Positions 1 through 64,000 of a stretch of DNA of 64,000 nt are shown piece by piece. Made by a program: the position numbers and the translations under genes. Numbering within the stretch: position 1 is the stretch's first letter; the number at the start of each line of letters is the position of its first letter. Source of the DNA: Epithemia pelagica (Eukaryota; Protista; Bacillariophyta); contig OX337238.1 in the NCBI GenBank assembly GCA_946965045.2, positions 1,302,001 to 1,366,000 of the forward strand, read 5' to 3'. The notes beneath the pieces were generated by a model. It was given only the letters and a program-made list of their open reading frames with translations. It was not told the origin of the DNA and made no database searches.

Positions 1-428
1 TGGCCCAGTTGGTAGTCCAATTGGCCCGTCGCTCCCAACGCGCCAATCCGACTCATTTGTATACCAAAGTTACGCAATTCCCGCCAGTGTATAAATATCC
101 GATTCTGGTGGGAACGGAATTCGAACAAGTGTACCGGATTCCGCCGCCCATCTTGCCCAACTACACAGCAGAGGATGATAGGCAGTCATGAGACAAAGGG
201 GTGCGAACCTCAAACAGCACGGGCGTATCTCTCATCAGAAAGTAATGAAAGACTGTACATGACCAATTTGGGTCGTCTTTGACTTGACGGAAGCGTGGCG
301 CAGTGAAGGCAACGGGACGCCATTGTGGGTTGCTCTACACCAGAAACTTGCGTTTGTAGTTCCTAGGTAGGCAGTTTCAAATGTTGTTCTAATCTGACAC
401 CAAGCCATGTTACCTAATGTAGTAGTTT

Positions 429-1246
429 CTAGACCTGGAGTTTGTCGTCGATGGACTTGACCACAGTCTTGGAAACATCCTTGGGTGCCTTGTTTCCGTC
501 CACTGTAACCATGATATCTTTGTAGCTATCTTTGACAGCTTCCACATTGGCATGGAACTGTTCGAGACGAACCTTGACTTTTTCTTCGGTATCGTCCGAG
601 CGTTGGACCAAACGGTTCTTTACGGTTTCGTCCGAGGGTGGGGAAAAGGTCATGTGATAAATCTTGCCCGTTTCGGGATCCGTACGACGACCCACGACAC
701 GTTCCACCAAAACCTCGTCGGGAACATTGAGGAAAATAAAGCAGTCGGCAGTAATGCCTGCTTCCGCAAGGGCTTGGGCCTGAGCTTGTGTACGGGGAAA
801 GCCATCCAACAACCAACCCTGCTTCTGACAATCGTCCTCGGCCAAGCGATCTTTCACCTAAAACAACAAGCAGGTCAGATCATAGTATCGTGCCATACAA
901 CATTGTAGTATCATGACCGTCCAAAGACTATACTTAAGACACCAATAATGACACTGTCAGGGACCAATTTGCCATTGTCCACGTAGTCCTTGGCTTGTTT
1001 GCCCACATCGGTCCCGGCTGCCACGGCTGCCCGCAACATATCACCGGTACTCAAGTGAACGACACCATACTTTTCCTTGATCACTTCGCATTGCGTTCCT
1101 TTTCCACTAGCCGGTGCACCAGAAATAATCAACTTGACGGCACGATGCTCACTGGCCGTCTTTACCGTCTCGTCGCCAGCATCCTGCACCTTTTCCTCCT
1201 CCACATAGTCCTCGGCTCGGAAGCAAAAGTTACCCATGAGTATCAA
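429..1246 (-). CDS. ADK: Adenylate kinase, at least 2 exons (about 1246-941 and 858-429); 5' end unresolved
   Basis: P-loop [34 protein letters not shown] and LID-region [13 protein letters not shown] split over ORFs 911..1246 and 429..857; acceptor ttgttttag precedes VKDRL. Confidence 0.93.
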
Positions 1247-1890
1247 GTCTTTTTCTCTGTCTACAACCAGTTCTCTCTATTAGAGGATGGAGATGGAACA
1301 AAGTTGTGTGTCGCAAAAAGCGATGGAATCTGCGAATCTGGTGAACACGTCAGTCGTACTGTTCTGGTAGTGAGGGTCGCCCGGCGATTCATTATTTAGA
1401 AAATGCTCGCGTCGGCGGACACTTCTACATGTGTACTTTCTTTGTTCCTCACATAACCTGGCCTACCATTCAATGGTGCGCGTAGATACAACATTCATTG
1501 GAAATTGGAAAGCAACCAGGCGAATGAAACAGGGCTCCATCATAGATGCTAAAGGCGCTGCCCCTCTATGATAAAGAGAAGGGGTCAAGAATCAATCGTT
1601 ACACAACAAAGAAAGACGATGGAATGGTACACGCAGCCAATCGGCGGAGCTCACCGCATGCACTCGTCCAACGGTTTCAGAGACATTGTTCCAGGCACCT
1701 CTATGGTCGGAATTCATAGCTACTCGAGATCAAGGGTAGGCTCTTCCATGGGGCTCTCAAGATGCGTTTCGAGCGTTCGCAGCAAGTCCTCAGCCATTTT
1801 GAAACGAAACAGCATTGCGGCAAGGGTTTCCAAAAGGAACATACGAATGATCCTATCCATTACTCTACGCCTTTCAGGAGCCTCCATTCA

Positions 1891-3222
1891 ATGACTGATA
1901 ACACAGACAAGTCTCCTATGCAAACCCAGGCTCGCTTGTCGGGGTTTGAATTGTTAGAGGATCCTTTGGAATGGAACACCTCGGAATGGTCCGAATCGTT
2001 GGTAGGACGGTGCGTTGGACATGCCTCCGTCGTCCTTTCAGCCGACGACCCATTGCCGACCATGGCCATTATCGGAGGCTATTGCCGAATTGCTCCTCAC
2101 CAGGATCGCAACTTGCCAACGTCCGTCTTTTTGCTCAATTTTGCTACAAAGCAATGCCTTCGAGGTCCCAGTCTTGGCGTGAAACGGGCATCCCTTGTGG
2201 CCGTTGTTTGTAATGGTAGAGTGTATGCGATTGGAGGAAATACACTCGTGCCAACTGTGGAATGTGTCTCCGTTTCGTCACTTTTGAATATGGAACAAAC
2301 GTCTCCAAGTGTCCCGCAATGGGAGATTTGCAAGTTTCGGTTGTCCTGTCCCAAGGTGGGCTGCGCCGCGGAAGTGGTACACGACCGATATATTGTAGTC
2401 TTGGGAGGTTCTCCATTTCCCTCTGTCCCTGCCACTTCCACGGTGGATATTCTCGATGCGGGTTGTGACAATGAAAACTACGGCACAGTGACAGTCGGAC
2501 CACGCCTCCAGGTGCCACGTTCCTGCTTTGCGGCAACCGTGATTGGCAATGAAATTTATGTGGTGGGAGGAATGAATCTCGACAACGCTGCCATTGCGAC
2601 GGTGGAATCTCTGTCCTTCCCTCCCGAGGACAAGAGGGCTGATGGTGAACAATTTTGGTCGCGTGCGTCATGGCAAGTGCAAAGTGACTTGGAGTTGCCT
2701 TCCTCCCGGGCCTATCATGCCGTTTGTTCGGTTGGTTCCTGTCTTGTGGTAGCCGGAGGCCTCAATTCTCAGTACCGTCGATTGAATACGGTGCAAGCGA
2801 TTGACACAAAACGTCGCGTGGTATGGAAACTGCCCAATCTGACGACCGAACGAATTGACTTTTCCCTGGTTTCCTTGTCCAATTCGCGGTTGCTGGTCGT
2901 GGGTGGATGGAACACGGAACATTTGATTGAAAGTTTGCAGTTTGTCGAATTGTCTCTGGATGAACTCAAGCGACAAATGGACGAGTCCTCACCAGAATTC
3001 TACCAACCAAACTCGAGTACCGAGGAATGCTCTCGCACCACCCATATGACACCTGGGGAACTGGTCTCGAATGCGAGCAAGAAGCTAGATCGATTCTGGC
3101 ACACGTTGGTGTATTATTACTTGAACCAAAAACAAGGTTTGGTAAATTTGATTGGTTGTCCAGGGGAAGGCGCATCCCAACTCCAAGCACGTTTCATCCA
3201 GAAGGAAACCATTGAATGCTGA
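1891..3222 (+). CDS. Kelch-repeat protein
   Basis: Repeated kelch signatures IIGG, VYAIGG, IVVLGG, IYVVGG, LVVAGG, LLVVGG with downstream W/Y; ATG at 1891 inside ORF 1762..3222. Confidence 0.85.
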   Translation: MTDNTDKSPMQTQARLSGFELLEDPLEWNTSEWSESLVGRCVGHASVVLSADDPLPTMAIIGGYCRIAPHQDRNLPTSVFLLNFATKQCLRGPSLGVKRASLVAVVCNGRVYAIGGNTLVPTVECVSVSSLLNMEQTSPSVPQWEICKFRLSCPKVGCAAEVVHDRYIVVLGGSPFPSVPATSTVDILDAGCDNENYGTVTVGPRLQVPRSCFAATVIGNEIYVVGGMNLDNAAIATVESLSFPPEDKRADGEQFWSRASWQVQSDLELPSSRAYHAVCSVGSCLVVAGGLNSQYRRLNTVQAIDTKRRVVWKLPNLTTERIDFSLVSLSNSRLLVVGGWNTEHLIESLQFVELSLDELKRQMDESSPEFYQPNSSTEECSRTTHMTPGELVSNASKKLDRFWHTLVYYYLNQKQGLVNLIGCPGEGASQLQARFIQKETIEC

Positions 3223-5007
3223 GTGACAAGAAAAGGCGTGCCTTCGTCGCACGTGTCCTCCAGCGGTTGTGACGAACATGCGACAAGTCAATCTCTCCTC
3301 GAGGGGTTGTTATGCTGACCGAGATCTATAGATTAACAAAAAAGAGGATAAGATGCACTCAAACGAAATTTGTCACTAGCCGAGAGTGGAGTAGGAGTAG
3401 TCGAAATAGGGCGAATCAGGTACTATGGAGTCATGGCCAGTTCATCTTGCGAGCGATGGCAACCTCTGTACTAGATTTGCTCTCGGCTTGCACTCCTCCG
3501 AATAGGCATTTTGAAAATGGTGCATCGGGTCCGTAGGGGAGAGTCTCAAATGTTGAGGAATGACAACGGTCTTATTTGTTTTGGCGCGTTTCTCGTCCTC
3601 GTCCTGACGATTGTCCTTTGAACCTGCTTTGGCACGGGCCCGAAAGTTCGCAAACCCGCTCTTTTTCTTTCCAGATGCTCAATCGACTGTCACGCAACAA
3701 TCCAGCACTTGGCGGATTGTTTGCCTCGTCTGGTGTTGTTGCTTTGTGCAAAATTCGGCTCTCGACCACCATCGCTTCGAATCAAAAGAGCTCGTCGGAT
3801 TCCTCGCGCTCACTATTCCACGTATCCGCTTCGTCGACATCGTCAGAGTCTCCATGCGGACCACTCCATTGATCATCCCATTGGCTCTTGTTGTTGATGT
3901 TGTTGGTAGAAACGGAAAACCTTTGGTCGCATGTGCCCCCAGTGTAACTTGTCGGGAGTTTCGCAGAAATCGCAGTTATGTTGACAAACGGTTCTCGCAT
4001 AGGTGTTCGGTACTCCAAAGAACTGCAACAATTACTTTCGACAATATCCAGGCTTCGTTCAATATTGCACCATCCGCGTTCTAGTGCTTCCCAGTCCCGT
4101 TCGGGGCCCTTCTTTTGGTGACTGGCACGGTACTGAAATCGCGACGGTTCTTCCTTGGAAAAGTAAATTAAACTCATCGAGGGAAGACCATCTCGCCCCG
4201 TTCTCATGTTCCCCACAACCTGCAAGTCACTCACTTACCTTGGACAAGGTCCAATGGACGACATAGCGAACGTGAGCAAGGTCGTTACCGACCGACAAGA
4301 GATACCCTCCTCCGGTCGAACAAAAAAGAAGAACTCAAAGCTGGCCTAGTGTCGATTAAGAATGGATCAGATAAAGATACTACAAAGAACAAAGAATTCA
4401 ATGTAGGTCACGACTTTGGTGCGTACCATTGTACCATATTCGCTAGAAGTGCCTCTGTTTCATCGTTTGCTCGTTGATTGTCGTGTAATGAACTGCAAAA
4501 CAGAGGTTTTGAAGCAGCAAATGATCAAAAGCTGCGCTTCCCCCACACATCCACCACTCATATCGCTTATAATACTACTCAAGAAGACTAGAAAAGAAGT
4601 AGCAGGGTGTGAGAAAGTGAAATAGGCAACGAACAACGTAAACTCAGCAGTACAGCCAAAATGGTCAAGAATCACACAGCATCTCAGAAGGACATTTCGA
4701 TCTCTTCCCGTCGTCTGTTTTTTCGTGTGAAACTTACACATTGTGTCGTTTGCATACGTTTTGAGACACTCACTAAGCAACGGCATCTGGAAATATCTTG
4801 ATCTGATAAACGGCGGTATCCAAAGCGGAGCGTCATGGCGAGGTGCTGATTTATGATTTCTAGCTTTAACCCTATTGTGAAATAAAACGTGATTCTGATC
4901 GCACAAAATTTTCATGCACACCACAAGCTTGTTGGGAATTCGGTCATAAGGTCACAATGGGATGATGTTTTGAGTTTTGACAAAGTCAGAAGTCCAGAGT
5001 GACCGGA

Positions 5008-6315
5008 ATGATCGGATGGAGACGATTGTTGACAGCCCTTATCGCACTTGCTTTGGGACTGAACTTGACGGCATTGCTTGTCCTGAATACGATTGCGTTG
5101 TGGTCGCTTGATTCTGTCAACAATGACTTTCCCTATGACACGGAAACGGTGGACAGAACGACCAACAGCAATACTGACAGAAAGGGCCATGTTTCCGACA
5201 TGCACTCTCCTACTCGTGAGACCAAAATAAAGAATGGTTCGCTGACACATTTGTCTTCAGTGGCAAGGAAAAACACATCTTCTCGGATAGCTACTCAACC
5301 AACCACCACTCCAACCACCACTGCAGGTATTCCGAAGATCATTTGGATGTTCTGGGATCAAGGCATGGAACACCTCGAACGACTTGGTCAAAGTCCAGAA
5401 CCCAACAAGTACCAAGCCGACTATGGCTGTGTCCAGGCATGGAAACTTTTGCATCCTACATGGGAGATCCGGGTTCTCAACAGGACCGAGGCCCAACGAA
5501 TCGCACCCAAATTTGCCCATTTGTCACTTCTTCAAAACCACCAAAATACCGACGCACGTATCTGTCCCACCAAACTATCTGATTTGCTTCGTTTGGAATT
5601 GCTGTACACCTTTGGTGGCGTCTATGCAGATACATCAGTTTGCCCCATGCGTCCTCTGGACGATTACATGGACCGAATAGTGGGACCAGGCGGCTTTTTT
5701 GCACCCTTGCTATTTGATTCCGACAAGGCAGGTGCTTTCTCGCAACAACAATTGAAACGATTTGACGACTGTGATCGACCTTTGCCTCCCAATGCGGGCT
5801 ATGCTGTACGAAAGCGACGAGATCTCGCGTCGGCCCAATCGCGTTCCCTTTCGTCCTTTTTTCTAGTGGCGCAACCTTATGACGTGTTGATCCAACGGTG
5901 GATGGAGGCCTACTATCAACACATGCTCCATGCTGCGACAACCCTGAACTTGGACGATGTGTGTTCCCGTGTTCCGTATTACATTTCTCATTGTATCTTG
6001 ACCAAGCAATTGGCACACGACAAGGACCTGAACCAGGTCTGGACGCAATTTCGGGATCGTGTAATCCAAGAGCAGGGCTATTGGCAACACGGTGACAAAG
6101 AAGGTTTATGCATTGCCGTTGCCGGAGGTTCCACTGTTGGAATCCAAGCCGACACCAACACCAAAATGACAACCAATACGAGCTTTACGATGGAAAAGTG
6201 TTTTTTCGCAAAGAAACAACAAGGACCGCTCGCCAACTTTGTCAAGTCACCCAAATACTTAGAGGCCCTTGCACAACGACAACACCTTGGTGGAGAGACA
6301 GGAACGGGCATCTGA
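5008..6315 (+). CDS. Type II membrane DXD glycosyltransferase (GT32 / capsular polysaccharide synthesis-like)
   Basis: N-terminal TM, Thr-rich stem, IPKIIWMFWDQG and SDLLRLELLYTFGGVYADT motifs. Confidence 0.85.
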   Translation: MIGWRRLLTALIALALGLNLTALLVLNTIALWSLDSVNNDFPYDTETVDRTTNSNTDRKGHVSDMHSPTRETKIKNGSLTHLSSVARKNTSSRIATQPTTTPTTTAGIPKIIWMFWDQGMEHLERLGQSPEPNKYQADYGCVQAWKLLHPTWEIRVLNRTEAQRIAPKFAHLSLLQNHQNTDARICPTKLSDLLRLELLYTFGGVYADTSVCPMRPLDDYMDRIVGPGGFFAPLLFDSDKAGAFSQQQLKRFDDCDRPLPPNAGYAVRKRRDLASAQSRSLSSFFLVAQPYDVLIQRWMEAYYQHMLHAATTLNLDDVCSRVPYYISHCILTKQLAHDKDLNQVWTQFRDRVIQEQGYWQHGDKEGLCIAVAGGSTVGIQADTNTKMTTNTSFTMEKCFFAKKQQGPLANFVKSPKYLEALAQRQHLGGETGTGI

Positions 6316-6734
6316 TTAGACCATCACATGCGACAATTGCATTATCGGTGCTATTCCAGAAATGTCCAGATGGATCCAAGGCCTTTTTCAAACTATCACC
6401 AACGAATGTGAACACTGTGCTGCTATGTGCCCAGCACGCGATAGGACTTTCGTCCACAATTTGTTGAGAAGAGTCTTGAGTGTTGAAAGTCACGAACCAT
6501 TCTTTAGTTTTCTGACAAGGGTTTTCTGTGGCAGGAGCACCGAACACGTCCTTGAGAGGACCACCACGTGCAGGTTCATTCGATGCCTTTTAACTCTGAA
6601 GAGAGCAGGTTCACGAACACCTTACCAACGTGTTAGTCTGCTCTATTTAACACTTCCTAAGAGTATATGGATAATCCAAGTATCCGGACGAGAACTGTTT
6701 ATTTTGTTCACTGTCTCAATTTTCTCGTATCTCA

Positions 6735-8181
6735 GGCCGTTCCTTGATATTCTGCAAAAACAAAAATCGACACATGACATCACCTTTTTGTAGACAATTG
6801 CGCGACACGCCGTCCTTTGGCATTTTTACAAAACCAAAACCTATAACCGCACTTTTTCCCCCAAGGCCCCCAATAGTCCCCATATTCACTTTGATGATTT
6901 GAATACTACAATTATCAAAGTAAGACATTAGGAGGACGTTCCGTCTTCCTCTTCATTGAGGTTAGGGGGACCGTTGGAGTCGAACGCGCGCCGTTCAAAT
7001 CCTAAACCGTCATTTTTGTTTCTGTAGGGCACTCGCAAACCCTGCTCAGCACCCACCATGTCGCCATCCAACCTCAGGATCCCTTTCTCTCGCGCAAACA
7101 CAAAGACAAACAGCAGAATCAAATCATAAACTTATCTCATTAGATTCTCGCAACCGTAAACTCTAGTTTAGGTTGTGTTGTGGGGGGAAGGGTAATCCTT
7201 CACCACTCAGGGTCCGATCTGGCATAATGCTCAGACAGGGGAACCGGCCCAAAAGAACAAAAAGAAAGACCCAAATCAAGACTCCTGTTGGATCCGCTTG
7301 TGGCCCACCAACGCGATCAGGTTGCACCATGCAATCGCAAAGGCGGAAACGGACAGGGGACGCAATCGGCTCAAACTCTCTCTCTAATGGACAAGAAGCG
7401 AAGAGGCCTTGCCATGTCAGCCTCAACGCAACTTGCCAGTTCCAGAAACCAGGGTGGGAAGGGAGGGAAAAAAGAAGAAATGGGTACTATCCGTACCCAC
7501 GAAAGTTGGAGTTTCAACTCTTTAGAAATCAAGAACGGCGCCAAAGGGGATCAGACCTTCGCCGACGAACCGTAGAAAACCCAAAGAGTGAGCTCTCCGT
7601 GTCCCTCTTGTTTTGTTTGCTGCGTCTTTGCTTGTTTGTCATGGATCGCATGTCGCGCTCCATTAGGGATCCATTGTTGGCGCATTGTTGTTTGATTCAA
7701 GAGTGCCCATGCCTCTTGAATCGGACGATCCTCTATTTGGAGGCAGTCCACTTTGAGATATGGAATGGAAGAGGCTTTGTCGCAGTGGATGGGATGCACA
7801 TGTTCTTTTTGGAATTTCCTCTTCCGAGTTGCACGCCCGTTCTGCCTCATTCTTTGTGTGACAGCGAGGCCGGCTCTTCTTTTGGGTGGACCGCCCGACT
7901 TGCACTCCAACGCCAATGCTCAGACTTCATGACGTGGCCTGACCATGTTCCTTGGTCCCATCTTAACTTGGGTGTACATTGAGGGCCCAATGTACACTAG
8001 CAGGAAGAAAGCACTATCCCTAATGTCTGTTCAGCTTTTGCCGGCCTGCAAAAGTTGGACCCAACTTTTGCAGCCTCAAAAGCTGAAACAGCGTCGAACC
8101 CGGATTTGACGCCATATTTCCGGGTTTTGTGTGACGTGTCACCCTCCAACTTTTGTTTTTGCAGAAGATCAAGGAACGGCC
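6735..8181. mobile_element. Non-autonomous TIR DNA transposon, PIF/Harbinger-like (1447 bp)
   Basis: 31-bp TIRs GGCCGTTCCTTGAT(A/C)TTCTGCAAAAACAAAA at 6735-6765 and 8151-8181 (1 mismatch); 3-bp TSD TCA at 6732-6734 and 8182-8184; no transposase motif seen inside. Confidence 0.85.
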
Positions 8182-8501
8182 TCATATCCCTACCGGTAGT
8201 TGCGTAGTTGCCTGTTGGGTGTGATGATGCGGACCGACGTCGGCCATCTAACTAGCCGGCGCGCAGTGGCTCAGCGACTGAGAATTCGGAAGCAACTTCA
8301 ATCCGTTGCGGAATGAATTTTTGTACTCCTGGTGGGATCTATTTTGTATGTTGCCTTCTATCTTGAGGTGATTGTTCTCTTTTCTGCAGGTGCATCCACA
8401 ACCGAGGAGAAAGGAAAGCGGTGGCATTCAGACCTGGAGACGTGTCACCATCCATATCTCCATACCTTTGTCAAACGTCGTCTGAGACTTTCCGAAGGAT
8501 A

Positions 8502-9689
8502 ATGATGAGACAACGCAAGACGTTGTCATCTCCAGAAACGGTGGAACATATGGAAGAGCGAGAAAAAACTCGCGCAAACTCATTGCGAGCAGCTCTTGCA
8601 CGAGTGTTGGTGCCTCTTTGTCTGGTGGGTTTGCTGGTGACCGTATGGGACGTTTCACGATCGATAATGGCTGAAGATCAAGGTCGAGCTCTGACCGACA
8701 CAATCGTAAAACCAGAGGAGACGCCACCCGCAGCCATATCCGATAGCGTGCACGAAACAATGGATACCATGACTCGAATGGGAACACCTGTTCTCTCTAC
8801 TTCATCTCATGGTGAGAAACATGACAAAAAGCAGAATATGGTAGACGGCATAGAAACTCCACACCATTTCAGTAAAATGGATCTAAAAGAAGAAAAAGAA
8901 CATGCAGACAGCTACCGAACAGAACACGCTTCATCCAACATAGATAGCCCCATGTTTTTAAGATCACGGTACATTCAGTCTCACAAGCAATCTCAACATG
9001 ACACGAATGAACATCCTATCGCAGGAGAAGCACCACCATCCACCAACTCTGACTTGCCAGCAGAAATTTCCACGGCCACTTATCCCGATTTTTGGTACAA
9101 GCATTTTAAATGTGAGCCATTGTACCGTAAACGACGCGCCATTCCTGACCAATGGGTCTGGATGATGCTTCGAGGAATCTACCACGGCATGATGCAACCG
9201 ACCCATGCCTCTGCCGTTCGTCCCTTGGTGAATGAATCGAGTTTGCAGATTCCCTTTGATGTGGACTATTCGAAAGGTCGTGGAAGAGGCATTTTCGCTC
9301 GCGAGGACATTCCCAAGGGTACCCTGATTTTTACCGCCAAGACGGGTGGTCATGTCCACTTTACCAGCGGCAACGACTTTCGACGATACCTCTATGCCGT
9401 CCCCCGCCAATGGGCCTGTGAAGTCTTGCAATGTTCGGCCGTGGAATATCAAGGGACGAAGGAAAATCCCGAATCAAATCCGGTTATAACGGTGGATTTG
9501 GATTACAGTTGTTTTGTGAATGATGCCAATCACCTGGACGAGGTCAATGTGGGCTGCATAGTGTCGCCCTCCGAAGACTGTATCGACAATGACTACGCTA
9601 GTCGTGATATTAAAGCTGGAGAAGAAATCATTACCAATTACGGTGAATATGCCCTTGGTGAAGAAGGCTGGAACTGGTTTACCTTGTAA
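8502..9689 (+). CDS. SET-domain protein with N-terminal transmembrane anchor
   Basis: RGRGIFAREDIPKGT, FVNDAN, YASRDIKAGEEIITNYG; hydrophobic LARVLVPLCLVGLLVTVW near N-terminus; start could lie upstream. Confidence 0.85.
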   Translation: MMRQRKTLSSPETVEHMEEREKTRANSLRAALARVLVPLCLVGLLVTVWDVSRSIMAEDQGRALTDTIVKPEETPPAAISDSVHETMDTMTRMGTPVLSTSSHGEKHDKKQNMVDGIETPHHFSKMDLKEEKEHADSYRTEHASSNIDSPMFLRSRYIQSHKQSQHDTNEHPIAGEAPPSTNSDLPAEISTATYPDFWYKHFKCEPLYRKRRAIPDQWVWMMLRGIYHGMMQPTHASAVRPLVNESSLQIPFDVDYSKGRGRGIFAREDIPKGTLIFTAKTGGHVHFTSGNDFRRYLYAVPRQWACEVLQCSAVEYQGTKENPESNPVITVDLDYSCFVNDANHLDEVNVGCIVSPSEDCIDNDYASRDIKAGEEIITNYGEYALGEEGWNWFTL

Positions 9690-9724
9690 AGAATGCTCAT
9701 ACATAAACCTCTTTGTCGATAGGT

Positions 9725-9742
9725 CATACTCCTAGGAGTATG
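9725..9742. repeat. Perfect 18-bp palindrome CATACTCCTAGGAGTATG
   Basis: Self-reverse-complementary; 36 bp after the SET gene stop. Confidence 0.9.
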
Positions 9743-10241
9743 CCTTTTTCGCTAGTGGACAACATGGACTACCTCCTCTACCTCATATCACTGACGGAGT
9801 CTGTCCTTCGTCCAGTCTAACCCTTCTTTGGCATGGCAGTTGGATCCGATCTGGGAACTTCTCTCTTCGAATTCCACGCAGAGAAACACTTCCACAAGAT
9901 TCCCTCCGCTGTGGCAACACAAGATCCAGGATCTATTGAATGTTGCCAGTTGTTGCTCGACCACTGCCACTGCATCCATTTCAGGCAACCGCTCTGGGAA
10001 ACGAGCACTCGTTCCAGAAGAACAACGACAGTAGTATGAGAAATCCACAGAATCCAGAGATGGAACGATTCCACAAGCCGCCCATGGTAGGTAGGTCTGG
10101 TGGTGACACGTCATGGTCGACCGTAGAGTTTGTCTCTAAGGATTCTCATTTGCCGCGTTCATTTTGTCGTGTTTTGTGTTCCATATACAGGAAGGGGGAG
10201 GAAGCTCTGTATTGGGCAACGTTACGATTCCATCCAACCTA

Positions 10242-11990
10242 ATGAATCTCGAGCTCGGACAACAGCAACAACACCTCCACTATAGTCCTAATCGTAATGG
10301 TATGACTCATTCAGTTCCCCTGGGAGGTTCCGACGACATTATCATTGAAGAAGAAACGGGTCCCGTCACTTGGGAAGAGATTTGTCGTGCCTGTTGTCAT
10401 CATAGTTTCGGAGAATGGATGTGGATTGGAGCAGCCATATTTGGGATTCTTCACTTTTTTTACTTTTTTCTCTTGGGTTTGTATCTCATGCAAAGCAGTG
10501 CTCGTGTCATGTCCGGCTGTAGTGTCGGGCACTTGTTTGGAGAAGATACCAATCCGATTACAGGTCTCATGACGGGGATGCTTTCTACCGTCTTGTTGCA
10601 GTCGGCCTCGGCGACTTGTTCGATAATTGTAAGTTTGGCGGGCGAAGAAATTTCCTTGCAACAAGGTATTTTCATGGTTATGGGAGCCAACATTGGATCG
10701 ACCGTCACCAACACGTTGGTAGCTTTGGGACATTATGGTGATGATTTGCAATATGAACGAGCCTTTGCGGGAGCCACGCTACATGACATGTTCAATCTCA
10801 TGTCCGTGGCCGTCCTTTTCCCCCTCGAAGTCATGACTGGCTATTTAAATGCCTTGTCGGGAGCCATTGTCGAGAATTCCGATGTAAAGGATGGAAAGAA
10901 ATGGAGAAGTCCCATTAAAAAGATTGTGTCGCCCGTGGGAAAGCGAATCATTATTTCTAATAGAAGAGTACCCAAATACGTTGCGGGTGGTCATAAGGAT
11001 TGTCAAGACTTTTATCCCAATCAGTGCAAAGACGGTACACCCACTTACAAGTCATGTGGTGGGCACTTTGGACTGATTGCCTGCAGCAAACGAGATGACT
11101 TTTGTCCCCTCTTTTTTTCCAAAGACGCCACCTTGAAGGACGATCGAGTATCGGGGGGTGTCGTGTTTTTGTTATCCCTCCTCCTTCTCTTTGCCTCCTT
11201 GATTGGCATTGTGACCATTCTCCAAAAACTCTTTGTCGGCATGTCTTCCCGAGTCGTGTATGCGGTAACCAAAGCCAATGGATATTTTGCCATGATTTTG
11301 GGAGCTGGATTAACCATGCTTGTCCAATCATCGTCCATCACAACGTCGATTTTGACGCCTCTGGTGGCCATGGGCCTCATTCGGTTGGACCAAATGTACC
11401 CCTTGACCTTGGGTGCCAACCTTGGTACAGCCTTTACGACCATTATGGCGGCCATGGTTTCGGATTTGTGGGATGCCTTACATGTGGCCCTGGCTCACTT
11501 GTTTTTCAATGTGACGGGCATTGTCATTTTTTACCCCCTCCCCATGTTGCGGCGTCTGCCCCTCGTGGCGGCGCAACGATTGGGTCGCGCCACACGGTTG
11601 TGGCCGCTCTTTCCGCTCCTCTATGTCTTGGGAATCTTTATCCTGTTCCCCATGGTGGCCCTGTTCATTTCGTATTGCATGGAGCAAACGGCCAAGGGTT
11701 GGAAGGTGATGGGATCCTTTTTGATTCTCGGTGTCGTTTCGGTCCTCATTTATGGAACCTATTGGCGCCTCTTTTTGGGTGGTCGTCGACTCCAGGATGT
11801 GCCGTTGGATCCCTTTTTCAACCCGCCCCAGCCGAATCACAACCATGGTGGTGACAATGGTCATCATCATCATCATCATCCAGTGGCCACGACAGAAGAA
11901 CAAGTAGACTCTATGGAATACCCCCCGCCGAATGGTGCAACACTGGGGACAAGGATGCATCATCCTCATAACAATGGGGTTCATGGGTGA
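10242..11990 (+). CDS. SLC34: Na+/phosphate cotransporter, SLC34/NptA family (paralog 1, more divergent)
   Basis: QSAS and QSSS repeat motifs, MGANIGSTVTN, LTLGANLGT, VALAHLFFN; colinear with 34167..36024. Confidence 0.93.
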   Translation: MNLELGQQQQHLHYSPNRNGMTHSVPLGGSDDIIIEEETGPVTWEEICRACCHHSFGEWMWIGAAIFGILHFFYFFLLGLYLMQSSARVMSGCSVGHLFGEDTNPITGLMTGMLSTVLLQSASATCSIIVSLAGEEISLQQGIFMVMGANIGSTVTNTLVALGHYGDDLQYERAFAGATLHDMFNLMSVAVLFPLEVMTGYLNALSGAIVENSDVKDGKKWRSPIKKIVSPVGKRIIISNRRVPKYVAGGHKDCQDFYPNQCKDGTPTYKSCGGHFGLIACSKRDDFCPLFFSKDATLKDDRVSGGVVFLLSLLLLFASLIGIVTILQKLFVGMSSRVVYAVTKANGYFAMILGAGLTMLVQSSSITTSILTPLVAMGLIRLDQMYPLTLGANLGTAFTTIMAAMVSDLWDALHVALAHLFFNVTGIVIFYPLPMLRRLPLVAAQRLGRATRLWPLFPLLYVLGIFILFPMVALFISYCMEQTAKGWKVMGSFLILGVVSVLIYGTYWRLFLGGRRLQDVPLDPFFNPPQPNHNHGGDNGHHHHHHPVATTEEQVDSMEYPPPNGATLGTRMHHPHNNGVHG

Positions 11991-13491
11991 CGTACAACAA
12001 CAACAACAACAACAACAACAATCTCGTCATGATCGACAAAAACAACATCAACAACAATGACGTGTACTCAGCAATGGATGGAACAAGTGTCGAGAGGAAT
12101 GTTGAACCCAAGGGCCCATCTCGTCGTACAGGACTCTCAAACGATGGTGTCCTGGATGAATCGACGTACCACTCCTCTCCAAATCATCTACGAAAAGTAT
12201 CCTTCTGTGGGGCGAACCAAACTGCGCAGGACGAATGTCATTCTTGTTAGGATTCATCTCCCGGCCCTCCAAAACTCTAGCCTGCTTGTGGACCGTTGGA
12301 TGTTCTACAAAACGAACAAGTACTTCTTGCAATACAGGCTACAGCAGTGTGTCATGAAATGCTAGATTCCTCTACTTTGAAGGATGTTAAAATGGATCAA
12401 GGGAATGGATTCGGATGCCATGGTGATGTTGTTGTTGGTATTGTCTCGGGCTTTTGTGTTGCATAAAAACCGTCATTCCAATTCACACAATAACAACAAC
12501 AACACTGCTTTGTCTTGTTTCCATTCCCTGGTTCGGTTCTTGTTCGTGATTCCCTTGAGTCTCTCTCATCGTATTGTTTCCACTGGACTAATTGCCATAG
12601 TCAATGGACCGTCGGCTGTTCGCTTTTTCCTGTGGAACCGTCGTATCTTGATATCCTTTGGATGGCATTCTCCTGCTACTGCCACGAGAGGACGACGACG
12701 ACAAGACACACTGACCCGAGGAACAGTAGGGTGTAGCTTCCTTGGGTTTGCGGCAGCCACACAGGGAGCCTACGCCATGGACAATGCCCACAACGACATC
12801 AATAATAAGTCAGCACATGATGATATATGGAATGGAAAGTTGTTGTTGATGACACGCGAAAGAATCAATTCAATGGAATTCTAGAGCGACGGTATTTTGA
12901 CTTGCCGACGACGTTTGTTGTCTTGTGTCATTGTGGTGCGAATCGTGAGTTTTTGGAAAAGAGGAAAGAGCCTTTTCGGTCGGACAATTATTCTTGCTCT
13001 GAATCACGTGTCACTTCAGTCCCACGCAGCGTAGTGTACTACCGATGCTATGTCTATGTTGGAGGAGTGAGGAGACGGCGGAAGGAGAAGGCAGTTGCCT
13101 CGAGAGGGAACATCCGTTCGACTGTTCCAGCGGCCATCTAATGAACCGTTCCCACATGACAGCATTATCTTAAATGAGTTTGTTGGGCATTCGGTTTGAG
13201 CGGCACCATCTATTTAAAGGAATCTACTGTTACAAGGCTGCGCATTCGTGTATTCTGCATCTTTCATTCGCAATCCATACTCTTGAGCATGAAACCACTC
13301 TGGCGACAGGCAGAGGGAAGCAACCTTAGCAGTGGTTGTCACAAAACAGGTGTATTCGCGAGTCTCTGAACTCGATCGTCTCGCAGTAGAGGGAGCTCAG
13401 CAAAGTCTATTTAGGGAGTCCATCAGGCCGTTGTCACCGTCTCCTTCTCTTCCTTCTCATGACGTTCCTTTTCAATCAGTACCATCCATTC

Positions 13492-13938
13492 CTAAGTGGA
13501 TCGTTCCAAGAGAGCGCGATTGTGTTCAAAGCGAGCCGCAAAATGCCGTGGGGTGCGACCCTTGACCAAGGATGATGACGGTTGTCCCTTGTCTTGTTCT
13601 TGTTGTTGTCCACGATGATCCAGTCCTTGTGGATAGGCTCGAATGAGAGCTTCCAGGACGGCTGTCGAACATCCATACATGGCGGCAATGTGCAAGGGCA
13701 ACCAGTCATCCGATCCGGGTTGTTGTGTCGCCGTGGGGTACTGGTCCAACAAGTTCAAAATCAAGTCGTCCGGTGCTTGAAATCCCACGGCGGCATGCAA
13801 GGGCAAATTGCCATATTCATCGGGAACATGGGAATAGTCGTGGACACACGTCATGGCCTCGTCCCATTGCTGTGCTTTAATGTGTTGCAACAAAATACTA
13901 TCTTCTGAATTGGCGTAATCGTGAGGAGAAATGGTCAT
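13492..13938 (-). CDS. Small ankyrin-repeat protein
   Basis: DEYGNLPLHAA, DDWLPLHIAA and GRTPRHFA repeats. Confidence 0.85.
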   Translation of the reverse strand: MTISPHDYANSEDSILLQHIKAQQWDEAMTCVHDYSHVPDEYGNLPLHAAVGFQAPDDLILNLLDQYPTATQQPGSDDWLPLHIAAMYGCSTAVLEALIRAYPQGLDHRGQQQEQDKGQPSSSLVKGRTPRHFAARFEHNRALLERST

Positions 13939-14335
13939 GGTGGTTGTTGTTGCGCGTGTATATCAGTGAATTTTGTGCGTGTTGAGAATAGAGCGACAGG
14001 AGAAGAAGAATGGCACTGTTTGGTCCTGTTCCAACAAAAGGGACAACCGAAACAGACAAGAGGATGTTGTGTGTTGTGGTTGAACCAATCTCCACTTTCC
14101 AGTGTGCTGTTGCTGGCGTTGCAATCCAAAAATTCTTGTGGGACCGCGCACGCATCAATCATCGCTCGCCTTCCTCGCACCTCTTCAAAAATGTTCGGTC
14201 GGCGCGATCGACAGTCGGTTTACATAACCGACACAAAACCGATCAACGGACAATGTCTTTCTACGGACAGATTCTCAGTCGTTCGGTCCACACAATCATA
14301 AAAATCGCACAAACCGAAACGAGAACGCATCGACC

Positions 14336-16579
14336 ATGAGCCGTCATCGCAACGTTCGAAACTTGGTGGCCGAAGAAGAGTATTACGACGACTATGACGA
14401 TGATTATTACGATGACTATGACGATGGTTACGACGATGGATATTATAGCAAACCTCCACTCCAAAAAACACCGGCCAAACAACCACCCAAATCACAGCCA
14501 CAACCACAAAGCAGTAACAATAAATCCAAAAAGGGAGGAGGAACCCTGTCGAAGCAACCACAAGCGTCAGGTACCAAAGTAGCGACCTTTCCTGGATTGA
14601 CGGCCGCTACAACAAGCCCCAAACCGGCGGCAGCACCACTCAAAGACGCGGCTGGCATTCAAAAACCTCCTCCTGGATTCAACGTTGCTCCTCCACCCGG
14701 CTGGGGAACAACCACAAACAGTGCCAAATCCACCAACAATAAGAGCCCCCCTCGTGTCAAAAATCCACCACTGTCTCCAACCCAGCGGGGAGGTGTACAA
14801 GCCCCTCCTCCCGGCTTTTCGGTGGCTCCTCCTCCCGGATTGACGGCTCCTGCTGCATCCTCTCCCTCCCGATCTCCCTCGAAACCTGTCTCAACGGCTC
14901 CCAGATCGAATGGCACCGCCTTCAAACAAACCACTACCTCCTCCAAGAATTCATATCAGGCTCCACCCTTGCCCCAATCCTTGCTGGACCAATGGCAGCA
15001 GACCACCTCCAAAAAACCTACGGTCACCATTGTCATTTTGGGACATGTCGATGCCGGCAAATCCACCTTGACGGGTCACTTGTTGTGGGAAGCGGCAGCC
15101 GCTAGTAGTAGTACCAAAGATGCCCGTCCCACTAATTTTGCTTGGTTGTTGGACGAGGACGAAACGGAACGCGATCATGGCATTACCATGGATGTGGCCA
15201 CCAAAACCTTGGAGGGACGCAATTGTCATTGGGTCATTCACGATGCACCGGGTCACGCCGATTATGTGCCTCACATGATTACCGGTACAGCGCTGGCCGA
15301 TGTCGCTGTGGCCGTCGTGGATGTGACCGATTCTCTCACGTCTACCGCTCGACAATTGCAAGAACATGTCGTTTTGGCCAAGGGATTGGGCATTGGACAT
15401 GTGTTTGTGGCCCTCAACAAACTCGACATGGTGGATTGGAAGGAGGAAGCCTATCGAGCTCAAGTCCAATCCTTGTCGCATTTTTTGTTTCAAACGGTTG
15501 GATGGGCACCCTCCAAGGTACAATTCATTCCCCTCTCCGGTTTGCTGGGAACCAATGTCTATCATCCAGCGACTCGAAACACCAGCAAGGAGGATACAAC
15601 TGGAGCCGCCTTGTTGGCGCAGTGGTATGGCAAGGGTCCCTCGTTGTGGCAAGCCATGGAACAATTAAACTTGTTTTCCCAAACAACCACCGCAAATAAC
15701 AACAAAAAGGACACTGCCGCACCGCGTGTTCCTCGCATCAAATTGGTGGAAAAGCCTTTGCGCTTGTTGGTCACGGACATTTTTCAGGAAACACGAGGCG
15801 GAGGTGTCGCGGTACGTGTCAAGGTGGTGGCGGGTTGGTTTCAGCCACCGACCAACAACAATACTACTCCAAATACCGACACTGCCACGACGACGACGCG
15901 CCTCATGGTGTGGCCAGTCGGGGAAGCCGTCCGCATTGTCCAATGCACACCGGTCCAAGAACAAGCCGTGGCAGCACCACGATCTTCCAACAACAACAAC
16001 AATAATAATAACAAGAGCGGAACAGCTCCGGCCAACGCAGCGTGGTATGTGGTCGCAGGGGAGTGGGTGGATTTGATTCTGTCGGGTTTGGACCTGGCAC
16101 AATGGTCCGTCGGTCATGTCTTGGGACGCATGGCTGATTCTTCCAGTTTGGCCCTGTCCATGGCCGTCCGAGAAGGAGGAAAAGGTCAAACGTGTGTCTG
16201 TCGCATCTATGTTTTGGATACTGTCACGGTTCCCATTATTCGAGGGACCTTTTGCTTGCTGCACATTCATGCCTTGACCGGTGTTCCCTGTCATATCTCG
16301 ACCTTGATTCGATCCACCAACACCAAAACCAATGGGGAATCCAACAACAACAACAACAACAACAAGAATGACACGGCCTTGTTTTGGAAGGACCGTCCCC
16401 GTGCCTTGACCAAACAAACGCAAGCGGTTGTGGAATTGACCATCCCCAAACAACCGCATGCCATTGTCTGGGAAGCCTTTGCGGATTGCCGTGCTCTGGG
16501 ACGATTTGTCTTGAGACGGAATGGAGAAAGCATTGCCGTGGGACGAATTGAACAAGTTCTTTCGTCGTCCATTCGGTGA
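14336..16579 (+). CDS. HBS1: HBS1-like translational GTPase
   Basis: N-terminal MSRHRNVR plus acidic D/Y tract; G motifs GHVDAGKST, DAPGH, NKLD; C-terminal LGRFVLRRNGESIAVGRI; poly-Asn/Thr insertions. Confidence 0.93.
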   Translation: MSRHRNVRNLVAEEEYYDDYDDDYYDDYDDGYDDGYYSKPPLQKTPAKQPPKSQPQPQSSNNKSKKGGGTLSKQPQASGTKVATFPGLTAATTSPKPAAAPLKDAAGIQKPPPGFNVAPPPGWGTTTNSAKSTNNKSPPRVKNPPLSPTQRGGVQAPPPGFSVAPPPGLTAPAASSPSRSPSKPVSTAPRSNGTAFKQTTTSSKNSYQAPPLPQSLLDQWQQTTSKKPTVTIVILGHVDAGKSTLTGHLLWEAAAASSSTKDARPTNFAWLLDEDETERDHGITMDVATKTLEGRNCHWVIHDAPGHADYVPHMITGTALADVAVAVVDVTDSLTSTARQLQEHVVLAKGLGIGHVFVALNKLDMVDWKEEAYRAQVQSLSHFLFQTVGWAPSKVQFIPLSGLLGTNVYHPATRNTSKEDTTGAALLAQWYGKGPSLWQAMEQLNLFSQTTTANNNKKDTAAPRVPRIKLVEKPLRLLVTDIFQETRGGGVAVRVKVVAGWFQPPTNNNTTPNTDTATTTTRLMVWPVGEAVRIVQCTPVQEQAVAAPRSSNNNNNNNNKSGTAPANAAWYVVAGEWVDLILSGLDLAQWSVGHVLGRMADSSSLALSMAVREGGKGQTCVCRIYVLDTVTVPIIRGTFCLLHIHALTGVPCHISTLIRSTNTKTNGESNNNNNNNKNDTALFWKDRPRALTKQTQAVVELTIPKQPHAIVWEAFADCRALGRFVLRRNGESIAVGRIEQVLSSSIR

Positions 16580-17498
16580 CACTGTAATAAACCATGGCAC
16601 GGAGACAAGCACGAGGAAGCCGCGGTTAACTTCCTTCCTCGTTTTGTTGTCGCCGCAACGACTCGGATCCTGCTCTGGCCTGGATCAATCGAGATTTCAC
16701 TCGATGAATGACTCGGGCCTTTCCTACAACCTGCGTTAAGAGTTGAGAGGAGGATGATAGTGGTCTCTCCAGGACACAACTGCGAACAAACTGCTGTGCT
16801 GGTTATGTACGAACAGCATGGTTGTATAGTGGCAAAAGCAATGTGCGCGGAAACGAGTTGCAAAGACAATGTTGCTTTCCTTCTTTTTGGAAAGAAACCC
16901 TGCAATGTGGTTGGTATTGAATCGACGGAGAAATGTGGGTTTGCAAAGTGGCTCGATTCCGATCCCCGAACCAAAAAGAACAAACTGTTTAGAGAGGTAT
17001 ATCACACGACTATTCCCAGAGGATGAAACCAAGGAATCCTTGGCATGTATTCTACAGCATATTCTGCGTGTGCACTCAAGTGGTTGGTTGCCAGATATGC
17101 AACTGGTGTATCCCTTTTGGTAATGGTGCAAGCGCACACAACTCTCATGGCTCTTGATTGAATTGACCCCAAAGTGGGTCGAGTTAAGCAACCCTTGGAA
17201 ATCATGCATCATACTAGGTAGACCTAGGGTTAAAAAGTATCAAGTGCTTCAACGAAATTTTGAGAGTGTGTAAAACGTTGCTGGATGGAATACATTATAT
17301 AGAGAATGGAGGAGGAGCACCCCTTTGGCCCCACCAAATTTGGGAGGAGATGAACACAAACAGACCGAGTGTTTCTTGTGTGTGTGGTATGGTTGGAACA
17401 AGTGTTTCTATGGTTGGAACAAGTGTTTCTTGTGGGAACGTGTGGAGAGAGCGAGTGAGTGAGCGAGACAGCGCGGTCCTACAAACACACACAAACGT

Positions 17499-19110
17499 TT
17501 AGGCTGTCGCTTCCTGTGCCTTGGCTTGGAGCAATTCCTTGGTCTTGGCTTGGAGCAATTCCTTGGTCTTGTATTCAAAGATTCGTTGGTCGTTGGGGAT
17601 GGAGGGATCTTGCAAATTGCGGGCAATTTTTGTGACATCGGCCAAGGTCAAATCTCCTTCATCCGTGTCACAAAAGGCTTGGAATCGATCGGGATGAAAG
17701 GTCACACCGGGCAAATTCTTGAGCCGGTATTCCAACCGTCGCTTTTCCATGGCATTCAGCGTATAATCGCCGTCGCGGTCCGTGGTAAAAATGGCCGTCA
17801 CAATGTGTTGAAGAATCTCATCGTCCAACAACTCCTTGATTTGACCTTGCAATTGTCCATTTTCGTGCACCAAATTCACCAATCGATCAACTTGGCCGCC
17901 CGCCTTGACGGCCAGTTCGTCCAATTCTTGTTCGACATGCTTCAATCTGCAACATGAAAACAAAACAAAAAGACATTTGAGACATTTCTGAAAACCTGCT
18001 CTCGTGTCGCTTTTCCACACAATCTCTATCGCATCACACACAATCCTCGTCTACTTACTGTTGCACTTGTTGTTCCATGGTATCAATGGATTCGGTCAAT
18101 TTGGAATTTTCCATGGTGAGCGTATTCACCTTTTCTAGCAAGGCATTTTGTTGTCCTCGCATGCCACCGAGGGCCTTTAATTGCGTCTTTTGCCAAAAGA
18201 CGAGGGGACTGAGGACCATGGTCAAGAGAGAGGAAAAGTCCACCAAATGTCCCACAATCAGAATCATGCTAACCAAGGCACTCAAAAAGCCCATGACGGA
18301 AAGACCTTGGACGCCATAATCGTGCAAGCCGGTAATGAGACCATCCGTGCCTTCACCCTTGACCTTGTGATTGCCCGTTTCTTCATCGGCTTCGAGCGGA
18401 TGGCTGCCAATTTGACTGAGAGTATGGCTCGTCGAGGCGGTGGCGGCCGCCACGGCCAATTGGGTGCCCAAACTCAATTCGCGTGATTTTTGCGCCGTGA
18501 CTTGTCCCACTTGTTGTACCATTTGACCAACTTGTTCTCCCATTTGACGCATGGACGGTCCAGCCCGTTCCAAGGCGTGTCCCACGTGTTGTTGAAAGTT
18601 GCGCAAGGACTCGCCCGCCTTTTCCTGAACCTGTCGCATGGACTGACCGGCCTTTTCTTGCACCTGTCGCATGGACTGACCGGCCTTTTCGTGCGCTTTT
18701 CCCACGTGTTGTTGGACCGTGCGCAAGGATTCACCCGCCTTTTCTTGGACTTGTCGCATGGACTCGCCCGCCTTTTCTTGGACTTGTCGCATGGATTCAC
18801 CCGCTTTTTCTTGGACTTGTCGCATGGATTCACCCGCCTTGGTCAAGGCCGGACGAACGACTTTGGCATGCAAGTCTTGCAAGGGATTGGCCTTTTGGTT
18901 GCTAAAAGTGCTGTCGGTCGTTGATGTTGTGGAGGAAGTTTCCGTCTCTTCCATGGTAATTTTGGGAGCCATGCCTCCCATAATGAGAGTGTTGGCACCC
19001 ATGACATCGTCTTCCTTTTCTTCCTTAATGGTTTCGGGAGGAGCTTCCACATCCACCAACTTGTCAGTGGTGGGAGCATCGACTGCGGTCCAGCTTTCTT
19101 CCGTGCTCAT
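17499..19110 (-). CDS. Membrane coiled-coil protein with 11-mer repeats and an EF-hand-like loop (gene A, 2 exons)
   Basis: ATG 19110; intron 18058-17947 (gtaagt...ttgcag) joins QVQ|QLKHVE in frame; TM pair, coiled coil, DRDGDYTL. Confidence 0.75.
18535..18840 (-). repeat. Coding 33-bp (11-aa) repeats, KAGESMRQVQE type, about 8 units with two 7-aa spacers
   Basis: Directly visible in the sequence and in the translation of ORF 18055..19356. Confidence 0.9.
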
Positions 19111-19734
19111 GGTGGTTGTTGGTTGCTGATTGCTGATGGACAAGAGTTGGATTCGGCAGCACACACGATGAGGACGAGAAAATGACGGCACCTCGATGGC
19201 TGTCCTATTCAAACTGTACTGCGCACCAATAAAGATTCGTTGCAGTATCCTTATTTCAGTACCATTTTGTTCGCATCCAAGGCGCAAAGGGTGGATGAGG
19301 TGGGCAAGATACCATCCCTCAACCGCATTGGATCGAGGGATTCGTGGGGCATACAAACGTATAATGGTGTAGTGAGACTACCGATTTTTAACCCCATGGA
19401 CACCCGACATGGAAAAACTAAGCGGCTGTTCGTTGATTCGTACAAAGACGATTGATTAAGAGTGTACATGTAAACTCTGGATAGTCGTCGAGCGGACTTT
19501 GGCGGACCGCGCCGGGCCGTCTCGTGATCCAAGCAGGACCAAGCGAAACGTACAGCATTATAGATAGACCTCTGCTCTCATTCATCATCGACGACTCTCC
19601 TCCTCTGTCACTATCGTTGATCGATCGTTGATCGAAGACAACACAGTTCCTCTGTCTTGACGATTGCCACCGTCTTCCCCTACCAGTAGGACCCTTGTAT
19701 TGCTGCAATCCAATACGAAACAAATAATAGAATC

Positions 19735-20700
19735 ATGGCATCGGCCGACGTTGTGACACCTCCTGTGGATTTGGAAGCGGGCGAAGCGACACCGCTCCTG
19801 TCGAGCACCACCAAAACCGAAGAACCTCCACCCCTTCAAGATATCAAGGCGGAAAGTCTCAAGGAAAAGACTGTTTCGGCCGTGGCAGGTGTCAATTGTA
19901 AGTACGACGCCCTTCTTCGTTTTCGCGTGGAATCTCGTAGAGAGTGGAATGGTTGGACGACACTCACAAAAAATATGTGTTTTTGGTGTGTGCGTGGATG
20001 GATGGTGCATGCGATTGGAATGATATTCTTGGTTGGTGTTTGTATATAATTATAATTAGTCGCCTTGGCGGTTTTGACCCTAATGTTTCAAGCCGCCGCC
20101 CATCCCGTGGTTTGGATTTCCAGCGTCTTGGGGTTGATTGTCAGTCCTTTGGCCGCCTTTCAACAACACAAATTGACCCAAGTCGAAGCGCTGAGTCAAA
20201 CCAATGAACGATTGGAACAGGACGTTTCGCAATTGGCGGCGCAAAATACGCGCTTGACGGCCAATTTGCAACAAGCCGAAGAATCCGTCTACAATTTACA
20301 AGCCATGCAAGAAACCTTGGAAACCTTGCAATCCGTCCAAGGTCAATCCATGGACGAATTGGAACAACAATTGCAAGAATCCAAGTATATCTTGGCCACT
20401 ATGAACACCAATCTCAAGGGACAATTGCTGCAAAATTTAATTACCGTCCTCTTGAATGCCGATAAGGATGGCAACATGATCTTGTCGGACGACGACATTG
20501 AAGATATTGTCCATCGTTTGGAAGGCTTGCACAATGTCAACATTAACGATGCCGCCTTGCGTCAAGTCATTATCGATCATGGACGATCGGTGGAAGCCGT
20601 CATGGAAGTGGCCAAGGCGGCGCTCTTGTCCGATTCCGAAGATCAAGCGCTCTTTACCTTTTTGCAAGAAGACACGGATGCGCCTCCAGAGGCTTCGTAA
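19735..20700 (+). CDS. Membrane coiled-coil protein with an EF-hand-like loop (gene B, distant paralog of gene A, 2 exons)
   Basis: ATG 19735; intron 19898-20059 (gtaagt...attag) gives in-frame VN|FALAVL; SPL-x-x-[FW]Q after the TM, coiled coil, DKDGNMIL. Confidence 0.75.
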
Positions 20701-22150
20701 GCCTCACATTGTATCCATATTATTATTATGTTTGGGCCACACGACTAGAGCGTATCACCGGACCATACAAACCATGGATTGGACGATCCGATTCGAGTGC
20801 CCATTTCTCGACCGACACACATGATCGAAACAGGAGGATCGTCACCAACGTAACGCGGCGCATGGACCAACTAGAAGCATTGGGGACGTACAAATATTTC
20901 TAGAAGGCAGTTCCAATTAGGAAAGAATAGTCCATGGTTTAGCTTGGAATTTGGAATCACCTACTGTCCTACTACGTAGCTTCGCGGAAATACTCCTACG
21001 AGAGCGTCCGTCCTTCGTACGATATGACTCCGATCCGATCTAATCAGCGCGCGCACAGCCAACACTGTACCGACGTGTGAGAACAAGTACGGATGGACTC
21101 TACCGTTTACGGTAGTCTAGTATGTAGTGTGTTGCGTGCCTCGCGTGAATTGTCGGCATGGTGGTGAAAGAATATCCCTAACCGTAAGGGAGTGAGGACG
21201 GAAGTCACGCCAGCTATGTCTAATGTCTACGTCAAATTGTGAAGGAGAATAAGGAACGTTGGGAAGAATAAGGAAGTAATCGGGTTGACCGTGAGACGTC
21301 TTATGATCTCATTTGATTTGTTAAAATGCAACAATCTTGTAATCATGATGATACAAGAGATGAAAGAACGAAGCAAGAACTTGGATGTGTTGCTAAGAGT
21401 ATAGTGTCGGAAGGTACGGTCTAGTCTTCGTCTCCAACAAGCAATATCTCCAACCTGCGAAGTTGCAAGTCCATAGCCTGGTTTTCATCAATCAATTTTT
21501 TTGTTGCGTCGCGCCAGTGTTTTGTTTTCCACAACGAGTTTCTTGTTATAATCCAAAAGTTTCGTGAGGGATGTTGAGAAATCAGCCATCATTTTCTCAA
21601 CTTCGGCCATCCGTTCTTCGGTGGTGGCCACAACGTCTTGGCACAGGGTGATGAGAGTGACAGGAAAGCGGGGAATAACGCTACTTCTTGTTATTCGTGT
21701 TTCCTTCACCTTCCTGTTTCAACGTCGCATTTTTTTGTTTTTCTCTACGATCAAGTTCCATCGAAAGCGAAAGTGACGAATTGAAAAATATAGAGGTGCT
21801 TGGAGATGCGGTTGGCGTTGGCAAAGCAGTCGAACAATCTGGGTCGTCGCTAGGACAAATAATGCTAACCACATAGCTTTCAGTCGCTTTTTTTAACGCG
21901 ATATCTATGCGTCCTTTCGACGACCGCCCAGACATCTTTCCACGATCGATCGCGATCCAAGACCCCTCATTTTTTCGTTTCAGATCCATCCAAGATCTCT
22001 CTCCCGAGGTGGTGGTTGCCCAACCGCGTGTGTTACCATAAAAAGCAGCGACAAAAAGAATTGTTCCTTGTTTGACAGCAAGTCGTCTTCTCCATTCGCT
22101 CGGACTCTACTAGGTACTGTTTGCCACAACCAACGATTGAGACACTTGCC

Positions 22151-23653
22151 ATGCCGCCTCCGCCGTCACATGTCTTGAGGAGGTTCTTGTCGTCGTCGTC
22201 ATGGTCGTCTCCAGGAGTACGACGCACTGCTGCTGTGACGAGCAACCACCTCTTGTCACCCGTCTGGACGCACTTGACGGAGATTCAACCCAATCGTGCC
22301 TCCGGCATTTATTTGTACGACGATGACAAACAGGAACGGTACATGGATTTTACCAGTGGCATTGGTGTCACCAACACGGGTCATTGTCATGCCACGGTGG
22401 TCCAGGCCATTCAACAACAGGCCGAACAATTACTATTTGGACAAGTGAATATTGTGGTTCCACGCACCACGGTGGAATTGGCCCATGAATTGCAACAAGC
22501 CCTGCATCACAGCAGTCATTGGACGGGTTTGGATCGATTCTTTTTTGCCAATAGTGGTGCCGAAGCCGTAGAAGCCAGTGTCAAATTGGCCCGTCATGCC
22601 ACGGGCAAAACCAATCTCATTGTCTTTCAGGGATCCTTTCATGGACGATCCCATCAAGCCATGGCCATGACCACCGCTAAGGCCATTTATCGAGTCAACT
22701 ATCAACCCTTGCCCGGCGGGGTCTTTGTCGCGCCCTTTCCCACGCTGTCGTCGTCCTCCAACTCCTCCTCCTGGGACAATCCTTCCACACGGGACGAATT
22801 ACTGGACGTGGCAATTGATGCGTGTCTCGACACGTTGGAAACTGACTTGCTCAAGGGACAAACTCGTCCCGACGAAACGGCCGCTTTGGTTATTGAACCC
22901 GTCTTGGGCGAAGGCGGGTATCTCCCGGCGCCGCCGCGCTTTTTGCGCGAATTGCGACGCTTGTGTACCGACCATGACATTCTCCTCATTGCCGATGAAG
23001 TTCAATCCGGCATGGGTCGGACGGGAAAACTCTTTGCCTTGGAACATGCTGCCGCCGCCGTCGCGGACGACGACGACGACACTGCCAAGGGTGAAACCTC
23101 CACCACCGCCACCCAAACCATGGAACCCGACATTCTCGTCATGGCCAAGGGATTGGGCAGTGGATTGCCCATTTCTGCCATTGCCTCTCGCAGTGACTTG
23201 ATGCAACACTGGATACCCGGTTCCCATGGTGGCACTTATGGAGGAGGGAGTGCCATTGCGGCCGCGGCCGCCTTGGCCAGTTTGCAAGTGGTCTTGCACG
23301 AAGGATTGTTGGACAATGCTCAGGTCCGAGGCCAGCAATTGCAAGCTGGACTCCAGGCCTTGCAATTGGAATTAAATCAAGGTTCATCGGCCGCCAAGCA
23401 TTCGAGAATCATTCAGGACGTTCGTGGTTTGGGACTCATGGTGGGGACGGAATTTTCCTCCAAGGCTCTGGCCCAAGCCGTTCAACGGGCCTGTTTGGAC
23501 CGCAAGTTACTCTTGCTCACGTGTGGAACCAAGGAAAACGTCATTCGATGGATCCCACCCTTGATTGTCACCCACGACGAACTGAAGGAAGCGCTCGACC
23601 GGTTTGCCCAAGCCGTTCGACACGTTGTCGCAACAACAGAAGGCCGTGTCTAA
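22151..23653 (+). CDS. gabT: 4-aminobutyrate aminotransferase (class III PLP), probable mitochondrial presequence
   Basis: YMDFTSGIGVTNTGH, NSGAEAVE, FQGSFHGR, IADEVQSGMGRTG, AKGLGSG (PLP lysine), HGGTYGG. Confidence 0.88.
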   Translation: MPPPPSHVLRRFLSSSSWSSPGVRRTAAVTSNHLLSPVWTHLTEIQPNRASGIYLYDDDKQERYMDFTSGIGVTNTGHCHATVVQAIQQQAEQLLFGQVNIVVPRTTVELAHELQQALHHSSHWTGLDRFFFANSGAEAVEASVKLARHATGKTNLIVFQGSFHGRSHQAMAMTTAKAIYRVNYQPLPGGVFVAPFPTLSSSSNSSSWDNPSTRDELLDVAIDACLDTLETDLLKGQTRPDETAALVIEPVLGEGGYLPAPPRFLRELRRLCTDHDILLIADEVQSGMGRTGKLFALEHAAAAVADDDDDTAKGETSTTATQTMEPDILVMAKGLGSGLPISAIASRSDLMQHWIPGSHGGTYGGGSAIAAAAALASLQVVLHEGLLDNAQVRGQQLQAGLQALQLELNQGSSAAKHSRIIQDVRGLGLMVGTEFSSKALAQAVQRACLDRKLLLLTCGTKENVIRWIPPLIVTHDELKEALDRFAQAVRHVVATTEGRV

Positions 23654-24260
23654 TCTAACGAGAGGACACTATCATCTGTTCCAGTGCCATTCGTTGACTC
23701 CTATTGTCACGTTCCCTTGCACTCGGGAATATCCAAAAGTGGACAAAATGGTTCTTGGGTGCACGTAATCGGAAACAATCTGGAATGAATTGGACGCAAT
23801 GGGAAACAATCCGGAATGAATCACCACACATGGTACTGCCGACTTGTGTTGTGTTGGATTTACCAAAGGTCCCCCAGTTGCGACCACTCGAGGAATAGCA
23901 CTGATTTGTCAGGCCGACCCTCCGTTGCTTTGTTCTCTTGCGTCGACAAACTATAGACCTAGGAAGATCGGCAAGATGCGCAAGACTAGAGATTGACAGG
24001 AAATGAGATTATTTTTGCCCAAGCATACACGTTTTACCAAACTTAGGGAATGAATGTACCATGCACCAACTTTTAGCTGTATATAAGAAGAAGAAAAAAA
24101 GAGTATGGTTTTGCCACAGGAACCTGCTTCTTGTCCTTTCGTTACTTTCTTGTTTCCTCGCATAGTTTGACACGCACTTGGTCCAGAGCGAGCGCTGCCA
24201 AACGGAACCCACTTGGACAAGTGTTGGTTCCGAATGGGAGTGTCCTTGAGTTCGTCCTAG

Positions 24261-25895
24261 CTAGTGTTGTTGTTCTTGTTCTTGGTGCCATCGATGATAA
24301 AACTCGGTCGCATGGAGTTTCAAAAAGAAAAATACGGGCGATGTCACATCCCGATGCTCCTGGATCGCGGCGGTACCGACTTGGCAATGATTCCCACGAG
24401 AAGACGATCCCACCCGTTCCAACAAGAAGGGCCACACATTGGTGGGCAAGACAAACGAGGATCGTGCCTCGTGGTCGAAAGTCGTTGGTGTAGTAGTTGT
24501 AGTTGGTGAAGTGGATGGACAAGGAGCCTGGTTGTTGTTGCTGTTGCTGTTGTTGTTTTCAATGATAGCAAGACCCTCATAGTCGGTATCGTCCTCTGTG
24601 GTCGTTATTGTTGTTGTTGATAATGAAAATGTTAGTGAGTTGGTGGTGGTAGTGGTTTCCTGGTCGGTATCCTTTTGGTACAATTGTGGTTTGCACAAGT
24701 TTCGCAGTCTCCACAACCAATAATTCCGATTTTGAACCATGGTTACCGTGGCATCTGTGGGTGCCAGGACTTGTGGCCAGGAGAGTGATTGTAAACAAGC
24801 ATGTCGTTGGAGCGCTTGATCCAACTCATTCCAGGCTGGACCCAATAATTCGCGCTTGCAAGCAGTTCGACTGGCCATTGGATACAGTTCACTGGTCCGA
24901 ATGGGAAAGTTGCACTCTCTTGTCAAGGACAAGCATTTCAATTCGTCATGGGTCTGCAAGACATGTGTCACCAACCGTACCAACTCGGTACAAGGTTCCT
25001 TGTAGGATATGGTCAATGCTTCCAAACAAGATGGTTGTCGTATGTGGCTCTTGGTGGTGGTGTCTTGTTGGTTTGGCGGATCCAGACACTGGACCAGTGT
25101 CGTCGTGGTTTCGGCATGATCCAGATCGCAATACTCGACAATCAAGGTTCTCAAACCACCCGCATAGGGTGACCGGCTTCGTTGCTGTTGTCGGGATTGC
25201 ACTCCACGTGCCACATGTTCCGCCAGTAGTGTCGTGATTTGACACGAATAAAATCCCAAATCACACACCTGCCGCACCAAAAGGTTGGACACGAGTGCCA
25301 AAAAGGGCTGCTGTTTCGCAATGGAGTGTTGGACGAGAGCAAAATTGACCTTGTGAAATGTGAGAGATTCAATGGTAGAACCATTCTTCATCATCACACC
25401 ATGTAGTAGCAATGTGTGCAAGTCGTCAAAGGACAAATCCTTGTTCTTTCGGTTGGTGTTCCGTAAACGACCACCACCACGACGTTGTGGCACTTGACAC
25501 GGCATGTTACAAGCTAGGACCAGTCGCTTGGCAATGTACGGGGCAAGAATGAGGGAGGCAAATTGTTGGACCGCCAATGGTTCGTGGACCGGAAACCGAC
25601 ACTGACTCAAGTACAAGCTTTCAAAGACGGGGCACGGCTGCTGCTGTTGCTGCTGCATGTACTGTTGGTCCTTCTCCGTGTCGTGTGGTGCCTGTTGCGA
25701 GGACGACAGGAGCGCCACCAATTCGGTTTGCAAATACTGAATGCATTCCAGGTCCAAACACACATTGGACAATCGCAATTCTCCCATGGCATGGGTGGAC
25801 GACGACTGGCCAACGGAGGAAACCAGCGCACTTCGGCGACTGCAGCATCCGTTCCATTGTCGTTCCAGCAGGGACAAGTTCGGCGTCTTTTTCAT
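24261..25895 (-). CDS. RNI-like / LRR-like protein typical of diatom expansions
   Basis: 544-aa ORF with LxxLxL-type segments (FESLYLSQC, IESLTFHKV, LRTLIVEYC, LEALTISY, LKCLSLT) and an expansion-typical C-terminal WPFLLERV. Confidence 0.55.
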   Translation of the reverse strand: MKKTPNLSLLERQWNGCCSRRSALVSSVGQSSSTHAMGELRLSNVCLDLECIQYLQTELVALLSSSQQAPHDTEKDQQYMQQQQQQPCPVFESLYLSQCRFPVHEPLAVQQFASLILAPYIAKRLVLACNMPCQVPQRRGGGRLRNTNRKNKDLSFDDLHTLLLHGVMMKNGSTIESLTFHKVNFALVQHSIAKQQPFLALVSNLLVRQVCDLGFYSCQITTLLAEHVARGVQSRQQQRSRSPYAGGLRTLIVEYCDLDHAETTTTLVQCLDPPNQQDTTTKSHIRQPSCLEALTISYKEPCTELVRLVTHVLQTHDELKCLSLTRECNFPIRTSELYPMASRTACKRELLGPAWNELDQALQRHACLQSLSWPQVLAPTDATVTMVQNRNYWLWRLRNLCKPQLYQKDTDQETTTTTNSLTFSLSTTTITTTEDDTDYEGLAIIENNNSNSNNNQAPCPSTSPTTTTTPTTFDHEARSSFVLPTNVWPFLLERVGSSSRGNHCQVGTAAIQEHRDVTSPVFFFLKLHATEFYHRWHQEQEQQH

Positions 25896-26476
25896 GATTC
25901 TTGCGGCTCGTTCAAGTGTGGGCCTTGATGTCTCGTCGTCTGGACAGTGGTGTGAGTGAGTGATGAAACGATTCGTTCCCTTTGGAAGTCGTAAGGGTTC
26001 AGTTCTTGTTGTTGTAGGAGGTGGTCTCTTCGTTTGGCTTTTTGGCTTTTTGTTGGATGAATAAGAAGCAAAGATTCCTTTCTCTCTGTCGCGCTCTCTT
26101 TGGAAGGAATGGAGGGGAGCAACATGATCCCATCAAACCGAACAGATGAGTTGGATAGGAGCAGACAGGTTTGTGGTGGGACTCACGACTGAAAGGAATG
26201 CGGCAGGAGGGCTCGCGGGTTTGTGTCCGCCCTTCGCCCGCCCGGAGACGCGAACCTTATTGTATCCTCTACAAGTATTGTACCTTGCGCACCACAAACC
26301 ACAAACCACAAAGGTTATTGTATTGTACGCCTCTCGGGCATTCATAAGGCCATAGGCAACGACAAACTGGGGCAATACACACTACGGACTACGGAGAGAC
26401 CGCCTCCACACAATGTGAGCGCCCCACAAGCAGTGCTGTTCAAGTTTTGGAGGGAAATCAAAGAGCAGGCACGTCT

Positions 26477-28448
26477 ATGGTTGAATTGTTCGACGAAGCA
26501 AGATACACCATGAGCAACAACCACAACAAGAACAGTTCCAAGACGGATAGTCCTTTTGAAGTAGTGGATGCTGTAGGAAGGAGTTGGAAGAAGAAAAAAA
26601 GCAGAAAAAGCTTTTCCTTCCCAGAACGTCACCAGACGGATGCGGCGGGTGTGTACCACAGGGATCGTGGCCACCGTGACAACAGTCCGTTTCTCGGTCG
26701 ACTGTTTCACAACCACAAGAAAGCACTCTGCTTTGCGCGTCCCATGCAACTGGGGAAAACGACACTCTTCTCACTTGCTGACGAACTGTTCTCGGTCAAC
26801 CACGAATGCCCCAACATGGTGGACACGGAACTCATTGCGTATTCTCCCAACGAAGACGACAAAAATAAGTGGTATGTACTTCGCATTGACTTTGGTCCCA
26901 TTTGCGCCACCCACTCGGAAAACAGCAACGAACAAGAAGAGGACTGGACTGCACTCTGTCAAAGGCTGGACAAGGACACGGGATCACTCATCAAGGCGAA
27001 AGTGCTTCTGCTCTTGATGGAGAATCCGCAACTCCAGACAGTGTTTGACACGGTTTCCCGTGGGGTGCCAATCGCAGAACAATCCGTGATGCTGCTCGTC
27101 ACGTACTTGTACAAGGCAGTCAAAGCTCAGAAAGGACGTTTGTTGATCCTTGTCGACGAATATGATCGACCGGTTCGTGAAGGTCTACTCCATTTGATTC
27201 CTTCTCACTCGGAGACACTCTACGAACGTGTGAAGAGCGACATCCAGGCTTGCTTTCGAAGTTATTTTGGCTTTTTCCAGGCCGTCAAGACTCTCCTGGA
27301 GGGTCTTGACCACTCCAAGATATGGCTCACAGGTATCATGCCCATTGGTATAAGCGAGATGACGGGGCTTCACGTGACTCGGCTGACGTTCCACGAGGAC
27401 ATGGCAGATGCGGTTGGACTGACCGAGTCGAATGTCCGGCAAATGCTGGAAAGTGTCCGCCAACATGCCCAGTGGGAGTTCACCCACCAGGAATTGGAAT
27501 GTGCCATGGAATCGCTCAAGAAGAACTTCAATAACCTTCGATTTCCGGGTGGTCAGCCTCTCTATCACACGGCACTTGTCAATGGCATGATGAATATGTT
27601 GCTGGATGAACCAATCAAACAAAAGATTTTTGGAAAAAGGTTTGGTGCCTGCGTCCAGTTTGGCGCCGGAGGCAGTTCCGTCGTCGGTATTCGACGTCTT
27701 GTGCAATGCCCGAAACCTACGGCATGTTGTCAACAAGCTGGCGGAAAGACAAGAAATAGCAGGAGACATGTACAAGATCCATGAACACTTGAGTTTGGAG
27801 CACCTCTTGCAAGAAACCATTCATGTCAATGACTACCTGACCTTGTTGGTTCATGTGGGGGTGGTATCGGCCTCGGGGACGACAACCAACCCAACATTCT
27901 CCCTTACCTCGGAGTTGTACCGCGAGAACCTTCTTTCCCCCCTGCGGAAAACGTACCGAGCTTGCCTGCAAAAATTGGTGGCGCTCCGGACCACTCAAGA
28001 GCTGTATTCACAAGGTCAAGACATTTTGGTGGACTTTGTGACTTGCATTTCGGAAACGAGCATGACAAAATTAATGGCCTGGGCTGCATCAGACTCCAAG
28101 AATCATACCTTGGAGCTTCCATTCCAGACATGCATCGGCGCGGGGACCAATGACATTTTGCAAGAATTGGCATTGACCAGTCCGGAGGATGTAGTGCCAG
28201 TATCTGGAAAGCGGACCGATGTAACATTTAGTTCCCCCGCGTGTGTCGTGATACTGGACCTGAAACAAGTTGCGACTGTGGAGGGTCCGTCCGTTCCATT
28301 CCTAACCAACGCCCACCAGCAATTAGCAGGATATGTGAAGACACGGATGGCCATAGAGGAGTTGGACAAGAAAAGGCCTGTTGCGGGATTTGTCGTTGTA
28401 CTGTACAATGATGGTGCGGAGTATGTAGTGGAAAAACTGCGTCCATGA
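26477..28448 (+). pseudogene. AAA-ATPase-like plus PD-(D/E)XK nuclease protein with one frameshift near 27620
   Basis: FARPMQLGKTT (Walker A-like), LILVDEYDRP (Walker B), WLTGIMP in ORF 26447..27784; RTDVTF...VILDLK in overlapping ORF 27606..28448 in another frame. Confidence 0.75.
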
Positions 28449-29554
28449 TTGTCCAAGAAGTAGCCCTTGAGCGTGGGGTTCAAGCTAAACCTTACCCTAA
28501 ACCTGGTTACCATAATAAGGCAAAGCCGTGATTATGTCTAGGTCGGCTTCCGTATAGTTGTTGGACGTAAAGGCGTAATGGCGGCGACCGTTTGGCATCT
28601 ACAACAGCATGACGCGGGGTTTTCAGCGGCAAGCGGGTTTATACTGAAGGTGAGAAACACTCCAACACGTGGACCATGTGGCAACTCTACAACAATGACT
28701 GTAATCATGTTGAAATTAGTTTTCTGTTCTACTTCGATACTGTTTCATTTGCTAAATCTACCTAGGTAGTTACTGTATGTTCGGTGCTGGGGCTTCACGT
28801 TTTCTGTTGTCATTGATAATTCTACATGGCCCGACCTTGTTGGTGATGCAAGTCCTTCACTGGTGCTTCCTAATCATGCCGTGTTGCGATCCGTATCCTT
28901 TAGAGCATGTTGCCGTTGATAAAGTTTTGCAAGACTGTCGCGAGCTCGTGTTTCACTCCCGCAAGGCCTATTCCAACCCCAAGGCTTCTACAGACTCTTC
29001 GCTGTTCTGATTGTTCTTCGTGCTCACTGATGAACCTTCCATGAGTTGCAACATCATAAATCTCAATCGAGTCATGTCACTCCCGATTGGTCCCAATCCT
29101 TCCCGCCAGGCTTGCTCTCTTTGCGGATGAGGAAAGTGGAGAATGCTCTGAGCAATAATTGCACGTCGACGGGCTCGTGCCATCCAAAGAACAAACAACA
29201 AAGTGGAGTAGTATCTCATCTTCACAGGTGTAGTTAATTGCACCGTTGTTGTTACTCCTATTTGTTGGAGGATTCATGACTGAGCATGTTTGTGTTTGCA
29301 AAGGACATCCAGAGTAGTTTCAGCCTGCTTTTGTGGAGGAATCCGAGGAACTTTGGATTCCGGAACCCAAATTCGATGACGTTTCAGGGACTGGTTCGTA
29401 CGAGGACTCAAAGATTTTTTGGTAGGCATACGCTTTGCCGCATGAATATCTTCTTTTCCTCTGTCGTTTTCTCTTTGTCGACGGCAAGGTTTTTGAGCAT
29501 GTCCACTGCTGTCGTCCACCCTTGCACGTCTCCTTGACGCTTCCAATCATCCAA

Positions 29555-29654
29555 CTGCCATTCGATTTCCTGTTTGGAATTTTTGACCAATAGAAACGTT
29601 ACGGTTCGCACATTTCTGTGGGTCAAAAATTCCAAACAGGAAATCGTATGGCGG
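29555..29654. repeat. Long inverted repeat / hairpin: 45-bp arms, 10-nt loop
   Basis: Arms 29555-29599 and 29610-29654 with 5 mismatches; perfect 26-bp core 29563-29588 / 29621-29646. Confidence 0.92.
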
Positions 29655-32250
29655 TTCCTCGGTTGGCGCCTTTAGCTTGGCCCCAGCCGTGGCAGAACCA
29701 GGAGTACGACGCATGTCCGTCTCGGCGTCGTGTTCTCGTTCGGCACGCACTCATGGCCGAATCGTTTCACGCTGTTTGTTTGGGAGTCTTCCCCCGTGGT
29801 GCCGGATAACGGCCGCTGGGAAGCATTGGAACGAATCCGACCTCACATGCCGTTGTCTTGTGTTGTTTAGACAGCAAAGCATGAGAATGTGTCTGTGGGA
29901 AGAAAAGAGGGAGGAGTGAGAGGCAGGAGGCGCTTTGCAAAGGCGCCCTTGTAACCAAAAGGCGCCTTTTCGTCTCACATAAACCGCGACTGAAAGAAAT
30001 CTTTACTGTTGCTTGAAATGTACGACGATCCTACATTTTTATCCTATACAAACGAAAAGCCCACCCGCCGCCACAATTTCGTGGTTCTTGGGAACGTGGT
30101 GTCAAACCGGGTGTCAAGTGGGTTGCGAAGCAGACCATGACAGATGGTGTCCCAAACGTCGCAGCTGCGACGGAACACGATGCGACACCCATGATGGACC
30201 AATCATCATCCTCATCATGATGGCGACAAACACCACCATGCGCACCCGAGGGCGGTCGGTGTCGGTGTGGACCTCCTCCAGTATGCATCATCGTACGATC
30301 CCACAACAGCCGTCGCTCTATTGCTCACAAACGAAACTCCAAAGACACGTTCGTGGAGAGCCACGGCAGATGGACGACTTGAGCCATTCACTACTAAGTA
30401 TACGAACATAGAAACGTCTATAAAGAAGCGAAGCCGTCCGAAGTTCGCTTTCGCGACACTCCAAGGACTCGAACTGCCACAAATCACCACAACCATTGAT
30501 TTCTCTCCACACAGAAAAAAGGACAACCAACCCCTTGTCCATCCATCCAATTGATCATCGGTGCATCATTGCCAATTGTGGTACGTCAAGACACGTACCA
30601 TATCTCATTGGCATACTCTACCCCAAAGAGAGAGAGAGATTCCACCAAGAAAGGAGAAAAAAGATACCTTTTCTCTATTGCTTGTTCCGAAAGCACCGAT
30701 CTTTGAGCATCAGTTTCCCGGTTGTGTGGCGCAAGTCGACCTACCACGAGTACCATGATGCGTGGATCCGTTTTACAGACGCGTCGTTCGTGTCTCCAGT
30801 CCTGGTCCCACGGACGACAAGCCTGTTGGCCTGCAGTAGTGGCAGCACAACAACTCGTCCACACAACGGCGGCTCCCTGGTCGCACCCTCCCCACCGTGG
30901 ACCAGTGACCTCGGCCTTTCGCATGGACACGGCGAATCGTAGTCCTACGGACACCAAGATTCAAGACTATGGCTTGGCCGGCCCCTTGTTTCGAGACGAT
31001 TGGGAATACTTGGAGCGACAGTTTGGCGATGTCTTGGCCATGACTCCTACAACATCAACAACACATACTGCCCACAACCACATGGCCCTTCCATCGCCGA
31101 GACCCATCCATGTTGACTTGAGTGGATGGAACGACGACGAGAGTATGATGCAGGATGATGATCATCATGATGCGACGGCCATGGGCTCCTTGTTGTGGAA
31201 CAAGAAGCGCACTCTTTGGGGCTGATCCTTATTATTTCCAATCACAGGCAGGGCAGACATGTTCATTCGTTTCTACAGGTAGATTCTCGCGATGCCATTT
31301 TCTTCAACATTTCAAAACTCGCTCCAGCAGTCAAACTACCTACTACATCCTCTCATGACTCTGGTGTCCACGACTTTTTCATTCAACGGACTGGGTCCTT
31401 CTTTTGTGTTGCACTTTTATCTTCTACATACTTGTATGTGTGCGTTTGGGGAAGACTAGTACATGTTCCATAGCATCTTGCTATCATTATCATTTGCTAA
31501 TAAGATAGACTTTGTATTACGTACTGCTACTTTATTGTCCTTGTGCGGATTCTAGCTAGTCCATTGGCATCCCGTTCTTTCATACGCACTGTCTTTTCAT
31601 GTCTTTTCTGGAACACGCCGTGGAACGTACTCTTTCTTCCAACTCCAGTCACACACCTTCAATGAGGCAGGCATAGCTCTAGGTAGAGGCCATGGTCAAA
31701 GATCCATCCATCCACAACAAGCAGAGGAGGTTGGTTTTCTGGGTGTGTCGTGTTTTTGAAATGACTTTTCCCGTAATGTCGCTCCTCCAGATGGCCTTGT
31801 GCAGTCCAGATGGTCGCTCCGAGGGGAACAGCCACGGAATCATTCCACCAGATGACCGCGCGCCAATGGATGGATTAGTCTTTTCTGTCTCTTTTTGGTC
31901 TCCTCGTTTCAATCACTGGTCTACCTCTACCTCTACTAAAGGGAAAGACCACCATCATCCATCATCCTCCAGATACCATGCGTCTAGGACAAAGACAAAA
32001 CAGAGGAAAGCAGTAAATGGTGGGCTCCAACCCGAATCGAAGCCAACAAACACCCAATGAGAAAGCAGAATGAGATCGTGTGGAACGAGGATCTTTCTTA
32101 AACACAATAAATCGCTTCTTAGTCGCTCTTGTAGAGTGACGTTCGACGGATCAATGAGAATGGGAGAAAAGTTGCGGCCATGAACCACGGCCCGTTCTGG
32201 AACAATAGAATCTAGAGGAATACACAGAGATTGCAAGACAAGCACCGAGA

Positions 32251-32682
32251 ATGAAACTTATGACAGGAAGCACTCGGGCATTGTTGCTGCTGCTTGTTGC
32301 TCTTTGGAGCAGCCGCCATGCAGTTTACGCATTCCAGCCAATCATGCCAAGATCTATCGACAGCATGTTCCAACCAGAACGAGTCACTAGTAGTCAAGGA
32401 ACCTTGAATCCAGGTCAAACAACAGTTGTGCAGAGATCGGGTGCTGAATCCCCATCCAGCCTTTTCCTGTTTGGAAAGAATGCCATGACAGACAAGAACA
32501 AGAAAAAGGAGGAAATCACTACAGGAACCGTCAAACAAGATTGGGACTTTGGCTTGTTCTTGGTCTACATGACACCTTGGAAAAATCCCAACAGTATCTT
32601 TGTCTATCTTTTCCTCACTCTATACCTGTTGGGTGAATATTCAGAAGCCCATCGTTCGGTTCCGCCACCAACAGGATTGTAA
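32251..32682 (+). CDS. Small probable plastid-targeted membrane protein
   Basis: Signal peptide ending YA-FQP (ASAFAP-like), Ser/Thr-rich transit region, C-terminal hydrophobic WDFGLFLVYMTPWKNPNSIFVYLFLTLYLL. Confidence 0.65.
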   Translation: MKLMTGSTRALLLLLVALWSSRHAVYAFQPIMPRSIDSMFQPERVTSSQGTLNPGQTTVVQRSGAESPSSLFLFGKNAMTDKNKKKEEITTGTVKQDWDFGLFLVYMTPWKNPNSIFVYLFLTLYLLGEYSEAHRSVPPPTGL

Positions 32683-33772
32683 TAACTTGACGTAACCCTC
32701 AACCCTCACAGACGCTATGGAGAGACAGTTTCTAACTTGAGTAAGATGGTCCTCATCGTTGCTCTCTCTGTCAGGGGATTGCTAGAATGGTAGTACGGAC
32801 GGAAGCAAGCGCTTTCGCATGCTCTACATTGAATTTACAACAAACACCAACATCGCTCAGCAATCACATTGTCATTCTGAACTTTGAAAGAATCCTTCGT
32901 ACGTCTAAGTTCTCTATTGTTCCATTCTACAAAGACATAATCCTAGATCTAGGTACTCCGACTCGCCATTTTGCGAATGTTGTGGAAATCATAGAATTGA
33001 GAAAAAGATCCTCCTTGAAATCACTGTCCTATGTACAAATGGCATTCACCTATCGTCCGAATCACAGGGTGTCTTTGCTATCAGTGGTCCCTGCAATAAT
33101 GGTGTTCAAGGAATTTCTCGAGAGAAGATAACGCACCTCTCGCCATGGTTACCCCATATTTTCAAATGTCTCATGTACTCCTAGAGGAGTAACAGTGACT
33201 TATCCTACCTAGCTAACATAGCAAGGTCGCGCGAAATTTGAATCGCGCGTGCGGAGCAGAAACGAGATGACAATAGACACGTCATTCTTGTCAACACGTC
33301 GTCAGACATGATGTATGTGCCCGCCGAAGATCCAGGAGCGCTTCGCGAAAAAACGTCAAGTCTACGCAGCTAGCACGGACTAACTAGCCTTCAACATCGT
33401 GAATTCTTTCGATTTCGACGAGGGTTCGGGTATCCAGCTAGTAGAATCCCAGCTAGAAAGAATCTTGCTTAGTAGAAAAGGATCTTTATGAATTTTTCTT
33501 AATCTTGTAGTTGCCCAGAATCGGACTCTTATTAGTCATTCTTCTAGTCTCTCTAAGAGCGGAATCTGTGAGAAGAGGTCGAGGGAAGAAAGAAAGCTTC
33601 GGTGCTCTCTTCAATAATCTGGTTCCCGAACCCTTCGACACCAAATCTTCCGGAAACAGCTCCGGTAATCTGAACCTACCTGTCAACTTACTCTTTATGA
33701 TAGATTGGTACATAAACCGTGAGAGTAAAATTTCATCCCTACAGGAAATTTTCTCATACAATTTCCAAGTGT

Positions 33773-33996
33773 CGAATCTAGACGAATCTTCTCATCCTGC
33801 CATTCCAGTCCCTTCTATTGAGTCACGGATACAGAACATTTCATGGGCGCTAGAGTGTAGTGCACCCCCTACGTTGTCTAATCGCGAAATTTACCACGAA
33901 CTATGGATCTCTAGCTCGAGAGGCATTGTCCTTGGCTCTGAATATCCAGCGGCTGCGTCGATCTATAAATGATACCGAACTCTTCCGCAAGATTCG
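33773..33996. promoter_or_regulatory. Three YGAATCTH (PSR-type phosphate-starvation) motifs and a TATA-like box upstream of the second SLC34 gene
   Basis: CGAATCTA 33773-33780, CGAATCTT 33783-33790, AAGATTCG 33989-33996 (reverse strand); CTATAAAT 33963-33970. Confidence 0.55.
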
Positions 33997-34166
33997 TGCG
34001 GGCCACCTTATCCTTACCTCATCCATCTCATCCTCGTCATCGTTCAATCTGGTATCCAAGATCTCGCAACTCGCAAGACTGTCTGGGTTCTGTTGTTTGA
34101 GCGTTTGAGCGCACTCCCTCTCCTCATACTTTTCAAAACCAAACTTTTTGAAAGACAGACACCAAA

Positions 34167-36024
34167 ATGGTAAGAATGTCACGCGCAATCTAAAACTGTT
34201 TTGCGTTGCATCGATCCCCCGCCTAATGTTGTTTTCTCTGGTCTTCAGGCTGCCGAAGGAGAGAACTACGACGCCCCCATCGACGACGAGGTCGAAGAGA
34301 CCAATGAGCAAAAGGCCATGACCCGTAAGGACCGTGCCACCGGATCGGTTCATTTCGGAGACACTGACTTTGATGTGGAGGACGAATTCGGTGATGCCAC
34401 TTGGGAAGAGGTGTGCCGCACTTGCTGCTGCCACAGCCCCGAAGAATGGGGCATGATCGCCGTTGGTGTTGTTGGCGTTGCCTTGTTGCTCTACTTTTTC
34501 TTGTTCGGTCTTGAATTGTTGGGTACTGGAGCCAAAGTCATGTCTGGTTGCCGTGCCGGAGAACTTTTTGGCGATGACACCAACCCTATTGCCGGTCTCA
34601 TGATTGGTATCCTCGCCACTGTCCTTTTGCAATCTTCTTCCACCACCACCTCCATCATTGTATCTTTGGTCGGAGAAACCATCTCTGTCCAACAGGGTAT
34701 CTACATGGTTATGGGAGCCAACATTGGTACCTCCGTTACAAACACCATTGTTGCCATGGGACAAATGGGAGATGGTGACCAACTCGAACGTGCCTTTGCT
34801 GGAGCCACCGTCCACGATATGTTCAACTTCATGTCTGTCGCTGTTCTTCTTCCCCTTGAAGTTATCACCGGTTATTTGGATGCCTTGACCGGTGCCATGG
34901 TCAAGAATGCCGAAGTGAAGGACGGAGAGAAGTGGGAAGGACCCGTCAAGAAGATTGTGTCCCCTCTCGGAAAGCGTGTCATCATTGTCAACAAGAAGGT
35001 CACCAAGGCAATCTCCCTTGGCGAGTCCGAATGTGAAGACTTCTACCCCAACGAATGTGTCGGTGAACCCACCTACAAGTCTTGCGGTGGATCTTTTGGT
35101 CTCATTGGATGTGACAAGGACGGCAACTTCTGCCCGGCCTTCTTTTCCGCTGATGCCTCTGCCAAGGATGACAAGGTTTCTGGAGGTGTTGTCTTCTTCC
35201 TTGGTATCATGATCTTGTTTGTGTGTTTGCTTGGTATTGTTGCCATCTTGCAGAAGATGCTTTTGGGTATGTCCACCCGTATTGTGTACAAGGCCACCGA
35301 TGTTAACGGATACGTTGCCATTGCCATTGGTGCCGGTATTACCATGCTTGTGCAATCTTCCTCCATCACCACTTCCACTTTGACCCCCCTCGTCGGTATG
35401 GGTGCTCTCCGATTGGAACAGATGCTTCCCTTGACTTTGGGTGCCAACATTGGAACCACCTTGACTGGTATCACTGCTGCCTTGGTCTCCGACAACGTTG
35501 ACTCTCTCCAAGTCGCCCTTGCCCACTTGTTCTTCAACATTACTGGTATCTGCCTTTTCTACCCCATCCCTTTCATGCGTCAGCTTCCTCTTTACGCCGC
35601 TCGCCGTTTGGGTCGTGCCACCCGTGTCTGGCGTGGTTTCCCCTTGGTCTACATCTTTGTCATGTTTGTGGTCGTCCCTCTCTTTTTCTTGGGTCTTTCC
35701 GCTTTGTTCGAAGAAGATACCAAGGGATTCAAGGTTTTGGGATCTTTCATTGTTATTGTCCTTGTCTTGGTTCTTGCCTACATGACCTACTGGTGCCTTT
35801 ACATGGACGGACGTGAAAAGTGCTACAACTGCATGTCCCAACGTGAACGCAAGCGCGTTGCCATGAAGGAACTCCCCGATGACATGGAATACCTCAAGGC
35901 CCGCGTTGCCGCTTTGACGGAACACACTGGTTTGGTTGTCGATGAAGATGCTGATGAAGAAGAGGAGGAGGAAGTCGATGTCCCCAAGGACGACGAAGAA
36001 GAAAACGAAGAAGTTGATGCTTAG
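34167..36024 (+). CDS. SLC34: Na+/phosphate cotransporter, SLC34/NptA family (paralog 2); first coding exon is ATG only
   Basis: ATG 34167-34169, intron 34170-34248 (gtaaga...ctaat...ttcag), then AAEGENY; two QSSS motifs, GANIGT twice, VALAHLFFN. Confidence 0.95.
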
Positions 36025-36170
36025 GCGTCAGGATAATTGTCGTCCATAACTTCAAATCACGGTTGATCCCACTTGAGTGGTGATCCTGTGACCCATGTGT
36101 ATGTAAATTTTGCTTAGTTCTATCGAATAAAGCAGTTGTTTTTGTGAACTAGAATAGGTTATGGGTGTGA

Positions 36171-39100
36171 CTAAACTAGCAGTTGGGTGGGGTGATCGTG
36201 CGTGGAGTAGGCGGTGTGTGGGTTGAAAGGGCGGGGGAAGTAGCGGGTAGCGGGACAGACGGTGAAAACAGAAGATTTTTTGATTCTGCAAAGTTGACGT
36301 TGGTTGGAGAGGTGCAAGTCGGTGGTGGCTAAAGCGTCGAGAACATGTTGTGCTAATGCGGTGGTGATGGCATGTCCGAGAGTGAGCGTGGCGTGGCGTT
36401 GGAGAGACATTTGGAAAGGTTGGGGTTGTGGGTGGGTGCGCAGTTGGGCGGTATGGATGAGGTTTGAAGGTGCGAACTCCGTGAGGTTGTTGAAAGCCAA
36501 AAAACCATCGGGGTGGGCGAGGCAGCGGTCAGAACGGCCGAGTTGTGGTGTAGTCCAAGGCGGAGGGTTTGAGGGGGAGAGGGAATACCAGGGAGGGGGA
36601 CCGAAGAAGAAAGTGTGGGCGAAATGACCGAGGCCACCTGAGTGGTCGATGGAAAAAGGCAGGAGAAGGAAATTGTTGCTGTTGATAAGAGCGGTGGTGG
36701 TTGTGTCATGAGTGAATTTGTGGCGCGCTGCCGCGTGGTGAATCGAGGATGCGTCGTTGGCAATGTTGTCGAACGATTGACCGGTGCGGCTATTGGCTTC
36801 GGAGGGAGGTGTTGGAGGCAAATGAGGGTGGGCGGGGGGAATTGTGATGTCAATGGCTACATAGTGGAAGCAGTCGTTGGGGAGTGGTGGATGGAGGGCG
36901 AGGCCAATGTCGGCCGGGCGGATATTTCTGGGGTGGTGTGGTAGTAAGTTCGTTGGTTCAAGGTGGATGTCGTACTGGGTGCGGGTCCATTCGGCCCGAG
37001 GGGCAAGCTCTTGCGTGAGGAAGAACACGGCATCTCGTAGTTTGTTGGAAAGTTTGGTTTTATGGTGTTTCGAGCATGAAAAGAAGTGATCGCCGTACGG
37101 GTCAAGTTGTGGGTGATTGGAACAAAAACAAGAAAGAGGAAAATGCGCGGGAAGGAAGGGAAGACGGATTTTTCGTGAGATGGCAATTTGAAATAAAGCA
37201 TTGGGGATGCGGAAGTGATGAAGAGAACGAGGTTGATGTAGCGTACAAGAGGTCAGCCGTGACAAAGCAGATGGGAGGGAGCGTTGAAGTTTGGGCGGGG
37301 TGGAAGCAACAATCAACGGGAGCAGATGAGACTCCTGATTGTAAATTGTGAGCTGTCGTTGGGCATCGGGTGGGTAGGCAGCGGGGTTGGTGACATCGAA
37401 AGGTAGTTCGGAGGTGAACAACGATCCGAAATGGTGGTAGATTTCGGCGAAGGAACGGGGTGTGGGCAGGAGTGTTGGGTGGTGAGTGGTGGGAGGAGAA
37501 AAAACATGGGTGTGAGCCTGTGGGTACTCTGGAGAGTTTGCGAGACGGAGGGATCGGCTGATGGAGTTTAAGAGGGAGGGAACTGCAGTGGTACGGTGGC
37601 ATGGATATCCAAGTCCGCCGAGGGCTGTTGTGAGGTGAGCAAGATAGAGGGAGTGTTTTGGGACGGTGGTAGTGTGGGTCAGGTGTTTGAGAAAGGTCGT
37701 GACGATGGTATCAAGCCGTGGGGAGAGAAAGTTCGTCCAGAGTGTTGTGTCTGGGAGTGGATTCGAACGGTGTCGGAGGCGTAGGAGAATGTACGGGGAG
37801 AGGAGGTGGGTGATTTTGGGGAGGATGCTGGATCGGAAGAGAATGGATTTGGTTTGGGAGTTGGGTAGGGATTGGACGGCTGTCGCGGAGAATTCGATGG
37901 TGTCAAGTTTTTGGGTAAGAAATTGTTGAATGAATGTATCGCTTCCGATTGGGTGGCCTAAGAAACGTGTTCCTGTGGTAATTTCAGCTTCTGAGGGGTT
38001 GGACGGGTTGAGAAATGAGAGTGCCTGTTGAAGGTGTTGGCGGTTTGATGGGGTAAGGGCGGGTAAGGGGCTGTGGCCGTTGGTGGAAGATAAGATTTTG
38101 GTTTTTGCCTTGTTGAGATGTATGCCAAACTGTTGTCCCAGTTGTTCGAAGTTTTGAAGAAAGGGAAGGAGATCTTGGTGGAGTAGACAGACGGATGTGT
38201 CGTCCATGACACTTGCGGTGTGGCTGGTGCCACCCATGTTGTCGTCGCAGAGGAGGTGTTGTTTGATTCGTTCTAGGGCGCGGGTGGAAAGGTTTTTGTT
38301 GATGGTGGCGGTGAGCGTGGCGAGTACGAGACAAGCGAACAGTGGACTGAGGGGGCAGCCTTGGCTGAACCCTTCCGGTTGGTTGAGGGTTTGATTTTTC
38401 CCATGCTGGTCTTGGTACCAGTTTGTTGTGTCATTGGAGTACAGTAGGTCAAAGAGTGATACAAGTGGCTTGGTGGCTGGGTGGGATTGAAGTATTTCGC
38501 GGCAACGGGTGCGAGAGCATGCGTTGAACATGTTCGTCAAGTCGAGAAGGATGAGGGCTCTGGTGGGTGGGGTGGTATGGGTGGCGTCAGTGGTGACGTA
38601 TTGGTCGATCTGTTGTTGGGTGAGATGGGCGGTGAAATCTACGCCGCCGCTGGTGTTGATTCCATATTGTCCTTGGGTTGTGAGGATGGGTTCGATGTCG
38701 TCTGCTGTGATGGTTAGAGCAATTGTGGCTGCCGCGCGGCAAAGAGCTGTCCCGATGCCAATCGGGCGTAATTTATCAAGGTTGGAGATATCTTTGTGAA
38801 GAGCGAAGAAATGGATGGACGAGAAATACGGGCGAATTGGAGATGGGAGTTGGTTGTTTAGGATTTGAGCAAAGAGGTGTTTCAGGTTGTGGAAGTACGG
38901 CCGATCGGCGGAGGGATGGGTGGTGGACCTGTGGAGTCCAAGTGCCCGGATTGTGTCGATGGATGCAGAGAATGGGCCAGGGGCGGTTCCTTGGCTAAGT
39001 CGGTGGAGTGCCTTTTCAAAGGTGTTGTCGGTGATGGTGTTGTTGTGGGTAGGGGTATATTGCTGGTTTCAGAGGTGGTGTGGGGGATCTAGACGGGGCG

Positions 39101-40027
39101 GGTACAGGGATGTTTCAACAATTTTGATCCTTTCGGGAGTAAGGGTGGCGATGGGCATGGTTGCTGTGAGTCTGTTGTGGGCGGCCCGAATGTTTCCGAG
39201 GTCGGCGGCTTGTTGGGCGAATGTGGCCATTGATTGTGGGGTTGGTTTTTGGGGTTGGTGGTTTTGTTTGTGTTTGTTGGTGCGGTTGCGTCTGTGTGGC
39301 GGGGTTGTTCTTTTGTCTGGATGCCAAATTGAGTCAAAGAGATGGATGAGATCCCCTTGTTTGAGTTGGGCGACTCTATGTTTTAAGGCGTTGTGGTGTG
39401 TACGGTGTTGGGTTTGTTGGATGGGGGCGAGGAGGAGGGCTTCGATGATGAATAACAGTTTCCAGAAAGGGGTGCTGTCTGTGTTGTGTTTGGGTTGCGA
39501 CGTTGGTGATTCTGTCGTGGCGAAGGGAAGGGAGGCTTGGTTGGTCCATTGTATGACCATGTTGAAGGTTTGAAGAAAGAGGCGTTTGGCTTGGGGTTTG
39601 AGTTTGGTAAATGACGACCGGCGGAAGGGTGGAGGAGTGAGGGGGAGATTGTGGAGGAAGGCTAGTTGGTCTAGCCATTGTTGTGATTGTGTTGGTGAGA
39701 GGTGTCGGAGGTTGGATCGGATGATGTCGAGGTTTGTGGCTTGGCGGCAGTGGCTTTTGTTGGTGTGCGTTTGAAGGTGTCTTGGGGTGAGGAAGATTGC
39801 GGTTGGTTCGTTGCATAGACGGCAGGGGTGGAGGTTGTGGTGGTGACAAAAGCGGTCGGTAAGGTGTGTGGTTGGCTCGTCGGGTGGGCTTGTTGGAGGT
39901 GGAGGCGAATTTGATCGGTGGTTTGTCGTTGGGTGGAGGCGGGGGTGGAATGCCAAGAGCAATTGGGGTAGGGGCAAGTGGTTTGGGAGGGTGGTGTCGT
40001 GGGTTTGGAGTGTTTTGGGCTACTCAT
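36171..40027 (-). pseudogene. Retroelement ORF2 (ZnF-RT-CCHC-RLE) with a frameshift near 39870 and an in-frame TGA at 39069-39071
   Basis: CPYPNC...HLQQAH and CRLC...HTNKSH; LRPIGIG, LDLTNMFN, QGCPLSP, VMDD, FLGHPIG; CFC...DPYGDHFFSC; RPADI and AIDIT. Confidence 0.88.
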
Positions 40028-40885
40028 TGTTTGTTTGTCCCCCCGTGGGGTCGGTGGAGTTTGTGGGGTTTTCGTCGATTTCCATGTCGGTTGTGGGGTT
40101 GTTGTTGGGGTTATTGTGGGGTTCTGGTTGGAAGATGGTGTTGGGGTCTTGGATTAGGTCGTGGGCGAATTGCCAGATTGTTTTGGCATCGGTGTCGTTG
40201 AAGGAGGCGAGTTTGTCGACGAGTTGGTCTGTGAAAGTGGTCAGCAGGGAGGGGTCGTTGCTCCTGAGGTAGTCGTCGAGCAATTCTAGCTCATGAGTGG
40301 TGTCCTGGGAAAAATGGTTCGACGGGATGCGGTAGAGTAGGTGGTCTGGGGGTCGTTGGTTGTCGTCGTGTTTGTCTACCTGAGAGGAGAAGAGATTAGA
40401 GTCGGGTGGTGGTGTGGTTGGTGTGGTTGGTGTGGTGGTAGGTTCCTTGGTTGGTGTTGCGGTGGGGTTATTCGTTGGGTTGGGTTCCTCGTCGTCGGAA
40501 TCGTCGGCAAGTGCACTGTAGGGGCTGTTGGAGGTGTTGTGATTGGTGGTGGTGGCTGTGGCCGGTGTGATTGTGATGGGGCCGTTGCTGGTGTGATTTG
40601 TTGGTGTTTTGGTATTGTCGTCCGGAGAGGCGGGGCGTTTTCGCGTGGGAGTTTCGGTGATTGGGGTGGTATTGGGGTTGGATGATTGGAGGTGGTTTGC
40701 GGGTTGGTTAAACCGGCTGGCAAGGGCGGCCAGACGTTTGGTGCGATTGGCAGAGGAGGGGCGGTGATTGGGGGTGGATGGTGGGATTTTGGCCGTGACA
40801 GCTGCCATGGTTTGGTGGAGCAGGTGAGAGGGGAATCCGGCGAGTTTCTCTCGGATGTTTGTGGGGTTGATGTGCATTGTTCCTA

Positions 40886-41603
40886 CTCCCTCCTGCTCGA
40901 AATTATCGCAACAAGTTACAAAAAATGACGTAACTTCTTTCGCGCGGGCCCTTTAGCGCTAAAAATTATATAGATCGATAGCTTATGTTTAGACTCAAAT
41001 TTCCATGTATAATTTATATGTTCCATCTCACAATCCTGTAGAGCTACATGGAACTAAAAGAGGCTAAGAAAGCAACCCAAACTTTGGCGTACCGGTACTG
41101 GCCCCCCAGGTGCACCCAAGCCATGGCACCCTCCAGCCAGGCCCGCGAGGGGGTAAAGTACAAAGAGTTGCTGGCTAATGACTGTGGACGTTCTATGGAC
41201 ATTAATCTATCCTTCCCCATCTAAATGGCACCTTGCCAGAGGTGTTTTGTCGAACGTCGCCAAAATTTTTGGTACTCATCGATCCATCATAAGTAGGGAA
41301 TCAGAGCGCGCACAGCAATCGCATGCGGGGGACTTAATTAATTCCCCCATCATTTCATCCATCGCGCGCGCGTGGTCGGATTCCTAAGTGTTCTTCACCT
41401 ACTGTTATCTAAGCGGTTAAAAGTGTCAAGCGAATAAAGGATAGTTAGGTTTTGGCGCGTGTCACGTTGAATGTTCATCTCTAAAATTCGACTCCGAATG
41501 AGCCGGCCATCCTCCTGTAGAAATGTACCAGGGCCTACGAGAGCTTTTTGTGCGACTACTATGACTAAAAAAACTTGTTGCAATAATTTCGAGCAGGAGG
41601 GAG
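40886..41603. mobile_element. Stowaway-like Tc1/mariner MITE or deletion derivative (718 bp) nested in the retroelement
   Basis: 32-bp TIRs CTCCCTCCTGCTCGAAATTAT(C/T)GCAACAAGTT at 40886-40917 and 41572-41603; TA TSD at 40884-85 and 41604-05; internal HTH-like remnant LARGVLSNVAKIFGTHRSIISR. Confidence 0.92.
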
Positions 41604-42715
41604 TATGTTACAATGTAAATAGAGGTTGTAACTCTCTGGGGATGGGTTGTGGGCGGAAAATTGTGGGAACAGTCCCCGATAGTCGGTGAGGTGGAAGAGT
41701 GCGTCCCAGTCGTCGGGAGATGCTGCTGGGTTGGTGTTGTGGAGGCGGACGACGTGACATTCCGCAAAATTTGTGTCTATGGTGCGCAGTGAGTCGATGT
41801 AGTCTGATCTTTCAGATGGATTTTCGGGGAAGGGGAGAAGGTGAAAAGGGACCTTGTGGTACGTGAGGTTGTGTTGATTTGCTTGGGTGAACGCTTCTGC
41901 GGCGTCTAAGAGAAGTTCAAATTTCTCTAGGGAGGAGGAAGAGATGATGACGGTGGGGAGGGTGAAGGAAGGACCCTTGTTGGGTGGGTGCCCGGTGATG
42001 GTCCCGTCTCGGAGACCATAGTGCGTTGAAAAATCTGCCATGGAGTGTAGGTCGGGTGGGAGGTGGGGGAACAGTTGGTCTCTGATGGCTGTGAGCACGT
42101 GGAGGAAGGCTCGTTTGTGGAAGATTGTTTTGGGTGGTAGGCCCGCGAGGAGGCCATAGCCGCGGCAATCTGGGTGGTTGCAGGCTGGTGCATACAGTTT
42201 GAGTTGGGGAGCGCGTTCGCTGGTGGTGGGGTTGGAATCCGGGGTGGCTGGTTGCAGGATGTCTTGGAGGCCTGTGGTGGGGTCGTGGGTAAAGTCTTGG
42301 TGGTGGTGGTGGTTCCAACGTTGTAAGATGAATTTGAGCGCTTGCTTATGGTAGAGTTCTGAGTCGAATTGGTCTTGGGTGGTGGCAGGTTTCAGTACGA
42401 CCTGGAAGGTAGAAACGTGTCCTCATGGGGTGGTGTTGGGGCGGCGGGAGGGGGTCGGGATCTTGGTGGTGAGGTAGTTGATTTCGTGGATGGCGAGAAG
42501 GATGGGTTGCTCACGTGTACGGTGGTGGTCGAGAGTTCCTTGAATTATATTTTTGATGGTGGTACCGGAGAGCGGTGGGAGGCGTTGTTCCCGGGTGGGG
42601 TCGGGCTCATGGTGCACGTAGGCATTCCAATAGATGTAGTTTGTGGTTATGGAGTCTTCGCTGTCGTCGTCGTTGTGGTAGGAGTAGGGACTGGGTGGCG
42701 TGGTGGGAGGGGTCG

Positions 42716-42827
42716 TGGGGTTGGGTTCCGAGTGTTTCTGGGTTTTGTAGGGATTCTTGGTGGGGTTGGTCTTGGGGTTGGGTTCCGAGTGTTTCTGGGT
42801 TTTGTATGGATTCTTGGTGGGGTTGGT
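42716..42827 (-). repeat. 57-bp tandem duplication in ORF1 (TNPTKNPYKTQKHSEPNP twice)
   Basis: Units start at 42716 and 42773. Confidence 0.9.
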
Positions 42828-43259
42828 GCTGGGTGGGGGCTTGGAGGTGGGGACGCTGGGTGGGGACTTGGGTGGGGATGGAGGCTTGGTGGTAGTGGTA
42901 CTGGGTGGGGTCGTGGTTGGAGTGGGGTTGGGGGAGGGGGGTGTGGTAGGGACGGAGCGGTGGATGCGGGGTGGGGTAGCTGGGGACGTCTTGGAGATCG
43001 CGAGGAGGGTTGGGTGGAGGGTAGGGACGGGAAGGGGCTTTTCAAGGATGGTTTTGGTGGTGGCCGAGTTCTTGTTTTTCTGTGTTTTTTTGGTTTTCTG
43101 CTTGTTAGGGAGTGGAGTGAGGGTGGAGAGTGGGACGTGGTTGGTGGAGTTGGTGAGGCGGTTCTGACGGGCAAGGGGAGGCGCCATGGTTGGAGGGAGG
43201 GAGCGTTGTGTTGCGAGCGAGATGAGGACTACGACGGGAAGGGGACAAAATGAATTTTG

Positions 43260-43547
43260 TGAGCAAGGATAGGCGGGGGAGATGGGTGGTGGTTGGGGGA
43301 TGATGTGGATCTTGTTGGGTGTCAGAATTGTTGGTGAGTGTGGCTGGGAGTGTACTGAGCAAGGATAGGCGGGGGAGATGGGTGGTGGTTGGGGGATGAT
43401 GTGGGTCTTGTTGGGTGTCAGAAGTGTTGCTGAGTCTGGCTGGGAGTGTACTGAGCAAGGATAGGCGGGGGAGATGGGTGGTGGTTGGGGGATGATGTGG
43501 ATTTTGTTGGGTGTCAGAATTGTTGGTGAGTGTGGCTGGGAGTGTAC
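43260..43547 (-). repeat. Three tandem 96-bp repeats in the retroelement 5' region
   Basis: Units start at 43260, 43356 and 43452, near-identical, without spacers. Confidence 0.95.
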
Positions 43548-43739
43548 TGGTGGTGGGATGGTGTCGGTTTGCAGCTGGTGGGGGACGACGTGGAGTTTGG
43601 GAAGGTGTTCTTTGGTGTCACGGGATATGTTTCGGCAGCTGGTTGGGGGTCGGGGGCATCTGGTTGGGGTCAGGGTGCTATGAGGTGGCGGAGTGGTGGT
43701 GTCGGTTGGGGGGAAAAAGCATCTGGTTGGGGTTCCTCG

Positions 43740-44023
43740 GCATCATGAAATTACTGATTCATCATAGTGTCAATGTCAAGGATGATTTTCACAGTGATGG
43801 GTACGCTCCTGTACATCGTGTGTGTTGGGGCAACACTGGCCGTCATGCAGAAACCTTGAAAGTACTTCGAGATGAAGGAGGTGTCGATATTGCAAATTTG
43901 GCCAGTCGCCACAAGGAAGGCAAAGTATGTCGTCAAATGACCAACAATCCTACCATTTTTGCGCTGCTGGAGGAAACATTGAGCGCCCAAGATCATACCG
44001 CTCCGTCACAGGATGAACTGTAA
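43740..44023 (+). pseudogene. 3' fragment of an ankyrin-repeat gene ending in the ER-retention-like signal QDEL
   Basis: IMKLLIHHSVNVKDDFHSDGYAPVHRVCWGNTGRHAETLKVL...SQDEL*; upstream the frame runs into retroelement sequence. Confidence 0.7.
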
Positions 44024-44430
44024 AATAGGGAATGGGATTTGGGGACAACGGAACGCCGGGCTGTATACAATAAGCGATTGAGGTAGCAGTTTCTTACTTC
44101 GGCCTTTGTACCATGAAAACAAGTATTCCTTGTGAATCATCCTACGCAAAAAACTACTGAGAGTAGGATGGTGCAAAGAGCAGGATATACTATAAAAAAT
44201 CCCGTTACTCATCTGGATAATCTTCCAGGATAGCCTTCGAACCTTTTTCATATATGAAATACATGTAGACCAAAATTCGCAGTGTGACGCCACTTTTTTG
44301 TGCAGAAGACTTTCAAAGTCTCCCGATTGATCATTCTTATCTTGCATAAGACTTCAAGTCTCCGATTGGTCAGTGTCATTTGAAAAAGTGCGCACAGCTT
44401 ACGCCCAAACCCCTGATGAGTGACACACAT

Positions 44431-45615
44431 CTATTCATGTGCTTCTGATACTTCCGTGGCAGATGCCTCTGGAGTAGATGCTTCCGAAGTTGACACTTCC
44501 GCAGTAGAAGATGTTCCGGAAGTCTCCGTTTGATCCAACGTGGAATCCATCTCTGATGCCACGAGAGGGCAGTGAAGAAAGCTGTTTCGACACAGCGGAC
44601 ATGGAACGGCCAGTGCTGTCTTGTTCCCTTGCGAGGCCTTGTTTCGAATGTGGCTTTTCAAGCATGTATGGGCATACTGAGCCATGCAGGTGGTGTGAAA
44701 GGCATGCATACAGTCATCCGAGTCGGACCACGACACGGATTCTCCCTTCTTGTACGAACTCAAACAAATGGCGCAGGTCGCAGGGACCAATCGATTGGCA
44801 TTGACAAACTCATCTGTGTCACTGGGCAACTTGAGGAGCAAGTTGTCGGACGCCGCCATGTCCAGCCCGCTTTGACCCAGAGAAAAATTCCAACGACGAC
44901 TACTTTTTCGGGGTGAAGAAACAGGGCTGGGTTGCTCTTCGTTCGAATTCTCTTGCTCATTGGGGCTTGACTGGTTCGCGTTGGTTTGTTGTGGTTGGGA
45001 TTTGCTATCTTCTGGAGCCTCCTCTTCTTCCGAGGCAACGGAAGTGTCATTCTCAATGGGTTGGCCCACAGACACAGAGGTGTTGTCCACAACATTTTGA
45101 CTCAACGGATTTCCTCCCAACTCCACATCGTACAGAATGCTCCCATCTATGCCCTCGAGGTCTTGTGCATCAATGTCCCCAGTGATTCGGTGTGACTCTT
45201 CTTTGGGAATCAGATCCTTGGTTTCAACACGCATAGTCGTCTTTTTCAAAAGCGCCTTGAAATCCACCTTGTTGAGGCGCTTGTCGTTGGCAGTGCTGTT
45301 GTTGTTGGTGGAGGCATTGAGAGTGGGAAGGCGGTATCTTGGGCGATAGCTTGGCATGGGATCGAGATTGTCTTCGTCCTCGCGACTGCAGCAATTGCAA
45401 GATGGTAAACACAAAAAGGCAGCAATTGCGAAGAACAAGATGAAACCCACAAATGCAGACAGTTCTTGGGGTGTCGTAGTGGCTTCTTCCGCGCTGCTAT
45501 CAGGGCCGCTATCTTGCAAAAAACGATGCATGGAGACTAATTCTTGGGAGGAAGACAATCCCAGACTGGTGTCACCAGTTCTCAACCAATGATGGCCATC
45601 CATGATATGTTCCAT
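44431..45615 (-). CDS. Transmembrane RING-H2 E3 ligase-like protein; start uncertain (ORF open to 45762)
   Basis: TM AFVGFILFFAIAAFLCL; CAICLSSY...CMHAFHTTC...CPLC. Confidence 0.82.
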   Translation of the reverse strand: MEHIMDGHHWLRTGDTSLGLSSSQELVSMHRFLQDSGPDSSAEEATTTPQELSAFVGFILFFAIAAFLCLPSCNCCSREDEDNLDPMPSYRPRYRLPTLNASTNNNSTANDKRLNKVDFKALLKKTTMRVETKDLIPKEESHRITGDIDAQDLEGIDGSILYDVELGGNPLSQNVVDNTSVSVGQPIENDTSVASEEEEAPEDSKSQPQQTNANQSSPNEQENSNEEQPSPVSSPRKSSRRWNFSLGQSGLDMAASDNLLLKLPSDTDEFVNANRLVPATCAICLSSYKKGESVSWSDSDDCMHAFHTTCMAQYAHTCLKSHIRNKASQGNKTALAVPCPLCRNSFLHCPLVASEMDSTLDQTETSGTSSTAEVSTSEASTPEASATEVSEAHE

Positions 45616-46223
45616 AACTCGAGACTCGCTGCTTTCAATGCTTTGGTTGCTTTTCTTCTTCTTGTGAGGACAATTCTTGTCACCACGCTTGCTCTGGAGT
45701 TGCACTTGTCTTTCTCCAAGTATGAGATCATTCTGTTCCGTGTCGAAGCAAACATCTGCCAACGAAAAACATCTGTCTCACATACAAAATCGACGTCAGC
45801 ACTCACCATCACATTCTAGATCTAATCGTAACATAATTCTGAAATTTACCAAAACGTACATCTACTTCCACCTACTTCCACTAGGAACTAGGACCAACCA
45901 TGAACCTTCCAAACGAAAGATCCGACAACGACCAACCCCAAGCGGTCACGGTCATAAAAATCATTCCGAACTCCCTCAAAGCGAGCGCCCCAACACGACG
46001 ACAGGTTATGAGCCCAAACGCTACCGCTGGGTGTTGATACTCTTTCTTACATACTCGCTTTGGAACATGCAAGGTTCTCTTTCTTTACTTAACCCTCGAA
46101 TCGTGGAGAGACTCAAGAAAACAAAGCCCTTGACTCCCAACCGATTGTATCCGCTACCTTTCAAGATGAACTGTGTCTCAGATTCGTTCAACTCCCACAG
46201 TTTCACGACCGCGTCACAAATCG

Positions 46224-46278
46224 GACCTGCACGAAGACAGAGCGCCACGACAGCTGCAGGATGTGGTCGCTGGGTCAT
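46224..46278 (+). repeat. 55-bp direct repeat, copy 1
   Basis: GACCTGCACGAAGACAGAGCGCCACGACAGCTGCAGGATGTGGTCGCTGGGTCAT, identical to 58822-58876. Confidence 0.97.
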
Positions 46279-46509
46279 CCCTTCGTTGTTCGACTGAGTT
46301 CAGAATGAACGTGTCGGGTAAGCCGGCAGGCTAAGGGGGTCTGGGGGTGGGAAAACAACAAAGACTGGATAAAATTTTTTTAGCTCAAGAGTCGAAATTC
46401 AGTACTTTTCACCAAAAGCTTCCCACGTTAGGCAGAAAACGCCGGGCCAACCCCTATTCAAAACCATTCAGCCCCGATGAAAAACAATGATCGAAGAACG
46501 GTCATCCAT

Positions 46510-46629
46510 TGTTTTATCAATCCATTAAATAGAAACCATTTCACCACGCTGTTCCACGTCAGAATCTCGTCTGTTTTATCAATCCATTAATAAACTCATT
46601 TTTTCACCACGCTGTTCCACGTCAGAATC
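46510..46629 (+). repeat. About 62-bp imperfect tandem duplication
   Basis: TGTTTTATCAATCCATTAA...TTCACCACGCTGTTCCACGTCAGAATC at 46510 and 46572. Confidence 0.88.
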
Positions 46630-46925
46630 ACGCCCAACGAACCAACCCACGAAACATCCCCCCACGCCATAAGGATTTTAGCAACTTTGTCACTAACACC
46701 TAGCCAAACATAGAAGCTGAAGACCTAGACTTGTAGAAATGCATCCGAAGGCAACACAAATTGGAGTAAGATCCCCCCAGACATAGGCATTCTTAGTAAG
46801 AATCTGGCGTGCCGACGAAAAATCGTACAGTATTAGCATACTAAAGTTTTTTTAGAATATAGGCGGGATTACGTTTCTACAACCGATCGTACCCATTCAC
46901 TTTCTCCGTTCCTCGTACTTTCCGA

Positions 46926-47762
46926 TTAGACGAGATCCACACGCGGAAAATAGTTCAAGTACTGATGTTCCTGTACAACGGCATCCATCAATCCCACGTT
47001 AAATTCAAGCTCCAATGTCACGATAGCATTGTCGTCGAAAATCGTTTCAGCCACAGTCGCATTAATGCCCAATTGGTCGCTCGTCCCCGATTTTTTGAGA
47101 ATCATGAAACCAGGGTCAACCCCCGGTAGGTAGGTCTTGTACAACTCAGCCATCACATCACGAATCTCCCAGAAACGATTAACATGAACAATCAACTCAC
47201 CCATCAAATTGTTGGTCTTGACACGGCAAGGGAGCCAGTCGTGAGATGGACTACCAAACGTGACAGGGCGTTGAATACCAGACGGAAAGCGAATACGAAA
47301 TCCTCCCTCAATCGTCGACAACTTGTCAATCGGAAAGGGCCTGGACGTAGTAGGCGGACGAAAATAGATCCTGTAGCTACCCTTCAATACCAAATCTTGC
47401 TCAACCGTAGGCAATCCCCAGCTGTGTCCCTCACTCGAATCCACTGACCACCGAACTCGCATGATTCGTCCGTCATGACCAAGAGACTCACCACCATCGA
47501 TCACCTGGTTTGTCTGTTCATCTGCCAAGCCAATCAAAGTTTCCGGAACCTCCAACGCTTCGGAAACACGAAGCCGAATGACGTCGAGTGGAGTGTCTTG
47601 CATGCACATTGCACCGAATCCCCACGTCGGCGAAACTTTAACAATAAACTGCGCCATCTCGTCGTCGGCCCCAACAACGAAGTGCCGCGACGGCAAAACA
47701 ACCAACTGAACCATAGTCTTGACAACTGAGGTAAGTGCACAAAAGCAGACTGTGGTGGACAC
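46926..47762 (-). CDS. Protein with two predicted ubiquitin-like (beta-grasp) domains; start uncertain
   Basis: QFIVKV...DTPLDVIRLRVSEALEVPETLIGL...QVIDGGESL and PCRVKT...IRDVMAELY...GVDPGFMIL...QLGINATVAETIFDDNAIVTLEL follow the ubiquitin hydrophobic pattern (by eye). Confidence 0.55.
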   Translation of the reverse strand: MSTTVCFCALTSVVKTMVQLVVLPSRHFVVGADDEMAQFIVKVSPTWGFGAMCMQDTPLDVIRLRVSEALEVPETLIGLADEQTNQVIDGGESLGHDGRIMRVRWSVDSSEGHSWGLPTVEQDLVLKGSYRIYFRPPTTSRPFPIDKLSTIEGGFRIRFPSGIQRPVTFGSPSHDWLPCRVKTNNLMGELIVHVNRFWEIRDVMAELYKTYLPGVDPGFMILKKSGTSDQLGINATVAETIFDDNAIVTLELEFNVGLMDAVVQEHQYLNYFPRVDLV

Positions 47763-47862
47763 GAAAATTTATAAGACAACTTCGTCTCTAACCTTTTCTT
47801 CTATTCTGTTACCTAAAAAACCCACCCGCAAACCGTAACCACACCTCCACGGAGGTCGTGCC

Positions 47863-48657
47863 GTGGAAACTCGTCACGGTGGACAGAAACCGACCGACAC
47901 GACAACCAACCGAAAACCCACCCAACAATCAAACACATTTCGACGACGGACCGTGCCATGGCTATATGCTACGTTGGTTGTTCCATTGTATCGTCACATG
48001 TATCCTCGTCGTGCCATCTACCGTAACCGTGCCGGCTTTTTGCGTCATCCAGGCATGCCTGGTTATCGTGCACGCACAACGATCGACGGCGGCTGTTCCT
48101 TTCAACCCGTGGATTGTTACGTGCGTGTGAGTGATACGGTCGACTTCCGTACCTGCGTAGTCAAAAAGTACTCCACGGCAATTCACGTTTTACGCACCAT
48201 TGCAAAAGAGATGCGGATTCCACTATGTGACATTCGCCTAACCAAGCAAAACGGAAAACGGATTGCTATGAAGGCATATGTGTACGAAAACGACAGCGAT
48301 CTTTCTAACGGTGCTATTACACTAGCTATGGTGATGGGAAGTCATCATGATTTCGGCGAGACTTACCTTCCCGAGAATTTTTCGCTTTCGTCAACACCAG
48401 AATGCAAACAGGAGAGCGACAATGAGCAAGACGACGAGGAAGAGGAAGACGATTCCGAAGAGGAGCTAGATGGGCAAGACCATGAGGATGATGATTCAGA
48501 AGAAGAGAAACAAGACGGGCAAGACCATGAGGACGATGATTCAGAAGAAGATGATGATTGCGTTGTGTTGGTTGACACGAACGAACAAATGGAGAGCAAT
48601 GGAGGCAAGCGAGACTCGTGCCGATCGTCGCGTTTGGTTGAAGAGGCGTATGTCTGA
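47863..48657 (+). CDS. Ubiquitin-like domain protein with an acidic tail and a SIM-like motif; start uncertain
   Basis: VDCYVRV...STAIHVLRTIAKEMRIPLCDIRLTKQNGKRI...AITLAMV; duplicated DGQDHEDDDSEE tract followed by DDDCVVLVD. Confidence 0.55.
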   Translation: METRHGGQKPTDTTTNRKPTQQSNTFRRRTVPWLYATLVVPLYRHMYPRRAIYRNRAGFLRHPGMPGYRARTTIDGGCSFQPVDCYVRVSDTVDFRTCVVKKYSTAIHVLRTIAKEMRIPLCDIRLTKQNGKRIAMKAYVYENDSDLSNGAITLAMVMGSHHDFGETYLPENFSLSSTPECKQESDNEQDDEEEEDDSEEELDGQDHEDDDSEEEKQDGQDHEDDDSEEDDDCVVLVDTNEQMESNGGKRDSCRSSRLVEEAYV

Positions 48658-49266
48658 TTGTTGCGGCTCGTCTCCAGTTGCGGCGGATCAAGAAACCAAA
48701 CACCATTGTTTTTTGACGTGAAAAATTGAGTACCTTTCCGCCGTCTGCGTCTTTACCACGTCTCAATTTAGGTGACAGTAGTTCCTTTGCATTCATCTTC
48801 TTGTTCTTTTCCATAGGGATCTTCTTGTTGGGATCTTCTTGTTCATTTCCATAGGGAGTGAGAGCCAAATGGACAACGGAACTTGAGAAAGTAGCACAAT
48901 CGTCCAACAATAAGTTTTGGGAACCAATCCTTGCAATGCCACTGGTGCTGGTTTGACTGTGGTGATTGCAAATGAGGTTGAAACACCAGCGGTAGACGAT
49001 GTGGCTTGGCTTCTTCTCTTAAAGCTACCTCGAAACGATCGACTTCGACCGCTCTTGTTGTTCCGCCCAACAGTGCTGTCATGTGCAGAGCGAGTGGAAA
49101 ATGAAAGTAGGAGAATCACCGCGAATCGCATTGAAGGACAACCACCTGTATCTGTATGCAACCCTATAAGCACGAAACACTTGCGGCGCCGGCCTTAAGA
49201 CTTAAAGATTAGATTACTACAACAACTAATCAAAGGCCAATCTCTCCGTGCTCTTCATACAAGACC

Positions 49267-50147
49267 TCAGCCTTGAGTCATGCCGGGATATCCGAACTTG
49301 AAGCGCGCGACATTCGAATAACGACCGTTACGGTCGACGCTGAAAACCGAGTCATGTTCCACGTGTTCACCACCTTCACCACCGTCAAAAAACTGGGAAT
49401 AAAAATCCGTCGTGGGACTCCCTTCCTCGGCCAAGTAGCTATCGATTATTTCCGCCACGTGCTCATCTGTAAATAGATGATCAAGCGCGCGAGGCGGGCT
49501 CTGAGTGTGGTCGAACTCCGCCTTGTAAATATAGTCCTTTTCCCAAGTAATTTTGGGGTTCTCATTGTCCGCGCGCTCAAGAATCTCGATTAGCTTCTCC
49601 GCGAATTCTTTCTTGAGCTGCGCGTGTGCAGTGTTATCAACCAACGGATCGTGCTCGGTAGGCGGGCACGCGACAACACATGGCCAGAAAAAAACACCTT
49701 GGTTCGGCTTGGGGGGGCCCTTCACCAACGGAAGGTTCTTTTCGCGCGACACACGACGGTGTAGGGTCGTGATGCGCATGTCATACGATTCGAGCTCGCC
49801 TTGCGCACTATTGAGAATTTCGTCAGTGACTGGCTTCAGATATCCCGATTCTTCAACACCCGCCTTCTGAAGCTTAAGATACCCAACAATAAACGCTCCC
49901 TTCGGACCACACTGTTCGAGGTGAACTTCCGTCACCTGTGGCCCAGCCGCAGATGCACGGACGTCCTTCACTTTCTTCTTCCCTTTCGAAGCAAATGGAC
50001 TCCTCTTGTGCTTAACGGGAGTAACCACTCTGTGTGCACCCTGGGACACATCAGATGTTTCTGTTGCGTTGGTCTGCAAAAATGGGGACGGTAAGTAAGC
50101 GCCGGGCCAAGCACCATGGTTATTGCACGACGAACGGAACTCACCAT
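49267..50147 (-). CDS. Orphan protein of about 269 aa; first coding exon is ATG only
   Basis: ATG 50147-50145, intron 50144-50074 (gtgagt...ttgcag), then TNATETS; basic NLS-like KHKR...KGKKKVK followed by a globular-looking region. Confidence 0.7.
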
Positions 50148-50330
50148 GCTGTCTTACTCAACTTTCTCCAGATAAGACACCAATTGTTCTCAGCTGGATT
50201 TATGAGATCAACAGGAAATGAATGCTGTTATGGTTGATTGTCGTGCCATCTCCATCAGTCCATTAACGTCGAATCCAGGTCGAGTCGTACCGTGGACTGC
50301 AACGGTCCATTTATGTCATCATCAGGACAC

Positions 50331-50622
50331 ACAACAATTTACACACATACCCAACAATCAACCACGAATGCAGCAGCGTGAATCACCGGGCGAAGTGCCA
50401 ATGCATTCGGAGACACCACAAACAGCACACAGATTCAACAATCAACCACGACCGCAAGAGGACCGTGGAACACAACCGACAACAATTTTCACACATACCC
50501 AACAATCAACCACGAATGCAGCAGCGTGAACCACCCGACGAAGTGCCAATGCAATCGGAGACACCACAAACAACAACAGATTCAACAATCAACCACGACC
50601 GCAAGAGGACCGTGGAACACAA
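50331..50622 (+). repeat. Two copies of a 148-bp unit, each with CAACAATCAACCACGA sub-repeats; further degenerate copies follow
   Basis: Units start at 50331 and 50479. Confidence 0.88.
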
Positions 50623-51462
50623 GAGCGTGAAACACCACGCCGTACCGGGGGAGATGCCAATGCAGACAGAGACACAACAACGCGATGCACAGCAATCAAA
50701 CTACCTAGTCCGTTCCCACCAGCCCACGGCGTGCAGTCTATTTCCACGATCTTTCAAGCACCACACATATTCAACAATCAAACACGACCGCAGCGTGAAA
50801 CACAACACTAGTACAGTCTGTGGTATTATTCTAGCGTGGTGATTAACGTAGTAGTCCGGCGTGTTAGTTGTGTGCCGTCCACGTTTTTCTAGTACATTAC
50901 GGATTGGAACTGATCAGCATCCACTCCATCCATCTTGTCTCATTATTTCTTGCTTTCATTATTTTGTTTTCCGGTGCTGGTTCACAGTTCACAGCTCACA
51001 GCATAATTTGTCGGTTGGTTGTTGGTACTTGGTACGAAGTTTATCACACGTATTGTTGTGTAACCGCGTGTTCTTGTGGCGGCTGAGTTACCACGTGTAA
51101 CCACGTGTGTTTGTGTGAAACGATCTGAGGAAGGAAGTGTGTCGCTTGATTCCGTGTGTGAGTTCTGTGTCTTTGCTAACAAAATCCGGGGAACCATCGG
51201 TGGTAACCAATCCAACCGGCAACTGGATTTCCAATCCCTAGAGATTGTTGTACACCCCCATCCCGTACCTTGAGTACAAGTAGACCGAAAGGTTGAAAAG
51301 AGGGCGATCCTTGCCAGACCGGCTGGATACCGTCAGGGGGGCGGAGTTTAAAGTACTCGACAGGTACAACTCCGCGTGCTACGGCACATCATTGCGCACT
51401 AACAAAACATCTGTCGCGGCTGTGCTCGCCACATAGTCGGTACTCTTTTCTGCATCACGGAC

Positions 51463-51613
51463 AGGGCGACTGATTCCGCGGGACCGAAACTGAATCTCGG
51501 TTGTCTTACGACATCGTCTGTCGTCGGCCGTGTGAAGAGGGCGACTGATTCGCGATCTGAACGGAAATCTGAATCTTGGTTGACCGAGGACGCCGTCTGT
51601 CGTCGGCCGTGTG
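51463..51613 (+). repeat. Two copies of an approximately 75-bp unit
   Basis: AGGGCGACTGATT...CTGAATCT...GTCTGTCGTCGGCCGTGTG at 51463 and 51538. Confidence 0.85.
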
Positions 51614-51913
51614 GAGTACGGGCAAGGGACTGGCGATCCCACAGTGATTGGGCAAGACTCAAGTATCAAGACTACAAGGACAGGCTCAGTGCGTGGATCC
51701 CTAACAGGTGAAGCTGCCAGTCACGTGACATTATTGTCTGTGATATACTGACAACCTGGATTACTACGGTGTGAGGGGCCCGCGTTTCGTAATTAGTCGG
51801 GTACTACGGCAACGCGGCTGTTGGAAAAGAGGCTTCCTCAATAGTTGTTTCTGACAACAAAGGAATTCCCGCCACAGCTTTCGTGCTTACAGCGACTTAC
51901 ACTGAGTAACATA

Positions 51914-52333
<420 letters not shown>

Positions 52334-52379
52334 CAGCGACATGCATTTTGTTTATTAAATTTTTAGCTTCATTTTAGTC

Positions 52380-55300
52380 ATGAATGCAGATTTTAGGGCA
52401 AGATCACAGGGCATTAGAAATGCAGAATCTGCGCGCAATGGGTTGTTGTACACAGACGCACAGGGCAACTCCAACGCAAAAATATGCTGTGTTTGTGACA
52501 CATTGATTCCATACGGTGATGAGAAATGCTTGACCATACAGGACATCCGTCACAAACGTTTGTGTTCTGTGTTGTCGAAGAAGAACTTGGGTTTGTTGGA
52601 GTATGGGATTAAACAGGAAGGGCAGGTTGCTATCCAGAGGCACTATACACAGCACTGTTATACGGCTAGGCGAAAGGAGTATAAGTTTCTGAACGATTTG
52701 GTTTTGTCCCCCAAATCATACCCCGCCAAAAAGGGCACAAAAGAAGGCCTTGGATGCTGTAGGGCATGTCACTCGCACCTTCTGAACATGAAAAACAAGA
52801 AAGGTGACTGCACCCCACCACGCTATGCCATTGTTAACGGACTATCGATTGGAAAGCCTCCTGTGTGTTTGACAGACCTTAATGAGGTTGAATTGGCTAT
52901 GATAGCGCCCGCTAGGACAAACAAACACATTTTTTCATTTACCGCTGGTAGCCATAAATCAATAAGGGGATGGCATTCGCTGTACTATAATGACCTTGAT
53001 TTGTTAATTGGTGTAATGAGGCAACCACACGACGACACCAGCAAGGAGAAAGCAATGATAGCTTGGGTGGGGAAGAAAACGCAGAAAAGAAGTTATACAT
53101 TCCTACAATCGCGGTGGTATTATGCGGCCCGTTTACGTCATCCCAGCGTGCAAAAGTGAGGGAAAAAACCGAAGTGAGATGGGAAAAAATGCAAAATGCA
53201 CTGATATGGTTAAAAGCAAATAACCCACTATATGCAGAATATGATCTCCCAACAGATGCAATGCTGAAACCAATTTTCCTTGACAAAGCAGAGATTGTTC
53301 CTGAATCGTCGTCAAATGTCGAGCTGGTTTTTGAAATCAATGCGGTTTTCCCGGACTCTGATGAACCCAAAACAGGTAATGGTGGGTTTGCGACTCAGCA
53401 GGAGTTCAGAAATGCTTCTGTAGAAAATTTAGTAACACCAGAGTCTGACAAGCAAGCAACATTGATATCCCGGCCAACCCCACATCTACTCCGTGATTAT
53501 GAGGGTGACAACTTGATTCGTGCGTTCCCCCTTCAGTTTCCCTACGGAATTGGCGGTCGTAATTCGGAGGGTGAATCGCGGCAGGGGGTTGGGTATCTGA
53601 AACATTTGTCTATGTTAGCCCCATCACGTTTTCATGGGGCAACCTTTATATGTGTCCTTCATAATATGTTTGAGAGAAAAAGAATGGTTGCCAATACTTT
53701 CCTTAGGGTGTCTGATTCACAAGCACAGTCGTTTCCAGATATTTCGACATAGGCAATTGAGGAGGCCTTGCGGATGATGCAGGACAACGTGTCATGTTCC
53801 ACCCCGGGATACATGTTTCTTCAAAAGTTGAGAGCGATTACTTCTTCCATGGGCCATACGTCGGGTGCAGCAAAAAGGGCCCGACAGAGAATGTTTTCGA
53901 TGATTTCGCATCATGGTTTGCCGTCTTTGTTGTTTACCATTACACCAGAGGATGCAATTAACTACAGAATCAGGGTAATGTCGACGGACGGGACAGGCGA
54001 GCGTCCGCCACCCGATCCATTCACTTGTGATTTCAGTGAACTTGCAAAATATGCTAAGGAATGTAAGGAAATTAGGGTTGATAATCCAGGGCTGTGTGCA
54101 TTTGATTTTGAGAATGTACTCCGGATTACAATCGCACATTTGATAGGGTGGGACGAAACTGAACAGAAAAACAAACCCTGCTTTGGAATATTTGGAGACA
54201 TAAGTGGGTGGTGTTACGCAGTTGAGGAACAGGGACAAAAAACCCTACATGCACATTTTCTGCTGTGGGTGAAAGATTGGGCAAAATTGCTAAATGGGCT
54301 ATCGGATGAAAGCCTCAGGGATACGTTCAAGAAGCAAATGGAGAAATATGTGTCAGCCGTGTCAAGTGCGGAATTGCATGGTAACGATTGTCAACCGGTG
54401 TGCACAAATGATGGCTGCTCTGGGTCTGTCTTAGAGCACTGCAGTGCGCAGGACTTGCGAAATCTCCGTACACGGGCTGGAAAGACGGCTTTCGGTGGGA
54501 AACAAATTATGAAGTGTGGGACTTGTGACAAAGGCTACTCAAGTGAGGATCTGGTAAAAATCCTACTTGACCCAATGTTTTCTCTGCAGGGGGGAGACGA
54601 TGAACCGTTTTGGCCACATGTTTCTTCACAACACACAAAATATCAGCTACTTATGGAGTTTGCATTGATGCGGCATAATCATCCGTTTGTTCCGAAGATC
54701 CTCGACGATAAACAAGCTGCAAGGTTTGTCGCAGCTTTGAGGAACCTACATAATTCGAATCACTGTACAGCATGTTTCAAAAAAGGGGGAGAATGCCGGA
54801 TGAAGATTCCCAACCTTCCCTTTGAAAAAACCACTTTGGTTTTTGATGAGCATTACACTAATTGGTACGACTGGAAAGGGAACAACCGTGCACGACAGCT
54901 TTTCCATGTAGGTCATAAGCGTTCCAGAGCAGATGTTATGATGAATATCCATAATCGTGCGGCAAGTAATCTGTTTGCTTGTAACACCAATGTGGTTGCG
55001 GGTGTCGATGGTGGTAGTGTCATGTATATGACATGCTATGTGTCGAAGAATACGCAGAATGAGGACAATGAGCATTTTGCTTCTGCCGCGAAGCATATGG
55101 TTCGTAAAATGAAGACGTATTTAAGCAACGATTTAGGGGACAATGAGAATCGGGAGAATAACACTGCCGATACTGATAATGACAGAGTCCTGCACGGTAT
55201 GCGTGGGCTAATTGGTGCTGTTTTGCTTTCTACGGGGGCACACGTATGCAGTGCACCAATGGCAGCGTTTTTGTTGAGGAATGAGTCTCGTTTTGGGTTT

Positions 55301-58093
55301 TCGCATGAATTTGCATATGTTGATCTCAGGGATTTTGAGTCAGACAAACTTGAGAAGTTTTCGTGTGATGCCTATGACGGCGAGGTTTTCCTGAAATCGT
55401 CTGTGGCTGATTACTTATATAGGCCACATGATTTAGAGGGTGTGTGTCTTTATGACTTCCTCTGCAGTTATTCTGTTGGGCGTGCGACCTCTAAAAACCG
55501 TGGAATGGAGTGGGTAGCAGAGCATCCGTCGCGGGGTAATTTGGTGTTGAAAAAAAATAAGAAAGACAAAATTCCACTTATTTCCTTTCTGGATTTTGTT
55601 GATACAAAATTTTTTGGGGACCGGTCAATTGACAATGTTGATGCATCGGGAGATGTTGTTCTTGATTCTGGTTTGGCAGCCATGGAATCTTATGCAAAGA
55701 AGGCCTGCCTTCTTTTTTACCCCTTTTGGCAGACAGGGGATCTTAGATCAGGGAACGGGAGATATCTGGGGAAATTCCAGCAGGGTTTGGCAGGTGGTAT
55801 CATTTTAAAACAGCATTTGACGGTTCTTTCAAACATACAAGACTGTCGTAATAGTCTTAATTGCGGGAGACCGAGCGATTCTCTAGAAAGAGTGACAGAG
55901 CAACCATCGCTTGTTGTTGGTGATGCAAGTGATTCTGAGGAAGAGTGCGAAACAGGAATCGACCCTGGCATGGATGCAGTTTTTGATGAATTGATTTCGT
56001 GCCTGGATGTGAGTCCGCCGTTGTTAAGAAACGCTGATGGATTGTTGGCAGTTGATAGCAGGTTTATTCGGTCATGTGGGACAAACAAATGTGGTGAAAA
56101 CTTGGTGGTCTGTCCGGAGTTGCCTGACTCGTCGCCATCAGTGTTTCGTGTCAGTTTTGATGAGCAGGTAGACAGTGCTACCTTTGTACAGCATGCAAGT
56201 GTGGATGAGGAGGTATTTGAATCAAGAAGAATCACTTATAGAAGTTTGCATGAACTGTCTGTCCGTTTTCGTGAGCGTGTGATGGGTGTAGATGCTAACA
56301 GTCACCTGCAGGCAACTGGGACATTGGAGAATATTCGGGCGTATGCGGATGTGTGTTTTAGATCAGATGTGGATCAAAAAAGAGCTTTTGAGTCAATAGT
56401 AGCTGCGTTTGTGCTGGAATTATATAAGGAGGCAAATAGAACACAAGCAGCAGCCGACTCCGAAGATGAACTGGAGGCAAACCACCAGAATACGAGGTTT
56501 CTTAGTTTACGCAAAAAAGAATTGGAAAAAGTGAATAGAGGTCATCAATACATTGCGTTCCTTTCTGGTGCAGGTGGTACGGGGAAAAGCCATGTTTTAA
56601 AATCGGTTGTCCGATATGCCAAAAGCATGTGCCGCAATTTGAGTGTTAAGTACGACAAGCGGACTATTGTTGTGACCGCGCTTACTGGTGCGGCTGCTGT
56701 TGGTATAAATGGTGAAACAACCCATAATGCCTGTGCTATAAATCGAGAGGTTGATGGAGAGGTCGAGGAGTGGACAAATGCGTATATGTTGGTTGTGGAT
56801 GAAATTTCGTTTGCATCCAAAGATGTGCTTATAAGTCTGCATCATAAACTGCGTGAGATCAAAGAAAATGCAACTGCCCGATATGGAGGAATTCCTGTGT
56901 TATTTGCTGGAGATTTTACGCAGTTGAAACCCGTGAAAGGATACCCCTTGTTTGTGTATAAGGATCTTGAACATTGGTATGAATGGGTACATACGTTTAT
57001 GGAGCTTCGAACTAATCATAGATTCGTCGACGATCCAGATTACGGTGAACTGCTTTCAAGGTATAGAGATATTGGGCCTGATGCAATAGATCTGGATACA
57101 TTAAATACACGTGTTGTTGGTAGTCCACGGGGGCCACGTGAGAGCGACATACCGTCTACGGCAGATTATGCCACAAAGTCCAACATTGATCGTGCGGCTA
57201 TTAACGATGCCATCTTTTGCAAACATTTAACAGAAACACATTCAAAGGATCCGGAAAGGGACCCCCCTTTGCATACGATTTGCGTTCGTGCGTCTGACTT
57301 GCGTTGGAAGAAGCCAAAGACGAGAAGAGACTATGTGGACTTTAATTCGGCCAGTAAAGACATGTTATATGCGTATTGTGGTGAGGGACATGTTAAGAGT
57401 AAAGATAATAAGCATTACGACCCATTGTTGAAATTTTACTATGGTCGTCCATTGATGATTAATGACAATATCGATGTTGAGAGGTGTGTTGCTAATGGGG
57501 CAATGTGCACTTTCCGTGAAGTTGTGTTGATGCCAGGAGTTACAGTTGGTGATATGGAGAAGATATGTATTGATGGCTACTTTGTTTGGTGTGTCAGTGT
57601 GTCACAAGTTCAGGGTTTGAGAGTGACAATGCAAGATGGTGTTGAAGGTTTCGTAGTGAATTTGGAGGCTACAAAAGTTACAGTGACTGTTCAGTTTCTT
57701 CTGCCGGGATTTGGTAGGAATGTGAGGATAAAGAAGACTATGAGGCTGAAGCAGTTTCCGATTAATGTATCAAATGCACGAACAGGACATAAATTGCAGG
57801 GAAGGTCGTTGCGTCATTTGGTGATTAGTTCGTGGGACTATACGGATAATTGGGTGTATGTGTGTTTGTCTCGTTGTGCTACTTTGAATGGTTTGTTTTT
57901 GCGGCAGCCGTTAAATTTGGACAAAACAAGAGGCATTTCAGAAGAGTGTGCGAGATTCTATGAGTTGTTCAGGGAGACTAAACAGCTACCTGAAAAGTTG
58001 TTCTGTTTGAGGAGGAAAGGGGATAGTACCGCTTTCGATGTTTTTTTATGGAGAGAATTGGACGGCGGTTTTGCAGTTGTCCTTGGATGTTGA
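52380..58093 (+). pseudogene. Helitron Rep/helicase transposase (HUH Rep plus PIF1 helicase) with a frameshift near 53000-53100 and TAG at 53750-53752
   Basis: N-terminal Cys cluster and PPRYAIVNG; Rep motifs PSLLFTITP, VEEQGQKTLHAHFLLW, YMTCYVSK; helicase GAGGTGKS, VVDEISF, AGDFTQLKPV, TGHKLQGRSL, YVCLSR; 53768..58093 is an unbroken 1441-aa ORF. Confidence 0.93.
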
Positions 58094-58623
58094 AATGATG
58101 GTCAAGTTGGTGGCAAGGCATCCATTGTTGTGTTTCTTTCGTTAAATTGATTTGGTCATGTGAGCGGGTAGACAGGGGTCTTGAGTGTTGCTGCATGGTT
58201 TGGATGGCACGCTTGAAATTTAATTTATTCTCCTAGTCATGATTGTTATGGAACTTTAGAGTCACATCTCATAGTGGGGGGATTTCAAGTTGTTTTGATC
58301 TACTCATTCCACGTCTTGTTTTGACGTGGACCGACGTGGTGAGGTGGTTGTGATTTATTGCGGACGCCGGCCCCAGCCGTCATTGGAGGTATGGGTGGGT
58401 CAGGTTGGCGTGGTAGGTTATGAGCCCTTTTATGTTTGGGTGATCGTTGAACTCAGACGTTCCATCCCGAAGGGTACTGTCTGTCGTGCGTACGTCGTGT
58501 CGCGGCAGGAGTTCGGGAGCAGATGGTCAGACACGTTTGGGATTGCGCGCAACGAGCGCGCAAGCACAAGGCGCGCGCAACTTTGGTTGGAGCTAGAGTG
58601 CAGAGCATCAGCATCAGCATCAG

Positions 58624-58659
58624 AGTCGAGCTCACAATCTTGAGATTAGTGAGCAGACT
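58624..58659. other. Stem-loop downstream of RepHel, candidate Helitron terminal hairpin
   Basis: AGTC-GA-GCTCAC-AATCT-TG-AGATT-A-GTGAGC-A-GACT. Confidence 0.45.
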
Positions 58660-58821
58660 ACGAACTCTGCCGTCTCGAGTGAAGGACTCACGATAGTTGT
58701 AGCCTAAGAGATTCAAAAACTAGCCCCATACCCGCCCTTGGGAGCCAATCTTTTTGGTTCCTTGGGGCCTTTACGGCACACGCGTCTACTCCTCTAGCGT
58801 GTCACTGAACAACTACAGCGA

Positions 58822-58876
58822 GACCTGCACGAAGACAGAGCGCCACGACAGCTGCAGGATGTGGTCGCTGGGTCAT
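58822..58876 (+). repeat. 55-bp direct repeat, copy 2
   Basis: Identical to 46224-46278; similarity continues CTTCGT after 2 mismatches. Confidence 0.97.
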
Positions 58877-59123
58877 TTCTTCGTATGCGGTTTTGGTGGG
58901 TTTGGGTTTGGGGGAGCGGTTGTGTTATGCACGAACGCCTCTATTGGTCTTGGTCGTGCATGTGACACCCCTGCGCGCGCTCTCGCACCTAGGTAGTCCC
59001 GCCATTTTGGTGGGGGAGAAAACAACGACAATGATGGAATAACACAAAATATCAACGTCTTAATCATGAAAGTGAACACAAACACCAGAAGCCTCAACGC
59101 TTGTATAGATTAAGATAATAATG

Positions 59124-61342
59124 TTATCTATGGGAATCTTCGTCCGCAGATGAGAGCACGGAAGATGAATCAAGTGTCATGTCCTTTCTCACCGATCCAA
59201 AGCAAAATTCAATCGCTCTATCAGCCAAGAGACGGGACGTTGCGACCACATGCCCCTTGTACGAACGACCAAGAAAGATCATTTCGGAACGGTACCCATT
59301 CATGAGAACCTGTTTTCGCTTGTACGAGGAGTCCATTGATGATCCAAACTTAGTCTTGAGACTTTCTGCGACTTCGGCTCGTGGTAGCCAGCCCCCCTTT
59401 TCGTTCAAAAGCTGTACAACACTTTCTTCTTCTCGCGACGTGTCCTTTGTATCGGGGGGAACAGGTAACAAGGCAGCTTCATGGTTTTCGGGAAGGCTGA
59501 TGCGTGGTTGTTTGAATTCGCTCTTGGTGAAGCGCACCACAAAACCACGTCGCACGGCTTCGTCAATCCAATGATTGCTGGAGGCTCTTGCTGAAAACGT
59601 ACCGTACGTTGGACTCTGATCCGAAAGATAACTTTGGAGGTCGTACTCCGCAACACAAACTTCATCGTTTTCTGCCATCTTTGATACAATTGCCAACACC
59701 CGTTGGGCTGCTTCCAACTTTTTTGGCTCTTCCATTCGTCCCCATGAACTGCAGGTACTACAAAAAACACCATCGTCATCGCGGTTGGCTTGGTCAGAAC
59801 CAATTTCATTAAATGGCATGTTGCAAAGCGAGCATTTCTTCTCCTCAATCAAGACACAGCGCCAGTCACCAAGGACTCCTGACCGGATCCAAGGGAACTC
59901 TGAAGCTGTTTTTTGTGCATTCATCAACGTGTGGTGCATCAAGATCAACCATTTGTTGTTATGATAGTATACATAGGTCCATTTTGGATACAAAGCACCA
60001 GGCTCGCAATCTCTTAGTGCCACGACGATCACAAACGGTAATTCTACAGCCAGTTGAAGAACTTTGCTAGGAATGGTGCCAAGATCAGGAGGCAGGGTAT
60101 GCGAGAGTGCCATTTTCGAACGGCGATTGCGCTTGGTCTGCACCACAGTGAATTCGCCATCCACGGGAGGAGGTAAACTCAACACTTTAGTCGCGCCAGC
60201 ACCTGCTCATTGGTCGACCGGGAGGAGGTTTGTCAGGACTTGTTTTACTTTTGTGCTGGTAAAATTATGTGTCCATGACTTACCAGTTTCAATCACGTAA
60301 CCGCTGTCAATGACTTGCGCAAAGAAACTACGAATGGCGTCTCTATCCTGGAATCGAACCGGGTTTTGCAATCGCAGCATACCACCAACCTGAGATTTCA
60401 GCATAGAATAATATAAACCATCTGATTTGGTTCCGTTTTCCTTCAAAATCGTGCGCAGAAACTCAACAGTGTCCACCCATTCTTCCTCTTCGGTCAATGG
60501 CTTTAGCTCAAAGTTATCAGATTCTTTATTGTCCGGTTTCTCTTCATCCTCAGCCTCGCCACTGGAAAGCACTTTATCTCTAAAACTCATCATGGTCTCT
60601 TTTTGCAACGGAATGGTTGGTTTCGGGCTGTCCTCTCTTCCTTGACTGTCCTCTATTCCTTGACTACCATCTGCAGTATCCTCCGGGGCGTCCGATGCGG
60701 ATGAAGCGTTTCTGGATGAAATTGGAACACTCAGCGACGATTCTGGCTTCACGGGAACATGGGGAGAAGCTCCACCCACGACACTTCGATATTGCAAAAT
60801 ATCTGTCTCCCATCGCATTTTCATATCACAGTTCACATGTAGCATGGACTGTAACGTTCCCTTGGAGATTACAATCGTCCGCCACTGAGGTCGTTGCAAC
60901 ACGGCCAACAAATAGGCATAGTCAACATCTCCCGTCACAAAGCACAGTCAACATCTCCCGTCACAAAGCACAAGGTGGCCGCTTGTGGATGATTAAAGGC
61001 AAACTGCATGGCGTCCACAATAATCATCTTATCCGCCACCTCCTTCCGTCCACTATGAGGACAATCCACCAAATGGCATCCCGACAACTGCAAATCCGAT
61101 CTCTTGTGCTGTGGAATTTGTCCAAGTCCAATACTGGCATAACCACGAAACTGCACCAAATCTCCATGGGGCGAAAGACTTGTTTTTAAGCGACGTACGA
61201 CGTCACGACCACTGCTACTCGTGGGTATGGGCATGTTTTCCAAATCCCAAAAAATGGCCATGGGTGCTTCTCGACGTTGTACCGCTGCCGTGGCCACATT
61301 GACAATGTCTCGAGCGGCCAACACGGGTATTCCACCCTCCAA
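59124..61342 (-). pseudogene. NYN-domain RNase (MARF1/Limkain-b1-like) with winged-helix/LOTUS-like and CxxC regions, frameshifted by a 26-bp tandem duplication
   Basis: AIFWDLEN, KEVADKMIIVD, VTGDVD motifs; duplication 60920-60945 / 60946-60971; intron 60283-60203 (gtaagt...ctgac...gcag) joins the downstream ORFs in frame. Confidence 0.8.
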
Positions 61343-61434
61343 GAGGTCATTTACATGTCTTTGGTGTCACGACGAAACGAATCCCAAGAAGCTCCCAGTT
61401 CAATTAACCGATCAGCCCAACGATTAATGGACGG

Positions 61435-61684
61435 CTGATTGGAAAGGTTCTTGGCCCATTCCTCAAAGGTTTCTTCCATGATCCTCAGAGATGAGACAGG
61501 ATATCACTCAGCAACACAACAAGTGCCAACCGTGGTGATTCTCTCGAAAAGTGGAGAGAGGTTGGCACATGTTCCTTTCAGGCCTGCAGCACTAGATTTT
61601 TATCGCGGTTGATGATTGGCCGAGCCATGCTGAGATCAACAAGTTCTCACACCAAATTTCGATTTGTCTTCTGATTGGCTGAGC
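61435..61684 (-). promoter_or_regulatory. Three CCAAT-box-like sites upstream of the NYN gene
   Basis: Plus-strand CTGATTGG 61435, TGATTGGCCGAGC 61613, CTGATTGGCTGAGC 61671, reading CCAATCA on the gene strand. Confidence 0.35.
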
Positions 61685-64000
61685 TGTAGAGTGTCATTCA
61701 CCGACACACGCAACTGGATACATGCTTTTGTGTGAGGCGTTTTCGCACCAGTACACAATGTAAAAGTAAGGGATTTGATTCATTGGAGGAAGCTGGACCA
61801 ACATGTTCACCACTTGCTCCGTTCATGGGAGTCATCGTAGTAATGTCTTGAGTGTTCGGTGTCGACATTCTCTTCATATCTTGTCGGAGTCGCAGATATA
61901 ACTTTCTCTTCTCACAAAAACATTATTTGACAAACACTCATGCAACACTAGGCCTCATTATTTCATTTGCACTCCTGTGTCCTTTGACCCTATGTTGTTT
62001 CATAGCAGAGGAGCGGAGCGCTCGAAAGGGCAATCAGTCAGTGTTGTTGTGCCTTTGTGGAGAGAAGAAAAATGCAAAGAAACCCAGCGATACTACAGCC
62101 GCTTTACCATCAAAATCTAATCTATCGCAGCTACCATCGCAAAGGTCACCATGACCATGCGGGGTACTCCTAGCACTCAACGTAGGGAGTGGGAATAGCT
62201 CAGGGATGAGCCGATAAAACCACAATCGCCCAGCTCTACGTCATTCGTCACCTTGTTGTTTGTGTAAAAGAGAACCTACTTTTCTGAATAGAGAAATTTA
62301 GTTGCACCCCATGCATTGATTGCTGCCGACGAACGCCATTCGAGAGGAAAAAATGATACTCTCTCCATCAAACGGCGAACTACCTACTAGTTGACACGTC
62401 ACAATAAAAAGTTCAGGGCTATGGTAACATGCAATTGTTATATGAGTACAAACATTCAAGTTCTGCTTGGATCAGATGGTTCTATGTGGTAGAGTGGTCT
62501 TCGTTCTGGCCTGGTGGATTTTTATCATGCTGCTGCAGTTTCTCTTGCTGGAACAAACAGTCAGTAAGTAGAGTACCAAGGCATCTGTCGCTGTGGTATA
62601 CTTATTCTTGTCAGGTTCATGCCGACAAGCTGTAAGTTTGAAGCATATACAGGACACACCCCGTGACAATGCACGCACGAAGCACGCTGGTTGAGGTACC
62701 ATTGCCCTCTAGATCGATATCCAAATTAGAATCCTCATCGGAAAGGAAGGGTATTTGTTTGAGGACTTGAAATTGTTGTCGTTGTTGTTGATTCTCTTCC
62801 TTCTGTTGAGGCAAGGGTATGGAAAACCAAAATGCATGAGCAAACATGTTGCGAATAGCTCCATGGCGATCCGACAAGCCGAAATCAGTGCAACCAACGA
62901 TGGTTACATGAAAATCAATGAGCACGTACCATCCACATGATTATGATTCTCGACGTAAGTCTTTGCGGGTATGGAAAGTACAAGTATCGGTACTGGTCGT
63001 CTCTGAAATTGTGACACCATGTGCTCTGGTTCATGTGATGCCCATTATTGTTTCGTTATGCAAGGCAAAGGCGAGAACCGGTTCGAGAGGAACCTTTGAG
63101 ATTTGAGATGATCCATGGACAACGTTGCACCAGAGTCATGAGTCATCTCCCAAGGGTAAAAAGTAGAGGGTTCTCTTTTCGACGATTCGGAACCCATCTT
63201 GAGCGCGCGACTGAAAGAGGCGACGGCACGCTCGCAGTGAGTCGAGAGCGTGACAGTGACATGCCGATTGGCGCCAAGCGTCAAGCGCCTCACCATTCAC
63301 CATGACCCGCGAATCGGGAAGAGGAAGAAGTGGGTTCGGTTCAGCCGGAACCATGGCAACCTGTTTCTACGGTTTTACAAACAGCTTTTTAAACTGGAGG
63401 ATGAGGTACAATGCATACGTATTCCGTTGCCAACGGGCAAGCCTTTGACGCTTTCGAACAAGCCACGGACGTTCCGCATGACATCCAAACTCTTCCCATC
63501 TCGTCCAAAAAAAGGCATGTCGAAATAATATGCTGACTGATTCAAAAATGTCTCTTCGCAAACTTGCATTTTTCTGAATCATCGTCATTCGGATACATAG
63601 CGAAAAGTGGATATTTCTTGGACGATGAGAAAGATTGCCACCACTCGAGCATTAGATGGGCGATTGGGTGCCAGTACCATGAAGAAGAAGAAGAACAAGA
63701 AGAAGCGGCATTGTACCGACACGAAACCGCCATTAGATCCACGACGAGTCCATTCCTCTGCAACTTTCTTACCGACCGTTCCAAGAAAGGCAACACGAAT
63801 TGGATCGAAGCTGAACAGCCACAACAAACGATTTTGGGTTCTCGTCAGCACCCTTGTGGTGGCCTTGTTTGCATTGCTTGTGTTTTCCATTGTAATTGTC
63901 GTACTATTGGAGACTCATACTCCACTCGAAGCATATTCTCCAGGATCGCCCCCAATGCCGTTTTCCAAGGCTGTTCCCAACACCCATTCTTCCACCATAC

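Follow-up and report, generated by a model that had tools for sequence, protein, structure and literature searches.

Predicted ubiquitin-fold proteins encoded by accessory genes of a Helitron2-type transposon in the diatom Epithemia pelagica

A Helitron2-type element with a divergent gene pair

The window analysed here is a stretch of 64,000 nucleotides from the Epithemia pelagica genome (GenBank assembly GCA_946965045.2, contig OX337238.1, positions 1,302,001 to 1,366,000 of the forward strand). It contains two head-to-head genes, each read from its first ATG: ORF1 (46926..47714, minus strand, 262 aa), a near-orphan in sequence that is predicted to be a tandem ubiquitin-fold protein, and ORF2 (47998..48657, plus strand, 219 aa), which combines a conserved N-terminal motif, a predicted ubiquitin-fold domain and an acidic tail. 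The initial annotation located both ORFs correctly, but relied on bacterial GTG starts and so gave their lengths as 278 and 264 aa and their spacing as about 100 bp. The first ATGs are separated by 283 bp, and their choice is backed by the ORF2 paralogues, which start at the same ATG, and by a database copy of ORF1 that is also 262 aa long. The intergenic region (47715..47997), presumed from its position between the two ATGs to be a bidirectional promoter, varies more among copies than the ORFs do (at most 7% divergence, plus indels). Three public runs hold this stretch, all from one study and all as genomic contigs (longest record about 0.5 Mb), with no RNA run among them.

The pair lies within a complete element of 12,190 bp (46290..58479, plus strand), delimited by blastn and flank comparison and bounded by a host T at 46289 and at 58480. 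Four sister copies match window positions 46289-58481 at 96-99.8% identity, and outside the element ends the DNA is unrelated, with the junction always T|T (5/5 copies). The genome holds eight copies in all; the full-length comparison covers the window copy and these four. The 5' terminus, TCGACTGAGTTCA (46290..46302, plus strand), carries at 46294-46302 the inverted complement of 58448-58456, and this repeat, shared by the 5' end and the 3' subterminus (CTGAGTTCA / TGAACTCAG), is perfect over 9 bp and reaches 11/13 when extended. As read from the sequence, the 3' end (58448..58479, plus strand) consists of the subterminal inverted repeat TGAACTCAG, a short palindrome CCCGAAGGG and the terminus ...GGGTACTG; the folding energy of the 3' hairpin is not distinctive (z -0.37).

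Downstream of the pair the element encodes a RepHel transposase (52380..58093, plus strand), in which Pfam detects DUF6570, Helitron_like_N (2e-12) and PIF1 (4e-19), that is, Rep together with a PIF1-type helicase. Insertion between T and T and inverted repetition of the 5' end at the 3' subterminus define HLE2 in the account of Helitron-like elements in PMC11417382, and the T|T target, the 9-bp inverted repeat and DUF6570 of the present element match that account. Given that Pfam finds no AP-endonuclease domain (Exo_endo_phos) in the RepHel pieces, the element is Helitron2-like and not a Helentron. The window copy of RepHel is broken by a 13-bp deletion after 53000, a GAG>TAG change at 53750-53752 and a 1-bp deletion after 57996, one lesion more than initially counted; all three are private to this copy, and the sister copies C8 and C16 retain an intact RepHel ORF of 1,886 aa. 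The element is an autonomous, recently active rolling-circle transposon of the Helitron2 type, 12.19 kb in length and present in eight copies.

Copy comparison further places at 58044..58045 the junction of a 947-bp deletion that took out ORF1', a 255-aa paralogue of ORF1 (40% identical, plus strand). This deletion is common to the window copy (C11), C8 and C16; since these copies sit at different sites, the subfamily has transposed without ORF1' in cis, and at least this paralogue is therefore dispensable in cis. A third accessory gene, ORF3 (49267..50079, minus strand), belongs to no known family, being without a match in Pfam or a usable one in a protein-atlas feature search. It has homologues at locus L035 (34% identical, between the ORF2-like gene and RepHel) and in the relic L050 (59% identical). 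An upstream RING-finger ORF (44431-45762) was considered as a member of the system and rejected, as it lies in the host flank and is absent from the other copies.

Cargo status and selective constraint

The eight genomic copies of each ORF all occur as the same divergent pair, which occupies the same position in every copy of the element (8/8) at unrelated insertion sites. The initial placement of the pair next to a Helitron transposase was right insofar as RepHel lies downstream, but the genes are inside the Helitron and not beside it. Intact homologues of ORF2, 58% and 35% identical, are found in two more diverged Helitron families, where they are head-to-head with RepHel or one gene away in 8/8 paralogue loci examined and in one ENA contig; in the simplest family the ORF2-type gene is directly head-to-head with RepHel. 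The neighbouring RepHel is 37-52% identical over its N-terminal (DUF6570) part, the part that falls within the loci compared. Across the three ORF2 subfamilies the N-terminal RxGFxxHPGxMP motif, the fold domain and the acidic tail are kept, and the SIM-like motif described below is not. Position and adjacency to RepHel bear out the earlier claim of element encoding, and ORF1 and ORF2 are almost certainly cargo of the element.

Estimates over five copies give an omega of 0.29 for ORF1 (p=0.0045), 0.30 for the fold domain of ORF2 (p 0.04) and 0.31 for RepHel (p 2e-12). ORF1 and the ORF2 fold domain are constrained as strongly as RepHel, with dN/dS about 0.3 and not near 1. These values speak against the view that the ORFs have no function and descend from gene fragments captured long ago, staying open only through the youth of the copies. 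That view draws on the high identity of the copies (96-99.8%), which would leave many ORFs open by chance, on the nucleotide divergence of ORF1, which is no lower than that of the non-coding parts of the element, and on gene capture, for which Helitrons are known (PMC11417382). However, in addition to the constraint, other RepHel families still hold intact ORF2-type genes, 35-58% identical, and no host-gene relative outside a Helitron context was found in the diatom's own genome, so that we regard inert passengers as very unlikely. An exhaustive search of 1.8 billion protein representatives returned three matches to ORF1, and this search and a word-index search together place relatives in one ENA sample only, which does not make a wider spread nil.

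The initial annotation further read the intact pair beside a lesioned RepHel as a hint of selection or domestication, the latter meaning that the host had adopted the pair and kept it beside a dead Helitron. The window pair is indeed intact against three lesions in RepHel; but since these lesions are private and two sister copies (C8 and C16) have an intact RepHel, domestication is not supported. The pair is also multi-copy and always within the element, and one or other member is broken elsewhere (an ORF2 stop in C3, an ORF1 frameshift in C10 and an internal duplication of ORF1 in C13). Moreover, with three lesions per 5.7 kb of RepHel, chance alone would be expected to spare 1.45 kb about half the time. 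Domestication is thus largely refuted and highly improbable.

Predicted folds and the acidic tail

Residues 33-120 of ORF2 (48094..48357, plus strand) are modelled by AlphaFold2 as a β-grasp domain at pLDDT 85-91. Foldseek relates this model to SUMO1, ISG15 and ubiquitin (E 5e-5, target TM 0.8), and VIA aligns it with whole chains of FAT10, SUMO1, ubiquitin and ISG15 (Z 10-10.9, 76-81 residues, rmsd ~2 Å). On these models ORF2 very probably has the ubiquitin fold. In ORF1, residues 16-97 (47424..47669, minus strand) form a predicted N-terminal β-grasp domain at pLDDT 63-76, for which VIA covers the chains of SUMO1, SUMO2 and Smt3 end to end (72-75 residues, rmsd ~2 Å) at Z 8.3-8.9, where 8-9 is middling by the tool's own description. 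A putative C-terminal β-grasp at residues 164-237 (47004..47225, minus strand) is tentative: the elements come in the order bb-a-bb-a-b at pLDDT only 50-57, Foldseek aligns ORF1 to linear di-ubiquitin over 231-236 columns, and the paralogue ORF1' has a below-threshold match to PF14560 (Ubiquitin_2, E 0.14). ORF1 as modelled is probably made of two fold domains in tandem. Thus, of the three β-grasp domains originally proposed, that of ORF2 is confident, the first of ORF1 moderate and the second tentative only; structure prediction and Foldseek uphold a ubiquitin-like fold firmly in ORF2 and moderately to tentatively in ORF1.

At the sequence level the fold domains are 9-19% identical to ubiquitin and SUMO. 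Those of the window have no Pfam match at E<=10 (including PF00240, PF11976 and PF14560), and PDB profile searches with both alignments gave compositional or chance matches only. Comparison of ORF1-N, ORF1-C and the ORF2 domain by hhalign yielded nothing significant, the best being ORF1-N with ORF2 (P 0.013), aligned in the register that the topology calls for, a hint at most. It could be asked whether a shallow alignment has produced the ubiquitin fold of ORF1 as an artefact of modelling, the protein having another fold or being largely disordered. The whole model has a mean pLDDT of 49, with residues 102-174 below 50, and was built on an alignment of just 9 rows, drawn from two groups of paralogues; the middling Z and the insignificant domain-versus-domain profile comparison point the same way. 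On the other hand, the superposition spans the full length of the SUMO chains at rmsd ~2 Å, the paralogue shows its weak Ubiquitin_2 match, and independent language-model features point to Rad60-SLD/ubiquitin clusters at 0.85-0.89. We consider an artefact quite unlikely and lean towards ORF1 having the modelled ubiquitin fold.

Both ORFs lack a C-terminal di-Gly, as had been noted from the outset, and no fold domain is closed by one either: the fold of ORF2 ends in ...ITLAMVMGSHHDF and ORF1 ends in ...PRVDLV. An NGG occurs in the ORF2 tail, some 85 residues beyond the fold, and is RG in C8 and C16. Given the lack of a di-Gly after the fold, the predicted proteins would not be conjugatable. More generally, β-grasp domains have many unrelated roles, and likeness of fold is no proof of function.

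The long ORF2 tail is rich in Ser, Asp and Glu and, in agreement with the initial annotation, holds the SIM-like motif DDDCVVLVD (residues 185-193; 48550..48576, plus strand), its sole hydrophobic cluster. The form SEEDDD(S/C)VVLVD is present in 8/8 copies with VVLVD identical in all, C188 being private to the window and Ser standing in the other seven. By sequence, the motif fits the SIM pattern (V/I/L)(V/I/L)x(V/I/L) with acidic or phosphorylatable Ser flanks. VVLV is confined to the family of the window element and absent from both paralogous ORF2 subfamilies (58% and 35% identity), and the tail evolves near neutrality (omega 0.87, five copies). Over n=3 families, VVLV is seen only in company with ORF1, a weak supporting pattern for the fuller form of mimicry considered below. 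When ORF1 in full was modelled in a complex with ORF2 residues 160-219, the score was 0.00, which is no answer and evidence neither way.

The matches of the tail are compositional only and fall on acidic histone- or cargo-binding regions, which would suit a role internal to the element. The β-grasps would then be assembly modules with RepHel (for instance its DUF6570 N-terminus) or one another as partners, and the tail would be a DNA mimic or histone binder aiding the single-strand intermediate or access to chromatin. Such a role would also agree with the head-to-head placement of ORF2-type genes and RepHel in the simplest family, and with the retention of the N-terminal motif, fold domain and acidic tail, but not the SIM, across subfamilies. 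Against it, the structural neighbours are overwhelmingly modifiers themselves (SUMO, ubiquitin, ISG15, FAT10), and we judge it fairly unlikely.

Proposed function and comparison with known systems

We propose that ORF1 and ORF2 might act through non-covalent mimicry of ubiquitin or SUMO. Their fold domains would dock on readers of ubiquitin-like surfaces, such as E2s, SIM- or UIM-bearing factors, the proteasome or partners encoded by the element, and the acidic tail, with the SIM-like VVLV in the window family, would bind partners that are SUMO-like or basic. The two proteins could thereby tie the machinery of transposition to the ubiquitin/SUMO pathways of the host, as a non-enzymatic counterpart of the OTU, VTD, UCH and Ulp1 domains of other Helitron-like elements. 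This mechanism, modelled on the predicted folds, is a tentative and rather doubtful one; the account as a whole, of constrained Helitron2 accessory genes for predicted non-conjugatable ubiquitin/SUMO-fold proteins acting by mimicry, strikes us as evenly poised. Element-encoded decoys against host silencing, as first suggested for the pair, are speculation. In a fuller form of this idea, an algal Helitron2 clade would encode non-conjugatable SUMO/ubiquitin mimics, with the SIM tail of ORF2 pairing with ORF1 or with host SUMO/Ubc9 and the pair diverting SUMO-dependent silencing or repair factors, which would protect RepHel or the single-strand intermediate; we think this unlikely.

If this form of mimicry holds, these elements would achieve without an enzyme what deubiquitinase or Ulp1 domains do for other Helitrons. 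Ubiquitin-fold proteins as Helitron cargo in their own right, kept across diverged RepHel families, would form a class that domain-based cargo surveys would miss, and the two short proteins with their single candidate SIM, along with autonomous copies that are intact, offer a compact way into the connection of Helitrons with ubiquitin/SUMO. Were the proteins inert passengers, the case would be just a well-annotated young Helitron family.

The stable cargo of Helitron-like elements includes OTU, UCH, Peptidase_C48, F-box-associated and Herpes_teg_N domains, according to PMC11417382, and the VTD domains of Helitrons are active deubiquitinases/deneddylases (PMC9741609). Like OTU, VTD (Herpes_teg_N), UCH, Ulp1/Peptidase_C48 and F-box-associated cargo, ORF1 and ORF2 have a fixed position relative to RepHel and are stably carried by rolling-circle transposons, here by an HLE2, the type that holds most of these known domains (PMC11417382; PMC9741609). 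The known domains touch the ubiquitin/SUMO system, and the likeness of ORF1 and ORF2 in this respect lies in their predicted fold. Whereas known cargo, as there described, comprises enzymes or substrate adaptors that are detectable by Pfam and often fused to RepHel, ORF1 and ORF2 are small, free-standing, non-catalytic genes that sequence profiles miss and that would supply the ubiquitin-like fold itself. The passages of the HELIANO paper considered here name no ubiquitin-like domain among its 20 stable domains (PMC11417382).

By analogy only, the pair recalls the RENi proteins (Rad60, Esc2 and NIP45-NFATC2IP), in which SUMO-like domains that cannot be conjugated stand in tandem, an arrangement also predicted for ORF1, and are accompanied by SIMs and acidic or Ser-rich stretches. 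RENi proteins take part in DNA transactions linked to replication and control helicases and nucleases; their SLD2 contacts Ubc9, the SUMO E2, on its back side. However, ORF1 lacks a match to Rad60-SLD (PF11976) despite its predicted tandem fold; RENi SIMs are N-terminal to the SLDs on the same polypeptide, whereas the SIM-like motif is here on ORF2 and C-terminal to the fold; and the ORF1 and ORF2 genes are transposon-borne and multi-copy.

Type-2 UBLs (Rad23/Dsk2) and FAT10/ISG15-like tandem folds likewise present a β-grasp docking surface without conjugation, in a tandem arrangement such as that predicted for ORF1, but ORF1 and ORF2 show no sequence homology to them and lack a di-Gly as well as a UBA or any other partner domain. 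Viruses also carry ubiquitin-like genes of their own, such as baculovirus v-ubi, and viral ubiquitins can be recognised from their sequence and can be conjugated. The element described here would similarly be a mobile genetic parasite with its own ubiquitin-fold proteins, which, in contrast, are not recognisable by sequence and are predicted not to be conjugatable.

Gene pair and transposon

Read from its first ATG, ORF1 occupies 47714..46926 on the minus strand (262 aa) and ORF2 occupies 47998..48657 on the plus strand (219 aa), in agreement with the divergent open frames of the initial annotation. The gap of about 100 bp reported there becomes 283 bp from ATG to ATG; bacterial start rules on the same frames give products of 278 and 264 aa lying 100 bp apart, but the ATG-based figures are preferred because the genome is eukaryotic. 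These starts are supported by the protein database entry for ORF1 (262 aa) and by the ORF2 paralogues, all of which begin at the residue equivalent to the 47998 ATG. Pfam searches with the two proteins matched no family at E<=1 whole, nor at E<=10 domain by domain. The public runs containing the stretch are genomic assemblies only, from a single study.

The 60.5-Mb genome contains each gene eight times, in nearly identical form and invariably as the same head-to-head pair. Comparison of four sister copies (30 kb apiece) with the window gave alignments over 46289-58481 at 96.0-99.75% identity, with unrelated DNA beyond this span, and delimits an element of 12,190 bp (46290-58479). Thus, the pair, earlier placed next to a Helitron, resides inside it. 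The element starts with TCGACTGAGTTCA and ends with GGGTACTG, has a host T on either side in 5/5 copies, and its segment 46294-46302 recurs subterminally, at 58448-58456, as a perfect inverted repeat. Its transposase, RepHel, contains the Pfam domains DUF6570, Helitron_like_N and PIF1. Insertion between T and T and DUF6570 characterise group 2 of the Helitron-like elements in the HELIANO survey (PMC11417382). Given that no AP-endonuclease domain was found in RepHel, we classify the element as Helitron2-like rather than as a Helentron.

From left to right the element carries ORF1(-), ORF2(+), ORF3(-), repeats and RepHel(+), followed in the longer copies by ORF1'(+). ORF1' is intact, encodes 255 aa, shares 40% identity with its paralogue ORF1 and lies on the strand opposite to it (L010:1537-2301, L011:1534-2298 and L012:1534-2298 in sister copies); the longer copies carry mirrored paralogues at their two ends. 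A 947-bp deletion (junction 58044/58045) eliminates ORF1' from the window copy (C11) and from copies C8 and C16, and as these lie at different sites, the ORF1'-deleted subfamily went on transposing. The repeat block between ORF2 and ORF3 (48700-49080) and an extended microsatellite tract preceding RepHel (51845-52366) differ in length among copies, by tens up to hundreds of bases. The element is bracketed by a perfect 55-bp direct repeat (46224-46278 and 58822-58876), both units of which lie beyond the true ends: the left one stops 11 bp short of the 5' end, and the right one begins 342 bp past the 3' end. Imperfect similarity extends ~10 bp beyond each; a duplicated target or 3' read-through (transduction) may have produced the repeat. 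A RING-finger ORF immediately upstream of the element (44431-45762, minus strand; zf-RING_2, E 2e-5, slightly under the Pfam cut-off) was rejected as cargo, being part of the host flank and absent from other copies.

Selection and damage among copies

Distinct single-base codon variants were counted across five aligned copies; the numbers are small and the test has no transition-bias model. RepHel shows 73 synonymous and 81 non-synonymous variants (omega 0.31, p 2e-12), ORF1 11 and 11 (omega 0.29, p 0.0045), residues 1-120 of ORF2 6 and 6 (omega 0.30, p 0.04), and the ORF2 tail 4 and 15 (omega 0.87, not significant); pairwise Nei-Gojobori values are consistent with these counts. As purifying selection is visible among transposon copies, the differences arose in active lineages. 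By these counts ORF1 and the folded portion of ORF2 behave as working element genes, like the transposase. That the pair consists of inert passengers is quite unlikely in light of this constraint.

The initial annotation also noted two lesions in RepHel beside an intact pair and took this as a hint of selection or domestication. The lesions are real but number three, namely a 13-bp deletion after 53000, GAG>TAG at 53750-53752 and a 1-bp deletion after 57996, all private to the window copy and absent from the four compared copies. In C8 and C16 both small genes are intact and RepHel is a single uninterrupted frame of 1,886 aa, indicating that the family was autonomous until very recently or still is. 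In other copies it is the small genes that are damaged: a stop interrupts ORF2 in C3, and ORF1 has a frameshift in C10 and an in-frame internal tandem duplication of about residues 28-144 in C13 (C13:2243551-2244735; open frame of 398 aa, of which the protein database entry, starting at the ATG, has 380 aa). With three lesions per 5.7 kb of RepHel, finding 1.45 kb undamaged by chance is roughly a coin toss. Domestication of the pair by the host is therefore unsupported, and we consider it highly improbable.

Distribution and predicted folds

ORF2 has two further subfamilies in the same genome, at 58% and 35% identity. In the former, the gene stands head-to-head with RepHel; the compared loci include only the N-terminal (DUF6570) part of this RepHel, which is 37-52% identical to that of the window. 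An ENA contig repeats this arrangement, with neighbors annotated by Pfam as DUF6570/Helitron_like_N and PIF1. The latter has the order ORF2-like(-), ORF3-like(+, 34% identity), RepHel(+). RepHel sequence lies within about 1.5 kb in 8/8 ORF2-paralogue loci examined (2 further hits fall outside this set). All subfamilies keep the folded domain, an acidic tail of Ser/Asp/Glu and an N-terminal motif (R11, G13, F14, H17-P18-G19, M20-P21). This motif (residues 9-24, 48024-48069; RxRxGFxxHPG(x)MP) is invariant even in the subfamily at 35% identity, although the model shows it as disordered (pLDDT ~40); it matches no known motif and may be a short linear binding motif.

The distribution of ORF1 is much narrower. 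An HMM of ORF1 and ORF1' recovered only the element's own family and one decayed fragment from the genome, and an exhaustive scan of 1.8 billion representative proteins returned three, all from one ENA sample. The third accessory gene, ORF3 (49267-50079, minus strand), has no family and no usable atlas match; its homologues lie between the ORF2-like gene and RepHel of another Helitron family (L035:2292-3161, 34% identical) and in an ENA relic (L050:8421-9198, 59% identical). The homology begins upstream of the first ATG, with an intron or a lost start as options for the 5' end. The decayed relic (L050:8421-10273, contig ctg1298l) combines the ORF3-like gene with the N-terminal domain only of an ORF1-like gene (P0004, 51% identity); the two have no intervening ORF2, and RepHel is missing within 10 kb.

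The three beta-grasp domains originally proposed hold up to differing degrees in structure models. Residues 33-120 of ORF2 (9-row alignment; pLDDT 85-91; order strand-strand-helix-strand-strand-strand) are firmly predicted to adopt this fold: the best Foldseek matches in PDB are SUMO1, ISG15 and ubiquitin (E 5e-5, target TM ~0.8), VIA-align superposes 76-81 residues on entire FAT10, SUMO1, ubiquitin and ISG15 domains (Z 10-10.9, rmsd ~2 A), and the ESM-Atlas shape search finds mainly ubiquitin/Rad60-SLD clusters. The ORF1 model is weak overall (mean pLDDT 49); the prediction is fair for residues 16-97 (pLDDT 63-76; superposition on SUMO, Z 8.3-8.9) and tentative for residues 164-237 (pLDDT 50-57), which show the same order of elements; Foldseek aligns both halves with linear di-ubiquitin (231-236 columns). 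ORF1' has a sub-threshold Ubiquitin_2 match (E 0.14) and, as a lead only, language-model features of ORF1 are nearest to Rad60-SLD/ubiquitin clusters (0.85-0.89); a modelling artefact for ORF1 is unlikely. With no sequence-profile match and 9-19% identity to solved ubiquitin-like proteins, the predicted assignment is structural only. In keeping with the lack of a C-terminal di-Gly noted initially, no di-Gly follows the fold in any of the predicted domains, so these are not conjugatable modifiers.

Acidic tail and related systems

In SUMO-interacting motifs (SIMs), acidic and phosphorylatable residues flank a hydrophobic core. SEEDDD(C/S)VVLVD (ORF2 residues 182-193), the sole hydrophobic cluster in the ~95-residue acidic tail, conforms to this pattern, and VVLVD is the same in 8/8 element copies. 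This much of the earlier SIM-like reading stands; however, only the window copy has the Cys (Ser in the other 7), and the motif is missing from both other ORF2 subfamilies. The five-codon invariance is not significant because the tail is near-neutral (estimated ~0.46 by chance). Among the three families compared, the motif occurs solely in that also carrying the predicted tandem SUMO-like ORF1.

ORF1 and ORF2 are thus conserved and constrained transposon genes, whose products are predicted to combine ubiquitin/SUMO-type folds lacking conjugation signals with an acidic tail. They might act by non-covalent mimicry or docking within the host ubiquitin/SUMO system, a possibility we advance tentatively. 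The acidic tail kept across subfamilies would also suit the main alternative, which we hold to be slightly less likely: the folds would serve as assembly modules internal to the element, and the tail as a histone or DNA mimic. Ubiquitin/SUMO mimicry would have its parallel in the OTU, VTD, UCH and Ulp1 domains of other Helitron-like elements (PMC11417382). Helitron VTDs are proven deubiquitinases/deneddylases, proposed to shield transposition proteins from degradation (PMC9741609).

Among the full texts searched, no paper connects Helitrons to Rad60, SIMs or SUMO-like domains, and the 20 stably carried domains of HELIANO include none named as ubiquitin-like in the sections drawn on (PMC11417382). 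The closest analogues are the RENi proteins, with tandem SUMO-like domains plus SIMs. ORF1 and ORF2 were rejected as RENi members on every testable feature: they have no Rad60-SLD profile match, and their SIM-like motif lies on the other polypeptide and at another position. Helitron accessory genes touching the ubiquitin system are known, and ORF1 and ORF2, with their putative function, would represent a variation on that theme.
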